A stretch of 64,000 bases of DNA from a virus. Its lineage: Duplodnaviria > Caudoviricetes. Below the pieces are notes generated by a model. It had not been told where the DNA came from. It made no database searches and saw only the letters and a program-made list of their open reading frames with translations. A program made the position numbers and the translations under genes. Within the stretch, counting starts at the first letter, position 1, and every line of letters begins with the position of its first letter. The stretch is taken from positions 29,687-93,686 of the IMG/VR virus record IMGVR_UViG_2706795940_000001. One strand, written 5' to 3'. This document shows, one piece after another, positions 1 to 64,000 of this stretch.

Positions 1-312
1 ATCGCTGGCATGTCCGAGATGCCGGGGACCTCCAAGGGCACGCAGGCGATGCTCGCCACGATGGAGGAAAACCCGGGTGACCTGTGGCGTCGTCAGTCCG
101 AAAAGGAATGGCAGCAGTGGGCCGGCGAGAACTGGGCCGGCATCGCTGAGACCGTCGCAGTCGGCGCAGCGGGTGCTGCTGGTAACTCGGGCAGCGGTCA
201 GCTGGCCGAGAGCATCTCCATCCATACCACCGACATCAGTGGAGCGTTCAGGGAAGTGGACCGCCGTAGCAAGCGCCAGTCGCGCGCCAACTCTCGCGTT
301 GGGAGGCGCTGA
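1..312 (+). CDS. Tape measure protein, C-terminal end (5' truncated by window)
   Basis: Frame open from base 1; Ala/Gly-rich; directly precedes the distal tail gene in canonical siphovirus order. Confidence 0.75.
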   Translation: MAGMSEMPGTSKGTQAMLATMEENPGDLWRRQSEKEWQQWAGENWAGIAETVAVGAAGAAGNSGSGQLAESISIHTTDISGAFREVDRRSKRQSRANSRVGRR

Positions 313-314
313 TC

Positions 315-1196
315 ATGCAGAACTTCAATGAAGAGCTGTTCCTTCGCGATCGGCGCACGAAGGTGATCTACTTCGACATCAACGGGCACGTGTGGCACCT
401 CTCGGGATTCGGCCAGGGTCGCGAGGGGGCCACCCTCGGTGTTGAGCCGGACAACCTGTACATGATCGACACCGAGCTGCTCTGGACCGAAGGTGCACGC
501 CAGGACGGGAGCAGCTACGAGGGAACGGTGATCTCGCGTCGAGAGATCGACTTCGAGGTGCAGATCAAGTCCAGTACCGTCCGCGGATTCCACGCCATCA
601 ACGACAAGTGGTGGCGTGGATGGTCGGCGCGCACCCCCGGCACGCTCGCGTTCTACACGCGCGAGATGGGCTGGCGGTGGACCCGAGTTCGTCTGGCCGG
701 CAATGTCGAACCAAAGTGGGGCAAGGACCCGGCTCTGATCCGGGCTTGCGACTACGACATGACCATCGCCGCCGACGATGCCATGTTCCGGTCGGCCATG
801 GAGTTTGGGTACTGGCGAAACGTCGGCGGCACCGGACAGGGATCGATCCTGCTCAAGAACACCGCCGACCACATCGCCTTCCCTGAGTACGTAATGCCCG
901 GTCCTGGAACGTATTCCATTCAGGATGGTCCAGACGGCGACATGATCCCCCTGACTCCGATCCGCGCCGGCCAAACCCTCAAGCTGAAGACGCACCGCGA
1001 GAAGCTCTCGCTGCGCCTGTATGACTCGACAACCGGGATCGACGGCCGGACCGCCTGGAGGGGCTGGGGAACCAAGCGATTCGAGAACCATCTCGAACCG
1101 CATTCCATCAATCGAATCAAGGTGTCAGTAACCGGTGGCACACCGAATTCACAGGTAATGGCCCAGGTATTCCCGCGCCATTACCGTCCTTTCTAA
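315..1196 (+). CDS. Minor tail protein (distal tail, Dit-like)
   Basis: 293 aa, first gene after tape measure; resembles actinophage minor tail proteins (WWRGWS..PGTL, RWTRVRL). Confidence 0.8.
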   Translation: MQNFNEELFLRDRRTKVIYFDINGHVWHLSGFGQGREGATLGVEPDNLYMIDTELLWTEGARQDGSSYEGTVISRREIDFEVQIKSSTVRGFHAINDKWWRGWSARTPGTLAFYTREMGWRWTRVRLAGNVEPKWGKDPALIRACDYDMTIAADDAMFRSAMEFGYWRNVGGTGQGSILLKNTADHIAFPEYVMPGPGTYSIQDGPDGDMIPLTPIRAGQTLKLKTHREKLSLRLYDSTTGIDGRTAWRGWGTKRFENHLEPHSINRIKVSVTGGTPNSQVMAQVFPRHYRPF

Positions 1197-1214
1197 TAGA
1201 CAGCTGGACACACT

Positions 1215-2906
1215 ATGGTAGAAGCACCCAGCGCCGTCGCATCCGGATGGAACCCGTTCAAGTCCGCGGCCTACATGGAATCGGCCGTCGAGGCCGAGCA
1301 CAGGCGGATGCAGGACGGTCGAAACGTCACTGTCCGCGTCATGGACAAGCTGTACCAGCTCGCCGGTTTCGCCAACGACTACATCGACATCGAGTTCTCA
1401 TTCGAGAGGAATGGCGCGGGCGGACTCGAGCTGTCCCTACCAGGTGACTCCGAGATCCGTGATCATTTGTTCAGTGATCCGGATGGCCCGGATGCCGTTG
1501 TGCCCATTGTGGTCGACACGCTCGGAGCGCAGTGGACGGGTCAAGTCACCGAAGCGTCGATCGTCGTTGACGAAAACGGCGTCGAAACAATCGAGATCAG
1601 CGCTATTCACGATTGGGATTGGTGCTCGTCAGTAGCAATGTGGCCGTCGCCATTCGCGCCGCTGATTGCACAATTCCCCAAGAGAATGTTCGGCCTGGGT
1701 CCTGCCCGCAGCATCATCAAGACCTTCTACAAGGCGAATCTACTTCGCCTGCAACTTCCGCTCTGGCGTATTCCCTCACTGACCGACCTGTTCAATCCCA
1801 GCGCCTGGTTCAATCTGAAGAACGCCAATTTTCCGGTCGCTGTCGCGCCGATCGATGTTCTCCGCGATACGTCGAAGTGGTGCGCGGTATCCGCACGCAT
1901 GCAGATGGGCAATGAGCTCTTCGAGCAGGTGCTCAAGGATTCGGGCCTGTCGCTGACGGCCAAGCTCTTCATCCCCGGCGAACACCCGCAACCATTCAAG
2001 AGTTTCATCGAACTCGACCGGCCAACCATCGTCCTGGACGTCGAGGACTGGACCGGCGTGACCGGGCCCACCGGCACCGTGGCTGACGGCGTCCTCTGGT
2101 GGATTACCGAGTTGCTCGACGACGGCATCTCTCAGATCCTGCACCAGAACCCGGAGAAGTACGATGGCCTCGAGGGGAATCTCGTTCGAGACGACGCCCT
2201 CGGCACCATCACCAACCTGCTCGGGTTCCGACAGGCTCGCCCCAAGGCCATCTGGCTCGATGGTCAGTACACCGGCATCATCGATGGCCGCGTCGACATC
2301 CACAAGCCGATGTGCCGCGACATCATCATTGGCGGTCGGTCGCCTGGCTGGGTCAATTCGGCCATCGAGATCGGCATTCAGCAGCTCCTGAACTTCGCCG
2401 GCACATACCTTGGCGTCGGTGGACTGTCAGCCCTTTATCAAGGTCAGCTTGCAGATGTATTCATGGCCTGGCAACGGTTTACCGACCAGGGCCGCAGCAA
2501 ACGGGCTGGACCATATCTGAAGCATGAACGGGTCGTCGCCAACGGTTCGAGCGCATACACCGTGTCCGGATTCATGGAGGGCATGGAAGGTGTATTCGAC
2601 ACCCGTGGATATACGTCCAAGGTCATTCGAGTCCGGGATGCAGCTCCGTTTGTTTTCGGTGTCGATGTGCAAATCGGGGAGATCGTCGGGTTCGAACTCG
2701 ACAAGACGATCTGGACCGATTACCTCACAAAGGCCACATTTCGCGACTCACGAGATGAGCGCTCCCACTGGGAGCTGCAGATCGGTGACGGATCGGCAGA
2801 AGAAGCTGACGGAGTGAAGGCGCACCGAAAGCTTGCGTCCGTTTTCGGAATGATCAAAGATTTGGCGACCGATACCGGTGCAGATCTGGGCCTGGAGATC
2901 TTCTAG
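1215..2906 (+). CDS. Minor tail protein (baseplate hub, ReqiPepy6 Gp37-like)
   Basis: 563 aa; WPSPFAP..AQFPK and GGRSPGWVN motifs typical of actinophage minor tail proteins; synteny. Confidence 0.85.
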   Translation: MVEAPSAVASGWNPFKSAAYMESAVEAEHRRMQDGRNVTVRVMDKLYQLAGFANDYIDIEFSFERNGAGGLELSLPGDSEIRDHLFSDPDGPDAVVPIVVDTLGAQWTGQVTEASIVVDENGVETIEISAIHDWDWCSSVAMWPSPFAPLIAQFPKRMFGLGPARSIIKTFYKANLLRLQLPLWRIPSLTDLFNPSAWFNLKNANFPVAVAPIDVLRDTSKWCAVSARMQMGNELFEQVLKDSGLSLTAKLFIPGEHPQPFKSFIELDRPTIVLDVEDWTGVTGPTGTVADGVLWWITELLDDGISQILHQNPEKYDGLEGNLVRDDALGTITNLLGFRQARPKAIWLDGQYTGIIDGRVDIHKPMCRDIIIGGRSPGWVNSAIEIGIQQLLNFAGTYLGVGGLSALYQGQLADVFMAWQRFTDQGRSKRAGPYLKHERVVANGSSAYTVSGFMEGMEGVFDTRGYTSKVIRVRDAAPFVFGVDVQIGEIVGFELDKTIWTDYLTKATFRDSRDERSHWELQIGDGSAEEADGVKAHRKLASVFGMIKDLATDTGADLGLEIF

Positions 2907-2942
2907 GCATGTTTCTAGTGTACAATTAGGGAGAAGATAGCT

Positions 2943-3584
2943 ATGGGTGTTGTGCTTGTTCCGCACACCTACCACGCGCAGCAGAAGAACTACACCTGCG
3001 GCCCGTCAACCGCCCTCGTCACGCTCTCCACGTTCGGGATCAAGGTCACCGAAGCTCAGATGGAGCGCGAGTGTGGAACTGACATCAACGGCACAGCCGA
3101 CGTCAGGCAGATCAACTCGGTCCTGACCAGGCGCACCGGTCGTGCATACGGCGCCCACTACATGCAGGGCAATACGCCAACCAAGGCGCAGAAGGATCTG
3201 TTCTGGCAGCACGCTGTCGGGACCATCGCTCACAGCCGCAAGGCCATGCCCATCAACATCTGGGCGCAGGGCAACACCCGGCCACCCGGGTACCCGTGGG
3301 GCCTGACCATGCACTACGTCACCGCGGTCGGGATCGACATCGAGCAGCGCCGACTCTACTTCTCTGACAGCGCGCGCTTCGGCGGGATCCAGCACTGGTG
3401 GATGAGCGCCGACCTCGTCTGCGTGAACATCACGCCGAAGGGCTACGGCGCACTGACCAGGCCGGACACCCCAACCCCGCCGCCGGCGAAGAACGCATTC
3501 GCAAACTTCACCGACGACCAGCTGCGCCTCGTCATCGCCGCGGCCCATCAGGTCGGCGATCCACACACCGGGGGCCTCGCATGA
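2943..3584 (+). CDS. Lysin A, C39-like cysteine peptidase subunit
   Basis: QQKNYTCGP (catalytic Cys), HYVTAVG (His), DSA (Asp); first gene of lysis cassette; RBS GGGAG. Confidence 0.8.
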   Translation: MGVVLVPHTYHAQQKNYTCGPSTALVTLSTFGIKVTEAQMERECGTDINGTADVRQINSVLTRRTGRAYGAHYMQGNTPTKAQKDLFWQHAVGTIAHSRKAMPINIWAQGNTRPPGYPWGLTMHYVTAVGIDIEQRRLYFSDSARFGGIQHWWMSADLVCVNITPKGYGALTRPDTPTPPPAKNAFANFTDDQLRLVIAAAHQVGDPHTGGLA

Positions 3585-4507
3585 GTTTTCGCAGGATCTA
3601 CGGCCTGGACTGGTCGGAGAACGGCTGGCGCATGTGCAACTCGGACGAGACCGTGGTTGTCGATGTAGCCGGCATGCGAGTGCGGATCCGATCCGGATAC
3701 GCCGCCGAGGCCCTGGGCGCCTGGATGCGCTGGTATCACGAGAATGTCGAGCGCATCGATCTCTACAAGCCGCTCGATGACTGGGGATGGTCGGCCACCA
3801 ACGACGTCGCGAGCTCAAACCACCTGTCTGGCACTGCGGTTGACATCAACGCCACTCAGTACCCCTGGGGCTTGCGCACGATGTCGGCGGCTCGCAAGGC
3901 CAAGATCCGCGAGGGCCTAAAGCTTTTCGAGGGCGTGATCTTCTGGGGCGCCGACTGGAGCAGGGCTGACGAGATGCACTACCAGCTCAATCACGGAACT
4001 TCCAGCGGCACTGGGGCGTCCCAGAAACTCATCGACTTCTGCAACCGGCGGATCCGCAACGGCCGCCTGGTCACCGAACAACCCCCCAAGAAGGAGGACG
4101 GTCTCATGGCCGAAATCTCAGACAAGGACGCCGTCAAGGTCGTCGGCGCCGCTATCCAGATGGGCGAAGCCCACACCGGCAACGGCGCCCGAAACGCAGA
4201 CGACAAGACCGTCGGGCCGCGCGAACTGCGCCATCCCGATTTCTACAACGTCGCCGGCAATGAACGACTTCGCAAGGCCGGCAAGAAGCTCGCCTACATG
4301 CGCGCGATGGTCATGGACGTGTGGAACGAACTCGTCTTCGATGGATACGTCGCTGAGGTGCCGGACCCGAGGCTCGACGAAAACAAGTACGGCTCACCGA
4401 TCGGCTTCCTCATCGCCGCCCACGCCAACGCGCGCGAGGCCAACCTCATCTCCCAGCGCGTCGCCGACAAGCTCGGCGTCGACATCTCCGACATCGTCAA
4501 GGACTGA
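3581..4507 (+). CDS. Lysin A, M15 L-Ala-D-Glu peptidase with C-terminal domain
   Basis: ATGA overlap with upstream stop; SNHLSGTAVD and DEMHYQ zinc-peptidase motifs; SENGW N-terminal motif. Confidence 0.88.
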   Translation: MSFRRIYGLDWSENGWRMCNSDETVVVDVAGMRVRIRSGYAAEALGAWMRWYHENVERIDLYKPLDDWGWSATNDVASSNHLSGTAVDINATQYPWGLRTMSAARKAKIREGLKLFEGVIFWGADWSRADEMHYQLNHGTSSGTGASQKLIDFCNRRIRNGRLVTEQPPKKEDGLMAEISDKDAVKVVGAAIQMGEAHTGNGARNADDKTVGPRELRHPDFYNVAGNERLRKAGKKLAYMRAMVMDVWNELVFDGYVAEVPDPRLDENKYGSPIGFLIAAHANAREANLISQRVADKLGVDISDIVKD

Positions 4508-4513
4508 CATCGC

Positions 4514-4921
4514 ATGAATCTCTTCACCATTCGCTCGTGGTCCGACTTCCGGGCCTTCCTCTACGTCATCCTGCCCGTGTTGAGCGCATTCCTCGTCACC
4601 AACGGCACGCTCACCGCGAACCAGGCGTCACTGTGGACCGGCCTGGTCACCGCAGTCCTGGGGCCGGTACTTGCGTTCGTCATGGCCCGCGGGGTCAGTA
4701 CCTTCCGGACGGCGTTCTACGGCCTACTCGGCGCCGGCCAGGCACTACTCGTCGGCTATGGCATCTGGACGGGTAACGAGCTCGATGCATGGATGCCCCT
4801 GATCTCCACCCTGATCGGCGCAGGCGCCGGCGGTGTGGCGGTCGCAAACACCCCCGTCACCACGCCATTCACTCACGGCCAGCTTGCGGCTGAGGCCGAG
4901 AAGGCACCCGTGGTCGAGTGA
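4514..4921 (+). CDS. Holin
   Basis: 135 aa with about 4 hydrophobic segments, immediately after the lysins. Confidence 0.75.
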   Translation: MNLFTIRSWSDFRAFLYVILPVLSAFLVTNGTLTANQASLWTGLVTAVLGPVLAFVMARGVSTFRTAFYGLLGAGQALLVGYGIWTGNELDAWMPLISTLIGAGAGGVAVANTPVTTPFTHGQLAAEAEKAPVVE

Positions 4922-5220
4922 GCGCATGGACGCCCGACGCCTGGAACGATGTTGGCATCGTGGCCTTCCTCATTCTGGGCGTCGGGCTCCTTGCCCTCTG
5001 CTTCATTCGCGGATGGCTGGTCCTGGGTCCAAGCCACAAAGAGATTGTGGCAGAGAAGGACCGCGCCCTGACGCACGCCAACGAGCTCGTCGGGAAGCTA
5101 ACCGAGGTCAGCGCAATTCAAGCGCAGACCATTGCCGAGAACAGCGCACGCGCACAGGTCACGGACCATGTCCTGCAATCGATCCGCGATGTCTACGAGG
5201 ATCGGATGCGTGAGACATGA
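4918..5220 (+). CDS. Lysis-cassette membrane protein
   Basis: N-terminal TM helix plus coiled coil; GTGA overlap. Confidence 0.7.
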   Translation: MSAWTPDAWNDVGIVAFLILGVGLLALCFIRGWLVLGPSHKEIVAEKDRALTHANELVGKLTEVSAIQAQTIAENSARAQVTDHVLQSIRDVYEDRMRET

Positions 5221-5435
5221 GGTCACCATTCCGTCGAGACCGGCGCGAGCTGCAAGCCGCTAAGAGTCTCGCAGACCACTACGACAAGGCCGTAGAAGCC
5301 GCAGATCAGGAGCTGGACAAGGCTCGCAAGACCGCGGCCGACGCCCGCCGCACCAATGAGCGGATCCGGCGGGCCCACCTGGAACGAAACGGATTCACCG
5401 AGATGCTACAAGCTGCATGGAGTCCTGGAACATGA
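5217..5435 (+). CDS. Hypothetical coiled-coil protein (lysis cassette)
   Basis: ATGA-coupled to both neighbours. Confidence 0.65.
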   Translation: MRSPFRRDRRELQAAKSLADHYDKAVEAADQELDKARKTAADARRTNERIRRAHLERNGFTEMLQAAWSPGT

Positions 5436-5887
5436 CACTGAACTCCATTCTGAACGCTGTGAAGTCGGCACGGGAATACATCGCCGTGGCGGCATATCTC
5501 GGTGCCGTCATCACCGTGTTTTCGCTGCTCATGCCGACCGACACGCTGCGAGCCTGGGGGAACGTCTGGCTCGCCTCCATGGCCGTGATCGTGACTACGT
5601 TCACGATCTCCTATGCAACTCGCTCAGCATTCTGGAAGAACCCAATTGGCTGGATCTTCATGTGCAAGAGCGTATTTCTATCGGCCGTGCTGATTCAAGT
5701 GTCCCTATCGACCGTTACCTCATCGGTCGTTGGCAGTGGGGCCGCGTACTACCCGGGGCGTGACTACATCCGCCTCGTGATCTACGCCGGCGGGGCCATC
5801 GGCTACGCAGTGATGCTCGCAGCCCTGCTCAACATGCAGCGCAAGGACCGAACTGACCGGCTCGCGCAACTCCTCAAGGACGGGTAA
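5432..5887 (+). CDS. Membrane protein (holin-like, about 4 TM)
   Basis: Four hydrophobic stretches; coupled start. Confidence 0.65.
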   Translation: MTLNSILNAVKSAREYIAVAAYLGAVITVFSLLMPTDTLRAWGNVWLASMAVIVTTFTISYATRSAFWKNPIGWIFMCKSVFLSAVLIQVSLSTVTSSVVGSGAAYYPGRDYIRLVIYAGGAIGYAVMLAALLNMQRKDRTDRLAQLLKDG

Positions 5888-6969
5888 TGGCCACCTACAA
5901 CGACCTTTTCGGCGAGCCGGTAGATGTGCTCCACCCCGCCGTCCGCGTGTACGCGGTTGACGACAACGAGGGTGGAGTCCCGCTCAGGCATCTGTCGATC
6001 AGCATCACCCCGGGTGAGGGGATCCTCGAGCTCCCTCGCGGGCTTCCCGGACCGCCTGGCGACAAGGGTGAGGCAGCAGTCCCGTTCCTGCACATGGGGG
6101 ACAGGTCCGCGGCTCACATTGCCGCACTGCAGCTTGGGCCTTCCGATGCTGGCAAGACCTACCGCAACCTCGACACCAACGACATGCACTACTGGTCCGG
6201 AACCTACTGGGTCGTGTTTGCCGACGCCTTCGGCGCCCAAGGTCCCGAAGGTCCATCGGGACGAATCTCCGCGGTGTCCATCGAGACCCTCGACAAGGAT
6301 GACGACCCTGTAGCGAGCCTGACCGGCGCGCCGGGGTCGCAGGTGCTTCACATCGGAATCCCCGCGGTTCCGGGCCCCAAGGGTGACACCGGGCCGGCGG
6401 CGGCGATCCAATCTGCGAGCGACTACGACAACAGCGTTGCCCCCGAGGATGGCTCGGTCGTCACCTACGACGCGGTCTCCGGGAAGTGGAAGCCTTACTC
6501 GGCACCCAAGATCCGTCACTACTCCCTGCCCTCGGCGTCGTTCACGAACACCGGCCTGCGGCTGACCGAGAACCACCAGGTGCTCGCCGAACTCCCATTG
6601 GAGCCGCTGACATTCCCGACTGCGCTCTACGTGACCGGACACTTCCTCGTCAACCAATTCAACACCTCCCAGATGGCGATCGAGGCCCGCGTTGGCGGCA
6701 CCGGCGCCTCGGGAGACGGCGTCACCGTCGCGAAGGGGATTGCACTCCCTGGCGTCGGTGAGCAAATGGTCACCGTAACACCACACTTCAGCACTGCAGC
6801 CAGCCCGAGCATGTCAACCGCCCCCGGAAGCTACGTCGGCATCATTCCGGCCAATCACAGCGGCAACGCCGGCAAGGTCTGGGTCGTGATGTCGCGCGTC
6901 GGCGGCATCGGTGGCTGGGAGGTCAAGGGTGCCCATGCGCAGCTCTCTGTGATGCGCCACCCCATCTGA
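5887..6969 (+). CDS. Minor tail protein with short collagen-like G-X-Y segments
   Basis: GLPGPPGDKG, GPKGDTGP; synteny. Confidence 0.75.
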   Translation: MATYNDLFGEPVDVLHPAVRVYAVDDNEGGVPLRHLSISITPGEGILELPRGLPGPPGDKGEAAVPFLHMGDRSAAHIAALQLGPSDAGKTYRNLDTNDMHYWSGTYWVVFADAFGAQGPEGPSGRISAVSIETLDKDDDPVASLTGAPGSQVLHIGIPAVPGPKGDTGPAAAIQSASDYDNSVAPEDGSVVTYDAVSGKWKPYSAPKIRHYSLPSASFTNTGLRLTENHQVLAELPLEPLTFPTALYVTGHFLVNQFNTSQMAIEARVGGTGASGDGVTVAKGIALPGVGEQMVTVTPHFSTAASPSMSTAPGSYVGIIPANHSGNAGKVWVVMSRVGGIGGWEVKGAHAQLSVMRHPI

Positions 6970-7001
6970 CCACCTGTCTAATCAACACCGAGAGGTAAGA
7001 G

Positions 7002-8834
7002 TTGAACGAGGGCAACAAGCATCTCGCCGCGCAGCTCTTCGAGTGGCTAAATGTCACCGGAGACATCGTCGATCTGCTTGGCATCGTCGGAACCATCCAG
7101 GAGTGGGTGGACGCGGTGCTTCAAGCACTCGGCGGGAACTTCTCTGCCCTAAGCGGTCTCGTTGGTGAGTTGACTAGTAATGCACCGCCGGGATGGGAGT
7201 GGATCTCCGACCTCTCGAGTTGGAATCCGATCGGTGACCTGATCACCGGCCTGCAGACGATGCTCAACCAGATCGGCGACATCGTCCGAGGGGTCATCGT
7301 GACCCCGATCAACAACATGGTCTCCAACTTCAAGGACTGGTTCCTCGGCCTCGTCGGATGGCAGGGCAATAGCACGAACAAGCATCAGGAACTGACCAAC
7401 ATGGTCTGGACTGGTGCTACCACCCAGACTCCCGAAGAGGATCGAACCGAGGCACAGGTCCGCGACGCCGTGGCCGCACTCAAGGCCCGCTCGGAGGCCC
7501 TGCGCTCGGAGAACGAGCTGCGATACCGATCGGCCGTTCCTCTCTGGCAGGGGCTCGTTCCTGGCGGCGACGTCACCTGCGACCTTAACACCGTCTCGGT
7601 CCGCGATAACTGGAACATCCCGATCACGGGAACATCAGGGCCGCAGGGGTTCCCGGGGCACGACCACGGACCCGGGTCTTACGTCGCCAACCTCCGACTC
7701 GCGACGAACGCATCGACCACTTCGGGCGTCGGTGCGTCCATGGGGCCCTTCGCTCCATTTCGCGCGCGTTCCGACGTTCCGCGTAACGTTGTTACCTTCC
7801 TGGCGCGAGCCACGGGGTCGGTCACCAGTGGATACGTCAGTCTCTGGAGCTACGACTACGACACCGACAAGTGGCTGTGCGTCGCCCGCAGTGCCGACTT
7901 CATGTCGCAGGTCCCTGGAACTGACTCGTACGGATGGGTCGATGCGCAGCTGCTCGAGGAGTACACACCCTCGGTAGGCGAGCTCATGGCTGTGCGGTGG
8001 TCAACGGCCGGCTCCGGAACACTCCTTCTCGCCTCGTCGCTGTCCGCCGGCACTCAGGACCACCAGTTCCTCATCCCGGCCTACCACAGCGTCCCTTACG
8101 GCACCGCTGCAATGATCGCAGCGCCGACGAGCCCCGGGGTTGGCCAGGAGCTGTCGCTCACCGACCCCAACCAGTGGTGGTCCGGAAAGACCCCGTTCGC
8201 TCAGATCGCACCCGACCTCGGACAGACGGTCCTCCCGCGGCCCCAGTACTGGTTCGACGACTTCAATGCCAGCGACCCCAACGCATACACATTCTCCAAC
8301 AATGGTGCGCGAATCTCCGACGGCCACTTCGAGTTCTGGGGCACGTCTAGTGTTCCAACTGTCCAGTACCTCATCTACCGCGGGCAGATGGCCACGCCGA
8401 ACCTCCGGATCGAAGCCACCGCGAAGGGGCATCACGGTCGCGAGATGTTCATGCGCCTGGGGTGCACATCAAACGGCACATCCGGTCTGAATCTCACCAT
8501 CAATGCAGACGGCGGATCGACCACACAGGTTCTCCTGCAGACCGTTTCGCCCACAGACCCCGGTGCCGTGACGACACGGCACACCATTACCGGCGTGCCG
8601 TTCACCAGCACCGACCGCTGGGCCCTCGAGTTCGAGGACCCCTCGAAGACCTACATCGTCTACCGAAATGGGTCATTCGTGACCTCGTGGGCAGACCCGG
8701 GCAATCTAGCCGTCCGTGGCAAGGGCAAGCGATCCGGTGGTCTTGGCGTGACCAGATCATTCTTCCTCGATTCCGGCGCGTGGGACGACTTCCTGCTCTA
8801 CGACGTCACTTCCAACGAAACCGAGACCGAATAA
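7002..8834 (+). CDS. Minor tail protein
   Basis: 610 aa; helical N-terminus, beta-rich C-terminus; RBS GAGG before TTG. Confidence 0.7.
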   Translation: MNEGNKHLAAQLFEWLNVTGDIVDLLGIVGTIQEWVDAVLQALGGNFSALSGLVGELTSNAPPGWEWISDLSSWNPIGDLITGLQTMLNQIGDIVRGVIVTPINNMVSNFKDWFLGLVGWQGNSTNKHQELTNMVWTGATTQTPEEDRTEAQVRDAVAALKARSEALRSENELRYRSAVPLWQGLVPGGDVTCDLNTVSVRDNWNIPITGTSGPQGFPGHDHGPGSYVANLRLATNASTTSGVGASMGPFAPFRARSDVPRNVVTFLARATGSVTSGYVSLWSYDYDTDKWLCVARSADFMSQVPGTDSYGWVDAQLLEEYTPSVGELMAVRWSTAGSGTLLLASSLSAGTQDHQFLIPAYHSVPYGTAAMIAAPTSPGVGQELSLTDPNQWWSGKTPFAQIAPDLGQTVLPRPQYWFDDFNASDPNAYTFSNNGARISDGHFEFWGTSSVPTVQYLIYRGQMATPNLRIEATAKGHHGREMFMRLGCTSNGTSGLNLTINADGGSTTQVLLQTVSPTDPGAVTTRHTITGVPFTSTDRWALEFEDPSKTYIVYRNGSFVTSWADPGNLAVRGKGKRSGGLGVTRSFFLDSGAWDDFLLYDVTSNETETE

Positions 8835-8843
8835 GGAAAACCC

Positions 8844-9563
8844 ATGGCAGACATCACATATCAGCATGTGACCGGCAAGTGGACCCACCTTGTCGAGGAC
8901 GGCATGGTCGATCTCGACTCTGTGCCTGACGAGGTGGGCGTCACCGGCCACATCCGGTTCATCCCCGTGGTTGACCCCAAGGTGCCGGCCTTCCCGACCG
9001 GTGACCCGACGCGCTCGGTGTCGGTCTCAGAAATCGGTGCGGTTGTGGTGAACGGTGAAATCGAAGACCACCAGGGCCGACCGGGCGTCTGGCTCGTGGC
9101 CACGATCGGGGGACGTCCGGTTCGATGGACGGCGCGACCGAACCTGACCTTCAACGGCGTGGTCATCCCGACACGTGACATCGTGTTCCTGCCGCCCGAA
9201 ACTGGCGATGAGCTGCACCTCAACGATGTCATCGAGGACCCTGAGGTCAACTGGGGAGGCCACCGCGCGACTCCGACAGTAGACCTGAACCTGCCGACGG
9301 TGGGGGATTACGCCTACAGCTATCGGATCGCAGCGGGGGAGTTCGACCCAGACGCCGAGCTGTACTACCTGTTTGGCGACCCCCCGACACCTGATTTGCG
9401 CTGGGACTTCGACATCGACACCGACGTCGCTTCGATCCTCAAGACGGGCGTCGCGGTCTCCGAGGTCCTCCCCGGCACTCGCTACTGGCTGATCTTCAAG
9501 GCCGGCCCCACCTCGCCGGCTCGCGAACTCCTGACCGGCGTCGTACGGAAGGTGAATGCCTGA
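8844..9563 (+). CDS. Minor tail protein
   Basis: 239 aa; GVWLVA motif of actinophage tail proteins; RBS AAGGA. Confidence 0.65.
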   Translation: MADITYQHVTGKWTHLVEDGMVDLDSVPDEVGVTGHIRFIPVVDPKVPAFPTGDPTRSVSVSEIGAVVVNGEIEDHQGRPGVWLVATIGGRPVRWTARPNLTFNGVVIPTRDIVFLPPETGDELHLNDVIEDPEVNWGGHRATPTVDLNLPTVGDYAYSYRIAAGEFDPDAELYYLFGDPPTPDLRWDFDIDTDVASILKTGVAVSEVLPGTRYWLIFKAGPTSPARELLTGVVRKVNA

Positions 9564-11593
9564 TGCATCTCATCGGATCAGACGGTTCGTCTGTCTCCGT
9601 CCTCCCGTCGCGCACCGAGGAGCTCTCCTTCGATGAGGACCGCACCGCGTTGTTCGTACCAGTCCCTGGCATGCCTGGCCCCAGGGGCAGCGACGGCGAC
9701 CAGGGGCCGAAGGGCGACAAGGGCGACCCCGGCGAACGAGGCCTGCAGGGACTGAAGGGCGACCAAGGAACCAAGGGAGACAAGGGGGACCAGGGTAACC
9801 AGGGCCCCCCGGGTGAAGTGTCGCTCGCACAGCTCAACTCCGGGCTCGATACGAAGGTTGCGAAGCGGCCGACTGGACAGAACGCCCAGGTCTACATCCG
9901 AAACGGCTCGGGAGTCGATACCGGAACCGGATACTCGAACGCGCCGGACCCCAGCACGTTCCCGATCCGTGACGCCGACGGACGAATCGGCGTGGGCGAC
10001 CCAGCAACCCCAACCCAAGCAGCGTCTAAGAACTACGTCGACACGACGACACCCAAGATCGCTGACGGCGCGGTCATCTCCGGGCCGAACAACCTGGCCG
10101 CAGCCATCGGAACCTGGGCCCCAGAATCCGCCGGATTCGTGCACATCCCGCACGTCTTCAACGACCTCGCCTACAACCGCCAACGCGGCGGTGTGTTCAC
10201 CCTGACGAAGAATGGCGTGGACACTGCACTGGCGCCGGCAACCATGGATCGAGCATTCGAGCCGAACACGAACGCCATCTCGGTGGCGCTCACCAACAAG
10301 GCTACTGACGTGTTCGTAGCCGAAGTCACAACGTGCGTCTCCTTCAGGTACGGAACCGTGGTCGGTATCGCAATGCCATCCGGCTTTCGTGGCAAGAATG
10401 TTGTGGTGGAGGGGTTTTGGAACAATGTCTGGAACGCCTTGGACACAAGGACCGACTGCGAGAGCGGCGTTGTAGTCACCCGGGTTAGCGTCCCGACGGA
10501 TGCCTCGCCTCCGCTCACCAAGCTGCGCTTCACGGTCTCGAACTTCCACTCGTCGGCCAGCTTCAGAATCTCAAGCATCTTCGCGCTCGCCTACAACTCA
10601 CCCCTTGCAGAGCAGGCGTTCGTATCACGGGCTGGCGGGGACATCTACGGCCCGCTGTCTTACAACGCGGACCCCGCGGGCGCAAACGAACTGGTGCGAA
10701 AGTCCTACGTCGACACCAAGGTTCCGAAGCTCACGGCAGGGGTAACCACCCGCGTCTATACGCGTACCCCAGCCGGAACCGACGAGGGCATCGCCTATTC
10801 GGGGTCCGCGGTCGCCGACACTTTCGCCATTCGCGACGGCAATGGGCGACTCACCGCGGCTGACCCCAGCGCCGCGGGCCACCTGACCACCAAGTCGTGG
10901 GTTGACGCTCAGATCGCCACTCGTGAAGCCACTGCGAACAAGGGGGTCGCGAATGGATACGCTGGCCTCGACGCCGGTGGCAAGGTCCCGATCAGCCAGC
11001 TCCCGTCGTCGATCATGGAGTACAAGGGCGTGTGGAACGCCGCGACGAACACTCCAGCATTGTCTAACGGAACTGGCGACACCGGCGACGTCTACCGGGT
11101 GACCGCGGCTGGTACGCGCAACCTCGGATCGGGGAACATTGAGTTCGCCGTTGGCGACTATGTGGTGTACAACGCAGCTGGTCAGTGGGAGAAGTCGGAC
11201 ACCACCGACTCGGTCGCGAGTGTCGCCGGCAAGGTCGGCGTCGTGACGCTGGTCAAGGGCGACGTCGGACTCGGCAACGTCGACAACACGAGCGACCTCA
11301 ACAAGCCGGTGAGTACCGCAACGCAGACGGCACTGAACGGCAAGGTCAACGCGATCACCGAGCCGTGGAAAATCTACTCCACGAGCGACACGGGCTTGCA
11401 TGGACTCGACTTCGCCGGCAACGCCCCGACGCCGTGGACGATCGTTCAGCGCGGCGAGGGTGGTCGAACCAAGGTCGGCACGCCAGTCGATTCCGATGAT
11501 GCGACCACCAAGGCCTACGTGGATGCCAAGGCCCCTGTCATCGGCCCACTGCCCGCGACCGGCCAACCCGGCGTTCTCTACGTGGTGCCCTGA
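9563..11593 (+). CDS. Tail fibre / collagen-repeat minor tail protein
   Basis: Long G-X-Y run, repeated K.YVD fibre motifs, NKGVANGYAGLD and VGLGNVDNTSD motifs. Confidence 0.85.
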   Translation: MHLIGSDGSSVSVLPSRTEELSFDEDRTALFVPVPGMPGPRGSDGDQGPKGDKGDPGERGLQGLKGDQGTKGDKGDQGNQGPPGEVSLAQLNSGLDTKVAKRPTGQNAQVYIRNGSGVDTGTGYSNAPDPSTFPIRDADGRIGVGDPATPTQAASKNYVDTTTPKIADGAVISGPNNLAAAIGTWAPESAGFVHIPHVFNDLAYNRQRGGVFTLTKNGVDTALAPATMDRAFEPNTNAISVALTNKATDVFVAEVTTCVSFRYGTVVGIAMPSGFRGKNVVVEGFWNNVWNALDTRTDCESGVVVTRVSVPTDASPPLTKLRFTVSNFHSSASFRISSIFALAYNSPLAEQAFVSRAGGDIYGPLSYNADPAGANELVRKSYVDTKVPKLTAGVTTRVYTRTPAGTDEGIAYSGSAVADTFAIRDGNGRLTAADPSAAGHLTTKSWVDAQIATREATANKGVANGYAGLDAGGKVPISQLPSSIMEYKGVWNAATNTPALSNGTGDTGDVYRVTAAGTRNLGSGNIEFAVGDYVVYNAAGQWEKSDTTDSVASVAGKVGVVTLVKGDVGLGNVDNTSDLNKPVSTATQTALNGKVNAITEPWKIYSTSDTGLHGLDFAGNAPTPWTIVQRGEGGRTKVGTPVDSDDATTKAYVDAKAPVIGPLPATGQPGVLYVVP

Positions 11594-12522
11594 TGCCCGG
11601 GTTGTTCACGACGGGCGATGGCACCACATTCTCCGAGTATCAGCCGCGGATCTGGAACGGAGCCGAGTTCGTCGCACCCACTGGGCAGTGCTACATCTGG
11701 GACGGGGCACAGTTCGTCAAGGTGTGGCCGGCAGCCGGACGTCAGCGCATGAACAAGGCTGGCGACTTCGCAATCAACGGGGTCGCCACCCCGGTCACCG
11801 ACTGGGGCTCAGACCCCACCTTCCCCGCAACGCTGCAGTCCTACGGGATGGCTGCTCAGGGCGGCGGCACCGTCACGATTCACGCGCTAGTTTGGATCAC
11901 TCGAAACTCCACCTCTGGCAGCATCGTGGTGCAGCTCAAGGTGAATGCCGCGGTCGTAGACCAGATAAGCGCCCCCGCGGGCACTATCACCGGGAGTGGC
12001 CGGCCACACCATCTGATGTGGACCGGAACCATCAACCATGGCGACCTCGTGCACCTCAATGGTCAGCGCACCATTTCGACATCGGGCGCACTGTTGGCCG
12101 GCAGCTACGTGTACGTGGAGCCAGGCAACACGACGTACACGATGCGCCGAGCATGGAAGACGTCTTCGCAGAGCCTCACGGCGACGCGATCCACGATCAC
12201 CAACATGGCCATCGACCCCCGGTACGGGAGCAGTGTCAACAGTAGTCAACTGGTGGTTGACACTGCCGGCGCGGGAATCGCGCGCGCGGCTGTGCAGATA
12301 ACGGATACAACCTCGTCGTCTTGCACCCTGTTCCTCATGAAGAACGGTGTCGAGATCGGGTCAGTGTCGTTCGCTGCCGGCGAGAGTGGCACGAAGTGGA
12401 TCGAGGTTCCGACCACGTTCGTCTCGAATGACATGTTGCGGCTCGAAGGCGTACGCGCCACTGCCGGCCGAGCCGTCGGACTCGGTACCACCATCGAGGC
12501 ATTGATCCCGACCGTGGTGTAA
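11593..12522 (+). CDS. Minor tail / fibre-associated protein
   Basis: 309 aa, beta-rich; TGATG coupling to the fibre gene. Confidence 0.6.
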   Translation: MPGLFTTGDGTTFSEYQPRIWNGAEFVAPTGQCYIWDGAQFVKVWPAAGRQRMNKAGDFAINGVATPVTDWGSDPTFPATLQSYGMAAQGGGTVTIHALVWITRNSTSGSIVVQLKVNAAVVDQISAPAGTITGSGRPHHLMWTGTINHGDLVHLNGQRTISTSGALLAGSYVYVEPGNTTYTMRRAWKTSSQSLTATRSTITNMAIDPRYGSSVNSSQLVVDTAGAGIARAAVQITDTTSSSCTLFLMKNGVEIGSVSFAAGESGTKWIEVPTTFVSNDMLRLEGVRATAGRAVGLGTTIEALIPTVV

Positions 12523-12523
12523 C

Positions 12524-12859
12524 TCAGACCGCCTCGCTGAACGCCCTCATAACGTGTTGCGGCACACGGCCTTTGGCTGACACCTCGTAGCCATTGTCCC
12601 GCGCCCACTGGCGTACCGCGCGGAGGTCTGTGGCGTCTTCGGACGGCGCCGCTCGCACCATGCGCTTGCGCCCTCCAACTCGTGTCGCCGCGGTGACGAA
12701 CTTGTCGAGGGCCTTCTCGAACTTCATGATGTTGGTTGTGCGCAGATCGATCTCGTAATCCACGCCCTGGAAAGAGAACGAGACGGTGCCGCCCTCGCCC
12801 TCCTCGATCGGCTTGTTGTCCAGATCGTCCACCATCAGAACCTGGGGAATTCTAGCCAT
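12524..12859 (-). CDS. lsr2: Lsr2-like nucleoid-associated DNA-bridging protein
   Basis: VDDLD, YEIDL, VRQWARDNGYEVSAKGRVP motifs. Confidence 0.93.
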   Translation of the reverse strand: MARIPQVLMVDDLDNKPIEEGEGGTVSFSFQGVDYEIDLRTTNIMKFEKALDKFVTAATRVGGRKRMVRAAPSEDATDLRAVRQWARDNGYEVSAKGRVPQHVMRAFSEAV

Positions 12860-13382
12860 GTCCGGAGCCCTCCTTTAGTTGCATTCCCTCTAGATTTAGT
12901 TCAGTAAGTCGAATTGCAGTATCGGCGATCCAGCGGCAATCGCCGGTTCCGGAAATCTTCGGAATTGAGTGCGATCCCGACTCCCATTCGGCCCCCTCTC
13001 GGCCGCACGCGACTCTGAACTTAGTCCATGCGTCGGTGGGCCTGTCGCCCAGGATGCCGTAGGGGGTGCGGATGCTCCGAGTCCTGCTCTCCATCCACGT
13101 GGCATCGTCAACGCAGTCGGTGATCGCACCGGTGCACGCGTCCTGGAGTCGCACGTAGATCTCGGAGCAATTCTGCCCGCAGTCGGCCACATACGCCGGC
13201 GGTTCAACCTTCGGCTCGTCGTCTCCGACAACGTTGAATACCAGCCCGACCAGGCCCGCGACAGCCGCCACAACAACGACACCAGTGAGGCAGTACACGA
13301 CCCATCTGGGTATCCGTATTTCTAGTTGTCTCGTCTGTCTATCCACACGCTGCATACTAGCGTTGTTCAGGTCACACCACAA
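12852..13382 (-). CDS. Membrane-anchored Cys-rich protein (start uncertain, possibly 13355)
   Basis: One TM helix followed by a domain with 6 Cys; overlaps the lsr2 start. Confidence 0.6.
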   Translation of the reverse strand: MWCDLNNASMQRVDRQTRQLEIRIPRWVVYCLTGVVVVAAVAGLVGLVFNVVGDDEPKVEPPAYVADCGQNCSEIYVRLQDACTGAITDCVDDATWMESRTRSIRTPYGILGDRPTDAWTKFRVACGREGAEWESGSHSIPKISGTGDCRWIADTAIRLTELNLEGMQLKEGSGHG

Positions 13383-13383
13383 T

Positions 13384-13425
13384 ACCGGCAGGGCCCCACT
13401 CGAAATTGAGTGGGGCCCTGCCGGT
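13384..13425 (+). terminator. 18-bp perfect hairpin, likely terminator
   Basis: ACCGGCAGGGCCCCACTC-GAAATT-GAGTGGGGCCCTGCCGGT followed by TTCTGTT. Confidence 0.7.
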
Positions 13426-13675
13426 TTCTGTTGCGTCGTCGCCTAAAGCGTGCAACTCCTTTCTGTTTGGCATTTCGAATTGATGTCAAGTCTTGATGGT
13501 GGCTCCCGTGCCTTCATTCTGTCTCCCCCCTTCTGTCTAACTGGTGATTCTGAGTTTAGACACGTGGCGTTGACCACGTCAACCCCCGGTTATGTGTGTG
13601 CTGTACCACTGATTTGGGCAATGGTCTGATACCGTCTGTCTAGCCGTTGCGGCAGCCAGTAGACAGGAGAGCAAT

Positions 13676-13870
13676 TTGGCCCACGAAGAGCCAACCCCGG
13701 CGCAACTGAGAGCCACCTACGACGCAGTCCAGAACTGGCTCGACAGTCTCGAAACCGTTCTGGACGTCTTCGAGTCCCTGGGGCTTCTGCCGCAGGTTGA
13801 GGTCGTCGCGAACCTCCACGGATCGCTCGAGCGGTCCATCGAGGATGCGATGGCAGGAGCCAGCGAGTGA
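13676..13870 (+). CDS. Hypothetical protein
   Basis: RBS AGGAG, TTG start, GTGA-coupled to xseA. Confidence 0.6.
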   Translation: MAHEEPTPAQLRATYDAVQNWLDSLETVLDVFESLGLLPQVEVVANLHGSLERSIEDAMAGASE

Positions 13871-15033
13871 AGGCATCAGAGGATGCCCCGTGGTCCGTCG
13901 CCCGGTACAACCAGGAGGTCGGGAAGTACGTCGACCGGCTCGGTGACATCTGGGTTGAGGGTCAACTCGTCCGCGTGCACCGACCGAAGGGGCACGTCGT
14001 CTTCATCGAGATGCGCGACGTGGAGAAGAAGCAGTCGATCTCTGTCACAGCCTCGGCCGGCGTCGTTCCGCGCGACATCTCCGACGGCGATCACGTCAAG
14101 GTTTTCGGCCACCCCCAGTATTGGAACTCCCGGGGAAGCCTGTCGCTGCGGATCAGCCAGATCATGGCAGTCGGGGTCGGGGCGCTCCAGAACGAGCTCG
14201 AGACCCGCGAGGCGAAGCTGGAGGCCGAGGGCCTCTTCCATCCACGCCACAAGCAGGCGCTCCCGCGTGTTCCGAAGTGCATCGGCCTGATCACCGCACC
14301 GAATAGCGACGCGGAGAAGGACGTGCTCAGCGTCGCGCGAGGACGGTGGTCGAGCGTCAGCTTCAAGCTGTCCCACATCAACGTCCAGGGGCAGCGCTGC
14401 GCCGGCGCGGCGAAGCGAGCCATCGAGGAGTTCGACGCGGACCCGGGCGTGGACGTCATCATCCTGGCCCGCGGCGGCGGCTCGAAGGAAGACCTCCTCC
14501 CGTGGTCCGACGAGGCTCTGGTTCGCGCCGCGTTCGCGTCTGCAACCCCGGTTGTGTCTGCGATTGGCCACGAGAATGATCGGCCGCTCCTCGACCGCGT
14601 TGTGGACCTTCGAGCGGCAACTCCGACGGATGCAGCGAAACGTGTCGTACCCGACGTGCACACTGAGGTCCGACAGATCGAACAGATGTTCGAACGAATT
14701 GGAGACTCAGTTGCTGGACGCATTCAGAACAGCGAACTCCGCATCGACTCGATGCTCGACCGTGTCGCCGGCGCTGTGGTCAGCGAGCTTTCATCGGCCG
14801 ACCGTCGGACCGACACCGCCCTGAATGCGGTTCTCAGCAATTCAGCAGCCCAGCTGGCCAGCCACAATCGCCGCATCGACGCCCTCGGCGAGACCCTGGC
14901 CGCACTCGACCACCAGAAGGTCCTCAACCGCGGATACGCGGTCATCTCTGGCGTCAGCGGGCCGAACCCGCCGGCTGGAATCCAATTCACCGTGACAACC
15001 AAGGACGGCACCTTCACCGCCGTCACCGCATAG
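13867..15033 (+). CDS. xseA: Exodeoxyribonuclease VII large subunit
   Basis: WVEGQ, IILARGGGSKEDL, SAIGHEND, AATPTDAA, VLNRGYA motifs. Confidence 0.95.
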   Translation: MKASEDAPWSVARYNQEVGKYVDRLGDIWVEGQLVRVHRPKGHVVFIEMRDVEKKQSISVTASAGVVPRDISDGDHVKVFGHPQYWNSRGSLSLRISQIMAVGVGALQNELETREAKLEAEGLFHPRHKQALPRVPKCIGLITAPNSDAEKDVLSVARGRWSSVSFKLSHINVQGQRCAGAAKRAIEEFDADPGVDVIILARGGGSKEDLLPWSDEALVRAAFASATPVVSAIGHENDRPLLDRVVDLRAATPTDAAKRVVPDVHTEVRQIEQMFERIGDSVAGRIQNSELRIDSMLDRVAGAVVSELSSADRRTDTALNAVLSNSAAQLASHNRRIDALGETLAALDHQKVLNRGYAVISGVSGPNPPAGIQFTVTTKDGTFTAVTA

Positions 15034-15036
15034 AAG

Positions 15037-15246
15037 ATGGAGAACAATAGCGTGAGCACACCCTCATACGAGCAGTCGTTGGCCGAGCTGGAAGGCATCG
15101 TGAGCACGATCGCCAGCGGAAAGCTGACGATGGACGAGCTCTTCCCAGCCTGGGAGCGCGCCCTGGAGCTCAAGAAGGTCTGCAAGCAGCACCTCCGAGT
15201 CGCTCACGAGAAGCTCGAGCGCGTGTCCGCGGAGGTCCAGGGCTGA
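15037..15246 (+). CDS. xseB: Exodeoxyribonuclease VII small subunit
   Basis: SYEQSLAELEGIV...WERALEL...C; adjacent to xseA. Confidence 0.9.
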   Translation: MENNSVSTPSYEQSLAELEGIVSTIASGKLTMDELFPAWERALELKKVCKQHLRVAHEKLERVSAEVQG

Positions 15247-16642
15247 TGCTCCCCACGTCGAAAGCGGCGGTGCTGCACAAGAAGGCTTCGGCGCCGTATC
15301 AGTACTTCGGTCCATTCGACGACCCGGGCGAGGCCGAGGAGTACATCGCCAACCGCGAACTCACGATGGCCTACGTCATCGAACTGAGGCAGCCGTGATC
15401 GAGGCCCCGGAAGGAATGACGTTGACTTACAACATCTGTGAGATCTGGGTTCGCGATGGCGACCTCGGTGACGGGAACAATCCCTACGCCACCCTGGCCT
15501 ACGACGTCGCCGGTCAGTTCTTCATCTCGTCCATCGAATCCCGAATCGCCAAAGTCTGGAAGCCGGGAGAAGTCGACGTCATCACTCGCTACGACGCCCA
15601 CCCCCGATACGCAGGAGCGCACACACAATGACCAGCCCAGCCGATGTGTACTACGACCGAATGAACGACATGTTCGTCGAGTTCATCGAGTCGAGGATCA
15701 ACGCCGACCTGGCACGACTGAAGTACCAGGACGTGACCACCCACGTGTTCTCAACGATCATCCCGAATGGCAGCATCCGCCGGCGCAATGTGGATGAGGT
15801 CGCAGTGGCCCAGCTCAACACGATCAAGCGGCTCATCACTGCGACTCGACCACTCTCTGCCCAGGCTCGCTGGGCCATCCTGGATGAGACGGCACGGTCA
15901 CAGAAGACCTGGCGCGATGCCGAAGACTTTCCGCTCAAGGACTTCCAGCGACGCTACTTCCGGAAGATCACTCACGTCCCCAACTGGACCAAGGTGTTTT
16001 GCGAAGAGATCAACGCCACCTTCATGTGGGTCGACGACAAGCTGTACTACTTCGATCCGGAGAGGGATGACTTCGCGGACGAGATCTCCGACTACTGGAC
16101 GCTCGACGAGATCCTCCAGAAGACCACATGGGTGACCGCGATCGAGGTCGAAGAGTGGGCCATCCACACACCAACGTGGTGGGAGTCGCTCCGAGACGAC
16201 TTTGTTGGCATCCAGGACTGTGGTGCCAACCCTGACGGGAACTGCTGCGGAGAGCCACCGAGGTTCTCGTACGAACCCAAGCCCCCCAAGGGAACTCGCA
16301 GCATCCGCAAGGGCAACTTGCAGAATCACTACGCCAGCTGACCACGCCGAAAGGGTGCCAGCGGCCATTGTGCAACACAGTGGCCACTGGTACCCTTTCT
16401 AATATCCAACGCAACAGTAGACAGGAGAGAAGATGGCTTACGTGTTCGACAAGGAAGAATTGGCCGGCATCGCGAAGGCGCTCGGGGTGATCCAGGACAT
16501 CGCCGAAGGGTTCGTCGGCGGTGAGCTGCGGATCGACATGGATCCGCTGCCCGTGATCAACAACAGCGACAAGATCGTCGGCCACTTCCAGTGGGACAAC
16601 GGATTCGTCGGTTTCGCACCAGCCGAGGGGAAGTTCGATTGA
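15246..16642 (+). CDS. Run of four hypothetical genes (15246-15398, 15395-15631, 15628-16341, 16433-16642)
   Basis: Coupled starts/stops or clear RBS; no recognisable motifs. Confidence 0.55.
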
Positions 16643-17406
16643 CCATCTACTTCACGGCCGACCTGCATCTCGGTCACAAGAAGCCGCAGTTGGGCCGTAT
16701 CCACCTGGTTCGCCAGGAGTGGCAAAACCGGCCGGTTGATGGAATGCGGCCCGAGTACGTCATGATGCAGAACTTCCGGTCGACCCTCACCAAGCGCGAC
16801 CAGCTGTGGATCCTTGGCGATCTATCCGCGGGTGGATCCCAGGCCCAGCGCGACGCCCTTGCAACTCTGGCTCAGTTGCGAACCGACACAGGTGCGGAGT
16901 TCCACCTCATCCCGGGCAACCATGACGGCTGCCACCCCCAGTTCCGCACCGCGAAGAAGTGGTGGCCGGAATACCTCGAGGTGTTCGACACCATCATGCC
17001 GTTCGCGGCCCGCAAGATCGCCGGCCACAACGTGTGCCTGAGTCATTACCCGTACTACGGAGACCACACCGAAGAGGACCGCCATCCACAGTGGCGACTG
17101 CGCGACACGGGCCGGTGGCTTCTGCATGGCCATACGCACCAGAGCTCGCCCCTGACCGTGCTTCAGTGGGACGACCAGGGACTCTACTCGAAGCTCGTCC
17201 CCATGCATACGCGGCATCCCGATATCCCAACCCGGTTCGAGAACGTCAACTTCAGAGAACTGGACGGCACGCCGACGCGCGTGGTTCAGCCTGGCGATTC
17301 CGAACTTCGTCGCACCATCAATGTCGGTGTTGACGCCTGGGGTCTATGGCCCGTGTCACTCGAGACCATCGCCGACCTCATCACCAAGCTGGAGGGGGAG
17401 CAGTGA
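16639..17406 (+). CDS. Calcineurin-like metallophosphoesterase
   Basis: DLHLGH, LGD, GNHD, HGHTH, NVGVD motifs. Confidence 0.92.
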   Translation: MTIYFTADLHLGHKKPQLGRIHLVRQEWQNRPVDGMRPEYVMMQNFRSTLTKRDQLWILGDLSAGGSQAQRDALATLAQLRTDTGAEFHLIPGNHDGCHPQFRTAKKWWPEYLEVFDTIMPFAARKIAGHNVCLSHYPYYGDHTEEDRHPQWRLRDTGRWLLHGHTHQSSPLTVLQWDDQGLYSKLVPMHTRHPDIPTRFENVNFRELDGTPTRVVQPGDSELRRTINVGVDAWGLWPVSLETIADLITKLEGEQ

Positions 17407-17915
17407 CCTGGATCGGCACGCCTGTCATGATCGGGCTGTTCGTTGTCGTGTTCTTCGTCGTGATGGCTGCCTGGGCTGTATTCGCGCGGCAGGCGGATGG
17501 CTTGCTCGGCATCCCGCTGATGTTGTCCATATTTGCAGTCATCATCTGGCCGCTGTCCATTCCAGGCGAGGCCAAGTGGGTAAAGCGGGACCTCGTGTCC
17601 ATCTCTGATGGCACTGGAGTTCATGGATACTTCGTATTCGGAACCGGCTCAATCGATTCGGATGCCAGGTACCGATTCTACTGGAAGCAAGGAAACCAGC
17701 TGATGCTGGAGAACGTCCAGTCCGGATCCGCGGCCCTTTTTGAGATTGACGGACTGGAGCAGCCGTACTTCGAGACCCGAGATGGATGCAGGCCAACCCC
17801 TGACTGGCTCGGATGGTGCTGGGACACGCCAGGCCGGGGTAGTGACACCAAGTATCGAATCTACGTGCCCACCGGATCGGTGACCACGAAGATCGACCTC
17901 AACCTGAATCCGTAG
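17403..17915 (+). CDS. Membrane protein
   Basis: Two N-terminal TM helices. Confidence 0.6.
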   Translation: MTWIGTPVMIGLFVVVFFVVMAAWAVFARQADGLLGIPLMLSIFAVIIWPLSIPGEAKWVKRDLVSISDGTGVHGYFVFGTGSIDSDARYRFYWKQGNQLMLENVQSGSAALFEIDGLEQPYFETRDGCRPTPDWLGWCWDTPGRGSDTKYRIYVPTGSVTTKIDLNLNP

Positions 17916-17922
17916 GTGCAAC

Positions 17923-18375
17923 ATGCTATTTGACGAAGAAGTAATCCCAGGCACCTACGTCAGCGAGAACCTGAGAGATACGGCGATCCACGGCCGGTGC
18001 CAGTCTCGATTCCTGGTCGAGAAAGGCGCTCTGCGTCAGTGCGACCTGATCTACCGGCACGCCGGCCGGCATGCGTACCTGCTGCCGTCCGGGTACCCGA
18101 CAATCACCTGGTGGGACGATGAGGCACAGATTCTCGGAGCCCTGGAGCAAGAGGTATTCAATCGATTGGTTATGGCGCGCGACGACGTTGCCCGGGCCAT
18201 CGAGGACGCAGAGGATGCCGTTCGATGGGCGTTCCGAAAGGCCAATGAGGCCAACAACGAACGCTTGATAGGTCTGGTCAACGAGTGCAGTGTCCACGAC
18301 TACTACCTCGACGACATCTGCGAATTCCCCTTCGACGACAGCGAATCCGACTTCGCTGCACAACTCGCACTTTAA
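17923..18375 (+). CDS. Hypothetical protein
   Basis: ORF fills the gap in the operon. Confidence 0.55.
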   Translation: MLFDEEVIPGTYVSENLRDTAIHGRCQSRFLVEKGALRQCDLIYRHAGRHAYLLPSGYPTITWWDDEAQILGALEQEVFNRLVMARDDVARAIEDAEDAVRWAFRKANEANNERLIGLVNECSVHDYYLDDICEFPFDDSESDFAAQLAL

Positions 18376-18396
18376 CCAGAGAAAGAAGGTTATGAC

Positions 18397-19614
18397 ATGC
18401 CCGAAATGATCGCACCCAAGGTGCTCAACTACGCATCGATCCTCGACGACATGACCACGCAGCAGGCCGGCGAGATCTCGTCGCTGCCGTTCATCCATCC
18501 TCACGTCGCCCTCATGCCGGATGCACACGGCGGCAAAGGATCTGCCGTCGGCACGGTGATTCCCACGGTGGACGCCGTGATCCCGGCCGCGGTCGGCGTG
18601 GACATCGGCTGCGGCATGATCGGCGTGGAGACCTGGGTCCAGAAGAACGACATCGCAGATCTCAGTCTCGCGGACCTGCGCGAACGGGTCGAGATCGCCA
18701 TCCCGCTCTCGCCGGGGAACTACAACGTCGATGGGCGTTGGGCCGCGCACACCGAGGAGCGCATTGCGCGGCTCGAGGCCATGGCCGAAGAGAAGGGCGT
18801 CGACCTCAAGCATTCGCCGAAGTGGCGGGAACAGCTGGGCTCGCTCGGCGGCGGCAACCACTTCATCGAGCTGTGCGAGTCCGTGCACGAGCGTGGACCG
18901 GGCGCGATCTGGCTCTTCCTGCATTCCGGCAGCCGCGGTGTCGGCAACAAGATCGCGCAGAAGCACATCAAGATCGCCCAGAAGCTGTGCAAGAAGTGGC
19001 ACATTCAACTCGCCAACCCCGACCTCGCCTACCTGCCTTCCGGGACCGACGAATTCGGCGACTACATTCGCGAGCTCCGGTGGGCACAGGCTTTCGCGCT
19101 CGAGAACCGGGCCGAAATGATGGACCGTTTCGTCCATGTGTTCACCCGGTGGCTCGAGTACTCCGATGCCGTCGAATTCGACGAGCTCGGTCGCGACGTC
19201 GAACTCCGGCGTATCAATTGTCACCACAACTACACCGAGCGGGTCGAGATCGCCGGCAAGAAAGTGTGGCTCACGCGCAAGGGTGCAATCGACGCAAGCG
19301 AGGGTCGATATGGACTGATCCCCGGATCCATGGGCACCAAGTCCTATGTCGTCCGCGGCAAAGGGAATGAGTCCGGCCTCTTCTCTGCGCCCCATGGTGC
19401 CGGCCGTCAGTATTCGCGCACCCAGGCCAAGAAGCTGTTCACCCTGGATGACCTCGCCGACCGAATGAAGGGCATCGAATACCGCCACGGCGAAGAGTGG
19501 ATCGACGAGATCCCGGACGCCTACAAGGACATCGACCAGGTGATGGAAGATGCCAAAGACCTGGTCGAAGTCGAGGCAGTGCTGTCCCAGCTCATGAACG
19601 TGAAAGGTGTCTGA
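18397..19614 (+). CDS. rtcB: RtcB RNA-splicing/repair ligase
   Basis: MPDAH, VGVDIGCG, GGGNHFIE, HSGSRG, HHNY, PGSMG, SAPHGAGR, DEIPDAYK, NVKG. Confidence 0.97.
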   Translation: MPEMIAPKVLNYASILDDMTTQQAGEISSLPFIHPHVALMPDAHGGKGSAVGTVIPTVDAVIPAAVGVDIGCGMIGVETWVQKNDIADLSLADLRERVEIAIPLSPGNYNVDGRWAAHTEERIARLEAMAEEKGVDLKHSPKWREQLGSLGGGNHFIELCESVHERGPGAIWLFLHSGSRGVGNKIAQKHIKIAQKLCKKWHIQLANPDLAYLPSGTDEFGDYIRELRWAQAFALENRAEMMDRFVHVFTRWLEYSDAVEFDELGRDVELRRINCHHNYTERVEIAGKKVWLTRKGAIDASEGRYGLIPGSMGTKSYVVRGKGNESGLFSAPHGAGRQYSRTQAKKLFTLDDLADRMKGIEYRHGEEWIDEIPDAYKDIDQVMEDAKDLVEVEAVLSQLMNVKGV

Positions 19615-19616
19615 CA

Positions 19617-20063
19617 ATGATTCTTCTGTACATCGTTGCGGTTGCGGTCGTCCTGGGTCTGTTCGCGGTGCTTGCCTTGGCGCTTCGTGCTCCGGATGGC
19701 ATCCCCCTGTCTTTCATGACCCTTTCCGCATTCTTCGCGGTTCTCGTACTGCCCGTCGCCGGAATCTTCTGGTCGTTCGATCTCGATTACGCGGATCCGC
19801 GCGAGGAAACCTGCACGGTCCACGGCAAGCAGGAGGTCTCAGTCATGCGTGCCGAGCCAACGCCGTCACTTCGCCTGAACACCAGCTGCGGCACCCTCGA
19901 GATCGAGGAAATGATGCTCAGCGACGTCGACAATGTGTGGCCGATCTACTACTCCATCGACGCCGGCAAGACCTACAAATTCGAACTGTCCGGCCGTGAG
20001 CATTCCGCGCTCGGCGATTACACCAACATCGTGTCCGTCGTCAGCGAGGTGTCTAATGGCTAA
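19617..20063 (+). CDS. Membrane protein
   Basis: Two TM helices and a soluble C-terminal domain. Confidence 0.6.
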   Translation: MILLYIVAVAVVLGLFAVLALALRAPDGIPLSFMTLSAFFAVLVLPVAGIFWSFDLDYADPREETCTVHGKQEVSVMRAEPTPSLRLNTSCGTLEIEEMMLSDVDNVWPIYYSIDAGKTYKFELSGREHSALGDYTNIVSVVSEVSNG

Positions 20064-20736
20064 GTACAGGTTCAACAGCGACGCATACAGGGAGACCGAT
20101 GCTCGGGATGTCTACATCTCGGATGACCAAATAGAGGGCACGCCCAATCTGAGGCGTGCCAGCCTCTCGGATGCGATCCTCTTCGGCGGGCCCGCGGTGC
20201 GGGACCTGCTCGAGCGCGCACCGATTGTCGGCGATCGAGAGTACGTGTTCGTTGATACCAAGGTCTCAATGCTCATGCCGGGTTGGTACCCAGCCATCCC
20301 GGGCTGGCATACCGACGGTGTGCCCCGCGGAGACAATGGTCATCCGTCTGATTATGGGCATCCCTCGCTGCCGAAACAGCTCACTCAGAGGTCTCCGAGA
20401 TTCCACACGATCATCGCCGGCAATCCGTGCCTGACCGAGTTCCTCAAAGGTGACTACGAGCTGGAGATCGAACACGATCAGGACAACGTTCTGTACTCCG
20501 AGATGACCAATAAGGTTGAGGAGCTCGCAGGTCGGCGCACTCGAACACTGATGGCCCCGAAGCCTCAGGTGTGGGCCTCTTGGGACTGGTGGCAGATTCA
20601 TCGCGCCGGGGAGGCCAATCGCCGCGGCTGGCGTTTGCTGATCCGGATCACCGAATCGGACCTCGTTCGGCCGGCGACCAGGGATTTCATTCGGACCCAG
20701 AACCAGGTCTACGTCCCGCTCGACTCAAGCTGGTGA
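20056..20736 (+). CDS. Putative 2OG-Fe(II) dioxygenase-like protein
   Basis: GWHTDG (HxD), distal IHRA (His) and WRLLIR (Arg) in DSBH-like spacing. Confidence 0.5.
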   Translation: MAKYRFNSDAYRETDARDVYISDDQIEGTPNLRRASLSDAILFGGPAVRDLLERAPIVGDREYVFVDTKVSMLMPGWYPAIPGWHTDGVPRGDNGHPSDYGHPSLPKQLTQRSPRFHTIIAGNPCLTEFLKGDYELEIEHDQDNVLYSEMTNKVEELAGRRTRTLMAPKPQVWASWDWWQIHRAGEANRRGWRLLIRITESDLVRPATRDFIRTQNQVYVPLDSSW

Positions 20737-20742
20737 TGTCTA

Positions 20743-21158
20743 ATGACTAACCCTGTGTTGAAGACATCGGAGCAGTGGTCGAAGGAGTTCGACTTCACCA
20801 TCACCGACCCGGATGGCTGGGACCGCAAGGACTTCCTTCACTCCTGGCATCGCGAACAGATCACGAAAGAAGAGTTCATCGACCGGGCCGTCGCGTCCAC
20901 GGTGAAGAACCTCAACGCACTCAAGGAGGCAATGTGACCAGAGCAACGAAAGAGACCGAGAAGATCACCCGACACCGATTCATCGCGCCGTGTGACTACG
21001 GCGTCGGTGGCGACATCGGCACTTTCATGGACGCCATGCACTGGGCCCAACAGAAAGCAATGGAACTCGGTCGCAACACCGGCTCCGATGACTGGGCCCG
21101 GGTCTTCCCCGAGGATGACCAGATCGTGATCGTCGTCGAGGAGACGCAGAAGGCATGA
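20743..21158 (+). CDS. Two small hypothetical genes (20743-20937, 20934-21158)
   Basis: Coupled ORFs with RBS. Confidence 0.55.
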
Positions 21159-21379
21159 GCACTCAAACACTCGACCGGCCCGACACCCGACCCACCGACA
21201 CCGACGAACCCCCGAAGGTTGTCCACTACGTGAAGAAGGGGGAGATCCTCGAGAGCGCGGTCGACGGCAAGTTCGTACGAGCACTGTGCGGGATCCGGTT
21301 CCAGGTCACCCGGACATCGCGCGAAAACTCGCCGGTGTGCGAGAAGTGCAAAGAGGTCCACCGGGGGCTGCCCAAGTGA
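21155..21379 (+). CDS. DUF3039-like small Zn-binding protein (actinobacterial host-type)
   Basis: HYVKK..I.ESAV.G..V.ALCG...PVCEKCKE. Confidence 0.8.
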   Translation: MSTQTLDRPDTRPTDTDEPPKVVHYVKKGEILESAVDGKFVRALCGIRFQVTRTSRENSPVCEKCKEVHRGLPK

Positions 21380-22450
21380 GCAAAGTCGATACCCCCTCGA
21401 GCCTGAGGGCACAGGGAGTTGCCGACGCACTTAAGTCGGCGGACGAGATGACGGACAGCGTGATCATGCACTTAACCCGCGCACTGCGTTACGCAGAAGA
21501 GGATTATGACCACAACGCCGACAAGACCCGGGACCTCCTGGCGGTCGCCAGGCTGCTTCGCGGTCAGACGTGCCAAGAGTCCCTCCTTTGGGATGGCTAC
21601 GCAAGAGCCAGGAGGGTCGATGCCTGAACTCCGGGGCGTGGAGCAGCTCGCCTTCCTGAAGCTGCTCGAGATCCACAACCCGTTCGAAGAGTTCAACCTC
21701 GACATGGACTCGTGTGGCAAGTGCGGCTGTGGCAAGGAGCTCCACTGGACGAGGTGGCCGGAACACATCCTCGAGGAGTGGTTGAACCTATGACGTACGA
21801 GATCGGCAAGCACTACATCTGCCGGCCCGTCGATGGCAGTCCGGACCGATGCCTGGGCACCTACCAAGGGGTCAGGGACGGCCAGCATCACTTCATGGGA
21901 TCTGGGTACTGCGACTGCCCCGCGGCCCTCGCGTTCCGGGCCTTGGGCGCACACGTCCTCGAGAATGGATGGGCGCCATGAGACTCGACGGAACAACGGT
22001 CGTCCGGGAGTTCTCGCTGACGACCGAGTGCCCCTACTGCGGCACGGTCGACATGCATGACTTGCGCGCGCCGGCGCGGCTTCCCCGGCGGGAGGACTTC
22101 GACACCGTCGAGGAGTACCTCCGTCGCCGGCGGTGGGCCACATTCGACGACGGATTCATGTCCTGGCTAGGAACCCACGTCAGGGTGACGGCTCGCGAGG
22201 AGGACACCGCCGAGGTCGTCAGGAAGTGCGTCAACAAGAAGTGCGTCAGCGAGTGGTGCGAAGGGAAGGTCGAACGATGAACGATCGCGATCTCCTTGTG
22301 GCGTACTCGACTGGCTATGCCGACGCGGACCTCAGCATCCTGGGCGACGTGCACCAGCACGACTTCGCACTGAGGGCCATGGAGGTTCGGCACCTTGCCG
22401 GACTTCGCGAAGTGGGCCGGCAGGCTTGGGTCTGGGGCGTTCAGTCCTGA
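21376..22450 (+). CDS. Run of five small hypothetical genes (21376-21627, 21620-21793, 21790-21981, 21978-22280, 22277-22450)
   Basis: Overlapping start/stop codons; several Cys-rich. Confidence 0.55.
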
Positions 22451-22460
22451 CCGGCCGACA

Positions 22461-22491
22461 AAGACCCCCTACCAACTCGGTAGGGGGTCTT
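22461..22491 (+). terminator. Intrinsic terminator ending the accessory operon
   Basis: 13-bp stem AAGACCCCCTACC/GGTAGGGGGTCTT followed by CTTGT. Confidence 0.75.
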
Positions 22492-22499
22492 CTTGTGTC

Positions 22500-22830
22500 T
22501 GCAGATCCTACCGAGACCTACTGCCGGTCACCCCTGCGGGGACTTCTGCGGCTACGCGTGCGTCTGTAGGGTGTGAGATGGCCTCTGATCAGCACCCCGA
22601 GGCTATAGTAGGAAAACGGTAGGAGATAGACGGTTAGATGGCCTCTCTGCTGGGAGAACAAAAAACTATGATCGCTTACCCTGTTCTCCTGTATACTCTC
22701 CAATTAGATGGATGTTCACATGTTTTTGCAGGTCAATGACCATGACTGTCTACCCTTGCTAACCCATGTGTCGTCCTGCTTTGTAGGGGAAATAGTAGGG
22801 CGGACCAGAGCTCAGTAGGGCGCCCGACAC
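22500..22830. other. Probable attP region
   Basis: Non-coding with AT-richer centre, upstream of int, flanked by repeated GTAGG/CCTAC pentamers resembling arm-type sites. Confidence 0.6.
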
Positions 22831-22943
22831 GCAGCAATCTGCGAGCGTGACGAGCATCCCGAGTTCGCATGTCATGACCGAACAAAAACACCCCCCGAGA
22901 CTACGGCGCATCACCGGCGGGGGCTCACAACAGGAGGCAGAAA

Positions 22944-24242
22944 TTGACAGAACGTAGGTCCAAGGCGTCGGGCGGCATCCGCGAGCGCGCCGGCAAGTTC
23001 ATCGCGTCGGTGGAAGGTAATCCGGACCCGCTCACCGGAAAGCGACGTCGCCTGGAGCGCACCTGCAAGACCGAGGCCGAGGCCAACCGTCAGCTCCAGA
23101 AGCTGTTCACGTTGGTCCGCACCAAGCAAGACATCTCGGTGTCCGAGCGCATGTCGGTCGGGGACTGGCTGACGCGTTGGATGAAGGACAAGGAGCGCGA
23201 GTGGCGACCCAAGACCCGGGTGAAGTACCGCATCGAGTTGCAGGTCCTGCTCGAGCATGGCGGGATCGCTGACATCCGACTAGACAAGCTCACCAAGACT
23301 CACGTGAAGACGATGGTCGAGCGGATCCGCGACAAGAAGAGCGTCGCCGCGGCAAGACGGTGTCACGACCTCCTCGGCCGCGGTCTCCAGGCCGCGGTGC
23401 GAGTCGACCTCATCTCCGAGAACGTCGCCGGACCTGACGGGCCCGCCAAGCTGCAGCCGAAGTATGCCAAGAGCGACCGCCTCAACGTGACCGAGACGGC
23501 AAGGTTCCTCGACGTCCACAGCGAGGATCCGTTCATCAGCCGCTGGATCGCTGCGTTCCTGACCGGGCTACGCCAAGGTGAGATCCTCGGGCTGCAGTGG
23601 GATCGCGTCGACTTCGAGCACGGCGAGCTGACGATCACTCACCAGTTGCAGATGGTGCCGAGCGAGCATGGGTGTGGAGACCAGAACGACTTCGGCGCAT
23701 GGCCGTGCGGATGGGCTCAACCGCGGTCGTGCACCAAACGCAAATTCCTGATCCCCGACGACGACACCGACTACGAACAGTTGATCGGAGCGTTCTGGCT
23801 GACCCCGACCAAGAGCGACACCTCCCAGCGCGTCATCCCGATCCCGACGATGCTCCTGGAGATCCTGCGCGAGCATCGCGACGCGACTGCGGATCAGCCG
23901 AATCCGTTCAACCTTGTCTGGCATGAGGTGACCGGGCGCCCGGTCGCGGCCGAGGTCGACTGGAAGCGGTGGACCGACATGCTGACCGCCGCCGGCCTGC
24001 GTCACGTGAAGCTCCACAGCGCGCGCAAGACCGCGGCATCGGTGTTGGTGTCGATGGGCGCCGACATGCACATGGTGATGCGGATCCTCGGACACTCGTC
24101 GCTGTCGATGACCGAGATCTACGCCGATGTCGACCGCGAGGCGATCAGGTCGTCGATGGCCAAGATGGGGTCGAAGATCCTCGAGGCTCGTGTTGTGGAT
24201 GAAGACCGCGCGCTCGAGGCCGGCAACATTACTCTAGAGTAA
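22944..24242 (+). CDS. int: Tyrosine integrase
   Basis: Catalytic R (GLRQGE), K (TKS), HxxR (LHSAR), LGHS, Y (EIYA); N-terminal arm-binding region; RBS AGGAGG. Confidence 0.95.
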   Translation: MTERRSKASGGIRERAGKFIASVEGNPDPLTGKRRRLERTCKTEAEANRQLQKLFTLVRTKQDISVSERMSVGDWLTRWMKDKEREWRPKTRVKYRIELQVLLEHGGIADIRLDKLTKTHVKTMVERIRDKKSVAAARRCHDLLGRGLQAAVRVDLISENVAGPDGPAKLQPKYAKSDRLNVTETARFLDVHSEDPFISRWIAAFLTGLRQGEILGLQWDRVDFEHGELTITHQLQMVPSEHGCGDQNDFGAWPCGWAQPRSCTKRKFLIPDDDTDYEQLIGAFWLTPTKSDTSQRVIPIPTMLLEILREHRDATADQPNPFNLVWHEVTGRPVAAEVDWKRWTDMLTAAGLRHVKLHSARKTAASVLVSMGADMHMVMRILGHSSLSMTEIYADVDREAIRSSMAKMGSKILEARVVDEDRALEAGNITLE

Positions 24243-24484
24243 GAAAACCGCCGGTCAACGAGCCACGCAGGGACTAAAGTCCCTATTTCTTAAGCAATGT
24301 TTACCAGTTGATTAACAGGCTGTAACGTCACATCTGCCTACGACGAAACGCAGATTGTGTCACCGCACAGCCCGTGAGTCTGGCACTCCCCCCCACCCTA
24401 GGTCGAGACCTCAGCCCCCGGCGCGGCGACACGCCGACGAACTGCTGTTTGGACCCATGCTCAGTTAGAAGGTTAGTCAGCACC

Positions 24485-24685
24485 ATGATCGATCCGCGCC
24501 TCTCTAATATCTCAACCACAGCTGGACAGTTGGTTGCCGCGGACGTCGAGATGATCGACGGAGAGCCAGTATTCTCGCTTCAATACGGACCCGGAGCGGA
24601 CCAGCTCCTGGACTTCGGGCCCGAGGCCTGCGAGCAGTTGTTCGACATGCTCGCCAGCGTGCTGGGGATCAGGCGCGTGGCGTAG
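24485..24685 (+). CDS. Small hypothetical protein
   Basis: ORF between int and repressor. Confidence 0.45.
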   Translation: MIDPRLSNISTTAGQLVAADVEMIDGEPVFSLQYGPGADQLLDFGPEACEQLFDMLASVLGIRRVA

Positions 24686-24690
24686 CGCAG

Positions 24691-24739
24691 GGCCCCAAGA
24701 AGGGGCCAACCCCCGCCTGTTATGTCAGGCGGGGGTTGG
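24691..24739. terminator. Tandem hairpins between convergent genes
   Basis: GGCCCC/GGGGCC and AACCCCCGCCTG/CAGGCGGGGGTT, the second spanning the repressor stop. Confidence 0.6.
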
Positions 24740-25145
24740 ACTCTTCGTTTCCGGGACCGTACTTGACGTCCGATATGAACGTTCTGATCAAGTCGTCCAG
24801 AACTTTTCGCTGTCTCGACGTTAGGACTTCAGATCCCGTGGGCGGGGTGTACGGGGGAGCGGTTGCGTCCCAGGATTCCCCGAGCCATTCGGTCACCTTC
24901 TTCAGGGGGACAGACAAGGCCTCTGCGACCCTCTCTAAGGTCTGCCGCTCAACGAGTCGTGGATCCGCACGGCCTGTGATCAGCCGGACTACCGTTGTGG
25001 TGTGTAGCCCAGCCTCTTTAGCCAAGGCGTTATAGCTAGGCTCACCAGTCCTGGGATTGGTTAACCCTTGCTTCAACATGGCCTTGTGCCACGGCTGCGG
25101 TACCTCGTTGTTTCTCTGCATGACACTGATCAGTGTCTCATGCAC
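24720..25145 (-). CDS. Immunity repressor-like HTH protein
   Basis: SYNALAKEAGLHTTTVVRLITG HTH; next to int, divergent from the early lytic operon. Confidence 0.75.
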   Translation of the reverse strand: MHETLISVMQRNNEVPQPWHKAMLKQGLTNPRTGEPSYNALAKEAGLHTTTVVRLITGRADPRLVERQTLERVAEALSVPLKKVTEWLGESWDATAPPYTPPTGSEVLTSRQRKVLDDLIRTFISDVKYGPGNEESNPRLT

Positions 25146-25232
25146 ACCTGGACGCGGTCAACAGATGTGTCACACGTTCGCACTATACTAATGGACGACG
25201 CAACACTAGACATCACTTAGGAGTGCATTAGC

Positions 25233-25466
25233 GTGTCTTCGCCACAATTGGCCATAGGAGCAGAAGCTACGATCGGTAGCTGGGGTTATCGCTGGACGGT
25301 TATGGGATTCAAGATCCCCGGGCCGGCCTCCAGAGAGACAAAGGCGATCATCGCCCGCGAGGATTCGCGGCGATTTCCCACCGACGGCTTTGTCGGAAAT
25401 GGTCGTGCTCGACCACTAATCCGGACCCGGGTTCGTTCTTCCCTTCTTCAGTCGGCCGGCAAGTGA
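25233..25466 (+). CDS. Hypothetical protein, first rightward early gene
   Basis: RBS AGGAG; coupled to recE. Confidence 0.5.
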   Translation: MSSPQLAIGAEATIGSWGYRWTVMGFKIPGPASRETKAIIAREDSRRFPTDGFVGNGRARPLIRTRVRSSLLQSAGK

Positions 25467-26506
25467 TGACGGCAGAAACGCCCAACGACATTCTCACCCA
25501 GGGCGCCGTAATCAATGGTCGGGCGCAGGTTGTCGGCAAATTCGCCAACGGCTCCCCAGAGTGGCACGCTGCCCGTCGTGGTCATCTGGGCGGCTCGGAA
25601 ATCTCGGCCGTCGTGCGCCTGTCGCCCTTCGAGTCGCGGTTCTCGTTGTGGCACCGCAAGAAGGGTGAACTCGAAGACATCGAAGAGACGCCGGCCATGG
25701 AGTGGGGAACACGCCTTGAGCCGGTTGTCTATGACAAATATGCCGAATCGATCGACCCGGATGAGTACATCACGACGGGTCACACCTTCCGATGCTTGAT
25801 CCCTGGCCGCGGCTGGATGAACGCAAATCCCGACGGGATTGTGTGGGGTCGCAACAAAGAGACCGGCGAGTGGTTCATCAAGCGAATCCTTGAGATCAAG
25901 ACCAGCGCGCGTGGCGAAGGCTACGGGCCTAATGGGTCCGACGGCATCCCGATCTACTACCGGTGCCAGGTGCTGTTCTACATGTACGTTCTTGGCGTCA
26001 AGCAGGCCGAGTTGGCGGCGCTGATCTCTGGCGTCGACTATCGCACCTACCCGGTCAAGTACAACACCGAGGACGTCAATTTCCTCACCGAGGCCGGCGA
26101 CCAGTTCATGGCCGAGTTGCGCGACGACATCACCCCCAGCATCAGTGACGACATCGCCTCCTACGAGGCGGTGCGCGAGCTCAACCCTGAGCTGGACCCA
26201 GACCTCGAGGTGACGGTTCCGATCGCCCTGGGGGAGCGGTACCGGTCCATCGAAGAGGCCTATCGCGAGATCAAGGACATGCGCCACGGCGTACACGCCG
26301 AGATCCTCGAGCACGCCGGCGCTGCGCGACTCATCAAGATGGACGACGACGAGGTCATCGCTCGGCGCCAGATGCCGGGACGCGGCAGCGTGCCGTACCT
26401 CCGCTACATCCCTCCGGAGAAGGAGCCCAAGGTCAGCGTCGTTGAGGCGCACCAGGATGCGCTCGACACGGCGGATCGGCGCGCGGCGATGTACCCATCT
26501 GTCTAA
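25463..26506 (+). CDS. recE: RecE/YqaJ-like exonuclease
   Basis: EWHAARRGHLGGSE, ANPDG, LEIKT, YRCQV..YM motifs. Confidence 0.9.
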   Translation: MMTAETPNDILTQGAVINGRAQVVGKFANGSPEWHAARRGHLGGSEISAVVRLSPFESRFSLWHRKKGELEDIEETPAMEWGTRLEPVVYDKYAESIDPDEYITTGHTFRCLIPGRGWMNANPDGIVWGRNKETGEWFIKRILEIKTSARGEGYGPNGSDGIPIYYRCQVLFYMYVLGVKQAELAALISGVDYRTYPVKYNTEDVNFLTEAGDQFMAELRDDITPSISDDIASYEAVRELNPELDPDLEVTVPIALGERYRSIEEAYREIKDMRHGVHAEILEHAGAARLIKMDDDEVIARRQMPGRGSVPYLRYIPPEKEPKVSVVEAHQDALDTADRRAAMYPSV

Positions 26507-26513
26507 TGTCTAG

Positions 26514-26542
26514 TTGACTCCTGCATAGACATGACGTACTGT
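26514..26542 (+). promoter_or_regulatory. SigA-type promoter
   Basis: TTGACT-17 bp-TACTGT, overlapped by TGTCTA/TAGACA motifs. Confidence 0.75.
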
Positions 26543-26548
26543 GAAGGA

Positions 26549-26830
26549 GTCGGCAAGAGGGAAGTGAGAAACTCTCTAATCCCTACTGAGACACAGGACT
26601 TGCGACGCCGGCGTCAAGCTCGCCCCTGCTGAAGTTTGAGATGGGTCCTCAGTAGGGGAGGTAAGGAGCCCCAGCAGGGAACAACCCTGGCGCCAAGACG
26701 GGGCCCTGCTTGCGGTGCCGTTCCTTTCGGGCACTGCTCGAAGGCTCCTGCGCCGGCGTCGCCCCACACCTCCAGATGAGCACCGAGTGCCGCGGAGCGG
26801 ATTCAACAATCAACTCAAAGTTGATAGTTC
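26549..26830 (+). ncRNA. Candidate structured non-coding RNA or long leader
   Basis: About 310 nt without a credible ORF after the promoter; several 7-12 bp complementary segments. Confidence 0.55.
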
Positions 26831-26862
26831 ACAACAAATGAGAGACAAGGGGATTCAATACA

Positions 26863-27665
26863 ATGTCACGTAAATCCATGCAGGCAGACATCGACACCCT
26901 CTACGCATGGCTGGACCAGCAGAGCGCCTCGGTCGGCGCCGCGATCGAGGCTGTGGGGGAGATCAACAAGGTGCTCAGCAATCCGCCGGCAATCGGCGTC
27001 CACGAGTTCGTCGCGCCATGGCAGATCAAGATGGAGCTGCTCAACATCTACAAGGGCGACGTCGATGCAGCGCGGAGCGCCTTCGACTGGCTGGAGGAGG
27101 GTGCCGAGAAGGTGACGGTCGCCACCGAGGAGGTGCCGGCGTGATCATCAAGCCGCCAGCCATGGCCCACCCGTTCCAGCTCGCCGCCCTCCCGAACACC
27201 GGCCCCGAGGACCCCTACGGCTGCGTCATGAACGTCGTCAGCTGGATGAAGGGCGACACCGACATCACGGGGGAGCCGGACTGCGTCAACCACCACCTGA
27301 TCAACCTGTGCCAGACCTTCAACGACGAGGTTCTCGATCGCTTCGGCAGCCACGAGCGTGAGTATCCAGAGATGCTGCGCCTGGTTGGTGTTGCCTCGGC
27401 ACAGCAGTCCATGCGCCTCCTCGAGATCGCCGAACTCGTCACCGACACCGCGGTCGTCACCCAGGGGGAGAGCCGGGAGTGGGCTTTCCGGAAGCTGCGA
27501 TCGCCGCTCGGAATCTACGGAGCGCACAGCGTATCCCGACAGATCGCCACCAGTGCATCGAGCTTCGACGACGCGGTCGATCAGATCCTCGACATCATCC
27601 ACGACTTCCGATCCACCTTCGCCGAGGAACTCGGCCTCAACCAGCTCGAGGAGACCCGTGTCTGA
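26863..27665 (+). CDS. Two hypothetical genes (26863-27144, 27141-27665)
   Basis: RBS and GTGA coupling. Confidence 0.6.
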
Positions 27666-28383
27666 ACTGCAGCAAGCCGCTCAGGGACAGCAGTCCAACA
27701 ACCCAGTCAGCTTCATCTACAGCCACGCCAAGGACATTCAGAACGTCCTCACCAAGGGCACGGACATGGACCGGTGGCTGCAGATGGCACGGCTGGCCGT
27801 GATGCGCGACCAGAATCTCGTCGCGTCGGCCAAGCGCGACCCAGGATCGCTGATGCAGGCCCTGCTCGACTGCGCAGAGAAGGGCCACGTCCCAGGCACC
27901 GAGGACTACTACCTCGTGCCACGCAAGGGCGGCATCCAGGGCATGGAGTCCTGGAAGGGTATCGCCAAACGAATCATGCGATCCGGTCGATACCAGTCGA
28001 TCGTCAACGAGGTTGTGTACGAGGGCGAGACCTTCGAGTTCAACCCGAACACGATGGATCGCCCGGTACACAACATCAACTACATGACCCGGACCTCTGG
28101 CAAGCCGGTCATGTCCTACGCCTACGCCCTCGACCACGACGGGAAGCCATCTTCGGTGGCCATCGCGGACCCCCGGTACATCGCCAAGGTCAAGAAGAAC
28201 TCGCGCGGATCCGTCTGGGAAGACTGGGACGAGCAGATGTACCGCAAGACCGCGGTCAAGATGCTCCAGGACTACGTCGACACCTCGTCGGTCGACCGTC
28301 GCGATGTGTCTACCGTACAGGTAGACGATGCAAACGTGATCGATGTCGACGACACCTTCACGGCGCGGGAGGCCGGCGAATGA
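27658..28383 (+). CDS. recT: RecT-like ssDNA annealing protein
   Basis: SLMQALLDCA..G, YYLVP, VVYEGETF, W..W.EQMYRKTAVK. Confidence 0.9.
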   Translation: MSELQQAAQGQQSNNPVSFIYSHAKDIQNVLTKGTDMDRWLQMARLAVMRDQNLVASAKRDPGSLMQALLDCAEKGHVPGTEDYYLVPRKGGIQGMESWKGIAKRIMRSGRYQSIVNEVVYEGETFEFNPNTMDRPVHNINYMTRTSGKPVMSYAYALDHDGKPSSVAIADPRYIAKVKKNSRGSVWEDWDEQMYRKTAVKMLQDYVDTSSVDRRDVSTVQVDDANVIDVDDTFTAREAGE

Positions 28384-29084
28384 GCGGCGACATCAAGTTC
28401 CGATCCGACATGCGCGTCGAGCTCGTCGACTGGATGGGTGAGGATCAGCGCGTCGTCGAGGCGGCGAAGGTCTCAACGCTGGGCGATCGATCCCGCGGGG
28501 TCGAGGCGACTGAGGGCTTCATCGACTTCCTTGACCGGAACCGACACGGATCGCCGTTCGAGCACTCCGTCTTCACCTTCCTGGTCGAGTGCCCCATATT
28601 CGTTTCGCGTGAGTTCATGCGCCACCGAATCGCCTCGTACAACGAGGAATCCGGTCGATACAAGGTCATGAAGGGCGTGTTCTACGTCCCGGCCGACGAC
28701 CGGCCGCTGGTCCAGGTGGGCAAGCCGGGTGAGTATCGATTCGAGGCCGGGACGCTCGAGCAGCACGAGCTGGTGACAGACCTGTTCCAGCTCGCCGCCG
28801 ATACCGGCTACAACCTCTACCAGACCATGCTCGACGCCGGCATTGCCCGGGAAGTTGCGCGCGACGTCCTGCCGTTCCAGCTGTACACCTCGTTCTACGT
28901 CACCATGAACGCGCGCGGCCTGATGAACTTCCTCAGCCTTCGCGTCGGCGATGAGACAGCGGCCTACCCGAGCACGCCGCTGTACGAGATCGACCTGGTG
29001 GCACGGCAAATGGAGAAGCACTTCGCAGAGAAGATGCCGATGACGCACAAGTCATTCGTGCAGAACGGCCGGGTGGCGCCGTGA
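28380..29084 (+). CDS. thyX: Flavin-dependent thymidylate synthase
   Basis: HGSPFEH, REFMRHRIASYNEESGRY, REVARDVLP. Confidence 0.96.
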   Translation: MSGDIKFRSDMRVELVDWMGEDQRVVEAAKVSTLGDRSRGVEATEGFIDFLDRNRHGSPFEHSVFTFLVECPIFVSREFMRHRIASYNEESGRYKVMKGVFYVPADDRPLVQVGKPGEYRFEAGTLEQHELVTDLFQLAADTGYNLYQTMLDAGIAREVARDVLPFQLYTSFYVTMNARGLMNFLSLRVGDETAAYPSTPLYEIDLVARQMEKHFAEKMPMTHKSFVQNGRVAP

Positions 29085-31024
29085 CCGCGTATGCGCAGCT
29101 GAACCATCCCGAGGTCCGTGTCGACGGCAACTATGTCGTCCCGTTCAACGACCTCATCGGTCTGATCCCCGCGGAGGTGTCCGCCGGCATGGATCTTCAG
29201 GTCCGAGTGCCGCGGAGCGGACTGCGTGGACTCGGACGGGTCTTCGAAATCGACTATTACGCACGACAACTGACCATTGACGTGGAATGGATAAACGTGG
29301 AGGTAAAAGCATGAGGACGGAAGCGGACAAGGTCGCGGTGGAGGAGTTTGACGTACGTCGCCGGCGGACCATGTCGGACCTCCAAGAGGCGCTTGACCTC
29401 CTGGGAAGCTCAGCCATTCGGCACGCGGAAGGTCACTACCGAGACACCGTACGCCTCGAAGCTCTGGTGGATCAGGCGCTCGAGATCCTGGGCGAGAAGA
29501 ACGACGGCCGGCTGCTCGACGGCATCCGCCGACTCATCGCCGAGCGAGACGAGGCGCGTCAGGCGAAGCTCGAATCCGAGCAGCGAGCCGGGTTCGCGGA
29601 GGCGTGCTGCGGGTGCGACAACGGCGGCGAGCATGTGCTGCCGACCCCTTCCCCGATCAAGCCAGAGCACTGGCGATTCGCTGCCGAGCTGATCCGCAAG
29701 TCCGGCCAGATCGGTTCGTGGACTGCAGACAACCTCGAGTGGCAGGCACAGGGCATGGAGGCCGAGCTAGCCGAGGCAGAGCGGATCCAGGACGAAGCCA
29801 TCGAATCAGCTATCACCGCGTACTTCAAGGCGGCGCACGGTTGCCAACCGAAGACCGTGTACCCGCACGTTCGCACCGGCATGGAGGCCGCACTGCGCGC
29901 GGCGTCGAAGGTGGGCGAGAATGCCTGAGATCACCATCTACGGGGCATCCGACGACCTGGTTGAGGTCGAAGGTGCTGTGCGCGACGAGTTCAATCTTGG
30001 GCGCGATGGCACCCGCCTGCGACTGAGAGCACCGGACGGACTGCAGTTGGACGTTGCAGCAGACTTTTGCAACCCGGTCGTCGGCGGGCGACTCGACTGG
30101 GTGATCGGTGTGTATGCGGTCAACGCGTACCCGTCGTGGGGGATCCGATTCCACGAGCGCCCGGGCTGCGAAGGCGATCCGGCGGTCACCATCGAAGTGC
30201 CCGAGGGGACGACCGTCGAGGAGGTGAAGTATGACTGAGCCTGAGATCTCCGAGGGGGAACGAGAGGGCGCCCGCGATCTTCTCGAGGCGCTACGCGCGT
30301 CGTTGAAGGTCAACGTCACGGGTGCGCAGACCGAAGCTCCCCGAGGTCACATCCTGACCGTCACGAAGTGCGAAGACTTCGACCCCGAATACCCGAGCTT
30401 CGACTGGTCGATCGAATGCCAGAACGTGGACAAGTGCGGCGGCTGGCAGGAGTGCCACGAACTGCACGAGATCAGTGGCGCGTCTGCGGCGGACGGACCG
30501 TGGGACTGCGACGAGAACGCGCCGTGGGAAGGAATGGACGAGTTCGAGTTCCACGGCGTGCTGCACACGTGGCACTGGGGGCACGGGTGGACCGTGCCCT
30601 ACCGCGGGTGTGTGGTAGCGGGCAACGACTGGATCTGCGATTACGCGCACGACATCGCCCTCGATCACGGGTGTGGCCGGCACGAAGTCGAGGACGACTG
30701 GGATGACATGGACTGCTATCTGATTCACGTTCGGGCCCTCGCAAGCAGTGAACCGGAATCGTGACCAACCACGCCGCGATCGAGCTGGACGCGGCGAGAC
30801 TGTACCGCCAGATCCAGCACAAGGTGTTCGATGACCCCTGGCCCGACCTGCCCGATTTCATCCGGTGCAGGATGCGTGAGATCGCACAGGAGTGCCGTGA
30901 CGCACTCCTCGGTGGACACCACCGAATCTACAGCGACTACAGCGAATTCATGGATTACCGATCCGGTGTCTGCGCTGAGTGCTGCACCCCCTACCCCTGT
31001 GACATGAGGAGATTCTTTCAATGA
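29081..31024 (+). CDS. Run of five hypothetical genes (29081-29314, 29311-29928, 29921-30238, 30231-30764, 30761-31024)
   Basis: Coupled ORFs. Confidence 0.55.
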
Positions 31025-31221
31025 CTGGACCATCCCTGCCAAAGCTGTCCTACGGCAAGCGCGAACTCGCCGACGCCGTGGGAGTGAGCGAGGCAACCAT
31101 CGACCGTGAGATCAAGGCCGGCCGCATCGAGGTCCGCTACATCCGCAACAAGGTCGTCATCATGCACGAGGAAGCGGTGCGCTACCTCAACGACGCCCCC
31201 ACTGAGCGGGAGGACGTCTGA
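31021..31221 (+). CDS. Excisionase-like small HTH protein
   Basis: ELADAVGVSEATIDREIKAGRI, 66 aa. Confidence 0.65.
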   Translation: MTGPSLPKLSYGKRELADAVGVSEATIDREIKAGRIEVRYIRNKVVIMHEEAVRYLNDAPTEREDV

Positions 31222-31891
31222 TGACCCCCGCGGAGCACTACAAAGAGGCGATTCGACTACTGGGCGAGTCGGAGAGGGTGACGAAGGACGCTCATCGGCA
31301 GCGCGCGGAGATCGACGTCCTGAATCCGGTGGACAATGCTCGCCTTCGGGGGACCATCAACCGCGCCGAGCAGCTGCAGAGGAAGGCGCAGACTCACGCC
31401 CTACTTTCAATCGCTGCAGCCGGCCTGCCGCTCACCGTGCTCATCGACAACGATGACACTGCGGAGGACTGATCAATGTCCACGATCATCACCGACCGTG
31501 TTGTCACCACCAGCGTCCAGTTGGAATGCGACAGTGGAACCCTCAAGCTGTCAGATCTTCAACGATTCGTCGACGAGTGCGAGGACGAGGCAATCCCTGG
31601 GTTCTCCGAGGTCACCGTCGGCCGAGAGTGTACGTGGATCCGGGCCCAGTTCACGTCCGGGGACTGACTTGCCAAGCCGCGGGTAACTGTCTAATGTCTA
31701 ACCCAACATGTGAGTTCGCCCACCTCTTCGGCGCCTGTAACGCCCCAGCGAGCCACTTAGTCACCTACCGCTGGTGGGGCCAAATGCTCCTCTGTGACCA
31801 GCACTTCCAGGAAATGAACGTCAGCACCGACAAGCACGTACTCGAGACTCTCGCGGTCGACGCGAGCACCGAGTACCGCGCAGCGGACTGA
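31221..31891 (+). CDS. Three small hypothetical genes (31221-31472, 31476-31667, 31694-31891)
   Basis: Coupled ORFs. Confidence 0.5.
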
Positions 31892-31922
31892 CAAACACAC
31901 CATACAAGAGGGGAGCACTGAA

Positions 31923-33059
31923 TTGACTACGCAAACCCAGGAAACCAAATACGGGGTCAGATTGAGCGGACTTCGGGAAGCACACAACATGACGGCCGAG
32001 GAAGCCTCGGCACGCATGGGGTGGGAGCCATCGAAGTGGGGCCAGATCGAAAGCAGCCAAGGCGATTTCATCGAACACACCCAAGACATGGTTGCCGTCG
32101 CCCGGGACTTCGGTGTCGACGAGGCCTACCTCCGACCGAAGCTGCCGAAGCGTTGGATGGTCAACACCAAGCATGGCAAGCCCATCACCATCGTGAAGCG
32201 ACTGAACGCGTTGCGTGACGCCGGCTGGACCGAGTCGGACATCGCCGAGGCGACTTACATGCCCCTCGACCAGCTGCGAGACGTGCGCCACCGCGTAGAG
32301 ACCCTGGCACTGAACCACAACATGAACCGGTCCGCCAGCACGAAGAACATCGAGGCCGAACTGGTCATCCGATTCCTCGAGAACACCCCAGACATCTCGA
32401 CCCACGACGCCGACGAGCTGGTCCCCGCAACGTCAGTCCGGGCCCACATGCTCGCGCTCGAGGACGTCGGGTACAGCCGGTTGACCTACACCCACCGCGG
32501 GCCCGACCGTGACGGGATCTTCCTGCAGATGGTCTCGTTCAATCATCACGTGGCGCAGGCATTGTCGAAGCCCAACGCCGACCACATCCTCGTGCGCAAC
32601 GACATCGCGCAGGAGGTGCTGTCGCTGCCCACGGACGTGAACGCGCACATCCCGAGCTCCCTCGGCGCCACCCGTCGGGCCCAGGCCCTTGTCGCATGGG
32701 GGTACGACCCATCCCAGATCCGACGCGAGGCTGGACTCACCGCGGACCAGCTGCACCGCATCCTGTGGACCGACTGCAGCGCGCCCCTGGATCGCAATGA
32801 TGGCGTGAATCTTGTCCGCACATTCAGCAAACTCGAACACATTCCCGGCCGTAGCAAGAATTCGATCGACCTCGCCAAAAAGAATGGCTGGCCGCTTCCG
32901 TTCCAGTGGGATGAATACACAATCGACCGTGCGCAGACAAAGCCGTGCAAGGGTCGAGAAATCGTCAACACGATTGACTTGGACAATATGGAGCGTCGGA
33001 CCGAAGTTCTGAACAAAGAGTTCGAAGAACTCCTCCAGACCCTAGACAAGGTGGCGTAA
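31923..33059 (+). CDS. Multi-HTH DNA-binding protein
   Basis: N-terminal XRE-like HTH; GATRRAQALVAWGY and GWPLPFQWDE motifs of actinophage HTH proteins. Confidence 0.7.
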   Translation: MTTQTQETKYGVRLSGLREAHNMTAEEASARMGWEPSKWGQIESSQGDFIEHTQDMVAVARDFGVDEAYLRPKLPKRWMVNTKHGKPITIVKRLNALRDAGWTESDIAEATYMPLDQLRDVRHRVETLALNHNMNRSASTKNIEAELVIRFLENTPDISTHDADELVPATSVRAHMLALEDVGYSRLTYTHRGPDRDGIFLQMVSFNHHVAQALSKPNADHILVRNDIAQEVLSLPTDVNAHIPSSLGATRRAQALVAWGYDPSQIRREAGLTADQLHRILWTDCSAPLDRNDGVNLVRTFSKLEHIPGRSKNSIDLAKKNGWPLPFQWDEYTIDRAQTKPCKGREIVNTIDLDNMERRTEVLNKEFEELLQTLDKVA

Positions 33060-34049
33060 GTGCCACGCATTCGGGCCATTAAGCCAGAATTCTGGGCATC
33101 ACCGAACCACCCTGCAGATCCGTGGGCGCGGCTGCTGTTCGTGGCCATGTGGAACTGGGCCGACGACGCCGGAACCGGTACCGCCAACGCTCGGGAGCTA
33201 CTCGGATTCGCCTTCCCGAACGACGAGAACATCGACACGACGGACATCAAGCGGATGTTCACCGCGGTTGCTGACTCCTACGGTGTCGTCTTCTACAAGG
33301 TGGCTGGGCGGGACTACTTTCACGTCCCCACGTTCAACGATCACCAGAAGTTTGACCGCCGGCGCGGCGGTCGGCACCCGCTCCCTGCGGACGCCGAGGA
33401 GCTCTTGTACGGCAGTTTGTTGCAAGTTACAACCAAATCGGAAAGTTTGTTGCAAGTTACAACCAATTTTCCGGCTCGTGACCCAGAAACCGACCCTGAC
33501 CTGCATCAGAGCATCGATACGGCGCGCTGCGCCGACGAGTCGGCGCAAAAACAGCGCCGGAACAGGGGAACAGGGGAACAGGGGAACAGGGGAACAGGGG
33601 AACAGGGGAACGAAAAAGCGGAAGATCCTGACGGATCTTCATCCTCGGCAGTCGCTGTCGCGACGACCGAGCCCGCTCGCGACGAACCGGGGTTCCGGGA
33701 TGACGTGGATCGGCTCTGCGAGCGCTTGGCCGAGCGCGTCCGGCAGAATGCCGTCACGTCCAAGCCGGTCGTGATCCGGAAGGACTGGAGACGAGCGGCA
33801 AGGTGTCTAATCGACAACGATGGGGTAGACTACGACCGGGTTGTCCGAGTCCTCGACTGGTCACAAGCTGATCCGTTCTGGACCGCGAATATCCGATCGA
33901 TGCCGAAACTGCGTGAGAAGTTCGAAACTCTCGAAATGCAAATGAACCGGAATTCTCGTAGATCGAATGCCTCAATGGATTCGACACATCGAGGACTCGC
34001 GGATATGCAACGGATATTCGGAAATGCCGACCAGAAAGCAATTCAGTGA
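33060..34049 (+). CDS. Replication initiator (RepA/DnaT-like HTH)
   Basis: MPRIRAIKPEFW, ARLLFVAMWNWADDAG, FWTANIRSMPKLREKFETL; internal DNA repeats. Confidence 0.8.
   Translation: MPRIRAIKPEFWASPNHPADPWARLLFVAMWNWADDAGTGTANARELLGFAFPNDENIDTTDIKRMFTAVADSYGVVFYKVAGRDYFHVPTFNDHQKFDRRRGGRHPLPADAEELLYGSLLQVTTKSESLLQVTTNFPARDPETDPDLHQSIDTARCADESAQKQRRNRGTGEQGNRGTGEQGNEKAEDPDGSSSSAVAVATTEPARDEPGFRDDVDRLCERLAERVRQNAVTSKPVVIRKDWRRAARCLIDNDGVDYDRVVRVLDWSQADPFWTANIRSMPKLREKFETLEMQMNRNSRRSNASMDSTHRGLADMQRIFGNADQKAIQ
33414..33466. repeat. 23-bp direct repeat x2 (iteron-like)
   Basis: AGTTTGTTGCAAGTTACAACCAA at 33414 and 33444. Confidence 0.9.
33561..33611. repeat. 8-bp tandem repeat AACAGGGG x6
   Basis: Read directly; 48 bp keeps the reading frame. 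Confidence 0.95.
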
Positions 34050-34917
34050 AGAATACGAATGACACATACGCAATTGCGGTGTCTGTTCTGACGAAAGCTT
34101 CGATGCTCGATTCCAGGATCACCCTCCCCGCGGGAAAAGAAGAACGTGAATTCAAATACCAGGCGTGGGCGTCGGTGTTCACCCACGCCGGCGGCATGTG
34201 GCTCACCGAGTCGCTCGCGGCCGTCGACAACCACTACCGAGATGGCAAGTTCGCGATGATGCCGGCCGACGTCGTTGGCTACGTCCACGCGTTGCCGATG
34301 GACTCCTCGCCCGAGCGACTCAGGCAGTGGATCCTCGAGCAGGGTCGCCATCCGTACGCCCAGAACGTCCAGACGATGTCCGGCTTGGAGTTCAACCAGT
34401 CCGGCGATCCCGAGCAGGCGAAGGCCGAGTACCAGCAGTGGCTGGCCGAGAACATCGAAGAACTCACGTTCCGCATCTTCGGCCGGTGGTCCGAGGGTGT
34501 CGCGAAGATCAAGGGTCAGCCCGTCCGGAGTTCCATGCTCGACCCGTACGGCCTCGCCGGCGTCCTGAAGGTGGAGGCCTGATGTTCACGACCGACGAGC
34601 GTCCGTGGGACTCGCCCGGGCTCCCGGCAGGCGAGCGCTGCAGGTGGCATCGAGGCCTTTGCGCGTACCACGAAGCCGATCCGGCGAGGTGCACCTACTG
34701 CCATGCACAGCCCTCGACATGCGAGTGCTCCAGCCTCCACCCCGTTTTGTCGCTGGAAACCGCTCTGTCGGCCATACAGGCGGCAAAGAGCGGGACTCCA
34801 GCGAAGGGACTGAGGGAGCAATTCTCGATTTCGAACGGGGTGGCCGTCGGACTGGTCCGGCGAGCTGTGGCCAAGAAGAGCTCAGACAACGAACAAACCG
34901 AAAAACAGGAGAACTGA
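34046..34917 (+). CDS. Two hypothetical genes (34046-34582, possible initiator partner; 34582-34917, Cys-rich)
   Basis: Coupled to the rep gene. Confidence 0.5.
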
Positions 34918-34920
34918 CGG

Positions 34921-35259
34921 ATGGACTTCGACGACTATCAGGATGCGACCGCCGCCACCGCCATCTACCCAGGCGCCGGCACCGGGTCGATGGCCGCGCT
35001 GGCCTACATCGAACTCGGCCTCGGCGAGGCTGGCGAGATCCAGGGCAAGCTCAAGAAGATCCTTCGCGACGACGAAGGGGTGATCACCGCCGAGAAGCGC
35101 AACGAGCTCGCGAAAGAGCTCGGCGACCTCCAGTGGTACGTCGCGCGTCTGTCGGATGAACTCGGCCTCGCGCTCAGTGCGGTCGCCCGGGGCAACCTCG
35201 ACAAGCTGGCCTCCCGCAAGGACCGCGGCGTGCTGCAGGGGAGCGGGGATAACCGGTGA
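34921..35259 (+). CDS. MazG-like nucleotide pyrophosphohydrolase
   Basis: GEAGEI..K.KK..RD, KELGDLQWY, NLDKL.SR..RG.L.GSGDNR. Confidence 0.92.
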   Translation: MDFDDYQDATAATAIYPGAGTGSMAALAYIELGLGEAGEIQGKLKKILRDDEGVITAEKRNELAKELGDLQWYVARLSDELGLALSAVARGNLDKLASRKDRGVLQGSGDNR

Positions 35260-36947
35260 GGATCGATCCGCAGCAGAAAAGGCTGCAGGACGCCCTGGAT
35301 GCCGAAGACGACAAGCGGTGGGAGTTGCGTCTCGCCAAACTCATGCTTGGCGTGTCGGTTCTAGCCACCGTCGCCGTGATCGCCGCATGGGTCCTCTTGA
35401 TCCGCTGGGGCATCGACGGGATGGGTGAAGAGGGCGTTGACAAGGGAGGACCGGTCGCCGCCGGCATCTGGGGACTCGTCCTCCTGTCCGTCGGCGCAGC
35501 TACCGCAGTTGCTTTCGCGGCGCTCCACTGGCACGACCAGCGGATTTCCTTCATGAAGGCAAAACGGTACGCGCGCAACGTTTCCTTGGGGGTGGTGTGA
35601 TGACAGACCTCAAGGTTCAGCACCTGCTGGACGGAATCGATGACGCCAAGGACGAGGTCCGGGTGAAACGCAGGTTCATGCGAATCCTGATCTCCCTAGC
35701 ACTGTTGAGCTGGGCCTCGGTTGTCATCGGATTCTTCATCAGTCATGTGGGCATCAGCGTAACCATGGTGATCGTGGGCTTCATTGCGGGGCTGCTCTTC
35801 TCGGGATTCTCCTCGTTTGCATGGGCTGACTATCGAGACAGCCTCCCCAAGATTCGCCAGGCCGAGCGCGCGCACCGAGATCACCTCATCCGGGAAGGGC
35901 ACCTGTGAGAACGTACAAGATGCCCGAGCCGCCCGAGGGTATGCGCTGGAAGATCGCGAAGTCGTTTTGCGGCCTCGATGGCTACGTCCACGTCAAGCTG
36001 CAGGAGCGATGGCTTGGCATTTGGTGGACGTTGGACTACGGCGTTGCTTGCCTCGACGGAACGCCCGAGCAGAACGCGGACAACTGTCAGTACGCCGCCG
36101 AGTTCACACTCAAGCAATTCCAGCGCAAGATGCGGATGACCAACAAGCTCGACGTGAACGGGCTCGAGGGCGCCGTCCGCGGCCGTGGAATCGTGGGTTC
36201 CAGTGAGTAACATGCCGAATCGACCATCGGTCACCTTCTACGACCTGTACTCACGGCATGAGGTGACGGCCGGCGAGATCCACGACTTCATCGAGTTTTG
36301 GCATCACGAGTACGAGGGTGACCTCGAGCTGCGTGAATACCTCGGCATGACCCGGAATCAGTACTCGTACTGGGTCAGTCACAACGAACTCGTGCCCGCG
36401 GCGCTCGCCGACTGGTGGGAGCGACTCCTGCAGATGGATCGCGACCGAGCGACAATCAAGCAGCAGAAGAGGTCCGAGCGCGCCGGGAGGCGATGGCGAT
36501 GGTTGCCACGGATGTGATGTAGTGTCTACTATCTAACGCAACAGACAACAGACGAGATGAGGAGGGTTGATGACTGCACAGGGTATGACCATCTACGAGC
36601 CGTTCACACTGGGTCGGCTGATCAAGAACTTGCGGGATCTGCCGCCGGACACGAAGGTTCGCGGGCTGGATGGGATCGTCCACTCGTACCGGGGTTGGTA
36701 TGAGCGCAACGCCACGACCCCGACCGGCCTGGTCAACACTGCCGGCGACTTGGCTGACTTCTACCAGTCTGACATCGGCGAGACGATGGGGGGCTGGAAG
36801 GGCGGCGACTACATCATCTCGGCCGACGAGCTCATCTACTACGCCGACTATGGCGACTCCGGTCCACTCATCATCGGACTCGAGCCGACCGAAGACGACG
36901 GCACCTACACCCCCGTACTCCTCGCCGACCGCCACTACCTTCTCTAG
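35256..36947 (+). CDS. Two membrane proteins (35256-35600, 35597-35908) and three hypothetical genes (35905-36210, about 36203-36517, 36567-36947)
   Basis: TM segments; coupled ORFs. Confidence 0.55.
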
Positions 36948-36963
36948 AAACGGAGCATCAAAC

Positions 36964-37368
36964 ATGAAGCCATTCAAGAAGTTTGCAGCAGCAGCCGTCG
37001 CACTCGCGGCCGGCGCCACCATCCTCACCGCATGTGACGGCCAGAACGAGGCCGACGTCGTCTCGGAGAACATCGCGACCGCCGCGGACAACTTCGAGAT
37101 CAACCGACGCATCGTGATCATCAACAACCAGGCGCCTGAGGCCGAGCGGGTCATCCAGCTCATCGAAGGCTGGTGCAACGCCGAGATCGACCCGGACGTC
37201 ATCCGCACCACCTGCCGAGTGCCCGGTGGCTACCACAAGCACATCAACGGCCGAAACGCCCACACCACGTTCTCCGTCCAGCAGCTCGACGCCGCCCGGG
37301 TCTCGAAGGACCACTACCGCGTGGTCTACAACCCGTCCACCATCATCCCGGACATCGAGATCCGATGA
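36964..37368 (+). CDS. Lipoprotein
   Basis: Signal peptide MKPFKK...LTAC lipobox; ADNFEINRRIV motif. Confidence 0.75.
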   Translation: MKPFKKFAAAAVALAAGATILTACDGQNEADVVSENIATAADNFEINRRIVIINNQAPEAERVIQLIEGWCNAEIDPDVIRTTCRVPGGYHKHINGRNAHTTFSVQQLDAARVSKDHYRVVYNPSTIIPDIEIR

Positions 37369-38455
37369 GGGTCCGGTCGATAGAACTCGCCGAGAACGGA
37401 TTCCCCGAGCAGGTCACGGTCGTGATGTCCCGCTCTGAGGCCGAGTGGATCACTCTGGTCCTCGGCAGCCTGACCGGCGAGCAGGAAGAAGCGATCAAAC
37501 CTGGTTACCGGGAGCAAAGCGGCGAGATCTACAACGCCCTGGTCGGCGAACTCTTCAACCGCTTCTGGGAAGACGGGATCAATGACGCGGTGCGGGGGAG
37601 GGATCGCCGGTAATGAGTGACACCCCAGCACCCGCAGAGATCGTGGACAGGGTCCTCGACACCATGACGACCCTCTACGACGCCGACGCGGACCGCGTCA
37701 TCGCTGCTCTGTCTGAGCACTACCACCTACTGCCCCGGGTGGAGTCGCACCCGATGCGCGTTGGGCTGATTGACATGGCACCGGAGGACGAGATGTTCCC
37801 TGGTGACGACCCGGTGCTCACGGTTCGCTTTTCCGCGGGCATTCCACAACCCGGTCGGCTGTTCGGCCTTGACGAGCTGGCCGCGGCACTGATGGCTGCG
37901 CATTCTTCGGGGGTGTCGAATGTCTGACATCCCAAATCCCGAGGCCCAAGCTCGACTCGACCTCGCCGAACTTCAGCGAACGTTCGTCGTCATGGATGCC
38001 GCCAAGGTAATCCTCGACAGTCTGAACCAGATGCAGGACGACAATCATGCGCAGATCAAGCGCGTGTTTCCCGACAGCAACCCGAAGTTCGTCGACTACT
38101 CGGTGGAGTCTTGGACTGCCGCCGCAGCCCTCGACCGGGCCGGGATGCTGAAGGCAGCGGAGTGATCCCTTACGAATACTTCCTCGGTGTCGCAACAGTC
38201 TTCGTTGTTGTTTACATCGGGGTCGGTATCTACGGAACTATCGACATCGTCCGCCACGGACGTCCGTCGAGGGTGTACTTCAGCCCCGACCAGTACAGGC
38301 CCCTGCGGTATCGGGCGTGGGGGTTCTGGCCGCTCACGTTCATCACCCCACTGTTGTGGCCGCTGACACTCCTGGTGGTCGGCCTGGACAGGCAGTGGAC
38401 GAATCGGCAGATCGCCAAGCGAATCAAGAAGCGCAACGCAGGAGGTACAGAATGA
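37365..38455 (+). CDS. Four small genes (37365-37613, 37613-37927, 37920-38165, 38162-38455 membrane)
   Basis: Coupled ORFs. Confidence 0.5.
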
Positions 38456-39219
38456 GCATTTTCAGTCGCAACACCCGCACCGCGGACATCGCACCCACCG
38501 GACGCGGGCCGGTCAAGCTGGTCAAGGAGTCCGGGCCGGCGAACGACCGGTCGGCGATCGAGTCGTCTGGCGCCGGCATCGACCTCGTGAAGCGTTTCGA
38601 CAAGGCTGGTATCAGTCTGTCTAAACGTGGTCTGGACGGTGTACGGGCCGAGGCGGTCATGCTGCTCGACCACTCGGGCTCAATGTCGTACGACTACGAG
38701 AACGGCACGGTGCAGGCCATCGTGGAGCGCGCACTCGGGTTCGCCCTGCAGATCGACGGAGACGGAACCGTCCCGGTCATCCGGTTCGACTCGGGCGTCC
38801 GCAAGGCAATCGACGTGAACCTGAGCAACTACGCCAGCATCACGTCGTCCAAGCTCTACGAGCGCAACAAGATGGGCACGACGAACCTGACCGCTGCGCT
38901 CGAGGAACTGAAGTCGATTGGCCAGCAAGCCACCTCGCCCATCTTCGCGATCATCGTCACCGATGGTGCGCCGAACGACCCGACGTCAGCCGAGCGACTG
39001 GTCCGCGAGCTCGAGTCGCTCCCGGTGTTCCTCAAGTTCCTGTCGATCCAGCCGGTCGCCTGGCTGGACAAGCTCGACGACATGAGCCGGCAGCTGATCG
39101 ACAACGCGGATGCGAAGGCGATCGACGGCACCGAGTCGGACCTGCAGTTCGCCGACAAGATGACTGACGAATGGGACACCTGGATCGCCGCGGCCCAGCA
39201 GAAGGGCATCTTGGCGTGA
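38452..39219 (+). CDS. vWA domain protein (TerF-associated vWA type)
   Basis: MIDAS DHSGSM, T, VTDG; R.IDNA motif; N-terminal VKLVK/IDLVK/ISLSK repeats. Confidence 0.85.
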   Translation: MSIFSRNTRTADIAPTGRGPVKLVKESGPANDRSAIESSGAGIDLVKRFDKAGISLSKRGLDGVRAEAVMLLDHSGSMSYDYENGTVQAIVERALGFALQIDGDGTVPVIRFDSGVRKAIDVNLSNYASITSSKLYERNKMGTTNLTAALEELKSIGQQATSPIFAIIVTDGAPNDPTSAERLVRELESLPVFLKFLSIQPVAWLDKLDDMSRQLIDNADAKAIDGTESDLQFADKMTDEWDTWIAAAQQKGILA

Positions 39220-39593
39220 AGAAGATCCTGGTCACAGGCACCCGCACCTGGACCGACCGGGAGACCATCCACACCGTGCTCGCGCGCGCTGCCGGCTATC
39301 TCGGCGGTGCGTACGACCGAACCGCGGTACTCCTGATCGAAGGGGAGTGCCCGGACGGTGGTGCGGACATCATCGCCCGCGACATCTGGTGGTCCCAGGG
39401 TCGACCAGTCCTCGGCGTCCCAGCGAATTGGGAGGCCCTCGGTAAGCGCGCCGGTCCGGAGCGCAACCAGCGCATGGTCGACATGATGCCCGACGTGTGC
39501 GTCGCGTTCCTACAGCCAGGTTCGCGCGGGACCGTCGACTGTGTGGCCCGGGCACGCGCGGCCGGCATCTTCGTGAAAGAGGTCTGGGGCTAG
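39216..39593 (+). CDS. SLOG family (DUF2493/YspA-like) protein
   Basis: ILVTGTR, GGAD, ANW..LGKRAGPERNQRM, SRGT. Confidence 0.85.
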   Translation: MKKILVTGTRTWTDRETIHTVLARAAGYLGGAYDRTAVLLIEGECPDGGADIIARDIWWSQGRPVLGVPANWEALGKRAGPERNQRMVDMMPDVCVAFLQPGSRGTVDCVARARAAGIFVKEVWG

Positions 39594-40346
39594 TGGCCCG
39601 CACAAACTCCTGGGCCGAAGTGGGGAAGTGCATCCTATGCCGCCTCGACGACGGCGTGGTCTGCACCCAGTGCGTCGAGGACATCAAACAACTCATCGAA
39701 TGGGGATGGCAGTGAGCAGGGAATTCAAGGTCGGCGACCAGATTCGGTTCGCCCCAAGCCGTGGTGACGGTCGACGCTGGTGGATCGTGCGTGCACTCAA
39801 CGATCGCTACATGGTCGCCACGCGCCAGGCTGCGTTCGAGCCGAAGGGTGTCCTCGTCTACACCGTCGTCGACCTCGTGGGGTGGCGCTACACCTACAAC
39901 GGCGCAGGTCCGGGCATGGTGCGCTCGAGTCTCAACACCCTCGGTGGGGGCTGGGAGATCGGGCCCGACGGCGAGGGGTGTCAGGACATCATCACTGCGC
40001 TCGAGATCGGCGAGTTCGAGCTGTCGAACCGCCGCGTTGTCGACGTGCAGTCGATCGAGCGAAGGCCACGGAAGTGAGCGCCGCGAAGCGCCAGTACGCC
40101 CACGAAACCTGGCTCAGCGAGCGGGACCAACTCGCCTACGACTTCAACCCGTCACCGCTTTCTGAGGGCTGGGAGCTGTACGAGCACTGGCAGATCGACG
40201 AGGACGGAAAGCCGTACCTGTGCGTGGTCACAAGCTCCGTCTATGACGTCGGCGACCTCGATCCGGGGGACTTTATCCTGCGCCGCCGGTGGGGCGCTGC
40301 AGGCGTACCGGAGATCGTCAATCATGCTCGACCAGCAGGAGAATGA
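39593..40346 (+). CDS. Three hypothetical genes (39593-39715, 39712-40077, 40074-40346)
   Basis: Coupled ORFs. Confidence 0.5.
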
Positions 40347-41978
40347 GTGAACCAGACGGCGTATGACCGTGTCATCGATGCCTTTCGACAGTACGGGTCC
40401 ATCGTCGAGGAGAAGTCCAATGGCGTAGCGAGCGTTCAGGCCCCCGGTCACTCGGGGGCCGATCGTTCGGTGTCGGTCACCGCCATCGAAGGTCAGGTGC
40501 TCGTCCACTGCTTCTCTGAGCCAACCGAGGAGATCCTCGACAAGATCGGCCTCACGGTGGCGGATCTGTTCGACAACCCCAAGGGTGTCGACTATCGGTA
40601 CGACGACGGCCGGGTTGTTCATCGATCCACCGATAAGAAGTTCTTCCAGCAGGGGAACACCGGTGGCTCCAAGCTCTACCGGGCGTCGAAATTGGGTGAA
40701 TCCGAGGAAATCTGGTTCGCCGAGGGGGAGAAGGATGTCCACGCCCTCGAGCGCCTCGGCCTGGTAGCCACCACCAACGCCGGCGGTGCGGCGAACATCA
40801 AGAACTTCGACCTCACCCCACTGCACGGCAAGCGACTGGTCATCATTCGCGATGACGATGAGGCCGGCATGAAGCATGCCAACGCCCTGTGGTCTGCCCT
40901 CTCGCAAGACGTGCGTTCGATCCGGGTCGTCACCAGCGCCGCGGGCAAGGATGCTGCAGACCATGTTGCCGCACAGCTCGGTGTCGACGACTTCATTGTT
41001 GATGAGTCGTTCGCGAGCCGTGTGGTGCAGCGCGAACTCTGGCAGACCTGGAAGGACAACAAGGACGCCGAACCGGACGTCTTCCTGGCCGTCCTCGAGA
41101 AGGAGATCCGGCGCCTTCGACCACCGCAAGACCTGGCGCAGATGCACAGCTGGGACAACGCGCTCACGAAGTGGTTCGAGTGGTACGAAGCGCCAGAGTC
41201 TGAACGACGGGTCATTCCAACACCGTGGCCCAAGCTCAACCAGGTACTGGCCGGCGGATTCCACGCCGGCCGGTCGTATCTTGTCGTTGCACGACCAGGT
41301 GTGGGTAAGTCTCTCGTGCTTGGCAATGGTGCCTTGTTCGCGGCCATGGAAGCGTGGCAGCAGACCGCCCTGTTCTCTCTCGAGATGGGCCACGTCGAGA
41401 TCGTGTCCCGAATGCTCGCCGCCGGCGGTGACGCCAACTATGGACAGATCACCAAGCGCGAGATCGACGATTTCAACTTCGAGCGGATCTCCCAGTTCTT
41501 CAACCGATCCGCCGGCATGCCGCTCATGATCGGCGACACCCCGAACCTCAACATCGACAAGGCATTCTCCTACGTCGATACCCTCGCCAACCGTGACGAG
41601 GGGCTCGACATCGCGTTCTTCGACTACGCCCAGCTAATCAAGGGGCGCGCAGGACAAAGCACCACAGAGGCCAACGAAGAGGTCTCGCGCGGCCTCAAGG
41701 TGATGTCTCGCACGTACAACATTCCGGTCGTCTCCGCGGCCCAGGCCAACCGTGAGGGCGTCAAAGACGGTGGCGCACCGAAGATGCAGAACATCCGAGG
41801 TGCCGGTGCGTACGAGCAAGATGCCGACGTAATCATCATCCTCGACCTCGAGACTGAGCCGGCGCCACCGCACATGCCCACCGGAATGATCGACTTCATC
41901 GTGACGAAGAACCGCACCGGACCGCAGCAGACCATCTCCATGCAGTGGCGCCCGAACCGCGCGAAAATCACGGAGTAG
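40347..41978 (+). CDS. DNA primase (TOPRIM)-DnaB helicase fusion
   Basis: EGEKD, DDDEAG, KDAAD; ARPGVGKS, SLEM, DYAQL, AQANR, EQDAD, KNRTG. Confidence 0.93.
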   Translation: MNQTAYDRVIDAFRQYGSIVEEKSNGVASVQAPGHSGADRSVSVTAIEGQVLVHCFSEPTEEILDKIGLTVADLFDNPKGVDYRYDDGRVVHRSTDKKFFQQGNTGGSKLYRASKLGESEEIWFAEGEKDVHALERLGLVATTNAGGAANIKNFDLTPLHGKRLVIIRDDDEAGMKHANALWSALSQDVRSIRVVTSAAGKDAADHVAAQLGVDDFIVDESFASRVVQRELWQTWKDNKDAEPDVFLAVLEKEIRRLRPPQDLAQMHSWDNALTKWFEWYEAPESERRVIPTPWPKLNQVLAGGFHAGRSYLVVARPGVGKSLVLGNGALFAAMEAWQQTALFSLEMGHVEIVSRMLAAGGDANYGQITKREIDDFNFERISQFFNRSAGMPLMIGDTPNLNIDKAFSYVDTLANRDEGLDIAFFDYAQLIKGRAGQSTTEANEEVSRGLKVMSRTYNIPVVSAAQANREGVKDGGAPKMQNIRGAGAYEQDADVIIILDLETEPAPPHMPTGMIDFIVTKNRTGPQQTISMQWRPNRAKITE

Positions 41979-41980
41979 TG

Positions 41981-42627
41981 ATGGAACAGCCATTGACTGG
42001 CCATATTTCTAATGTCGCGTGCTACAGTAGAAAGCACATTAGTCCTGAGGAGTCAATAGGCATGTTCGCCAAATTCGAGGTGCGGGAAGAGTCGGAGACC
42101 GTGGAGGTCACTGGCGCTGCGGCCGTCGGGAGATTTCGCGATGGCTACTACGTCACCGAGAACCTCGTGTACCGCCGGATCACGGTTGCCGTGTGGTTCG
42201 ACTCGGAACCGGAGCAGGTACGCCTCGCCTACGTCATGACGCTCGATGCCGGAGGGGGGCCGGAGATCGTCTTCGATCGACTGATCGTCAAGACGCCGAA
42301 CGACGTGTTCGCCAGTCCGCCCGCTTGGTGGGTCAGCGGCCCGGCGGTCCAATACCTCGAGGCGCTGAATCGCGACGCCCCAACAGCGGACTGGGTCAAA
42401 GTTCCAGCGGCGCTGATCAGCGCCGAGATCCGAGAACTGAAGGAGCGCTACTGATGGCGATCGGGGAAGCCGAACTACAGAACATCGCTCGAGAGATCGC
42501 CATCGAAACTCTCTCTTGCCTGGACTTCTCATGGGTCTACGAAAACGTCATGGCCGAGGAGCTCTCCGAGGAGGAGTGCCAACGAGTCCACGACATCATC
42601 AAGCAGGAGCTTCCACACCGTCTATGA
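41981..42627 (+). CDS. Two hypothetical genes (about 41981/42062-42454, 42454-42627)
   Basis: ORFs in operon; first start uncertain. Confidence 0.45.
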
Positions 42628-42914
42628 ATCAGCCATACAAGGTCATCGTCTACTCGAAACCCAATTGCGTGCAATGCAATTACACCAAGCGGTGGCTTCG
42701 TGAGCGTGGCATCGAGTTCGAGACCTTCGACGTCACCACATCCGAGGGCGAGAAGGGGCTCAGGAAGCTCCGCAAGTGGGAGTACCAGCAGGCGCCGGTG
42801 ACGGTCATCCGCTACCCGGACACCCACCGACTCGTCGAGCACTTCGCCGGCTACTCGGTCACCAAGCTCGAGAAGTACTTCCCCAAAGACAAATTCCCTC
42901 GAATCAAGAAGTGA
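42624..42914 (+). CDS. nrdH: NrdH-like glutaredoxin
   Basis: [15 protein letters not shown]. Confidence 0.9.
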
Positions 42915-42924
42915 GGACACAACA

Positions 42925-43434
42925 GTGGCAAACGACACCGTGATCACCGTGATCGGAAACCTGACCGCCGATCCCGAACTGCGCTTCACCCCCTCGGGTG
43001 CGCCGGTCGCCAACTTCACCGTCGCAAGCACCCCGCGGTACTTCGACAAGCAGTCCAACGAGTGGAAGGACGCCGAGGCGCTCTTCCTGCGCTGCAACAT
43101 CTGGCGCGAGCCGGCCGAGAACGTCACCGAGTCGCTGTCCAAGGGCATGCGCGTCATCGTCCAGGGTCGCCTCAAGCAGCGCAGCTACGAGACGAAGGAA
43201 GGCGAGAACCGGACGGTCATCGAGCTCGAGGTCGAGGAGATCGGCCCCGCGCTGCGGTACGCCACCGCCCGCGTGGTCCGAACTCCGCGCAACGGCGGCG
43301 GTGGGCAGGACTACAGCGGCGGCGTGCAGAACCAGAGCATCCGCGACGTCTCGAGTGCGGTCGACAACTTCGCCAACAGCGGCATGTCGTCGAACGACGA
43401 CCCGTGGGCCAACAGCAACGAACCGCCGTTCTGA
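42925..43434 (+). CDS. ssb: Single-stranded DNA-binding protein
   Basis: [15 protein letters not shown]...DDPW...EPPF; close to actinobacterial SSB. Confidence 0.97.
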
Positions 43435-43437
43435 CCA

Positions 43438-43719
43438 ATGGACCCATTCCGCCTCGCATCCGTCTGGATCCCTCCTGAGTACGTCAAGGCGTACCAGGAG
43501 GGGCTAGCGGCCGAGAACTCAACCAAGGACGACTTCGCCCAGGCGCTCACGGATATCCATGTGGCCGTTGCGAAGATGTCGCACCTGATCCAACGCCAGC
43601 CGTTCCCGGTCAGCCAGGTCATGGCTCAGACCCTGGCGGCGATCACGGATGAGGTCACTCGAATAGCGATGGAGCGTTACGTGTTTCGTGAGGTGTTGAC
43701 CATCCCAGACCGCGGGTAG
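43438..43719 (+). CDS. Hypothetical protein
   Basis: ORF in operon. Confidence 0.5.
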   Translation: MDPFRLASVWIPPEYVKAYQEGLAAENSTKDDFAQALTDIHVAVAKMSHLIQRQPFPVSQVMAQTLAAITDEVTRIAMERYVFREVLTIPDRG

Positions 43720-43723
43720 CTGC

Positions 43724-44008
43724 GTGGCAAGCGACTCGCGCGACTGGATGATAGCGGCCCACTGTCGAGGCAAGAACCCACGCAACTGGGAGTCCGACAA
43801 CCGAGGCGGCGGGCAGGAAGGCAGAGCCCACAAAGCCTGTGCACCCTGTGAAATGCACCAGCAGTGCGCCGTCTATCACACCAGAGACCTGAAGAACTGC
43901 CCGCCACTCGGCGTCATCATCTGCGGCATCCCGATCAAGGAAACCAAGGACGAGGACTGGGGCAGGCAGATCGACCAACTACTACACATCGCCAGGGGTG
44001 AATCATGA
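43724..44008 (+). CDS. WhiB-family transcription factor
   Basis: W..AAHC, CAPC....QC (four Cys), GVIICG. Confidence 0.7.
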   Translation: MASDSRDWMIAAHCRGKNPRNWESDNRGGGQEGRAHKACAPCEMHQQCAVYHTRDLKNCPPLGVIICGIPIKETKDEDWGRQIDQLLHIARGES

Positions 44009-45320
44009 GCGACAACCCATTCCAGGACCCAACCGGTCTTCATTTTGAACTCGTTGACGGCGAGACTCCGGCCCTGGTGCACAAGTCCATCAAGGGGGTC
44101 CGGGTCAACGGCCTCGACATCACGAAGTATGTCGAGCGTGGTGGGGTCACCATCACCACCGACCGCAACGATGCCACGGTAGTCCAGGTCCGGTTCCTCG
44201 CCGCGAGCGTGAAGACGGTGAACGAATGAGCTGGAAGATGAACTACCCGGGCAACATCGTGGACGACGTCTTGGCCGACCCTGGGGCCATGTACGGCCCG
44301 TCTGAGCCTCCGCTCGAGGAAACGTTCGTTGCCACAGGCGCTGTGTACGACGCCGAAACCGACCGTACGACAGTCACGTTCAAGCCGGTCGCGCGCAAGG
44401 AGTCGATCGTCCTCGCCGCAAACCGGTACTCCCACGAGCTCGAGCAGCTGCAACGCCTGGACCGCGTCGGACTGCTCAACGCCGCGATCCCATGATCGCC
44501 GCTGCCGTTAACCGGGGCCAGGTGGGATGGAAGGCCAAGATCGGATCACTCGACGGCCTCATCATCGACGTGGCTCACAAGGTCCGCGGCGGGCTCTCAG
44601 ATACGCGAACTCGCCGGCCGATTGACATTCACCTAACCCTGGACACACCCAAGGGCATCAAGCACATAGTCGTCAGCCCTCGGACTGAGGTTCAGATCCT
44701 TCCGTCCATCATGCCAAACCAATGGAGAGAGTGAGCATTTCATGAGTGACTTCTACGACCACACGGAATTCGCAACGGGCGGTCTGGTCATGTTCCCCGA
44801 GCCGACGGAATTCGAGTACCGCGCCCTGTTCTTCGACGACTTCGCCAGCGAGAATGACCGGCACACCGAAGATCTGCTGCGCGCAATCGAGCGGAGTAGC
44901 AACGCGGGCAAATGGATCAAGGTCCCCGAAGGTCATCCCGCCGACATCATCGAGCAAGAGGATGAGGACGAGGGCCTGAAGGTGTTCGTCGTCCTCGGTG
45001 AAGAGCTCACCCGCGTCCGGTCGTACTTCGACGAAGCCGGCAACCAGTGGCTGCGCGAGTACAACGAGGACTGATCGGTGGCTGACACCTGGCCCGAGAA
45101 CGACGAGATGAAGCTCGTAACCAACGAGATTCGGATCGTATACGGCATCGGCGAGGAGGGGGAGCCGATGTACGCGTGCGGTTACGCGCGCGACGGCGAG
45201 TTCGGCCAGCTTCCCGACACCCTGACCGGACTCGGGATGATCAAGGCTCTCGAGCTCGACTACCTAGAGCGCCGCGGAATCATCCACGGATTCGACCCGT
45301 ATGACGCTCCCGAGGAGTGA
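44005..45320 (+). CDS. Five small hypothetical genes (44005-44229, 44226-44495, 44492-44734, 44742-45074, 45078-45320)
   Basis: Coupled ORFs. Confidence 0.55.
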
Positions 45321-45330
45321 TCCGGACTTG

Positions 45331-45765
45331 GTGAGCCGCCGATGCAAGGACTGCGCGGCCGAGGGCATCACGTCCCGGCGTAAGGCGCCGTACCCCGGGC
45401 CGCGGTGCACCACGCACAACCGCAAGAAGCGAAACGACCGGCGCTCTGCCGATCATGCTCGGCGCCTAGAGGCTGTGTACAACATCACCGGGGACGAGTA
45501 TGTCGAGATCCTCGAGCACCAGGATGGCCGGTGTTTCATTTGCCGCCGGGCCACAGGGAAATCGCGGAGACTATCAGTCGACCACTGTCATGAGAGTAGC
45601 GGTGGAGGCTGGGTTCGAGGGTTGTTATGCGGCCCCTGCAACCAGGGGGTCCTGGGGCATCTACGTGACGACCCCGAGGCACTTCAGAGGGCCCTTGACT
45701 ATCTGGCCCACCCGCCCGCATTGGACGTAATCGGCAAGCGATACGTCCCATTCGACGAGGACTAA
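45331..45765 (+). CDS. Endonuclease VII (Holliday junction resolvase-like); start uncertain
   Basis: QDGRCFIC, LSVDHCH, VRGLLCGPCN..LG. Confidence 0.9.
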   Translation: MSRRCKDCAAEGITSRRKAPYPGPRCTTHNRKKRNDRRSADHARRLEAVYNITGDEYVEILEHQDGRCFICRRATGKSRRLSVDHCHESSGGGWVRGLLCGPCNQGVLGHLRDDPEALQRALDYLAHPPALDVIGKRYVPFDED

Positions 45766-45770
45766 TCATC

Positions 45771-46748
45771 ATGATCACCAACATCATCATCATCTGGCTC
45801 ATCGGCGTGTTCATCACCCTGCCTGGCTGGACATACTTGGCCAAGGTCTCCGGTCCGCAGCACTCCCGGGGCGTGTACGTGACGACCGCGGTCCTTGTTG
45901 CGCTCGTCTGGCCGGTGGTTCTCGGAGGGTTGGTCCTGCGTACGATCTTCCGCATCTTGTTTCCGTGGTCATCGAGCCACATCGCCAAGAAGGTCACACA
46001 GATCGCCGGGGACAACAGCACGCAGATCCAATCGGCAGGCGACGCCACCATTCGGATCCACTCCAAGGCGCCCGACAGCCTCGACTGGGAACGCGAGCAG
46101 GTCCGTCAAGCGCAGGCGCAGCGGGGTCGGTAGATGTCCGACGAGGAGGCCCCGAAGCGAGTCCGGAAGGTCGTCGAGACACGACACTTCACAACCGAGG
46201 GGCGCAAGGAGCCGTCCCAGTCGGACCGGGACCGCATCGACCGAGAGTTCCTCAAGGACGTCGCGCTCGCCACTCCAGAGGGGCAGGAGTACTTCGACGA
46301 GGCCTTTGTCAACCTACGTCTGCCGCCCCACGGTGATCTGCCGTCGGTCGAGATGTTCAACCCCATGGGCATTCGTATGGCCGCGGCCTTCCGACGCCTC
46401 GGCTACGTCCGAGTGGAAGACCGCGAAGAGATCCGGTGGATTCCCAGCGCAGGCATGGCCGGCAAGGTCAGCGAGATGGACCAGGGCGTTTGGATTGAAC
46501 GCAACGAGGACGGCACCTGGCCGTCGATGGACCCGCTCGACTACATCGACCCCAACGACATCAAGACCGAGCCCACGCCGGACGACGAGTTCGAAGATGA
46601 GATCGACGCGAACCGTCGATACCGAGCTGTCCACGTCCCGACCGGTCATGTCGCATACGGCCGAAAGCCGTTGAACGCGCACAAGAATCTGATCGAGAAA
46701 CTCGAGCGCATAGAAGCCTCGCGGGAGGGCGATTCCGAGGAAGTGTGA
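45771..46748 (+). CDS. Membrane protein (45771-46133) and hypothetical protein (46134-46748)
   Basis: TM helices; adjacent ORFs. Confidence 0.55.
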
Positions 46749-46764
46749 TGTACTATCTAATGCT

Positions 46765-47472
46765 GTGAGCAACAGTAGACAGATCATCACCGCGGTCGTC
46801 GGATCGCGACTCCACGGCAATGACCGACCAGATAGCGACACCGACCTCCATTCGGTCCACGTCGCCCCCACGATGTCCTTCGCCGGCCTCGGACCAGTGC
46901 CCCAACCATCCATCAGGTACTCCTCGGAGCACACCTCATGGGAGGTGGGGCACTTCTGTCGTCTGGCGATCAAGGGCGAACTGAACACCCTCGAAGTCCT
47001 GTACGCGGAGGACTACCAGCAGCTCGACGGGTGGTTCGCTTCCGGACTCCTCGACCTTCGGTCCGACTTCCTGTCCCAGCGCATCGCCATCAAGTGGATC
47101 GGCTTCGCACAGGGGCAGTGGTACGACGTCCGGGATGCAATCGACAAGGTGCATAACCACAACGGCGACCCGGCCGACATCAAGAAGCCGGCATTTCACC
47201 TGATCCGGGTCATCGATGCGCTCGGGTCAACATGGGAGACAGGGATTCTCAACCCTCGACACCCGCACCCCGACAGGGTCACAGGGTGGATCGACGAGAA
47301 CCATCTCTCCCTCACCTTCCTGGCCCAGCTCCAGGCTGTCATCGACGCCGGCAAGGAGTTCACCGGCACCCAGGCGACACCGCTGCCGCCCGAACCCGAG
47401 ACCAAGCACATCAACCAGTACCTGCACAACGTGCGCGCGCACTGCTTCTTCGAGGAGGGCTTCAAAGGATGA
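46765..47472 (+). CDS. Pol-beta superfamily nucleotidyltransferase (RlaP/YcgL-like)
   Basis: VGSRLHG...PDSDTD; F..LA.KG..N.LEVL; HLIR. Confidence 0.8.
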   Translation: MSNSRQIITAVVGSRLHGNDRPDSDTDLHSVHVAPTMSFAGLGPVPQPSIRYSSEHTSWEVGHFCRLAIKGELNTLEVLYAEDYQQLDGWFASGLLDLRSDFLSQRIAIKWIGFAQGQWYDVRDAIDKVHNHNGDPADIKKPAFHLIRVIDALGSTWETGILNPRHPHPDRVTGWIDENHLSLTFLAQLQAVIDAGKEFTGTQATPLPPEPETKHINQYLHNVRAHCFFEEGFKG

Positions 47473-47786
47473 CCACCTTCTACGTCGACTTCGAGCGTCG
47501 AGCGGCGGAAGTCGACCCCAGTACCTTCGCCGAAGAACTCGAGGCGGCAGGCTTCGAGAGCATGACCGACATCTACAACTCGCTGGTCAACTTCCTGGTC
47601 GAGGCGAAGTTCGACACCTTCCCCCAGTTCACCGCCAAGGTTCTCTACCGAGACTTCGGTGGCGGTGTCACCGACTACCGAGGGCTCGTGGCCGGCCATT
47701 GCATCGACTCGCGGGGACGGTTCACGGTCCTCATGGCAAACGGCGACAAGATCCTCATCCTCAAGCCACGTGAAGGCGAGGTGTGA
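47469..47786 (+). CDS. Hypothetical protein
   Basis: ATGA coupling. Confidence 0.5.
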   Translation: MTTFYVDFERRAAEVDPSTFAEELEAAGFESMTDIYNSLVNFLVEAKFDTFPQFTAKVLYRDFGGGVTDYRGLVAGHCIDSRGRFTVLMANGDKILILKPREGEV

Positions 47787-47787
47787 C

Positions 47788-48417
47788 ATGGCCGACTACA
47801 TCGACCTTGAGAGCCTGGACATCGACCACGTGCTCGAGCACAGCTTCAAGAACTTCCACGTCAAGGGTTTCGACTACATCTGCCTAAACCGCAGTGAGAC
47901 AGACACAGTCAAGCTCTACTTCTTCGAGGATGCCCACGTCGAGACCAATGAGGTCGTCAATCCTCACTGGCATCGATACGACTTCTGGACCACGGCCCTG
48001 ACTGGTGGCGTGCAGAACATCTGGTACGACCGCGGGCCCTCGGGTGTCGCTGGCTCCAAGTGCCAGGAGTACGGCCGATTCGACTACCGGACACCGCTGC
48101 TCGGTGGCGACGGGTTCACGCCCAACGGGACTCAGCTGCTGCACGTGACCAAGGCGCACACGGTTGGCCCCGACATCGGCCGTGGGACGTCCTATTTCAT
48201 GGAGTGGGACGAGATCCACACGATCAACATCGTGAAGCCTGAGACGTGTCTGCTGCTCCACCAGTTCGAAGACAAGGTTCCCGAAGGTACGCCGACCGAG
48301 ACCTTCATCTCCGGAACAGACGTGCCAGACCTCAACGACGGGCTGTACGACTCCATGACAGCAGACGAGGTCATCGCAAAGCTCAAGTGGCTCAACGAGA
48401 AAGTGGGACAGGTGTGA
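47788..48417 (+). CDS. Cupin-like protein
   Basis: PHWHRYDF....L.G and distal EIHTI metal-binding pattern. Confidence 0.5.
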   Translation: MADYIDLESLDIDHVLEHSFKNFHVKGFDYICLNRSETDTVKLYFFEDAHVETNEVVNPHWHRYDFWTTALTGGVQNIWYDRGPSGVAGSKCQEYGRFDYRTPLLGGDGFTPNGTQLLHVTKAHTVGPDIGRGTSYFMEWDEIHTINIVKPETCLLLHQFEDKVPEGTPTETFISGTDVPDLNDGLYDSMTADEVIAKLKWLNEKVGQV

Positions 48418-48817
48418 TCCTCAAAGCCAAGATGCCGGCCTGGATGTACTGGGCCGTCGTCGGACTCAACGTATTCTTTGCGGTCGTCAATGCGGGCATC
48501 CTCATTGCAATGCCCGAGGATGCAACAGGCGCGAATGTGGCCGGACTGCTGTTCGGCACTCTGGTCGCCGGATTCTACGTCTTCGCCTTCGTGCCCAAGC
48601 GTGGCTGGTGGTGGCCGTGAGCAGCAAGAAGCTGAAGAAGCGGATCAAAGTCCTCGAGACCGAGCTCGACGAGCTGCGCCGGCGGATGGTTGCGCTCGAG
48701 GCTGCCAGCTCACCGAAGTCCGAGTTTCCGCCGTACCGGCAATGGTTCGACGCCGGCGTCGAGTCGGGACTGCTTGGCCCGGTGATCAGCGCGCTCAAGG
48801 ACAGTGCGCGCAGGTGA
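48414..48817 (+). CDS. Small membrane protein (48414-48620) and coiled-coil protein (48617-48817)
   Basis: Coupled ORFs. Confidence 0.5.
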
Positions 48818-49012
48818 TCGAGGACGAAGCGCGGGAAGTGTTCGAACAGAACTTCCCGAGTGTCGAATGGACAACTAGCCGTTGGACATTCATGGAGGAC
48901 TACCGGTGACCGAGTTCTGCATCGCATGCGAGCGCGAGAACCCAGGACCAAGACCAGAGGGATGCAGCCGGCTGTGGTGTCTGCCGTGGCTGGAAGACGA
49001 AGAGGAGAGAGA

Positions 49013-49627
49013 GTGACAGACAAGATCAGGGTGGGCATCGACCTTGACGGGGTGATCTACGACTTCGGCGAGGCGTTCGGCAGCTTCCTGCAGGCCGAGT
49101 ATAACTGGCCGGGGGCGATGTGTGCACCTCCGCAGCGATGGACCTTCTACGAAGACTGGGGCCTGACCACCGCCGGGTTCAAGATGGTCTGCAATGAGGC
49201 TGCGGACGCGGGCAGGCTGTGGAATGTGTACGGATGCACCAACTATGCCGTCGTGGACGCATTCAAGGAACTCGCGAACTGCCCCGCAGTCTCCGTGCAC
49301 ATCATCACCGACCGGCACTTCGGCACCCACCCGGCCGTGTCGCATGAGGCCACCGCTCGTTGGCTGCGTGACATCGGATTGCGCTACGACACCCTGACCT
49401 TCTCGCCCGACAAGACGATCGTCGCGACCGACTTCATGATCGACGACAAACGCGAGAACTACACCGAACTTCGCAGCGCCGGCACTGAGGCGTACCTGCT
49501 GGACAAGCCCTGGAATCAGGACTCGGTGCTCCCCGGCACCCCTGCGTCCCATCGAATTCGGTCGGTGGTCGAGTTCGTCGAGATCGTCCTGGATGCCGCC
49601 GTCGAGAAAGAGAGAGTCACACCATGA
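49013..49627 (+). CDS. HAD-superfamily 5'(3')-deoxyribonucleotidase
   Basis: GIDLDGV, IITDR, K, MIDD, PWN. Confidence 0.85.
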   Translation: MTDKIRVGIDLDGVIYDFGEAFGSFLQAEYNWPGAMCAPPQRWTFYEDWGLTTAGFKMVCNEAADAGRLWNVYGCTNYAVVDAFKELANCPAVSVHIITDRHFGTHPAVSHEATARWLRDIGLRYDTLTFSPDKTIVATDFMIDDKRENYTELRSAGTEAYLLDKPWNQDSVLPGTPASHRIRSVVEFVEIVLDAAVEKERVTP

Positions 49628-50757
49628 GCACCATTGAAACCAACGACAAGGGACAGGATTTCGCTGTCTCGACCACCGGTGGCAAGAAGCAGAAGAAGCT
49701 CGCCCGGTACGACCTGATCCCAGCGGGCCCGCTCCTGGAGCTCGCCGAGCTGTACGGCCGCGGCGCCGCGAAGTACGCAGACCGCAACTGGGAGAACGGA
49801 TACGACTGGTCACTGTCGTTCTCGGCCCTCCAGCGCCACGCCTGGCAGTTCTGGGATGGCGAGAACTTCGACGAAGAGACCGGTGCCGCACACCTCGCAT
49901 CCGTCGCGTGGCATGCGCTGGCCCTCCTGCAGTTCATGCAGCAGCAGAAGTACGCGCAGTTCGACGACCGGCCCCGGACCGAGTCCATCGTCGAGGCGGA
50001 CGTGCATGAGGATCACGTGCACATCGATCCCGATCCGGTGGCCACCAGTCCGGAGCCGGCGAACAACGGACCCGATAGGTATGACCGCCTCGAGGATGTC
50101 CCCGTGGGGCAGAAGGTCACCGACAAACACGGCGTGCTGCACCGGTACAGCCACGGGAAGATTGGGTGGGAACGCGCCCACTCCTACGATCGTGACGTGT
50201 GGGTGGATGTCGTCGCCTACAAGTCTCCCGAGCGGGTCGGATACAACTCGATGTACGGTCCGTTCTCCGTCGTGGCGCCCGAGGCTGACGCGATCCAGGT
50301 GGGGGATCTAGTCCTGCGTGACCCGAACTACAGGTGGTTCGATGACGGCCACTTCGAGGCCGGCGTCGACTATCGGGTTGAGTCGAAGACCTTGGACGCC
50401 GCCGCCGCCGGCGGGGCTTACGTCACGATCGCCGGCATGGGCGGCGGTTGGGACATCTCCCGCTTTCGGAAGTCGCCGGCCTCATGCTCGGAGCCGATTC
50501 CTGCTGTGTCCGCGGCCGCAGTCGTGCCCGAGTCCACTACGCACAACGGTCATGTAGTTCGAGGACAGGTCTCGAATCTGTCCACTGCGAACTACAACTA
50601 CGTCTGGCGTGACCGATTCGGCTGCGACTACACGCACGACCGCGACAACTATGAGTGGGTGCGCTCGGACGGTGAGGACGTTCCCGTCTTCCCGCGGGAA
50701 GGCTACGACGCCGCCAATGGTCCCTACACCCGCGTGTGCAAACGGGATGAGCAGTGA
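49624..50757 (+). CDS. dATP/dGTP diphosphohydrolase-domain (DUF5664) protein with long C-terminal extension
   Basis: RYDLIP, GAAKYADRNWENG, ALQRH, DEETG..HLA...W. Confidence 0.85.
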   Translation: MSTIETNDKGQDFAVSTTGGKKQKKLARYDLIPAGPLLELAELYGRGAAKYADRNWENGYDWSLSFSALQRHAWQFWDGENFDEETGAAHLASVAWHALALLQFMQQQKYAQFDDRPRTESIVEADVHEDHVHIDPDPVATSPEPANNGPDRYDRLEDVPVGQKVTDKHGVLHRYSHGKIGWERAHSYDRDVWVDVVAYKSPERVGYNSMYGPFSVVAPEADAIQVGDLVLRDPNYRWFDDGHFEAGVDYRVESKTLDAAAAGGAYVTIAGMGGGWDISRFRKSPASCSEPIPAVSAAAVVPESTTHNGHVVRGQVSNLSTANYNYVWRDRFGCDYTHDRDNYEWVRSDGEDVPVFPREGYDAANGPYTRVCKRDEQ

Positions 50758-51143
50758 GGCCGACATTCGATGAGTACTTTCTCGGGATTGCTGCCGCCGC
50801 TGCCACTCGATCCGATTGTGAACGAAGCCAGGTCGGGGCAGTTGTTGTACGAGATCGTCGGGTCCGATCGACCGGATACAATGGCGCTCCTGTGGGCCGG
50901 CCTGGGTGTCTTAGCTGCCCTCGACGACTTTCGAACTGTGAGCCAGGCAGTAGCTACGACACAGGCCCGAGCGCTTGTGTCGCACTGCATGCCGAGCAGA
51001 ACGCCATCATCTATAGCGACCGGCACGATCTACCTGGCTCGACGATCTATATCACTCGGGCGCCGTGTGACGGGTGTCTGAAGCTGATCCGCGGTGCACA
51101 AATCGGACGGGTCGTGTGGCCTGAAGGAGAAATGAAACCATGA
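50754..51143 (+). CDS. dCMP deaminase
   Basis: RSDC...VGA, TGYNG, HAEQNA, PCDGC. Confidence 0.93.
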   Translation: MRPTFDEYFLGIAAAAATRSDCERSQVGAVVVRDRRVRSTGYNGAPVGRPGCLSCPRRLSNCEPGSSYDTGPSACVALHAEQNAIIYSDRHDLPGSTIYITRAPCDGCLKLIRGAQIGRVVWPEGEMKP

Positions 51144-51337
51144 ACCCACTCGACATCACCAAGTCCGACATCGGCAAGACTCTGCGGATCGAGACGAAGG
51201 TGAAAAGCAAGCCAATCCGCGGCAAGATCGTCGAAGTCATCAACCACACCAGCTACGTCCGCGTGGAGCTTGCAACCGGGTTCGCAACCCGGGGAATGAT
51301 GCTCACCGCGGACAACGACGTCAGTTTCGAGGACTGA
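51140..51337 (+). CDS. Hypothetical protein
   Basis: ATGA coupling. Confidence 0.5.
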   Translation: MNPLDITKSDIGKTLRIETKVKSKPIRGKIVEVINHTSYVRVELATGFATRGMMLTADNDVSFED

Positions 51338-51375
51338 CCAAACGTCGCGATATGTCTAGACTCTAGACGTATAAT
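51334..51375 (+). promoter_or_regulatory. Probable promoter(s) for the cutinase cassette
   Basis: CTGACC-17 bp-TAGACT and a downstream TATAAT, overlapping TGTCTAGA.TCTAGAC. Confidence 0.5.
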
Positions 51376-51424
51376 AGAGAGATAGGCGACGACGGTTCGC
51401 CATTCACCTCTGGAGACCCCCGCC

Positions 51425-52048
51425 ATGCGCATTCTTGGCCTACTTCTTGCCGCTCTCATTGCGGTCTGCGGCGTCAATACTGTGCAGGCGGGGGATTCTC
51501 ATGCCGGTGGTTGTCCCAGCGTCCAGCGGTACGCGGTGGGCGGCAATGCGGACCCCACCAGCAGTCGTGTGCGGGCGCCGTACCCGCGCGTCAACATCGC
51601 ATACCCGGCCAATGTGTTCGCCGGCGACTACAGCCGTGACGTCGCGATGGCCAAGCTTAGCGACTACGCAAGGACCACGCGCGCGCTATGTCCGGACACC
51701 GCGATCGAGGTCTACGGCTTCTCGCTCGGAGCCAGCGTGGCATCGGCGGTAGTTGACCACTGGCAGGCAGACCCGGTCATGAACCGCAACACCACCGCGG
51801 TCTACTACGGCAACCCCCGCCGGCCAGTCGACTACCGCGGCCGAGGTGGCATCGAAGCAGTTGGGCTGCCGAACATTCCAGGGATCTACACGTTCTGGGG
51901 CCAGCGCGGAACAGGGCCCATACCCATCGTCGAGGTCTGCAACCTCGCCTGGGACATCATCTGCGACGCACCAGTACCACTGCATCGCGACCTACCAGCA
52001 TCGTGGCAGGCCCTCTGGGGATACCTGACCACCGGGCATCGCTACTAG
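51425..52048 (+). CDS. Secreted cutinase/PE-PPE-domain serine hydrolase
   Basis: Signal peptide; YPA, GFSLG nucleophile elbow, YGNPRRP, D.ICD, HRY. Confidence 0.8.
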   Translation: MRILGLLLAALIAVCGVNTVQAGDSHAGGCPSVQRYAVGGNADPTSSRVRAPYPRVNIAYPANVFAGDYSRDVAMAKLSDYARTTRALCPDTAIEVYGFSLGASVASAVVDHWQADPVMNRNTTAVYYGNPRRPVDYRGRGGIEAVGLPNIPGIYTFWGQRGTGPIPIVEVCNLAWDIICDAPVPLHRDLPASWQALWGYLTTGHRY

Positions 52049-52060
52049 CCGAGGATTCCC

Positions 52061-52360
52061 ATGTCAGACAGCATCGTCGCTGCAGCCGAATCGGCCCGCC
52101 GAGTACGCCGGCTCGTTCTCCCCGGATCGCGAGCCTGGGCCGTGATCGCACTGTTCACGCTCTACCACGAGCTGCGATGCGCCGAGGGGGAGCTGCTCTC
52201 AGAAGCTGTCGACCGGGCCATCATTCGACACCCCGTTCTCACCCGATTGCTATTCGCCGTAATCATGCTGCACCTGAATAACTGGATACCCACCAAGCTG
52301 CTATTCCTGGACCCATTCCATCAAGCTGCAGTGCTGACCAAACATCTGGTGAACCGATAA
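52061..52360 (+). CDS. Small hydrophobic protein
   Basis: RBS GAGG; GELLSE..DR....HP. Confidence 0.6.
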   Translation: MSDSIVAAAESARRVRRLVLPGSRAWAVIALFTLYHELRCAEGELLSEAVDRAIIRHPVLTRLLFAVIMLHLNNWIPTKLLFLDPFHQAAVLTKHLVNR

Positions 52361-52456
52361 AGCCAGCCATACAATCAGGTTAGTGGGTGGTGCTCATGAT
52401 TGACGTCGCACAATCACACTAGCCCGAGGGTATCTACCTCAAAACCTCTTCCACAG

Positions 52457-52489
52457 CAAAAACCCCCGGCCGCAATCCGGGGGTTTTTG
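52457..52489. terminator. Bidirectional intrinsic terminator
   Basis: CAAAAACCCCCGG-7 nt-CCGGGGGTTTTTG. Confidence 0.85.
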
Positions 52490-52522
52490 TCTATCCGCAC
52501 CCTGACATCAAATAGGGGAACA

Positions 52523-52732
52523 ATGATCGCGCCTGAAATCCTGGCAAACAACACTCATGAGGAGATCCTCGAGGCACTGAGAGTTGACATGCACGAACTC
52601 GTCGAGAGGGCCCGCACGGCAGTCCGGGTCGGGGACACCAACCAGTACGACATGCTGCACGGGCTCATCAACGAGAACCTGGACATGATCGACATCATCG
52701 CCGAGGACACAGACCTCACAGGTATCCGTTGA
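52523..52732 (+). CDS. Hypothetical protein
   Basis: RBS AGGGG; convergent with the leftward operon. Confidence 0.5.
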   Translation: MIAPEILANNTHEEILEALRVDMHELVERARTAVRVGDTNQYDMLHGLINENLDMIDIIAEDTDLTGIR

Positions 52733-53048
52733 GGTTCATCCGTCGCTCGGCGTGGTCGAGGTGGATCGAGTTCCAGTAGCCGTACTCATCACGGGCACGC
52801 ATCACGTCCGCAGTTGCCGCGGTGAGCTCCTTGTAGACCTTGCCCTTGAATGGCTTGCCGGCAAGAATCCACGCTGCATTCGCGTCCTCGAACCGAAGCT
52901 CGGCCCGGGTGAGATCGGACTCGAGTGGACGCATGCGCTTGCTCGAGTTGGTGAGAAGCTCGTCGGCCAACATCGTGGCCTGTGCAACGTCCTCGTCCTG
53001 GATGCGCTGGTTCTGGGTTTTGCCGAAGAGGCTGTAGAGGGATGCCAT
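52716..53048 (-). CDS. Hypothetical protein
   Basis: TAATG coupling with the upstream HTH gene. Confidence 0.6.
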   Translation of the reverse strand: MASLYSLFGKTQNQRIQDEDVAQATMLADELLTNSSKRMRPLESDLTRAELRFEDANAAWILAGKPFKGKVYKELTAATADVMRARDEYGYWNSIHLDHAERRMNLNGYL

Positions 53049-53401
53049 TAGCCTTTGTATTCACCCCTTCCTCGGTTCTTGGGGTCCGGCCCCATGCCGG
53101 CCTCCCAGAGTCGCTGTCGGACCAGCGTGAGGCTGCAGCCCAACTCCTTGGCCGTCTTCCGCTGCGAGCCGGCCCACGCGAGCGTGTCCAGGACGTCCTG
53201 GATGGTGATGTCCGGCCGACCCTTGGGCTGCGGCTTGTTCTTGATGAACTCGTTGACATGCTTCCAGACGGTCGCCGGCGAAACGTTGACCTCTTCGGCG
53301 ATCTCCTTGATCGTCGCGCCCTCTTCGGCCCGCCTGCGCATGTACAGATCGACGCCCTGGGTGAGGCGTTCGTACTTCTCACGCTCTTTCACAACGGCCA
53401 T
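53048..53401 (-). CDS. Double-HTH DNA-binding protein
   Basis: TIKEIAEEVNVSPATVWKH and SQRKTAKELGCSLTLVRQRL; RBS AAGGAGG. Confidence 0.8.
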   Translation of the reverse strand: MAVVKEREKYERLTQGVDLYMRRRAEEGATIKEIAEEVNVSPATVWKHVNEFIKNKPQPKGRPDITIQDVLDTLAWAGSQRKTAKELGCSLTLVRQRLWEAGMGPDPKNRGRGEYKG

Positions 53402-53461
53402 GATTAGACCTCCTTCTCGAGAACGATGACCCCATCATAACAAATGGTGGGAGTCAGTGGG

Positions 53462-56400
53462 TCAGGGGACGTACTCCAGGGGCTTCCAGTAGTCGTCGTG
53501 CTCGCGATCAGACAGCTTCATGGCAGGGTCGTCCCACGATATGTCGAATCCGGACGCCGGATGTGATCGGTGGGAGCCATCGTGTCCGTCCCGTCGGAAG
53601 CAGATCGGACCACCCTCGCTACCCACTCTCGGGCCCCGCGACCAGCAGAAGTGCAACACGCCCTCCTCGGTCCGCCGGCGCATGGCCCGGATGCAACTCA
53701 ACGCCGTGAGACCACCACGGTTGTACTCCCACACGAACCACTCGAGCACGTCCGCGGCCCTCTGGATCTCGTCTTCTGTGTACTTCACTTCAGCGTCACC
53801 CACGCGCCAGACATCTCCAGGTCAAGCCAGGTTACGTCGACCACCGTGTACGTATTCAGGCCGACGTCAACCTTGTCGCCGACCCCCGGCGGGAAGGCTG
53901 CCTCAACATCGACGCGACGAGGTGGCGCTTCCGACCGACGCTCGTGAATCCAGTAGCTGACTGTCACTTCTCCTCCTTCTCGAGAGCCTGCAGCACCCCG
54001 GTGATGAAGATCCCGGGTTCCGATGCGTACCAGTCGTCTGACATGGCCATCAGTGAGTAGTTCTCCGCGGCCTGGGTAACTGTGCCATCCCAGGTGCGTG
54101 CAGAGCCTCGGACGGCGTGGGCCATGAGCCACGTCCAGAGCATGTCTCCAACGACCGCCCGTGAGTCCTCGGTGGCTGTGCGATACGTGAACCCGTCGTC
54201 ATTCCACTCCAGCCCATTGGCCGGCGATGGTGGATTGACGTCGTCACTGTTCCAGCGCAGGTGGTGATCGACAGCGAAGTCGACCAGGGTGTCGATCAAC
54301 GTCATGCGCCCTCCAGTTCGTCGATGCGGTCGTTCAGGTCCTGCAGGTCCCAGGAGAGCTGCTCGCGATGACTCGCCGGCAGCCCGGACCTCTCGAGCTT
54401 CGCCTCCGTCTCGTTGCGCCACTCGCGGGCTTCCTCGAGTGTCATGTCAGCTGCGTACACTTCGCACCACCTCGCTCACTGCCGCGCTCGCCGCGGCCCT
54501 CAGGTCGTCGCGAGTGACGTCGAAACTCGTCGCCGCATTCAGGATGGCTACCATCTGAGCCGCGGCGGAATCGTAGTCCATCCACCGCGCCTGACCGAGC
54601 ACGTCATGCTTGCTGGTGTCGCTGTATGGGCCCCAGGACTGGACTTCGGCGGTCGGGCATCCTTCAATGCAGATCTCGTCACTGTTGCGGTGCTCGTAGA
54701 AGCAGAACGTCCAGCCGTACGCGTTCGACACGGTGACGCCATGCTCGCGGCAGTTGTCGAACACGCCCCAGCTGACGAACTCGCCCAGCTCCGCGGCGAC
54801 TCGGGTGCCGACCTCGCGCGCGATGTCGAACTGGCTACCCTCGCCCTGATAGTCCTCGCTGAGGAACCCCTCCGGGGTGAGCTTGCCATCCCAGCCGTGA
54901 CGGTCGTGCATGTCGCAGTGCTGCCGGTACTGCTCGGTGATGTGCATGTCCAAGGCGGTCTGTAGGATCATGCGCCACTCCTCACCAGGTTGCCATCTCG
55001 CAGCACCTCGAGATCCGCCCGTGCGCTCCTGAGGTGATTCAACACCGAGTGCTGGATCGGCCCTTCGAGGAACACCTCGGCCTTCTCGATGGCATACTCG
55101 ACACTCTCGATCGCGCGACCGGCGGTGTCCTTCTCATCCTTGTTCAGCATCAGGAGTCCTTTCTCGTGTCTTTCGATCCTGGGTGAAGATGTCACCCCGG
55201 GACGCCGCGCTCTCCAGGGCCTGCAGGGCGACCCGGGCGTCCTCTACCCGGTAGTCGAGAGTGGTACCAGGCACGACTCGGTCCAGTAGGACGAGGAGGT
55301 CGATCGCAGCGCCGGCGATCTGCTCGTTTTGTGTGCTACCCATCAGTACGTCTCCTTGTCGAGTCCTTGATCGGTCACCTTGTACGAGCGCTGCAGGATC
55401 GAAAGCAGTTTGTGCTCAACCATCTTCGAGTCCTGGCACCCTGCGAAGTGCGCGATCTCTTCACGCAGCCAGATTAGCTGCGCCTCTTTGTCCTGGTGGT
55501 ATCTGTCGATCTGGGCCTGGGTGCTCTGGGCGTCGGCGAGCTGGGCTTGGACGATGGCGCCGAATAGCTCGGACCCGAAGATGGTGTCGGCATCGCTCAT
55601 CGGTACACCTCGAACCTTCCATTCCGGCGGATGCGACTGAGCTCGCCGTCGTTGAATCCGACCCATACGTAGTCCGGATGGCCGACGTCATTGAAGTCGG
55701 TGACGATCACGCCGCTACGAAGTTCGTCACCCTCCTCCAGGTGCTCGGCTGCAACGGTGGTGAGGGAGTAGCTCACTGTGCCTCCCAATCTCTGCTTACG
55801 ACCTTGATGTCAGCGTGCTTGCGCAGCAGGGAGAGGGCGCAGTCCAATGCATCCCTGAGCGCGGAGATCTCCCCGTCGTTGGAGTCGCCCACCGCTGCTC
55901 GGTCGGCCTCGTCCACTGCCTCCTGGAGCACCTCGGTGTCCGACTTTGCCCGAACAATGCTTCCGCCTTCGGTGAAGACGAGACCGCAGACGAGGTTCTG
56001 CGTGAAGACCGCGGACCGGTGCTGTTCCGCCTTGCCGGCCGTGGGGTAGGGGCCACCCTCGCGCACGCCGGCGGGCGTGTACAGGTACCAGCCGACGACG
56101 TATCCGTGCTTGTCTCGGCCGGGGAACTTCTCGACGATTTCTTGTGCGTTCACTTCACTTCTCCTGATCTCGAATGTCTGCTTGTTTGCGCGCGTTACGA
56201 CTCACTCGCCGGCGCTCCTTGCGACTGGGAATCGGTGTGGCAGCATTGCTTCGGCGAATCTCCTGCATCTTGCGCATGTATGGCTTGTTCTCGCCGGACA
56301 TGGCTACTTCAGGCTGGATCGAACCTCGACCAGGTCCGCGTAGGCTGAAGCGACCATGTCCACGTGAGCGTTCGCCACGCCCCATGCGACTGTGTGCGCG

Positions 56401-57018
56401 ACCGCCGAGGGGAGGCGCTGCACCTGCCCGTGAGCCTTCGCGCGCTTGGCTTCGTTCTCGACATCCTCGGCGAGCTGCCGCATTCTGTCGGCGACGAACT
56501 GAACCTTCTCGTACACCCGGTCCTCGAGGTGGGCGATGTACTGGTCATCGACGCTGTCACTCATCAGAGTTCCTCCACCCGCACGTCGATGTCGTACTCG
56601 TGGTCGATGGTCGCCGAGTCGAGCATGCTCTCGACGTCCTCGACCAGGCCCGGGTGGCCGCTGGCGATGGCTGCGAAGAGCAGGTTGGCGAGCATCCCCT
56701 CGTCTAGCTGGTCGACGGTGGTTTCGGTCGACTTGTCCAGACGGACCCCGTGTCGCTTGAGCAGCGCCACGACCTTGGCCCGGTCCAGTGCGCGCGCCTG
56801 CACGACCTCGCGCTCAATGATGATCATCTTCATACTTCCTGCTCCTTCACTGTCACGAACACGTCCGCGGCTCCATCTCGGTCGGTGAGTATGAAGTCGA
56901 CGGTGGAAAACGGTGGGGCATCTTCCAATTTCTTCGCGATCTGGCCGACGATCTCGGGAGTCGTCAGCTCGTCGGTGTAGGTCGTGATGTCCACCAGGAT
57001 CTTCTTGATCTTCCTCAT
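53462..57018 (-). CDS. Leftward operon of about 14 small hypothetical genes (e.g. 53462-53788, 53785-53967, 53964-54305, 54302-54445, 54447-54971, 55343-55600, 55773-56153, 56304-56564, 56564-56833, 56830-57018)
   Basis: Tightly coupled minus-strand ORFs with RBSs. Confidence 0.6.
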
Positions 57019-57023
57019 GGGAG

Positions 57024-57140
57024 TCAGCCCTTGGGGTTGGCGGACACGAAGCGCCGGTTGGCATCTCGCGAACCGACGTGGTGCTGGCCGGCGATGCCCT
57101 TGGTGAGGTTGACCTTCTTGGTGAGATTCACGTTCGACAT
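57024..57140 (-). CDS. 38-aa micro-protein MSNVNLTKKVNLTKG...
   Basis: RBS GGAAGGA; first ORF after promoter 57179-57207; absent from the ORF track. Confidence 0.65.
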   Translation of the reverse strand: MSNVNLTKKVNLTKGIAGQHHVGSRDANRRFVSANPKG

Positions 57141-57159
57141 TGGATGTTCCTTCCGTTGG

Positions 57160-57207
57160 CTGTCTAAGTATGCATTAGACAGTAAGGTAATGAATGGTGG
57201 GTGTCAA
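57160..57207 (-). promoter_or_regulatory. Leftward SigA promoter with overlapping palindromic operator
   Basis: TTGACA-17 bp-TACTGT; CTGTCTAA-N7-TTAGACAG at 57160-57182. Confidence 0.8.
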
Positions 57208-57217
57208 GCGGGTTTGA

Positions 57218-58765
57218 TCAGACGCCTTTGGACCAGTAGCGAATGCCGGCCGCACCGTACAGGCGGGCCATCGTGTCGTCGTCGAGCATCTCGGACACTG
57301 CGTACTTGAAGTCGCGATCCTCGTCGTACAGCACGATCGAATGGCGCACGTCCAAGTTGGCCCGCTCGATCAGATCGGCGTTGATGAAGGCGACCATCAT
57401 CTCTCGGTTTAACCCTCGGTGCATGAGGGTCAGGTCGGTGGTATCCAGTTGTGCGACTTTGTGAGTCATGTCAGAAGTCCAATCGTGAAGCGAGCTTGCA
57501 GAATAGGGGCACCTCGAAGGTGTCCTCCTCGATGTAGCCGACGAGCTCCTCGAACTGGGTGAACTCGGTGACGTAGCGCGACGTGATGCGCATGTCCAGC
57601 TTCGACCACGGATCGAATCCGAGGAAGCCGGGTCTGATCTCGATGACGGCGTTCATGTTGTAGTCCTTAGTGATTGGCGGGCAGAACGAAAGGTAGGTCT
57701 GTGTTGACCGCGGACACGATCATGTGGGCGATCTTGCTGTTGACTTGGGCGTACTCGGTCTCGATGATCGCGACGATCTCGGACTGGAGCCCATTCCGGT
57801 CGGTGTCGTACACCCGCTCGGCTGCGTCGGCCGGCCCCCATGCCTCGACGTTCATGGAGGTGCCGTCCGCGCAGATGATGTGGTACTCGTTGAGGGTCAT
57901 CACATTTCCTGATACTTGAAGCGCCGGATCTCGCGTCGGCGCAGGGTCTCTCGTCGCTGGTCTGCCTTGGTTGCTCGTGCCATGTCAGTTGTCTCCTTCG
58001 TTAGTTCCAGTCGATGGTGAAGTTCGTCGGCACTTCAAGCCGGCTGCCGCAGTTGAGGCACAGCAGGTACTCGCCCGACCCCTCTTCCGAGAAGTCGTCG
58101 CTGCCGTTGGATGTGGCCGTGATGGTGTTGGCGTCCGGGTCGATCTCGGTCGACCAGCACCGGCGGTAACCGTCCTCGGTCAGCATCCAGTCGTGCTCGC
58201 ACTTCTTGATGGTGCGCAGCAGGTCGCTCATCGGATCTCCTCTGTCTCGAATGCGCCCAGGTCGACGCGGAACTTCTTCCCGGTCTCGGTGTCAAGCACC
58301 TCGAATACGTTGGCGCCGTCGGGGTCTCCCATGTACGTTCGGCGCAGCACGCCGAGCGCACTGGTCGCGGCGTCAATGGGGCTCCCGGCGTCATCGTTGT
58401 CGATATTCCAGGTGACGACGTAGCTCACGACTCCTCCAGCTTGTAGCCGCCGACCCGGTTGCCGTTCTGGTCCAGGATCGAGAGGGTTTGGCTCCCGACG
58501 CCGTACTCCGCGATGTAGTCAGCGACGCCGTGCAGGATGCGGGCGATCTCTGCTTCGAGGAACCACTCGTCGTTGCCGCCGCCGGTCTGGTCCTTGAACG
58601 CCGCGTTGCTCGTGCGGATGTTGAGCTTGAACTCGCTCATCCGATGTCTCCAATCGTGTAGCCGTTCGCGTTGAGGAGCTCCGCGATCGAGTTGAGGGTG
58701 TCTGCGCTCCAGGCGACCCCGTCCATGAGGTCCTGGATGGCCAGGAGGATCTCGTGGTCGTTCAT
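57218..58765 (-). CDS. Run of about 8 small hypothetical genes (57218-57469, 57471-57656, 57667-57903, 58001-58231, 58228-58428, 58425-58640, 58637-58765 and others)
   Basis: Coupled minus-strand ORFs. Confidence 0.6.
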
Positions 58766-59385
58766 GACTTGCCTTTCAGGTTGTGTGCGGCAACCCAGGT
58801 GATTGCCTGCATCTCGGATGGCTCGATGCCCGCCGATCGTGCAGCGTTGCGGTAGGCATTAGACACGCCGGCGTAAACACCCGCACGGTTGATGTGTTTG
58901 TAGTCCACGCCGGCGATACGCATTGCCCACGAGTCCACAGTCACGTATTCGGTGTGCCCAAGGATGTTGTGCGCGAACGCATGTGTCTTGATGCCCGGTG
59001 TCATCTCGCCCAGTGGATCGGGGGAGTGGAACAGGGCCCGATGTGCCTTGCGCCAGTTCTGATGAGTGATGCCGGCAGTGTTCGGCACCCGCGGCGCGTG
59101 GTCGGCCGGCGCACCAGGTGTTGCCAGTGCCAGTGCGAATGCCACGTTGTCCTCCCACTTCACCTGAGGGGACAGGTGCGCGATGGCAACTGCACTAGCC
59201 TCTAGGTGTCGGTTAGACAGTAGCGCACACTGTTGCGCAACGTCTAGTGCCTCCTTGTACCACAGCTGACCTGCAATGATGTCAGCGTCGGAAGCCTGGT
59301 CGAACACTGCCAGGATGTTCGAGACCATTGCTCGACCACCGATTCCATTGGTCTGCTTGTAGAGCGGTGGACGCTTGCGAGACAT
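58762..59385 (-). CDS. Phage protein, possibly HhH/EndoIII-glycosylase-like
   Basis: WY, LSPQ..W..N, KT.AF..NI, VTVDSW.MR. Confidence 0.45.
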   Translation of the reverse strand: MSRKRPPLYKQTNGIGGRAMVSNILAVFDQASDADIIAGQLWYKEALDVAQQCALLSNRHLEASAVAIAHLSPQVKWEDNVAFALALATPGAPADHAPRVPNTAGITHQNWRKAHRALFHSPDPLGEMTPGIKTHAFAHNILGHTEYVTVDSWAMRIAGVDYKHINRAGVYAGVSNAYRNAARSAGIEPSEMQAITWVAAHNLKGKS

Positions 59386-59413
59386 AGGTGTGACCTTTCA
59401 TGATGCGCCCCTC

Positions 59414-61747
59414 TCAGGCAGCGGTGTTCCAAGTGTTGATGAGCATGTCGGCCGTCTCGATCGGCGAGTACAGGCCGGCGCGGATCGCCTCTCGACGAGC
59501 ATCGGAGTACTCGCCCGACACGACGCTCGATACGAGTGCGATGGGCAGGTCGAGAACGTCCATGATCAGGACGAGCATGTTGTTCTTGGTCACGGGTGAT
59601 CCTTCCACTCGGTCGCATTCGGGTAGTGATCCTCCAGCGTGGAGAACCGCCGGTCGATGTCACGGTTGTTGTAGTCGTCGTGCGGCATGAGGACGTGACG
59701 ATGGTCCGAGTACTTCGCACTCGCGAAGTGCACGCCGACCATGCCCTCAGGCACCGAGTCTTGCCAGCTCCCATATGCGGCAACCACCATGTGCTTGCCG
59801 GCATCCAGGAGCTCCTGCTTGCGGTCGTACTCGGCCTGCGATGACGCCGCGCCATCTCGGCACGACTCACCGTGCACGCCGTTGATACCGCCCTCTTTGC
59901 GGTAGCACGCCTGGCACAGTGCCGGCGGGTAGCAGTAGTGGAGCACGTGACGGTTCGCCGATCGCTGATTGTCGGCGGTCACCTTGTACTTGCACTTGCG
60001 CTTGCGAACGCCTCCCGACTGTCCGCAGCTATCGCAGCACAGCCGGCCTCGCGTGTCGGTGCTGTATCCCATGTCAGGTCTCCTTGAAGAATGCGACGAC
60101 CACAGCGGTCGCCAGTGTTCCAAGCGCGACGAACAGTGTTGTCACGATGATGATTTGGAGTGCGTACAGCCAGGGGTGCATGGCTACCCTTCAGTGCCCG
60201 AAGTGAACGGACACCTGAAGCGGCGCCTTGCAGGTAGGGCAGGCGACGTATGGCGTGCCGTCGTCCTCGGGCTCGATGGTCTCGAAGTCGGGCGTGTCAT
60301 ATGCCCCGCCGTACTCGACCCAGTCGACGCCGGAGCTGTTCGAGTCCCAAGCATGAGTGCCGGCGTACACCGTGTCACCATCCAGTCCGACGCCGATCTC
60401 CTGCCCATAGTTCTCGGTGCATGACAGCGACACGTGGCCCTCGGTGTACAACTCGTAGCGGCCCTCGTAACCGCCGATCGAGAACGCGCGCGGCTTGGTG
60501 TATCCGCCGCGGACGTCACACCCGCCGTGGTACTGAAGCATCACCATGTCGGTGTCGAAACCATCTCGATCGGTGTACGTGAAGACAACGTATTGCAGCG
60601 TCGAGTCCAGCCAGGTTTCACCGTTGTAGGTGTTCACCGTCTGCACATCCGACGCTCGGCCATGCTGTTCGAGCCACTCGACGAACGCCTCAGCCTCAGC
60701 CATCCATGGTCGGTCACGCTCATCTTCCAGCGCGACGAACATCTCGAACATGCGATTGAGCCTCGGCGCGTAGTCCAGGATCTCGTTGAGCCAATGGAAG
60801 GCCGACACCGTGATGTCGACGTAGTTGTAGCTGGCGTCGAGAGTGACTTGAGGCAGGCTGAGGAAGTACTCGCCAGCGTCAACACCCGCCGTCGCGGCCT
60901 GGTTGCGCTCCCAGCTGCGACCGTAGGCACCCCCTGAGTCGAGGAAGTGCCGGCCGGTGTTCTCGGTCCACATCTCAGCGAGGACCTGAGTGGTGATATC
61001 GATGGTGGACATGGGCGTCTCCTTCAGTGTGTGAACTAACCCATCAGTTGTATGTCCAGGTGTGCATTAGACACCTGGACACACGGACTCAGGGGTGAGG
61101 TCACGCGGGCACGTAGACCGCGATGGTTCCATTGAGGGCGTGGTGCGAGTACGCAGCCGGCCTTGCCAGTGCGGCCCGCGCGGTGGATGTGGCCAGAGCC
61201 GGCGGCAGCTTGCCATCCACCCAGACGGCACTGTCTCGCAGCGCAACCCGAGGGAGCTCTCTCGCTACGTCGTCGAGGGTGACGCCGCACACTTGCTCGA
61301 TCTCGGTCAGGCTGTGAACGTAGTGGGTCATTGTCATACCTCTCATCTGTCCAGCTAGTAATTAGACACTAGCACCGGTGAATGGTGGGAGTCAATGCCC
61401 TACCAGGCAAGGATCCCGATGCCCAAGTGTGTGTACTCGGTTTGGGCATTCGACAGCCAGATCGACATGAGGGCGTCGTCGGTTGCTTCCACGGTTGTGG
61501 TGTCGCCGGCGACCCAGATGCCAGTGATCCGGCCCTCATGCATGCTCACTCGCACGACCAGCTTCCACCGGTCATTGGGGTCGAGGCTGCCGTCGTCGTG
61601 CAGGAGCAGGTTACGGGCACCGTCGCCCATCCAGACCACACAGGTCTGGTCGATCTGAGTGAATGAGTTACCGCTCACGCTGAAGTTCTCGACCAGGCTC
61701 CCGTCGTGGTGGACGGCGAACCCACGTGCCGAATAGACGTAGCTCAT
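59414..61747 (-). CDS. Hypothetical genes (59414-59593, 59590-60072, 60191-61012, 61101-61337, 61400-61747)
   Basis: Minus-strand ORFs with RBSs. Confidence 0.6.
61053..61081. repeat. 11-bp inverted repeat containing TTAGACA
   Basis: TGTCCAGGTGT-N7-ACACCTGGACA. Confidence 0.75.
61366..61395 (-). promoter_or_regulatory. Leftward SigA promoter
   Basis: TTGACT-18 bp-TAGTGT with CCCACC after the -35. Confidence 0.75.
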
Positions 61748-61774
61748 TGTGTGCCTTTCAGTTGTGTCGAATGG

Positions 61775-61951
61775 TCAGGCGGACAGCTTGACCAGGCTCA
61801 CGCCCCACTCCGGCCGGCGATGGCGACCGTTGTTCGAGTAGGGGAGTGACCCGCCGAGCTCGCCGTGGATGACGTCGTCCCACTGGTCGAAAATGCTGAC
61901 CAGGTTGGGAGTGAGTTCGAGACGGTTGTTTGTAGCCATGTGACGAGCCAT
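61775..61951 (-). CDS. 58-aa micro-protein, paralog 1 (MARH...GRHRR...VSLVKLSA)
   Basis: RBS GGAAGG; follows promoter 61999-62027; homologous to 62952-63128. Confidence 0.8.
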   Translation of the reverse strand: MARHMATNNRLELTPNLVSIFDQWDDVIHGELGGSLPYSNNGRHRRPEWGVSLVKLSA

Positions 61952-62034
61952 GATAGAGCCTTCCAGGAACTTGGTGGAATTCTTTCGCTCTGGCCTTAAG
62001 TCTACCAGAGTAGTTGGTGGAAGTCAATTCCCTT

Positions 62035-62170
62035 TGACTCGGAGTTTGCAAGCGTTGCAGTGACTCTCGGAGTCGGAAGTAGACTGCCGGCATCGCCGAC
62101 ATGTCGCCACCGTAGTGCGTTGGTACGGAATCGAACCGCGTCTACTTAGAGAGTAGACACCATGCAACGC
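62035..62170 (-). ncRNA. Structured RNA X (T-loop module plus module B)
   Basis: GCGG-TTCGATT-CCGT T-arm within a closed multi-stem; module B covaries with its copy at 62781-62856. Confidence 0.6.
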
Positions 62171-62177
62171 GTCCCTG

Positions 62178-62711
62178 TCAAGCGTTGACAGAGGTACCCA
62201 ATTTCATGGCTGCCAACACAACCTCATTCTGGACAGCCTTGGGCACGTTGGTACTCATCCACCGCTGCCAGTCGGCAGGGTCACGATTGACCAATTGGGC
62301 AGCAAACCCATTGACCTGCCGCTCACGGTTCGCCACCGCGCGCCCCTTGTCGACGGTGGCAGTGTTGACCTTGACCACCTTGGGCTTGGCCGGCCGCGAT
62401 TTGGGCAGACTGGTCCCACTGGACCGGACCTTGCGCCGGCGGATCTCACCCGTGTCGGCGTCGGTGGTCAGACCCATGCTGGACAGGTCACGACGCCGCA
62501 CATTGAACCCACCGGGCGTCTGGACCACGTTGCCCTGGTCATAGAGGTACCCGCGTTCCCTGTCGGTCAGATTCGACCATGGTGCCGCACCCTCACGATA
62601 CTGCTGACGTGAGGTGCGAACCGAGTTTCGTGCCGTGACCCGCGGGTCCGCGGGCCCACTCGGTCCCCAAAAGTCGCCATGCGGCAGGGGAGCTTTCTCA
62701 AACCTGTCCAT
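62178..62711 (-). CDS. Hypothetical basic protein, 177 aa
   Basis: RBS GAAAGG; follows promoter 62745-62773. Confidence 0.65.
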   Translation of the reverse strand: MDRFEKAPLPHGDFWGPSGPADPRVTARNSVRTSRQQYREGAAPWSNLTDRERGYLYDQGNVVQTPGGFNVRRRDLSSMGLTTDADTGEIRRRKVRSSGTSLPKSRPAKPKVVKVNTATVDKGRAVANRERQVNGFAAQLVNRDPADWQRWMSTNVPKAVQNEVVLAAMKLGTSVNA

Positions 62712-62780
62712 CGGATCGAACCTTTCATTTCGCCGTTGCCATTAAGTCTACCAGAGTAATCGGTGGAAGTCAAACCTTGG

Positions 62781-62920
62781 TGACTCGGAGTTTGCACGCG
62801 TGGCAGTGACTCTCGGAATCTAGGTTCGACTGTGAGCACTGCCCACAGGTCGCCACAATTCTGGTTCGCGCAATACTCCCATTGAAGGGTAGGGCCCGAA
62901 TGTCCCGGTATTGCCTGGTA
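62781..62920 (-). ncRNA. Structured RNA Y (module A plus module B)
   Basis: Own promoter, no credible ORF, two covarying modules. Confidence 0.65.
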
Positions 62921-62951
62921 GTGCAAGCCTACCAAAGGTAGGTGGTGGAAG

Positions 62952-63128
62952 TCAAGCCGTGAGCTTGACCAGGCTCACCCAACCCTGCCGACGGTGGCGC
63001 CCATTGTCGGAGTAGGGCAGATCACCGACTGGAGTGCCATCCAATCGGACGCCATCCCATGCCCGGGCGATACGTCGCAGATTGGGAGTGTCATCATCGA
63101 TCGGAGTGAGGATGCAGTGACGCGCCAT
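62952..63128 (-). CDS. 58-aa micro-protein, paralog 2 (MARH...GRHRR...VSLVKLTA)
   Basis: RBS GAAAGG; stop overlaps the next -35; homologous to 61775-61951. Confidence 0.8.
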   Translation of the reverse strand: MARHCILTPIDDDTPNLRRIARAWDGVRLDGTPVGDLPYSDNGRHRRQGWVSLVKLTA

Positions 63129-63166
63129 TGTTCTAGCCTTTCAATCGGTTCGTTTTTCAGAGAGTG

Positions 63167-63210
63167 GCAACACTCCGATTGAACGGTAGGGCCCAATGTC
63201 CCGGTATTGC
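63167..63210 (-). ncRNA. Module A copy 2 in a 5' leader
   Basis: GCAATAC/GTGTTGC closing stem, CCG-TTCAAT-CGG hairpin. Confidence 0.55.
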
Positions 63211-63247
63211 CTGGTAGGTAAACCCTACCAAAGGTAGGTGGTGGAAG

Positions 63248-63493
63248 TCAAGCGCTAAACGCGCGTCGGTCATCTTCCAAGTCTGCGCACGTATCACAGA
63301 ACGCCCTGCACTTGGGCGCACTGTCATGCACGTAGCAGATACGGGCAGGATCGTATGGGCGCACAATTGTCCCATTGGATCGGGCATTGAATGAGATTTG
63401 TGCATCCAATGTCATCCACAGGTCACTGCCCATGCCTTGGGTAGTGACGTCACCCGTTGCCATGTCGATTAGCATGACGCGTTCGGTTTGCAT
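63248..63493 (-). CDS. Hypothetical protein, 81 aa, Cys-rich C-terminus
   Basis: RBS GAAAGG; follows promoter 63522-63550; stop overlaps the next -35. Confidence 0.65.
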   Translation of the reverse strand: MQTERVMLIDMATGDVTTQGMGSDLWMTLDAQISFNARSNGTIVRPYDPARICYVHDSAPKCRAFCDTCADLEDDRRAFSA

Positions 63494-63746
63494 CGTGGGC
63501 CCTTTCGTCGGTGTCCCTGTGACCCTACCAAGGTAATCGGTGGGAGTCAACCCGTGGGTTGGGTGGGAGTCGGTGGGTGGCATGACTCCGACGGTACCAA
63601 GGTGGGCGGTGGGAGTCAACCCGTGCGCCGCGCCCGCTGTCGTCGAAGTCATGCCCGTAGGCTACCAGGCGTCGGCCGGCTTAGGGAAGCCTAACCCGTG
63701 ACAACGTTGGTTGGCACGGTTCGGGCAGTGTCGCCGGGCGCGCGGC

Positions 63747-63838
63747 CGCGCCCGCCCACGCGCGCCCGCCCACGCGCGCCCGCCCACGCGCGCCCGCCCA
63801 CGCGCGCCCGCCCACGCGCGCCCGCCCACGCGCGCCCG
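63747..63838. repeat. 14-bp tandem repeat CGCGCCCGCCCACG x6.5
   Basis: Read directly. Confidence 0.95.
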
Positions 63839-63846
63839 GGCAGCCG

Positions 63847-63963
63847 ACCGAACGCTCGCTCGGTCCCAACCGAACGCTCGCTCGGTGAACCGCCGTTAGC
63901 CTACGCGAAACCGCTGGTCAAGGCCCCGACCGAGCGGTCGTTCGGTGCAAAACCGCAGGTCAA
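63847..63963. repeat. Short direct and inverted repeats near the probable genome end
   Basis: ACCGAACGCTCGCTCGGT at 63847 and 63869, inverted variant at 63929; AAACCGCWGGTCAA at 63908 and 63950. Confidence 0.8.
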
Positions 63964-64000
63964 CCCCCCCGCCGGCCCCCGGCGCCGGCGCGCGACGCTC

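Follow-up and report, generated by a model that had tools for sequence, protein, structure and literature searches.

A conserved structured RNA between the recE and recT genes of CQ Gordonia phages

The gap that follows the recE gene in this Gordonia phage very probably carries a real plus-strand RNA structure, with a 168-nt core at positions 26598-26765 of the window (the whole 64,000-nt stretch of viral DNA that was analysed, to which positions refer unless another locus is named). The core was found in ten copies, and its helices are supported by covariation. It represents a new RNA family with a defined core and could be entered in Rfam. Actinobacteriophages have hardly been explored for structured RNAs, and the small number known so far, the Pleft RNAs, are abundant, toxic and unexplained. 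The coordinates of the features are collected in Table 1.

Table 1. Positions of the genes, signals and RNA elements at the locus
Feature	Position	Strand	Basis or remarks
RecE-like exonuclease gene	25463-26506	+	ORF list; stop codon 8 nt before the -35 box
Operator-like sites: direct TGTCTA (26500-05, 26507-12), inverted TAGACAT (26526-32)	26498-26532	+	Sequence
Gap after recE, 356 nt	26507-26862	+	Without a credible ORF
Sigma-A-type promoter: -35 TTGACT (26514-19), 17-nt spacer, -10 TACTGT (26537-42)	26514-26542	+	Conserved
Variable 5' leader segment, poorly conserved hairpin	26550-26597	+	RNAalifold
Conserved structured RNA core, 168 nt	26598-26765	+	Fold, covariance model, covariation
P1, closing helix, 13 bp, G+C-rich	26602-14/26750-62	+	GCGACGCCGGCG/CGCCGGCGTCGC
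P2 arm	26623-32/26649-58	+	CCCCTGCTGA (26623)/TCAGTAGGGG (26649)
P3	26664-70/26743-49	+	AGGAGCC/GGCTCCT; carries hairpins P4 and P5
P4	26673-79/26704-10; apex 26685-89/26699-703	+	CAGCAGGG with its partner at 26704
P5	26712-19/26730-37	+	GCGGTGCC/GGCACTGC
P5 apical loop GUUCCUUUCG with invariant CCUUUC	26720-26729	+	Comparison of copies
30-nt motif CAnATGAGnnCCGAGYRCCGCGnAGCGGAYT, copy 1	26773-26803 (core match 26783)	+	About 10 nt after P1
Ribosome-binding site AAGGGGA (26847-53) and ATG (26863), first gene of the transcription unit	26847-26865	+	Sequence; kept in relatives
93-aa protein (phrog_16364)	26863-27144	+	ORF list, PHROGs
174-aa protein	27141-27665	+	ORF list
RecT	27658-28383	+	Pfam RecT, E 4e-26
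30-nt motif, copy 2	29193-29223 (core match 29203-29220)	+	Pattern search
30-nt motif, copy 3	31859-31889 (core match 31869-31886)	+	Pattern search

Genomic context

Read in plus-strand order, the locus contains a tyrosine integrase, a leftward immunity repressor, a small cro-like ORF, the RecE-like exonuclease and then the gap of 356 nt, which is followed on the same strand by two small ORFs of 93 and 174 amino acids that separate the RNA element from recT, and by RecT and ThyX. The RecE-like gene of the window shares 94-99% identity with its counterparts in Abscondus, WilliamBoone and Culver, which carry the annotation RecE-like exonuclease, and these three phages share the same gene order and a gap of about 355-370 nt; the corresponding gap in the CQ2 phages OneUp and BrutonGaster is about 580 nt. 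The leader of BrutonGaster likewise precedes a homolog of the 93-aa protein (30% identical). More than 14 kb of plus-strand genes lie downstream of the promoter and the element, and searches of Pfam and PHROGs gave no function for the small proteins downstream of the leader. A reading made from the window's sequence alone (the sequence-only reading) had picked out the interval after recE as a large non-coding gap, and this holds: no credible ORF is present, and the relatives carry insertions and deletions across it.

Two annotations in the neighbourhood look like errors. Gene 89 of Abscondus (L001 3245-3769), the counterpart of the 174-aa protein, is annotated as 'tyrosine integrase', and gene 91 (L001 4484-4657), which encodes a 57-aa protein, as 'immunity repressor'. 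The window ortholog of gene 89 has no integrase match in Pfam and only a sub-threshold Dodecin hit.

The leader promoter

The promoter that had been proposed immediately upstream of the structured segment, TTGACT-17-TACTGT, is present and is kept as TTGACT-17-TAnnnT in all seven lineages. The -35 hexamer is invariant and the -10 hexamer retains its T, A and final T, with variation in the three inner bases (TACTGT, TAGTGT, TAGGCT and TACTCT among the seven lineages), which is the pattern of conservation expected for an actinobacterial sigma-A promoter. A generic E. coli-style promoter scan did not pick up TTGACT-17-TACTGT because TACTGT agrees with TATAAT at only three of six positions. Transcription is predicted from the promoter sequence to start near 26548-26550.

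Both direct copies of TGTCTA abut the -35 box, and the inverted TAGACAT lies inside the promoter spacer. The genome has 40 occurrences of TGTCTA/TAGACA where about 20 would be expected, frequently in the form TGTCTAATGnCTA, and the TGTCTAATGTCTA of the leader promoter recurs at 31688 (31688-31700). A phage regulator may use TGTCTA as an operator or as a stoperator-like site. As TGTCTA sites lie at the promoter, we infer that the leader promoter, an internal promoter of the early-right operon of the CQ phages, is probably regulated by a DNA-binding protein. A further copy of TGTCTA is found at 25207, in the repressor/cro intergenic region.

Architecture of the RNA core

The core starts about 55 nt downstream of the promoter and consists of two stacked three-way junctions closed by P1. 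Folded alone, it has a minimum free energy of -91.3 kcal/mol (z -4.0 against shuffled sequences), and the whole gap gives z scores against shuffles of -3.3 on the plus strand and -1.35 on the minus strand. The de novo and model-based folds of the core agree, and the covariance model R1 scores the core at 156 bits as its sole credible hit in the genome. A structured segment of about 280 nt had been described from the sequence; structure is indeed present, but the conserved unit is 168 nt long and lies inside a leader of about 315 nt. The segment that precedes it is variable: most substitutions among close relatives fall there, and its hairpin gives only a weak RNAalifold consensus (-2.4 kcal/mol for seven leaders). 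The 97-nt stretch from the core to the start codon has no significant structure (z -0.8).

The ten copies have the same order of parts. The 5' part comprises ACUUG, the 5' arm of P1, GUCAARC-C-R, CCC at the start of P2 and a variable P2 apex; the middle is GGGA-G-AAGG, which forms the 3' strand of P2, J2/3 and the start of P3; and the 3' part comprises variable P4 and P5 hairpins, GCUCGAM, the 3' arm of P3, a U and the 3' arm of P1. The junction sequences ACUUG, GUCAARC, GGGAnGnAAGG and GCUCGAM are invariant. The short flanks just outside P1 (ACUUG and CCACA) are conserved, and CACCUCC follows P1 in most genomes.

The apical loop of P5 contains CCUUUC, which is invariant in all seven promoter-distal copies on stems that covary but is missing from the promoter-proximal copies. 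In CQ1 phages and in copy 2 of the IMG/VR contig L099 (described below) it is carried by P5, and in copy 2 of OneUp and of BrutonGaster by a sub-arm of P2. The loop resembles the 3' tail of 16S rRNA.

Several of these helices had already been read from the sequence. The pairings GCGACGCCGGCG/CGCCGGCGTCGC, AGGAGCC/GGCTCCT and GCGGTGCC/GGCACTGC are exact, form part of the minimum-energy fold (as P1, P3 and P5) and show compensatory changes in relatives. Of the three alternative partners listed for CAGCAGGG, the one at 26704 forms the covarying helix P4; the other alternative pairings are not conserved. The 10-nt complementarity of CCCTACTGAG (26581) and CTCAGTAGGG (26648) is genuine in this genome, but the helix is lost in the nearest relatives. 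In the closest of these (X1/X2) its 5' arm is changed at 26582, 26584, 26589 and 26590, with a further change at 26580 just before it, and it is lost in Abscondus and Culver too. The helix competes with the conserved P2, and the sole change in its 3' arm (26653 T>C) turns a G.U pair of P2 into G-C. Since CCCTACTGAG/CTCAGTAGGG is not conserved, the proposal that crossing helices form a pseudoknot or mutually exclusive folds is without comparative support. A pairing of the 5' strand of P2 with the 5' strand of P4 was rejected, as it is not conserved.

Covariation, strand and non-coding status

The covariation analysis was carried out on a model-based alignment of the ten copies, comprising four single copies and three tandem pairs from seven lineages. 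In this alignment 95.5% of the cells pair and 10 of the 29 pairs are changed on both sides, and RNAalifold applied to the five CQ1-type copies with no structure supplied arrives at the same five helices, in which both partners differ in 11 of 52 pairs; as there are only seven lineages, these covariation counts in part reflect shared ancestry. None of 500 shuffles of the ten copies matches the observed paired fraction or covariation score, and sliding the structure by 1-3 columns lowers pairing to 36-50% and leaves no more than two covarying pairs. P1 occurs in three different sequences (GCGACGCCGGCG, GUGGUUGGUGGCG and GUGAUGGCGGCG), every one of which is paired, and the P3 pair at position 105:226 appears as A-U, G-C, G.U or U-A. 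The structural conservation in relatives on which the sequence-only reading had staked its case is therefore present, with covariation.

The helices contain 19 G.U cells and two A.C cells, which identifies the plus strand as the folded strand. C>T variants in further relatives (26609, 26719 and 26732) also yield G.U pairs. DNA contigs of four relatives, when compared with the window, showed many single-base insertions and deletions across the gap; these break every reading frame, and coding is thereby ruled out.

Against this evidence, an explanation without any RNA element has already been largely refuted, and we regard it as very improbable. The gap would then hold a DNA-level site (an origin, a recombination site or an array of protein-binding sites), a missed small gene or chance G+C-rich complementarity. 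Such an explanation could draw on the partly palindromic sequence of P1, on the operator-like TGTCTA sites that flank the promoter and on the minus-strand ORF that is annotated in the gap of BrutonGaster. However, compensatory changes in five helices together with the excess of G.U over A.C make sense only for a plus-strand RNA, the indels leave no frame intact, and neither the shuffle nor the slide controls come close to the values observed. The ORF in question, gene 72 of BrutonGaster (L005 2834-3103, minus strand), is annotated as a hypothetical protein inside the tandem RNA region; it is probably a spurious gene call, because the region has a covarying RNA fold and relatives carry frame-breaking indels. 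The element corrects existing annotations in this respect, as ORFs have been called inside it.

Copies and distribution

The ten copies comprise one in each of four CQ1 (Smoothievirus-type) genomes, including that of the window, and tandem pairs in the CQ2 phages OneUp and BrutonGaster and in the 5.9-kb IMG/VR contig IMGVR_UViG_3300012974_000357 (L099). Searches with R1 gave one copy in the genome of the window and two in that of OneUp. The tandem units are about 9 nt apart, with no expression platform between them. This natural contrast between single and tandem forms comes with a tractable host, Gordonia terrae 3612. The sequences suggest that the tandem state is ancestral and that the first unit was lost in CQ1.

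In L099 the pair lies on the minus strand (242-603), and the contig has a CQ-like recE with 78% protein identity. Its second unit is closely similar to the single copy of the CQ1 phages and its first unit has P1 and P3 sequences of its own.

Among phages the element appears to be confined to this group. A blastn search of 50,697 phage records gave matches in CQ phages only. R1 searches of the whole genomes of Yvonnetastic, JonJames, Bantam and Mollymur, the next-closest phages with a RecE homolog, found nothing convincing, and in these phages the next gene follows recE after 40-90 nt. Pattern scans of IMG/VR, screened with R1 or by script, yielded OneUp, BrutonGaster and IMGVR_UViG_3300012974_000357 as the only true homologs among the matches listed; no further member was found among the matches listed in a JGI metagenome pattern scan screened in the same way, and none among those listed in a pattern scan of a one-genome-per-species set of 185,579 bacterial and archaeal species. 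These scans demand exact core motifs, and divergent members could escape them. A set of 177-nt pattern matches was rejected as homologs, as these proved to be unrelated coding DNA. The range of the family may be somewhat wider than the copies found, although the element is clearly not widespread.

Relation to known RNA families

No hit to the element was obtained with the 4227 models of Rfam 15, which include riboswitches, ribozymes, 6C, 6S, SRP and Y-like RNAs, at E<=10 across 25000-28500 of the window, or at E<=5 at the OneUp, WilliamBoone and L099 loci. ARAGORN found no tRNA or tmRNA genes in 26300-27000, and a literature search found no paper that describes the element. A retron msr-msd RNA was rejected because the whole 93,686-bp genome has no match to RVT_1 (PF00078). 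By these tests the element is an uncatalogued RNA family, and the earlier description of an undescribed, promoter-driven structured RNA is borne out by the lack of an Rfam hit and the strong covariation. It is a new family of narrow range within a known category, that of phage promoter-proximal structured RNAs.

Self-cleaving ribozymes are common in phage operons, and the invariant junction nucleotides, the conserved flanks outside P1 and the tandem units would suit a self-cleaving ribozyme or a cassette for RNA processing, with cleavage of the polycistronic transcript at either of these flanks, ACUUG or CCACA. There is no match to any Rfam ribozyme family, however, and the junctions show no evident resemblance to the hammerhead, twister, hatchet and pistol cores, so that we consider an element of this type quite improbable.

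A new ligand-sensing aptamer, single or in tandem, that controls the downstream genes is also unlikely, although much of its outward form is present. The element combines conserved, covarying helices in a multi-helix junction with invariant unpaired bases, lies in a 5' UTR behind a promoter, and has ThyX and recombination genes downstream. Its occurrence in single and tandem 5' UTR forms, with a short linker between the tandem units and one shared downstream leader, is reminiscent of the glycine-class tandem riboswitches. The difficulty lies with the expression platform: the leader has no terminator and no Shine-Dalgarno-sequestering helix that overlaps or competes with P1, and neither is found between tandem units. 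P1, with its 13 G+C-rich base pairs, looks too stable to switch in the modelled fold, and the alternative pairings listed in the sequence-only reading are not conserved. Unlike the glycine class, the element has no Rfam match and no coherent metabolic regulon (the first genes downstream are without function by Pfam and PHROGs), and it is restricted to one phage group, being absent at the pattern level among the matches listed for the bacterial and archaeal species set. The suggestion of a riboswitch-like leader, which lacks a conserved switch and any terminator/antiterminator or sequestering platform, is accordingly not upheld as the best reading.

A possible cis-acting role in transcription of the operon

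HK022 putL/putR and Bacillus EAR are cis-acting processive antitermination RNAs; put is about 70 nt long, is made up of two stem-loops and is found behind both early promoters. The CQ element shares with put and EAR a structured RNA in a promoter-proximal or intra-operon position, a long operon, the lack of an expression platform and a narrow phylogenetic range. It could similarly be a leader domain that acts in cis by modifying RNA polymerase or protecting the mRNA, so that processive antitermination or stabilization would allow transcripts from this promoter to run through the long early operon. In favour of such a role, the element lies just behind the early-operon promoter at the same place in every genome, its structure is very stable, one or two copies are tolerated, and its distribution is narrow and phage-specific, as is that of put. 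OneUp and BrutonGaster also have, upstream of the second copy of a 30-nt motif (Table 1), a G+C hairpin of terminator-like form with UUCUC after it.

This role is somewhat less probable than the one preferred below. Against it, no canonical plus-strand intrinsic terminator was found in the approximately 14 kb from 26863 to 41246, a search that actinobacterial terminators without U-tracts would escape, and no intrinsic terminator was found on the plus strand downstream of the leader at the OneUp locus. The antitermination RNA proposed from the sequence would thus have no canonical terminator to overcome within that distance. R1 searches found no copy in the region of the other early promoter, which lies upstream of the cro-like gene, and the element follows a single promoter, unlike put. 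It is also far larger than put and unlike it in form, with a double three-way junction of 168 nt. Both the riboswitch and the antitermination readings are possible rivals, but neither is the best reading.

A proposed stable, partner-binding RNA module

The interpretation that we prefer, tentatively, is that the modelled fold represents an autonomous and stable RNA module that binds a partner. Transcription of the operon for the 93-aa and 174-aa proteins, RecT and ThyX would yield the domain at the promoter-proximal end of the transcript, and the domain would act as a self-contained module that resists nucleases, not as a sensor that switches through P1. It may persist as a stable RNA, possibly trimmed from the leader, and present the invariant junction and the pyrimidine-rich CCUUUC loop to a partner. 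This could be an RNA that is purine-rich and Shine-Dalgarno-like, or an RNA-binding protein of the host or of the phage.

A stable RNA is suggested by the length of the terminal helix, by the arrangement of the tandem form in units that each have a P1 of their own, and by the conservation of the short linkers. Different P1 sequences within an array would avoid cross-pairing between units, and the constancy of the CCUUUC loop while it changes arms gives it the look of a displayed recognition element. A discrete small RNA would require putative processing, as no terminator or defined 3' end follows the domain. The element is always found at one locus and at a fixed distance from the same gene start, with which a role in cis fits equally well. 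Sequestration of the downstream ribosome-binding site in cis by the CCUUUC loop was rejected, since the complementarity is no better than that of random 25-mers.

A partner-binding module is also favoured by precedent, because the cluster A mycobacteriophages L5, D29 and StarStuff make abundant, stable and unexplained non-coding RNAs from Pleft, behind an early promoter (PMC5712189). As in the CQ phages, these come from an actinobacteriophage and from a non-coding stretch of a few hundred bases without a conserved ORF that lies behind an early promoter and ahead of early genes. The likeness is one of position and description: the Pleft RNAs lie at the right end of the genome, whereas the CQ element lies between recE and recT, and abundance and stability are measured properties of the Pleft RNAs. 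The 6C sRNA and other sRNAs with C/U-rich loops from actinobacteria and firmicutes resemble the element in having a pyrimidine-rich apical loop, here CCUUUC, that is invariant on covarying stems. Unlike 6C, the CQ element has no Rfam hit, a much larger scaffold, no outstanding target pairing and promoter-proximal copies from which the loop is absent.

A more far-reaching possibility, which we judge improbable, is that the element belongs to a new phage-specific class of functional RNA, either a scaffold that mimics the 3' tail of 16S rRNA or else a new class of riboswitch or ribozyme. If the mimicry were true, the CCUUUC loop and the CACCUCC just 3' of P1 would capture either Shine-Dalgarno sequences or a ribosome-tail-binding factor or toxin, and host translation would be reprogrammed or defence evaded early in infection.

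A 30-nt motif downstream of the core

The window and five relatives each have exactly three copies of the 30-nt motif that follows P1, all of them on the plus strand; a reversed-pattern control gave none. The copies lie 25-150 nt upstream of the starts of the 93-aa ORF, a 213-aa ORF (29287) and an HTH protein (31923). The variable positions and differing reading frames of the motif argue for a nucleic-acid signal rather than a peptide; a small hairpin (CCGC-GNA-GCGG) and a protein site are both conceivable. A 77-aa ORF (phrog_15274, 29081-29314) holds the second copy in frame (RVPRSG); its status as a real gene is uncertain, because the corresponding motif is intergenic in the CQ2 phages. The region 31696-31925, which shares the flanking motifs, has no significant structure (z -1.5). 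About 180 nt ahead of the copy of the motif at 31869 there is a TGTCTAATGTCTA, like the one at the leader promoter.

Follow-up and report, generated by a model that had tools for sequence, protein, structure and literature searches.

The closest described counterparts of the short phage proteins reported here are TerD-family proteins (PF02342; structures 3IBZ and 2KXT/2KXV), in which a five-residue unit is repeated at the very start of the protein, and TerF-type vWA proteins (PF10138), in which several [VI]-x-L-x-K units stand ahead of the domain. In the vWA proteins the unit recurs in a family-wide N-terminal extension and is conserved in bacterial and phage members. When a TerD gene and a vWA gene are adjacent both proteins carry the same unit variants: MTVNLVKGG or MAINLSKGG opens the TerD products, and TVNLIKD, AINLSKV or AVNLTKV is found in the vWA proteins paired with them. 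The literature searched on the Ter system offers comparative-genomic proposals and not a mechanism (PMC7824862; PMC8123226). In the literature searched, the role and assembly of TerD, of the TerF-type vWA protein and of their partners are largely unknown, and no description was found of the shared unit, of its likeness to TerD, or of anti-Ter phage proteins. PADLOC-DB v2.0.0 (2023) has no model matching TerD or the phage vWA protein.

The window, which is the whole 64,000-nucleotide stretch of phage DNA that was analysed, carries three very short ORFs with such a unit and also a gene for a TerF-type vWA protein. The sequence-only reading had placed the three ORFs correctly but did not mention their strand, which is minus for all three. 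The features are as follows.

57024 to 57140, minus strand: gene for the 38-aa micro-protein (PHROG 13323), product MSNVNLTKKVNLTKG...NPKG
57141 to 57207, minus strand: promoter-like repeat and leader of the 38-aa gene, read from the sequence
61775 to 61951, minus strand: gene for the 58-aa micro-protein, copy 1 (PHROG 9377)
61952 to 62027, minus strand: promoter-like site of copy 1, TTGACT-17-TAGACT with TG (62027-61999)
62952 to 63128, minus strand: gene for the 58-aa micro-protein, copy 2, with C-terminal VSLVK-LTA
63129 to 63251, minus strand: promoter-like repeat of copy 2, TTGACT (63251-63246)-18-TAGGGT (63227-63222), families D2, D3 and D6
38452 to 39219, plus strand: TerF-type vWA protein (PF10138, E 8e-34, residues 66-254)

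As had been claimed, each of the three is the first ORF behind a TTGAC-type promoter-like repeat and has a GGAAGG-like ribosome binding site (RBS), both read from the sequence. Ahead of the 38-aa gene the promoter-like repeat consists of a -35 TTGACA (57207-57202), a 17-nt spacer and a -10 TACTGT (57184-57179), the leader holds the palindrome CTGTCTAA-N7-TTAGACAG at 57182-57160, and the RBS, GGAAGGAA, is at 57154-57147. The -35/CCCACC repeat (family D3) occurs eight times within 56.5-64 kb and is kept upstream of the 38-aa orthologs. Copy 1 of the 58-aa gene has the RBS GGAAGG at 61964-61959. In copy 2, TGG is present with the promoter-like repeat, a leader of about 85 nt follows and then comes the RBS GAAAGG (63142-63137); the next promoter repeat has its -35 TTGACT at 62955-62950, and the TGA stop of this copy (62954-62952) is contained in it. 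An Rfam scan of 56.5-64 kb gave nothing relevant. Because the three ORFs sit behind promoter repeats in the right arm, their arrangement suggests early expression.

The three ORFs are full-length members of phage protein families for which no function is given (PHROG 13323, 16967 and 9377), and so the three proteins are already catalogued and annotated as hypothetical. The 38-aa ORF matches PHROG 13323 over positions 1-38 of 38 (E 4.2e-30) and the 58-aa ORFs match PHROG 9377 over positions 1-58 of 58 (E 4.6e-39 and 1.4e-33). The 38-aa ORF and the first of the 58-aa ORFs have annotated homologs, which come from Abscondus, Culver, WilliamBoone, OneUp, BrutonGaster, Monty and Orchid-type phages. 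The 38-aa ORF is 97% identical to Abscondus gp165, Culver gp167 and WilliamBoone gp169, has about 63% identity with OneUp gp152 and BrutonGaster gp147, and has its N-terminus in common with Monty gp97. The two 58-aa paralogs are 56% identical to each other, and in Abscondus and Culver, which are close relatives, no counterpart of copy 2 is annotated. When a profile of the two paralogs was run against 1.84 billion proteins it gave six real matches and two repeat artefacts, and the six were the window's own two copies or were identical to OneUp/BrutonGaster/RobinSparkles/Gibbles-type proteins. The 58-aa protein as a query returned only its own cluster, a peptide-pattern scan of IMG/VR for this protein gave zero relatives, and a search of the ESM Atlas gave no usable lead. 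Both families are found almost exclusively in Gordonia phages, the exception being one Rhodococcus-phage-like contig, and same-length orthologs are present across three to four phage genera. The dN/dS of the micro-protein genes ranges from 0.03 to 0.67; copy 1 and Abscondus gp179 differ by 9 synonymous and 1 non-synonymous changes (dN/dS 0.03), and copy 2 compared with copy 1 gives 0.31. The same-length orthologs, the PHROG matches and the substitution patterns together mark the three ORFs as genuine micro-protein genes of two Gordonia-phage families that evolve under purifying selection.

The 38-aa protein has two units, VNLTK-K-VNLTK, at residues 4-14 followed by a basic tail (...GSRDANRRFVSANPKG), and copy 1 of the 58-aa protein has a core (...LPYSNNGRHRRPEWG) followed by the C-terminal unit VSLVK-LSA. 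The translations agree with the earlier statement that the 58-aa paralogs end VSLVKLSA (copy 1) and VSLVKLTA (copy 2). In its general form the unit is [VI]-[NSD]-[LY]-x-K and it is present in 1-4 copies at a protein end, with a period of 6 when it is repeated. The strict form, V[SN]LxK, has six six-frame matches in the 93,686-bp genome compared to 1.5 expected from composition, and four of these six fall within the 154 residues of the three micro-proteins (P about 7e-12, for a motif that was defined post hoc). A like concentration of V[SN]LxK is seen in OneUp, BrutonGaster and Monty. The unit is doubled as VSLVK-R-VSLVK (period 6) in OneUp gp168 and BrutonGaster gp171, it is N-terminal (MATKYQVNLVKR) in Orchid, RobinSparkles and Gibbles (Orchidvirus), and four units are packed into 31-36 aa in Monty-like phages (Monty gp97 and the proteins at loci L139, L183 and L129). 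It stands at the N-terminus in the 38-aa family and the Orchid-type proteins, and at the C-terminus in the 58-aa family and at loci L070 and L073.

The codons of the unit vary while its residues are fixed (Ser is AGC versus TCG/TCC and Val is GTG, GTC, GTT or GTA), and the flanks diverge among orthologs while the unit is kept, under protein-level selection. A DNA-level cause of VSLVK, such as a hairpin or an overlap with a promoter, was rejected because the codons differ between relatives. The supposition that the peptides have the motif as their conserved core is thus borne out among the actinophage homologs compared, in which it is kept, doubled and relocated. The unit shows two marks of a short linear motif (SLiM), namely, conservation with diverging flanks and portability between contexts, and on these comparisons the peptides have a real and portable unit, probably a short linear motif, as their functional core. 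AF2 models residues 44-58 of the 58-aa protein with a pLDDT below 50, and this low confidence at the motif tail fits an unfolded tail, in a model that is poor overall (mean 49.8, 6-row alignment).

Pattern matches in IMG/VR were mostly low-GC tandem repeats. One match in a P22-like phage of Gammaproteobacteria (L072) and another internal to a 545-aa ORF (L079) were taken as chance. A RiPP or graspetide precursor was considered and rejected, because in ten neighbouring proteins only DUF7178 and a phage zinc-binding domain were recognised, and no modifying enzyme. Among clamp-binding, ssrA-like, pentapeptide-repeat, encapsulin cargo and FHA-ligand motifs, none is known to fit all the family members.

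The unit in the phage peptides is the same as the one that opens actinobacterial TerD proteins. The Gordonia TerD N-terminus is MGVSLSKGGNVSLTK and other actinobacterial TerDs start MTVNLVKGGKVDLTK, while the phage peptides start MTVNLIK... and MSNVNLTKKVNLTK; in the 38-aa peptides, as in TerD, the repeated unit is at the very start of the protein. A loose doubled-unit DNA pattern had eight matches in two Nocardia genomes, all eight at the N-termini of TerD-family proteins, and zero matches in five TerD-negative genomes, and this justifies the term TerD-like, which the sequence-only reading had used, for the unit. TerD is present in several Gordonia species and in 42 of 151 sampled Mycobacteriales genomes, a tally that includes the unpublished genome G150. 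Unlike TerD, the phage peptides are without the TerD domain of about 190 aa. Pfam at E up to 1 gave no match for any of the three peptides, which places them outside the TerD domain (about 187 positions), and the 38-aa protein was rejected as a truncated TerD remnant because hhalign of the 38-aa family against the TerD alignment aligned only 6 columns (10.7% probability). The spacing of the units is 6 with a one-residue linker in the phage peptides whereas it is 8 with a GGN-type turn in TerD, and therefore the phage peptides cannot copy the TerD hairpin. In addition, the unit is N-terminal in TerD but C-terminal in the phage 58-aa family. The unit of TerD is presumably part of the folded domain and for this reason may have no docking role whatever.

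The micro-proteins look like free-standing docking peptides. The explanation that we favour, tentatively and at a little under an even chance, is that they are docking-motif micro-proteins, probably with a host partner that recognises the TerD/TerF N-terminus, and that the vWA protein of the phage is not needed. In this mechanism the unit would be an exposed docking strand that binds by beta-strand addition, and its partner would be shared by the peptide families and would most probably be host-encoded. This partner would normally recognise the N-terminal peptide of TerD or TerF, and the phage peptides would interfere with a Ter-type stress/exclusion assembly soon after infection, by competition or by mis-assembly, an action for which the phage's own vWA protein would be unnecessary. 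A more specific proposal, which we regard as unlikely, is that the peptides are a free form of an N-terminal 'address' peptide by which TerD and TerF-vWA would dock with each other or on a common receptor, and that their early release by Gordonia phages would outcompete this docking and so disable a Ter-type stress or exclusion response. Ter mimicry by the peptides is plausible but unproven. Of the mimic reading that was put forward from the letters of the DNA, the conserved core and the TerD unit have stood, whereas the partnership with the phage vWA protein and the equivalence of the vWA motifs have not.

Among the other explanations the one that survives best, although we consider it somewhat unlikely, is that the motif, although real and portable, is unrelated to Ter. 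It would then be a generic basic beta-strand element that brings small proteins to the inner membrane face, to nucleic acid or to some other abundant surface, or that serves in self-association, and TerD and the vWA protein would carry it for ordinary structural reasons. The peptides are indeed very basic, but the unit is not clearly amphipathic. The difference in spacing from TerD and the absence of any wider similarity by hhalign fit this explanation, as does the predicted packing of two of the three vWA units, as helix, on the domain. In the two genomes examined, however, the loose doubled pattern is otherwise limited to TerD N-termini. In 151 bacterial genomes, the only period-6 copies found come just after a membrane anchor and GRRP in an LPXTG protein, although both genomes with this LPXTG tail are TerD-positive. 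It is in the cytoplasmic tail of this surface protein that the copies lie, and as an observation in its own right they point to a more general near-membrane role of the unit.

It is decidedly improbable that a five-residue pattern resembles TerD by coincidence, each family having a separate function and mosaic recombination having carried the unit from one small phage gene to another. The pattern is short and its definition came only once it had been seen, but the unit has been retained, duplicated and relocated with synonymous change, and the doubled pattern shows high specificity in scans of bacterial genomes. PWRHGVSLVK in the L183 protein resembles PEWGVSLVK of the 58-aa family, which suggests shared descent of a module rather than independent selection, and the near confinement of the families to Gordonia phages, with one Rhodococcus-phage-like contig, is also in favour of coincidence. 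Against it, some of the proteins consist of little beyond four units.

The phage vWA protein is a member of PF10138 (118 bits against a cut-off of 29.4), D73, S75 and S77 of its DxSxS metal-site motif are invariant in 24 homologs, and its AF2 model has a pLDDT of 90. The translation confirms that its N-terminal extension carries VKLVK (21-25), IDLVK (43-47) and ISLSK (54-58). These had been equated with the peptide motif, and the equation is not supported for two of the three, because IDLVK and ISLSK are confidently predicted by AF2 to be helix packed on the domain. Moreover, the vWA units are attached to a folded domain and are irregularly spaced, whereas the phage peptides are free-standing with a period of 6. 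The vWA protein is present in only 3 of 15 peptide-bearing phage genomes, namely, this genome, Abscondus and Culver, and is absent from WilliamBoone, OneUp, BrutonGaster, Monty, Orchid, RobinSparkles, Gibbles and five IMG/VR phages, so the partnership that had been proposed between it and the peptides is not supported. It is very improbable that the peptides and the phage vWA protein have a Ter complex as their joint target. The protein is TerF-type and its extension with related units is conserved family-wide, but the 12 peptide-bearing phages that lack it already weaken this explanation by their distribution, and the vWA gene is about 18 kb off, on the opposite strand and among replication genes. 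From its distribution, the phage vWA protein is context only and not a required partner of the peptides. Finally, that the ORFs are not functional proteins but leader ORFs, upstream ORFs or frames that arose by chance in non-coding RNAs made from the promoters, is scarcely credible, for although they are very short and come first after promoters, and copy 2 is unannotated in the closest relatives, their dN/dS is well below 1, their length is kept across genera, the amino acid stays fixed through a two-step Ser codon switch and there is an RBS at every copy.

A phage protein that is reduced to almost only the shared N-terminal unit is a minimal handle on Ter. If the docking peptides bind a host factor through the unit, then that factor would reveal the purpose of the TerD/TerF N-terminus, and the peptides would serve as a simple tool and would represent a novel type of phage counter-measure. 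If they are 'address' peptides, they would be the first anti-Ter counter-defence and the short N-terminal unit would be an assembly code of the poorly understood Ter system. Even if the target is not Ter, a unit that is duplicated, moved and concatenated in proteins of 31-68 aa makes these clear motif-based phage micro-proteins, and the genes for such proteins are below the usual gene-calling cut-offs.

Viral proteins are known to mimic SLiMs, and phages are known to make small early inhibitors of host proteins. The phage peptides are like them in having a short conserved motif, an apparently unfolded tail, portability and presumed early genes, and they differ from them in that their motif is repeated in arrays.

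The 64-kb window is the right part of a linear phage record of 93,686 bp, and its 56.5-63.5 kb interval shares 91-93% identity with the Gordonia phages Abscondus and Culver and, over part of its length, with WilliamBoone (genus Smoothievirus); OneUp and BrutonGaster are remoter relatives. The three micro-protein ORFs picked out by the sequence-only reading are indeed present here, all on the minus strand, in a right arm that is a series of small leftward genes:

57024-57140, minus strand: 38-aa gene, product MSNVNLTKKVNLTKGIAGQHHVGSRDANRRFVSANPKG
61775-61951, minus strand: 58-aa gene, copy 1
62952-63128, minus strand: 58-aa gene, copy 2, 56% identical to copy 1
58001-58231, minus strand: gene with phage zinc-binding domain PF24230 (E 6e-36)
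58762-59385, minus strand: DUF7178 gene (E 1e-62)

The remaining eight right-arm neighbours tested had no Pfam match. The 58-aa paralogs have in common MARH, TPNL, W-D-V, LPYS-NGRHRR and the terminal VSLVKL[ST]A. Same-length orthologs of the micro-proteins are annotated in relatives, and the micro-proteins match PHROG 13323 and 9377 over their full length. Between the 61775 copy and Abscondus gp179 there are 9 synonymous changes and a single non-synonymous one, and dN/dS in remoter pairs is about 0.3 for the 58-aa family and 0.5-0.65 for the 38-aa family. Copy 2 had no counterpart in Abscondus or Culver, and it evolves in a protein-like manner when compared with copy 1 and with WilliamBoone gp193. 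The three ORFs are real genes, and it is hardly credible that they are not translated.

Each ORF is, as had been noticed, the first after a copy of a promoter-like repeat and has an RBS, GGAAGG or GAAAGG, 6-8 nt upstream of its ATG. The repeat, TTGAC[TA]-CCCACC/TCCACC followed by TAnnnT, occurs in 8 copies in 7.5 kb (minus strand, within 56500-64000; -35 starts at 57207, 61395, 62027, 62773, 62955, 63251, 63550 and 63619), and a GTCTAATGC-type palindrome follows several of them (repeat families D3, D8 and D9). Because its spacer is conserved, the repeat suggests a possible operator or dedicated factor. A simple consensus scan found two of the promoters, both TG-extended, and at the 38-aa gene a palindrome, CTGTCTAA-N7-TTAGACAG, covers the -10 region. 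We infer that these promoters are strong or early. At 62950-62955 the -35 TTGACT of the next repeat contains the TGA stop of ORF 62952-63128, and therefore the end of the gene and the promoter overlap. A 134-aa ORF (63248-63652, minus strand), equal in length to Culver gp190 and at the corresponding position, has two promoter repeats in its first 53 codons, translated as ...GLTPT... twice. A start at ATG 63493, after GAAAGGG, looks more likely than the long form, so the form annotated in the relatives may be over-extended.

The proposal that the motif is the conserved core of these proteins held in both families. The unit is the five-residue [VI]-[NSD]-[LY]-x-K, strictly V[SN]LxK, and in homologs it is kept, doubled or relocated. 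Invariant positions of the 38-aa family are M1, V4, N5, L6, K8, L12, K14, G23, S24, K37 and G38; Monty gp97 is nearly identical over the first 14 residues, has a shorter, mostly different tail, and carries four units under the relaxed definition [VI]-[SNDT]-[LY]-x-K. The 58-aa family has one unit in Smoothievirus and two in OneUp gp168 and BrutonGaster gp171 (VVSLVKRVSLVK). Orchid gp114 and RobinSparkles gp124 lack the C-terminal unit, which Gibbles gp117 has only in degenerate form (YSLVN); in all three of these Orchidvirus homologs the unit is N-terminal instead (MATKYQVNLVKR). Back-to-back doubled units in phage peptides are spaced 6 residues start to start without exception, the single linker residue being K, R, P or A. 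Codons vary under the fixed residues (Ser AGC vs TCG/TCC; Val GTG/GTC/GTT/GTA; Leu CTG/CTC/CTT/CTA), so a DNA-level cause of the conservation was ruled out.

Searching IMG/VR with the doubled unit at period 6 brought in more high-GC phage proteins:

1117-1212, minus strand, ~76 kb IMG/VR contig L139: 31 aa, MRVNLTKPVNLTKRTKRAGVSLIKPTISYVK, four units
8439-8549, minus strand, ~76 kb IMG/VR contig L183: 36 aa, four units
L129: 34 aa, four units
L070: 34 aa, ...KRRPVTRYRVNLVKRVSLVKFLGARG
7454-7846, Rhodococcus-phage-like contig L073: 130 aa, ends ...VTLAKRVNLAKR...

The L139 and L183 proteins are the most reduced members, nearly all of their sequence being VNLTK, VNLTK, VSL[IV]K and ISY[VT]K. PWRHGVSLVK of the L183 protein is a link to PEWGVSLVK of the 58-aa family. 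Apiary gp86 of a Rhodococcus phage (467-907 of its locus, L185), a homolog of the L073 protein, has AVSLRK. These two proteins (130-146 aa) have ...NGHGRHS..W..., like the 58-aa core NGRHRRP.W, with 1-2 units further downstream; by this resemblance they may be distant homologs of the 58-aa family. In six frames of the 93.7-kb genome the strict form occurs 6 times against 1.5 expected, 4 of the 6 lying within the three micro-protein ORFs. The micro-proteins hold 3 of 6 occurrences in OneUp and 3 of 5 in BrutonGaster, and both of Monty's are in gp97. The unit is thus shown to be portable and subject to selection at the protein level; it sits at protein ends and reaches four copies in tiny, very basic proteins.

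The description of the peptides as TerD-like stands in so far as the unit is shared with TerD N-termini; beyond that, no TerD domain was found in the three peptides, and the spacing is 6 rather than 8. Gordonia TerD begins MGVSLSKGGNVSL[TS]K, and Nocardia TerDs are alike or have MSVTLAKGGNVSLSK. Of 21 vWA loci, only 3, on the actinobacterial contigs L013, L015 and L016, have TerD as the immediate upstream neighbour of the PF10138 vWA gene, 35-110 nt away. In these three, TerD starts MAINLSKGGKV[DN]L[ST]K or MTVNLVKGGKVDLTK and its vWA partner has RTVNLIKD...AINLSKV or HTVNLHKD...AVNLTKV, so that the two members of a pair carry matching variants, either AINLSK or TVNL[VH]K. These forms are those of the phages: MTVNLIK (OneUp, BrutonGaster), VNLTK (this genome) and VNLVK (Orchid). 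A loose DNA pattern of two units with 1-3 residues between them gave 8 matches in two Nocardia genomes (13 Mb), all 8 at TerD-family N-termini, and none in five TerD-negative genomes; in five phage genomes it matched micro-proteins only. Since the bacterial matches are so confined, the unit with its repetition is, by this pattern search, a specific TerD-family signature in the bacteria examined.

Because TerD and TerF-type vWA N-termini bear the peptide unit, our best single guess, a tentative one, is that the peptides would compete for whatever reads this N-terminal peptide in a host Ter-type assembly. The unit would then be a docking strand for a single partner common to the peptides; its segment in the 58-aa protein had no confident AF2 fold, which is weak evidence. 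TerD is reported from Gordonia genomes (PMC9861168). The protein collection names TerD from G. amicalis, G. amarae, G. aichiensis and other Gordonia, and only 42 of 151 sampled Mycobacteriales genomes have it. This set, like that of the scan below, includes the unpublished genome G150, which is not the sole basis of any claim. PADLOC had no model matching TerD or the phage vWA.

A role independent of Ter, at the membrane or generic, is possible but rather unlikely. The period-6 pattern was found at just 2 places in the 151 genomes (control matches, 2), at nucleotides 1501-1533 of each of two loci (G028:C2:1539313-1542345 and G061:C63:42099-45131), both in the cytoplasmic tail of an S/T-rich LPXTG surface protein in the order ...LPVTG-membrane segment-GRRP...VSLIKPVSLVKRS.KK; both genomes are TerD-positive. 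The likeness to TerD has limits: profile-profile alignment covered just residues 3-8 against TerD 2-7, and TerD units are 8 apart with linkers GGN, DRP or GQR, whereas peptide units are 6 apart. That the resemblance is coincidental, with the unit spread by mosaic recombination, is improbable.

Partnership with the phage vWA protein, which had also been suggested, is very improbable. The gene (38452-39219, plus strand) is a clear PF10138 member with an N-terminal extension (...ARTVxLVKD...VDLAKRFDKAGISLSKRGL...; K47, G53, L56 and K58 invariant) that is conserved in 24 bacterial and phage homologs and is therefore a family feature, not one peculiar to this phage. In its AF2 model (pLDDT 90) residues 43-58, with IDLVK and ISLSK, are helical, and only VKLVK (21-25) is extended. 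The protein occurs in this genome, Abscondus and Culver and is absent from peptide-bearing WilliamBoone, OneUp, BrutonGaster, Monty, Orchid, RobinSparkles, Gibbles and five complete IMG/VR phages; therefore the peptides cannot depend on it. As TerD is not encoded in any of six phage records searched (this genome and the five IMG/VR phages) and vWA is often absent, any Ter-type target would be the host's.

The micro-proteins are already known as annotated hypothetical proteins grouped in PHROGs; in the literature searched, neither the shared unit nor the micro-proteins made by stringing it together had been described, nor had anyone equated it with the signature at TerD N-termini. The value of the finding hinges on identifying the partner. 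Ter clusters have been discussed as phage-exclusion and stress systems, and some jumbo phages carry TerD and TerF (PMC7824862); the micro-proteins belong with motif-based small viral proteins.

Follow-up and report, generated by a model that had tools for sequence, protein, structure and literature searches.

Introduction

In mycobacteriophage L5, no RNA is more abundant at any time of infection than the one starting at Pleft (position 51,672; Dedrick et al., 2017; PMC5712189). Approximately 90% of the Pleft transcripts end at 51,140–51,190, and the product of about 500 nt is stable and processed into species of 100–400 nt (PMC5712189). The Pleft region is toxic when cloned, and deletions over 51,195–51,407 were unobtainable, whereas 51,407–51,619 is dispensable (PMC5712189). 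The non-coding Pleft RNA was described for L5, D29 and StarStuff, RNA-seq and Northern blots placing its 3′ end in L5/D29 (PMC5712189), and in D29 a sharp RNA-seq peak is located directly upstream of gene 89 (bioRxiv 10.1101/2025.11.21.689395). A tRNA-like fold is mentioned in neither PMC5712189 nor bioRxiv 10.1101/2025.11.21.689395, no paper on stoperators in the literature searched uses the term tRNA-like, and the cluster A Pleft RNA has no Rfam family. Since 2017 it has been puzzling that a non-coding RNA, stable, toxic and in part essential, should be the most abundant transcript of L5 and D29 infection.

Several RNAs of other systems combine tRNA-like structures or tRNA-processing enzymes with a longer transcript. 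The TMERs of murine gammaherpesvirus 68 consist of a tRNA-like element followed by pre-miRNA hairpins, and the parts are separated by tRNA-processing enzymes. The C4 antisense RNA of phages P1 and P7 (RF01695) regulates a transcript from whose leader it is itself released by RNase P. The tRNA-like domain of tmRNA is built from both ends of a long RNA and charged with alanine, and at the 3′ end of MALAT1 a tRNA-like structure, mascRNA, defines the transcript end. The t-elements of plant mitochondria are tRNA-like structures that set transcript ends via RNase P and RNase Z (PMC1920247).

Here we examine the right end of a Gordonia phage genome, for which a first-pass annotation had described an array of promoter-driven small RNAs built from three module types, A, B and T.

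Results

The window and its relatives

[quoted passage not shown] Its source is a temperate Gordonia phage of cluster CQ1 with a genome of 93.7 kb, of which the window is the right 64 kb. The nearest public relatives are the Gordonia phages Abscondus and Culver (93–94% identity across the region), followed by WilliamBoone, OneUp and BrutonGaster. The whole genomes of the window phage and these five relatives, three of the six being close kin, formed the comparison set, in which nine copies of A, eleven of B and five of T were compared. OneUp and BrutonGaster belong to subcluster CQ2 and the kin to CQ1 (PMC10865867, PMC6426606, PMC10868165). The genome carries seven tRNA genes, all in the left arm and none in the window (ARAGORN). 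The phage family encodes an RtcB RNA ligase (E 4e-111) and an RlaP-family nucleotidyltransferase (E 1e-10); RlaP functions in tRNA repair (bioRxiv 10.64898/2025.12.29.696909).

Promoters, ORFs and order of the units

Seven near-identical leftward promoters (P1–P7) are located in the last 2.3 kb of the genome. Their exact -35 motif occurs seven times genome-wide, always on the minus strand and always within these 2.3 kb, with -35 starts at 63619, 63550, 63251, 62955, 62773, 62027 and 61395. The consensus is a -35 TTGACT followed by YCCACC, a spacer of 17–18 nt and a TG-extended -10. When up to three mismatches were allowed, the promoter motif was found three times, with a shuffled-sequence expectation of 0.00. 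In the leftward direction, the order is P1, P2 and an 81-aa ORF; P3, A2 and ORF58a; P4, A1 and B2; P5, ORF177, T and B1; P6, ORF58b and a 115-aa ORF; and finally P7. The features of the central part are as follows:

63222..63251, minus strand: promoter P3, -35 TTGACT, 18-nt spacer, TG-extended -10 TAGGGT
63167..63210, minus strand: module A copy 2 (A2), 5′ leader of ORF58a
62952..63128, minus strand: ORF58a, 58 aa, PHROG 9377, function not known, paralog of ORF58b
62926..62955, minus strand: promoter P4, drives the ORF-free A1+B2 unit
62870..62914, minus strand: module A copy 1 (A1)
62774..62856, minus strand: module B copy 2 (B2), with the 8-mer GTGGCGAC, hairpin 1 at about 62828–62851 and hairpin 2 at about 62782–62820
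62745..62773, minus strand: promoter P5, 17-nt spacer, -10 TAGACT
62178..62711, minus strand: ORF177, PHROG 14511, function not known
62112..62172, minus strand: module T, tRNA-like, in the 3′ untranslated region of ORF177
62028..62110, minus strand: module B copy 1 (B1)
61999..62027, minus strand: promoter P6, drives ORF58b
61775–61951, minus strand: ORF58b, paralog of ORF58a

The units are tightly joined. Three ORFs have their stop codon within the next -35, including the 81-aa ORF upstream of P3, which stops within the -35 of P3, and the stop codon of ORF177 lies within a relic TTGACA. The neighbouring proteins belong only to PHROG families without assigned function and have no significant Pfam match. 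A search for kin based on the ORF177 protein returned the same five phages or no match, and in the relatives a tRNA-like module is always located 3′ of ORF177. From the mapped L5 Pleft start (PMC5712189), the transcript of P4 is predicted to start near 62919, and the ORF-free unit from this predicted start to the end of B2 at about 62782 measures approximately 138 nt. The A modules begin 4–5 nt past the predicted start of consensus promoters, and B2 ends 8–9 nt ahead of the -35 of P5.

This arrangement is not confined to the window. The ORF-free unit of promoter, tRNA-like module and B is kept in six of six phages, and each of the 11 B copies is preceded by a tRNA-like module (A, a related type A′ described below, or T) and followed by a -35 located 8–9 nt past its last pair. 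The modules lie behind consensus early promoters, and their proposed re-use in different combinations is supported. Covariance models were built for B (R1), for A (R2) and, from eight copies only, for an element of cluster A mycobacteriophages (R3, see below). Over the six complete genomes, R1 and R2 detected right-end copies only: B is present twice per genome, once in BrutonGaster, and A one to three times. When IMG/VR, GTDB genomes and JGI metagenomes were scanned for the exact pattern of the A core, only OneUp and BrutonGaster were found. The scan of the same collections with the B core gave 33 extra loci, which we regard as chance matches since they scored 13–25 bits against the B model, compared with 52–99 bits for true copies.

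Fold and covariation of modules A and A′

Both copies of A are present on the minus strand at the positions listed above. The A core has one exact occurrence, the second copy being one base shorter, with a shuffled-sequence expectation of 0.00. Nine copies were collected from the six phages, eight of them distinct. In the eight distinct copies, the 7-bp closing stem described by the first-pass annotation is 100% paired, with four of its seven pairs doubly changed. It occurs in four sequence versions (GCAATAC, GCGATAC, GGAATTAC and GCACATAC), each with the matching partner; in A2, one of the seven pairs is G-U. The T-like hairpin, a 3-bp stem with a 6-nt UUCAAU loop, likewise shows the compensatory change ascribed to it (C-G to G-C or the reverse in half of the copies) and in addition one U-G pair. 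Pairing in A is 92%, compared with 32–55% in the control in which the partner was slid by 1–3 columns. The GGG/CCC hairpin of A is invariant in all copies and is therefore neither supported nor refuted; the bases of a putative elbow-type contact between D-loop and T-loop are likewise invariant. The core of 30 nt is almost invariant across diverged phages.

Module A has no anticodon arm, and its closing stem measures 7–8 bp. The encoded 3′ ends past the closing stem differ, with CCA in two copies and other triplets elsewhere. A also exists without B: four of the nine copies form the 5′ leader of a small ORF, and a OneUp copy that lacks its own promoter sits between two genes, in the manner of punctuation. 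In WilliamBoone and BrutonGaster we found a third tRNA-like type, A′. Its closing stem has 5 bp and is combined with a small hairpin of 3 bp, the loop of which ends in GG, and with a T arm of 6 bp whose 7-nt loop is canonical. A′ also lacks an anticodon arm.

Module B consists of two covarying hairpins

The two copies of B proposed earlier were recovered on the minus strand, where the B core occurs exactly twice (shuffled-sequence expectation 0.00). Eleven copies from the six genomes were aligned. The substitutions are largely pair-preserving: over 22 pairs in 11 copies, 95% of the cells are paired and seven pairs are doubly changed, whereas the slid controls gave 21–39% pairing. Hairpin 1 has a 7-bp stem and a 3-nt loop, and 10 pairs when the flanking GAC/GTC is included. 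The 3′ half of B, which had been described as a plain conserved string, is in fact a second and longer covarying hairpin. In this hairpin 2, the outer stem of 5 bp is represented by at least five sequence versions and the inner stem of 4 bp by three; a 3×1 internal loop lies between the two stems, and the apical region of 17 nt hardly varies. Paralogous copies of B within one genome show independent compensatory changes; since the two copies of each genome diverged independently, they provide extra information despite the shallow sampling.

The hairpins of B are G+C-rich and are not followed by a U tract, and no intrinsic terminator was called on the minus strand between 56000 and 64000. The missing U tract suggests that B is a 3′ boundary and stabiliser instead of a classical terminator. 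Alternative pairings of the B apical loop were examined as well. A pseudoknot with the 5′ 8-mer of B is not supported: opposite a fixed G, the middle position varies among A, C and G, and a further pair is broken in one copy. Pairing of the apical loop with A1 (3′ strand) or with the acceptor strand of T, which the first-pass annotation had noted and which is visible in single-sequence folds, is confined to the closest kin and lost in OneUp, WilliamBoone and BrutonGaster; the lone acceptor change in OneUp is compensated within T and not in B. These two pairings were rejected as conserved features.

Fold of module T and strand of the modules

Module T is located where the first-pass annotation had placed it and has the UUCGAUU T-arm, but its T stem measures 4 bp and adjoins an anticodon-like arm with no variable loop. 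The fold consists of a 6-bp acceptor-like stem with both acceptor strands present, a 6-nt GG-containing linker in place of the D arm, a 6-bp anticodon-like arm with a conserved 7-nt loop, and the 4-bp T stem with its UUCGAUU loop. An A and the trailer CUAC follow. The CQ copies of T have compensatory changes of their own, with three versions each of the acceptor stem and the T stem.

Several pairs of A and B are G-U on the minus strand and A-C on the plus strand. They fit the minus strand only, and thus the structure is that of the transcribed RNA and not of the DNA or of the other strand. The thermodynamic z-score of A1+B2 was weak, at -1.1, and that of T+B1 moderate, at -3.0; it is on covariation, and not on energy, that the case for the folds rests. 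To judge from the pairing kept by compensatory and G-U changes, A, B and T are real, re-used structured RNA domains.

Tests against known RNA families

According to the first-pass annotation, the modules belong to no named family. This is correct as far as Rfam is concerned, and A, B and T had no match at E≤10 in permissive searches of 6 kb and 1.2 kb; T, however, belongs to the unnamed Pleft RNA seen experimentally. The Rfam tRNA model RF00005 sees neither A nor T (E≤10, 1.2 kb). ARAGORN in its standard, relaxed and mitochondrial modes found no credible tRNA, the calls made in the relaxed and mitochondrial modes being spurious, and no tmRNA. A full tRNA geometry (7-bp acceptor, 5-bp T stem with a 7-nt loop, D and anticodon arms) is absent in A and T. 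None of the curated Rfam models of self-cleaving ribozymes and riboswitches matches the modules. A bacterial Y RNA (YrlA) partnered by Ro/Rsr was also considered; it gave no Rfam match, and since the phage genome contains no TROVE protein match at E≤1, a Ro/Y-RNA system is excluded. The literature searched has no name for the A, B or T modules, and A and B are undescribed.

Relationship of module T to the cluster A Pleft RNA

BLAST searches with T gave weak matches (E about 5) to unannotated right ends of cluster A mycobacteriophages. The right ends of Mulciber and L5 share one layout, consisting of an acceptor-like stem, a T arm with a UUCGAUU loop, one unpaired base, the 3′ acceptor strand, A, the trailer CUAC and a hairpin, followed by TTGACATCCACC with a ribosome-binding site and then gene 89. 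In ten cluster A copies the fold is a cloverleaf with four arms and a length of about 95–105 nt. For eight of these copies RNAalifold gave 35 pairs, 13 of which show compensatory changes. The apical loops vary freely and include GNRA tetraloops.

The R3 model recognized held-out cluster A copies with 36 bits (Mulciber) and 29 bits (Echild). It also matched T in OneUp (27 bits, E 6e-5), Abscondus (25.5 bits) and BrutonGaster (24 bits), the last of which had been unnoticed until this search, and gave 16.3 bits in the window (E 0.045, marginal) and 15.2 bits in Culver (E 0.09). The CQ copies of T align as the cluster A cloverleaf minus its D-like arm (loop GGAAUG); the four-arm form is not found in T, which is a reduced variant. 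The tRNA-likeness attributed to the modules thus holds for T, found by a model of the cluster A cloverleaf, and for A′ in the relatives. Neither A nor B matches R3, and no counterpart of either was found at the cluster A loci examined. A′-type elements were also seen in Mulciber and, between genes 88 and 89, in L5; the same promoter/operator motif follows each of them.

The context of T is that of the cluster A element: early promoters of the right end precede it, and one or more hairpins, the promoter/operator TTGACnnCCACC and a small gene follow. In model score and predicted fold, T belongs to the same family as the cluster A element upstream of gene 89. The L5 cloverleaf spans 51,134–51,226 of the record, and the published 3′ end of the abundant RNA is at 51,140–51,190 (PMC5712189). 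T by its kinship, and the series promoter, tRNA-like module, hairpin and promoter by its context, are the Gordonia version of the abundant Pleft RNA, and by analogy a Pleft-type RNA would be expressed in the CQ phage. On these sequence comparisons, a phage RNA that had been observed in experiments but whose structure was uncharacterised is found, with T, in phages of a second host genus, and proves to be tRNA-like.

Discussion

The closest described system is the cluster A Pleft RNA. [quoted passage not shown] The cluster A element differs in being a full cloverleaf of about 95–105 nt with a D-like arm, which T does not have, and A and B modules are missing there; the host genus is also different. 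The TMERs resemble our locus in their several copies at one genome end, each with a tRNA look-alike ahead of two hairpins. The resemblance goes no further than the design: they belong to a eukaryotic virus, depend on RNA polymerase III, give rise to microRNAs and have no sequence relation to the modules. C4 is likewise a small phage regulatory RNA within a leader, but the modules do not match its Rfam model at E≤10, and complementarity of A to the downstream leader is found in some copies only. A translational switch between A2 and its ribosome-binding site is unevenly supported: the complementarity was nominally unusual in the window, where 3% of shuffles reached it, was marginal in the OneUp copies and was missing in BrutonGaster. 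T-elements and mascRNA are also tRNA-like structures inside a longer transcript, in different kingdoms; the lone Rfam trace was a 15-bit mascRNA match on the Mulciber element, far under threshold. A and A′ resemble the tRNA-like domain of tmRNA, with an acceptor stem, a T arm and a D-loop analogue and no anticodon arm.

We propose, at about even odds, that the tRNA-like domains give the early transcripts defined and stable ends, that small RNAs accumulate as a result and that B is the 3′ boundary. A, T and B would be RNA domains of immediate-early leftward transcripts, and host tRNA maturation enzymes would treat the tRNA-like domains as pre-tRNAs, with RNase P acting at the 5′ side and RNase Z or an exonuclease at the 3′ side. 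Early transcripts would in this way be cleaved at fixed points, and the ends left behind would be compact and exonuclease-resistant; B, as a G+C-rich double hairpin, would mark and protect the 3′ boundary just before the next promoter. The released RNAs, of about 140 nt for A+B, might then build up early and have a host tRNA-binding factor as their target in trans. Recognition by RNase P and RNase Z is a guess, because A has a T-like stem of 3 bp with a 6-nt loop and both ARAGORN and the Rfam tRNA model miss A and T.

The main rival, which appears rather unlikely to us, is that the modules are purely cis-acting, i.e. processing, stability and insulation signals for early mRNAs, and that the excised pieces are functionless. 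RNase III sites between the early genes of T7 and the t-elements of plant mitochondria are parallels for such signals. A purely cis-acting role would account well for the four of nine A copies that lead small ORFs and the one between two genes, for the position of T within the 3′ untranslated region of ORF177 and for the fact that B always adjoins the next promoter; the end of about 90% of the L5 transcripts at the tRNA-like element (PMC5712189) points in the same direction. The L5 deletion that was unobtainable could also reflect a cis effect on downstream genes and not a trans-acting RNA. On the other hand, an ORF-free unit with its own promoter is kept in six of six phages, which counts against a pure mRNA signal, since such a signal needs none. 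Furthermore, the near-invariance of the 30-nt A core and the 17-nt apical region of B across diverged phages suggests specific recognition beyond a stable hairpin, and toxicity is seen when the cluster A RNA is expressed by itself (PMC5712189).

Two other roles would give the repeats a function in defence or in the DNA. The modules might be decoys or sponges for host defences and toxins that attack tRNAs, such as anticodon nucleases and acceptor-end nucleotidyltransferase toxins, made before the tRNA-repair enzymes of the phage. The RtcB ligase, the RlaP-family nucleotidyltransferase and the seven tRNAs of the phage family fit such a role, as does the conserved 7-nt anticodon-like loop of T. 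Nevertheless, we consider decoys improbable: A and A′ have no anticodon arm, the freely varying apical loops of the cluster A homologues indicate that an anticodon-like loop is not the conserved feature, and the cluster A RNA is required on a laboratory host. Very improbable, finally, is a DNA-level role, in which the repeats would be operator, recombination or replication sites or decayed tRNA/attP remnants without RNA function. On the opposite strand, the promoter motif does resemble the asymmetric repressor site (stoperator) of cluster A, recombination between repeats is documented (PMC5712189) and was seen here for A2+ORF58a, and CQ2 phages integrate in tRNA genes (PMC10865867). This role is disfavoured, however, by stems that change in sequence yet keep their pairing, unlike a protein-binding DNA site, by G-U pairs that suit one strand only and by the independent compensatory changes of paralogous copies in one genome; moreover, T has both acceptor strands, unlike an attP core, and the integrase is located about 40 kb away from the modules.

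The reading with defined transcript ends and accumulating small RNAs may be carried further. At least two unrelated actinobacteriophage clusters, A on Mycobacterium and CQ on Gordonia, might share tRNA-mimicking immediate-early RNAs that serve as effectors of host takeover and occupy or misdirect a tRNA-handling enzyme or the ribosome, an extension which we regard as tentative and somewhat doubtful. If it were true, the RNA would be made in great excess within minutes, the combination of host toxicity and requirement for lytic growth seen with the L5/D29 RNA would be explained, and in A and B this weapon would have been elaborated in a way specific to Gordonia.

With the covarying tRNA-like cloverleaf at its 3′ end, the Pleft RNA is now given a shape, of which reduced and modular versions are kept in a distant Gordonia phage cluster. 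An anonymous RNA-seq peak is thereby turned into hypotheses on processing by RNase P and RNase Z, on binding of tRNA-handling proteins and on decoys. The three covariance models can be used across the several thousand sequenced actinobacteriophages, and in annotation the module stretches should be marked as non-coding RNA features and not left blank or filled with doubtful small ORFs.

The array itself has changed among close relatives. The A2+ORF58a unit is missing in Abscondus and Culver, the two closest relatives, and the breakpoints lie within the repeated promoter+A sequence, which is consistent with recombination between repeated promoter+A units.

tRNA-like elements of cluster A mycobacteriophages

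A covarying tRNA-like cloverleaf fold is located just 5′ of gene 89 in the cluster A mycobacteriophage L5, in Mulciber and in further cluster A phages (loci L043–L052), with compensatory changes at 13 of its 35 pairs. The 3′ end of the Pleft RNA, the published abundant non-coding RNA, coincides with this segment, which almost none of the 155 matching records annotates. L5 and Mulciber have a second, smaller tRNA-like element composed of a closing stem, a small hairpin and a T arm, and here the TTGACAnCCACC motif again follows the element. It is of the same type as A′, the tRNA-like module of the Gordonia phages WilliamBoone and BrutonGaster. Positions were counted within each locus:

L5 (L044), 831–929 (record 51,134–51,226), minus strand: tRNA-like cloverleaf directly upstream of gene 89
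L5 (L044), 124–173, minus strand: smaller tRNA-like element between genes 88 and 89
Mulciber (L043), about 1788–1835: smaller tRNA-like element

Promoter signature and putative operator

Window 61384–63619, minus strand: seven sites of the promoter signature TTGACTYCCACC

On the opposite strand, TTGACTYCCACC is similar to the stoperator, an asymmetric 13-bp site bound by the repressor in cluster A phages; the stoperator overlaps the −35 region of Pleft. Within the genome the signature is confined to the right-end promoters and may therefore serve as operator for the CQ repressor. [quoted passage not shown]

Variation among the modules

Window 63128–63212, minus strand: leader region of A2, the second copy of tRNA-like module A
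WilliamBoone (L005), 674–758: divergent copy of the double-hairpin module B (52.6 bits against the B covariance model)
BrutonGaster (L004), 1822–1882: T-type tRNA-like element overlapping the annotated GTG start (1850) of gene 169

In minimum-energy folds of the full leader, A pairs with leader sequence downstream of it, the ribosome-binding site among it, both for A2 and for OneUp copy A1; the extension CCACTCT is common to A2 and both OneUp leader copies. Tested against shuffled sequences, the support for this pairing was 3–13%, and in BrutonGaster it is absent. The pairing may represent a translational switch. The WilliamBoone B copy is without the 5′ 8-mer and differs in the apical loop while retaining both hairpins, revealing which portions of B tolerate variation. 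For BrutonGaster gene 169, either the start may be miscalled or RNA and ORF may overlap.

RNA-repair genes and tRNAs

Abscondus (L009), 529–1746 and 29128–29835: genes 72 and 136, with homologues in the genome of the window's phage

The phage family carries a tRNA/RNA-repair pair, RtcB ligase and RlaP nucleotidyltransferase, alongside seven tRNAs, one of which was called with a four-base anticodon.
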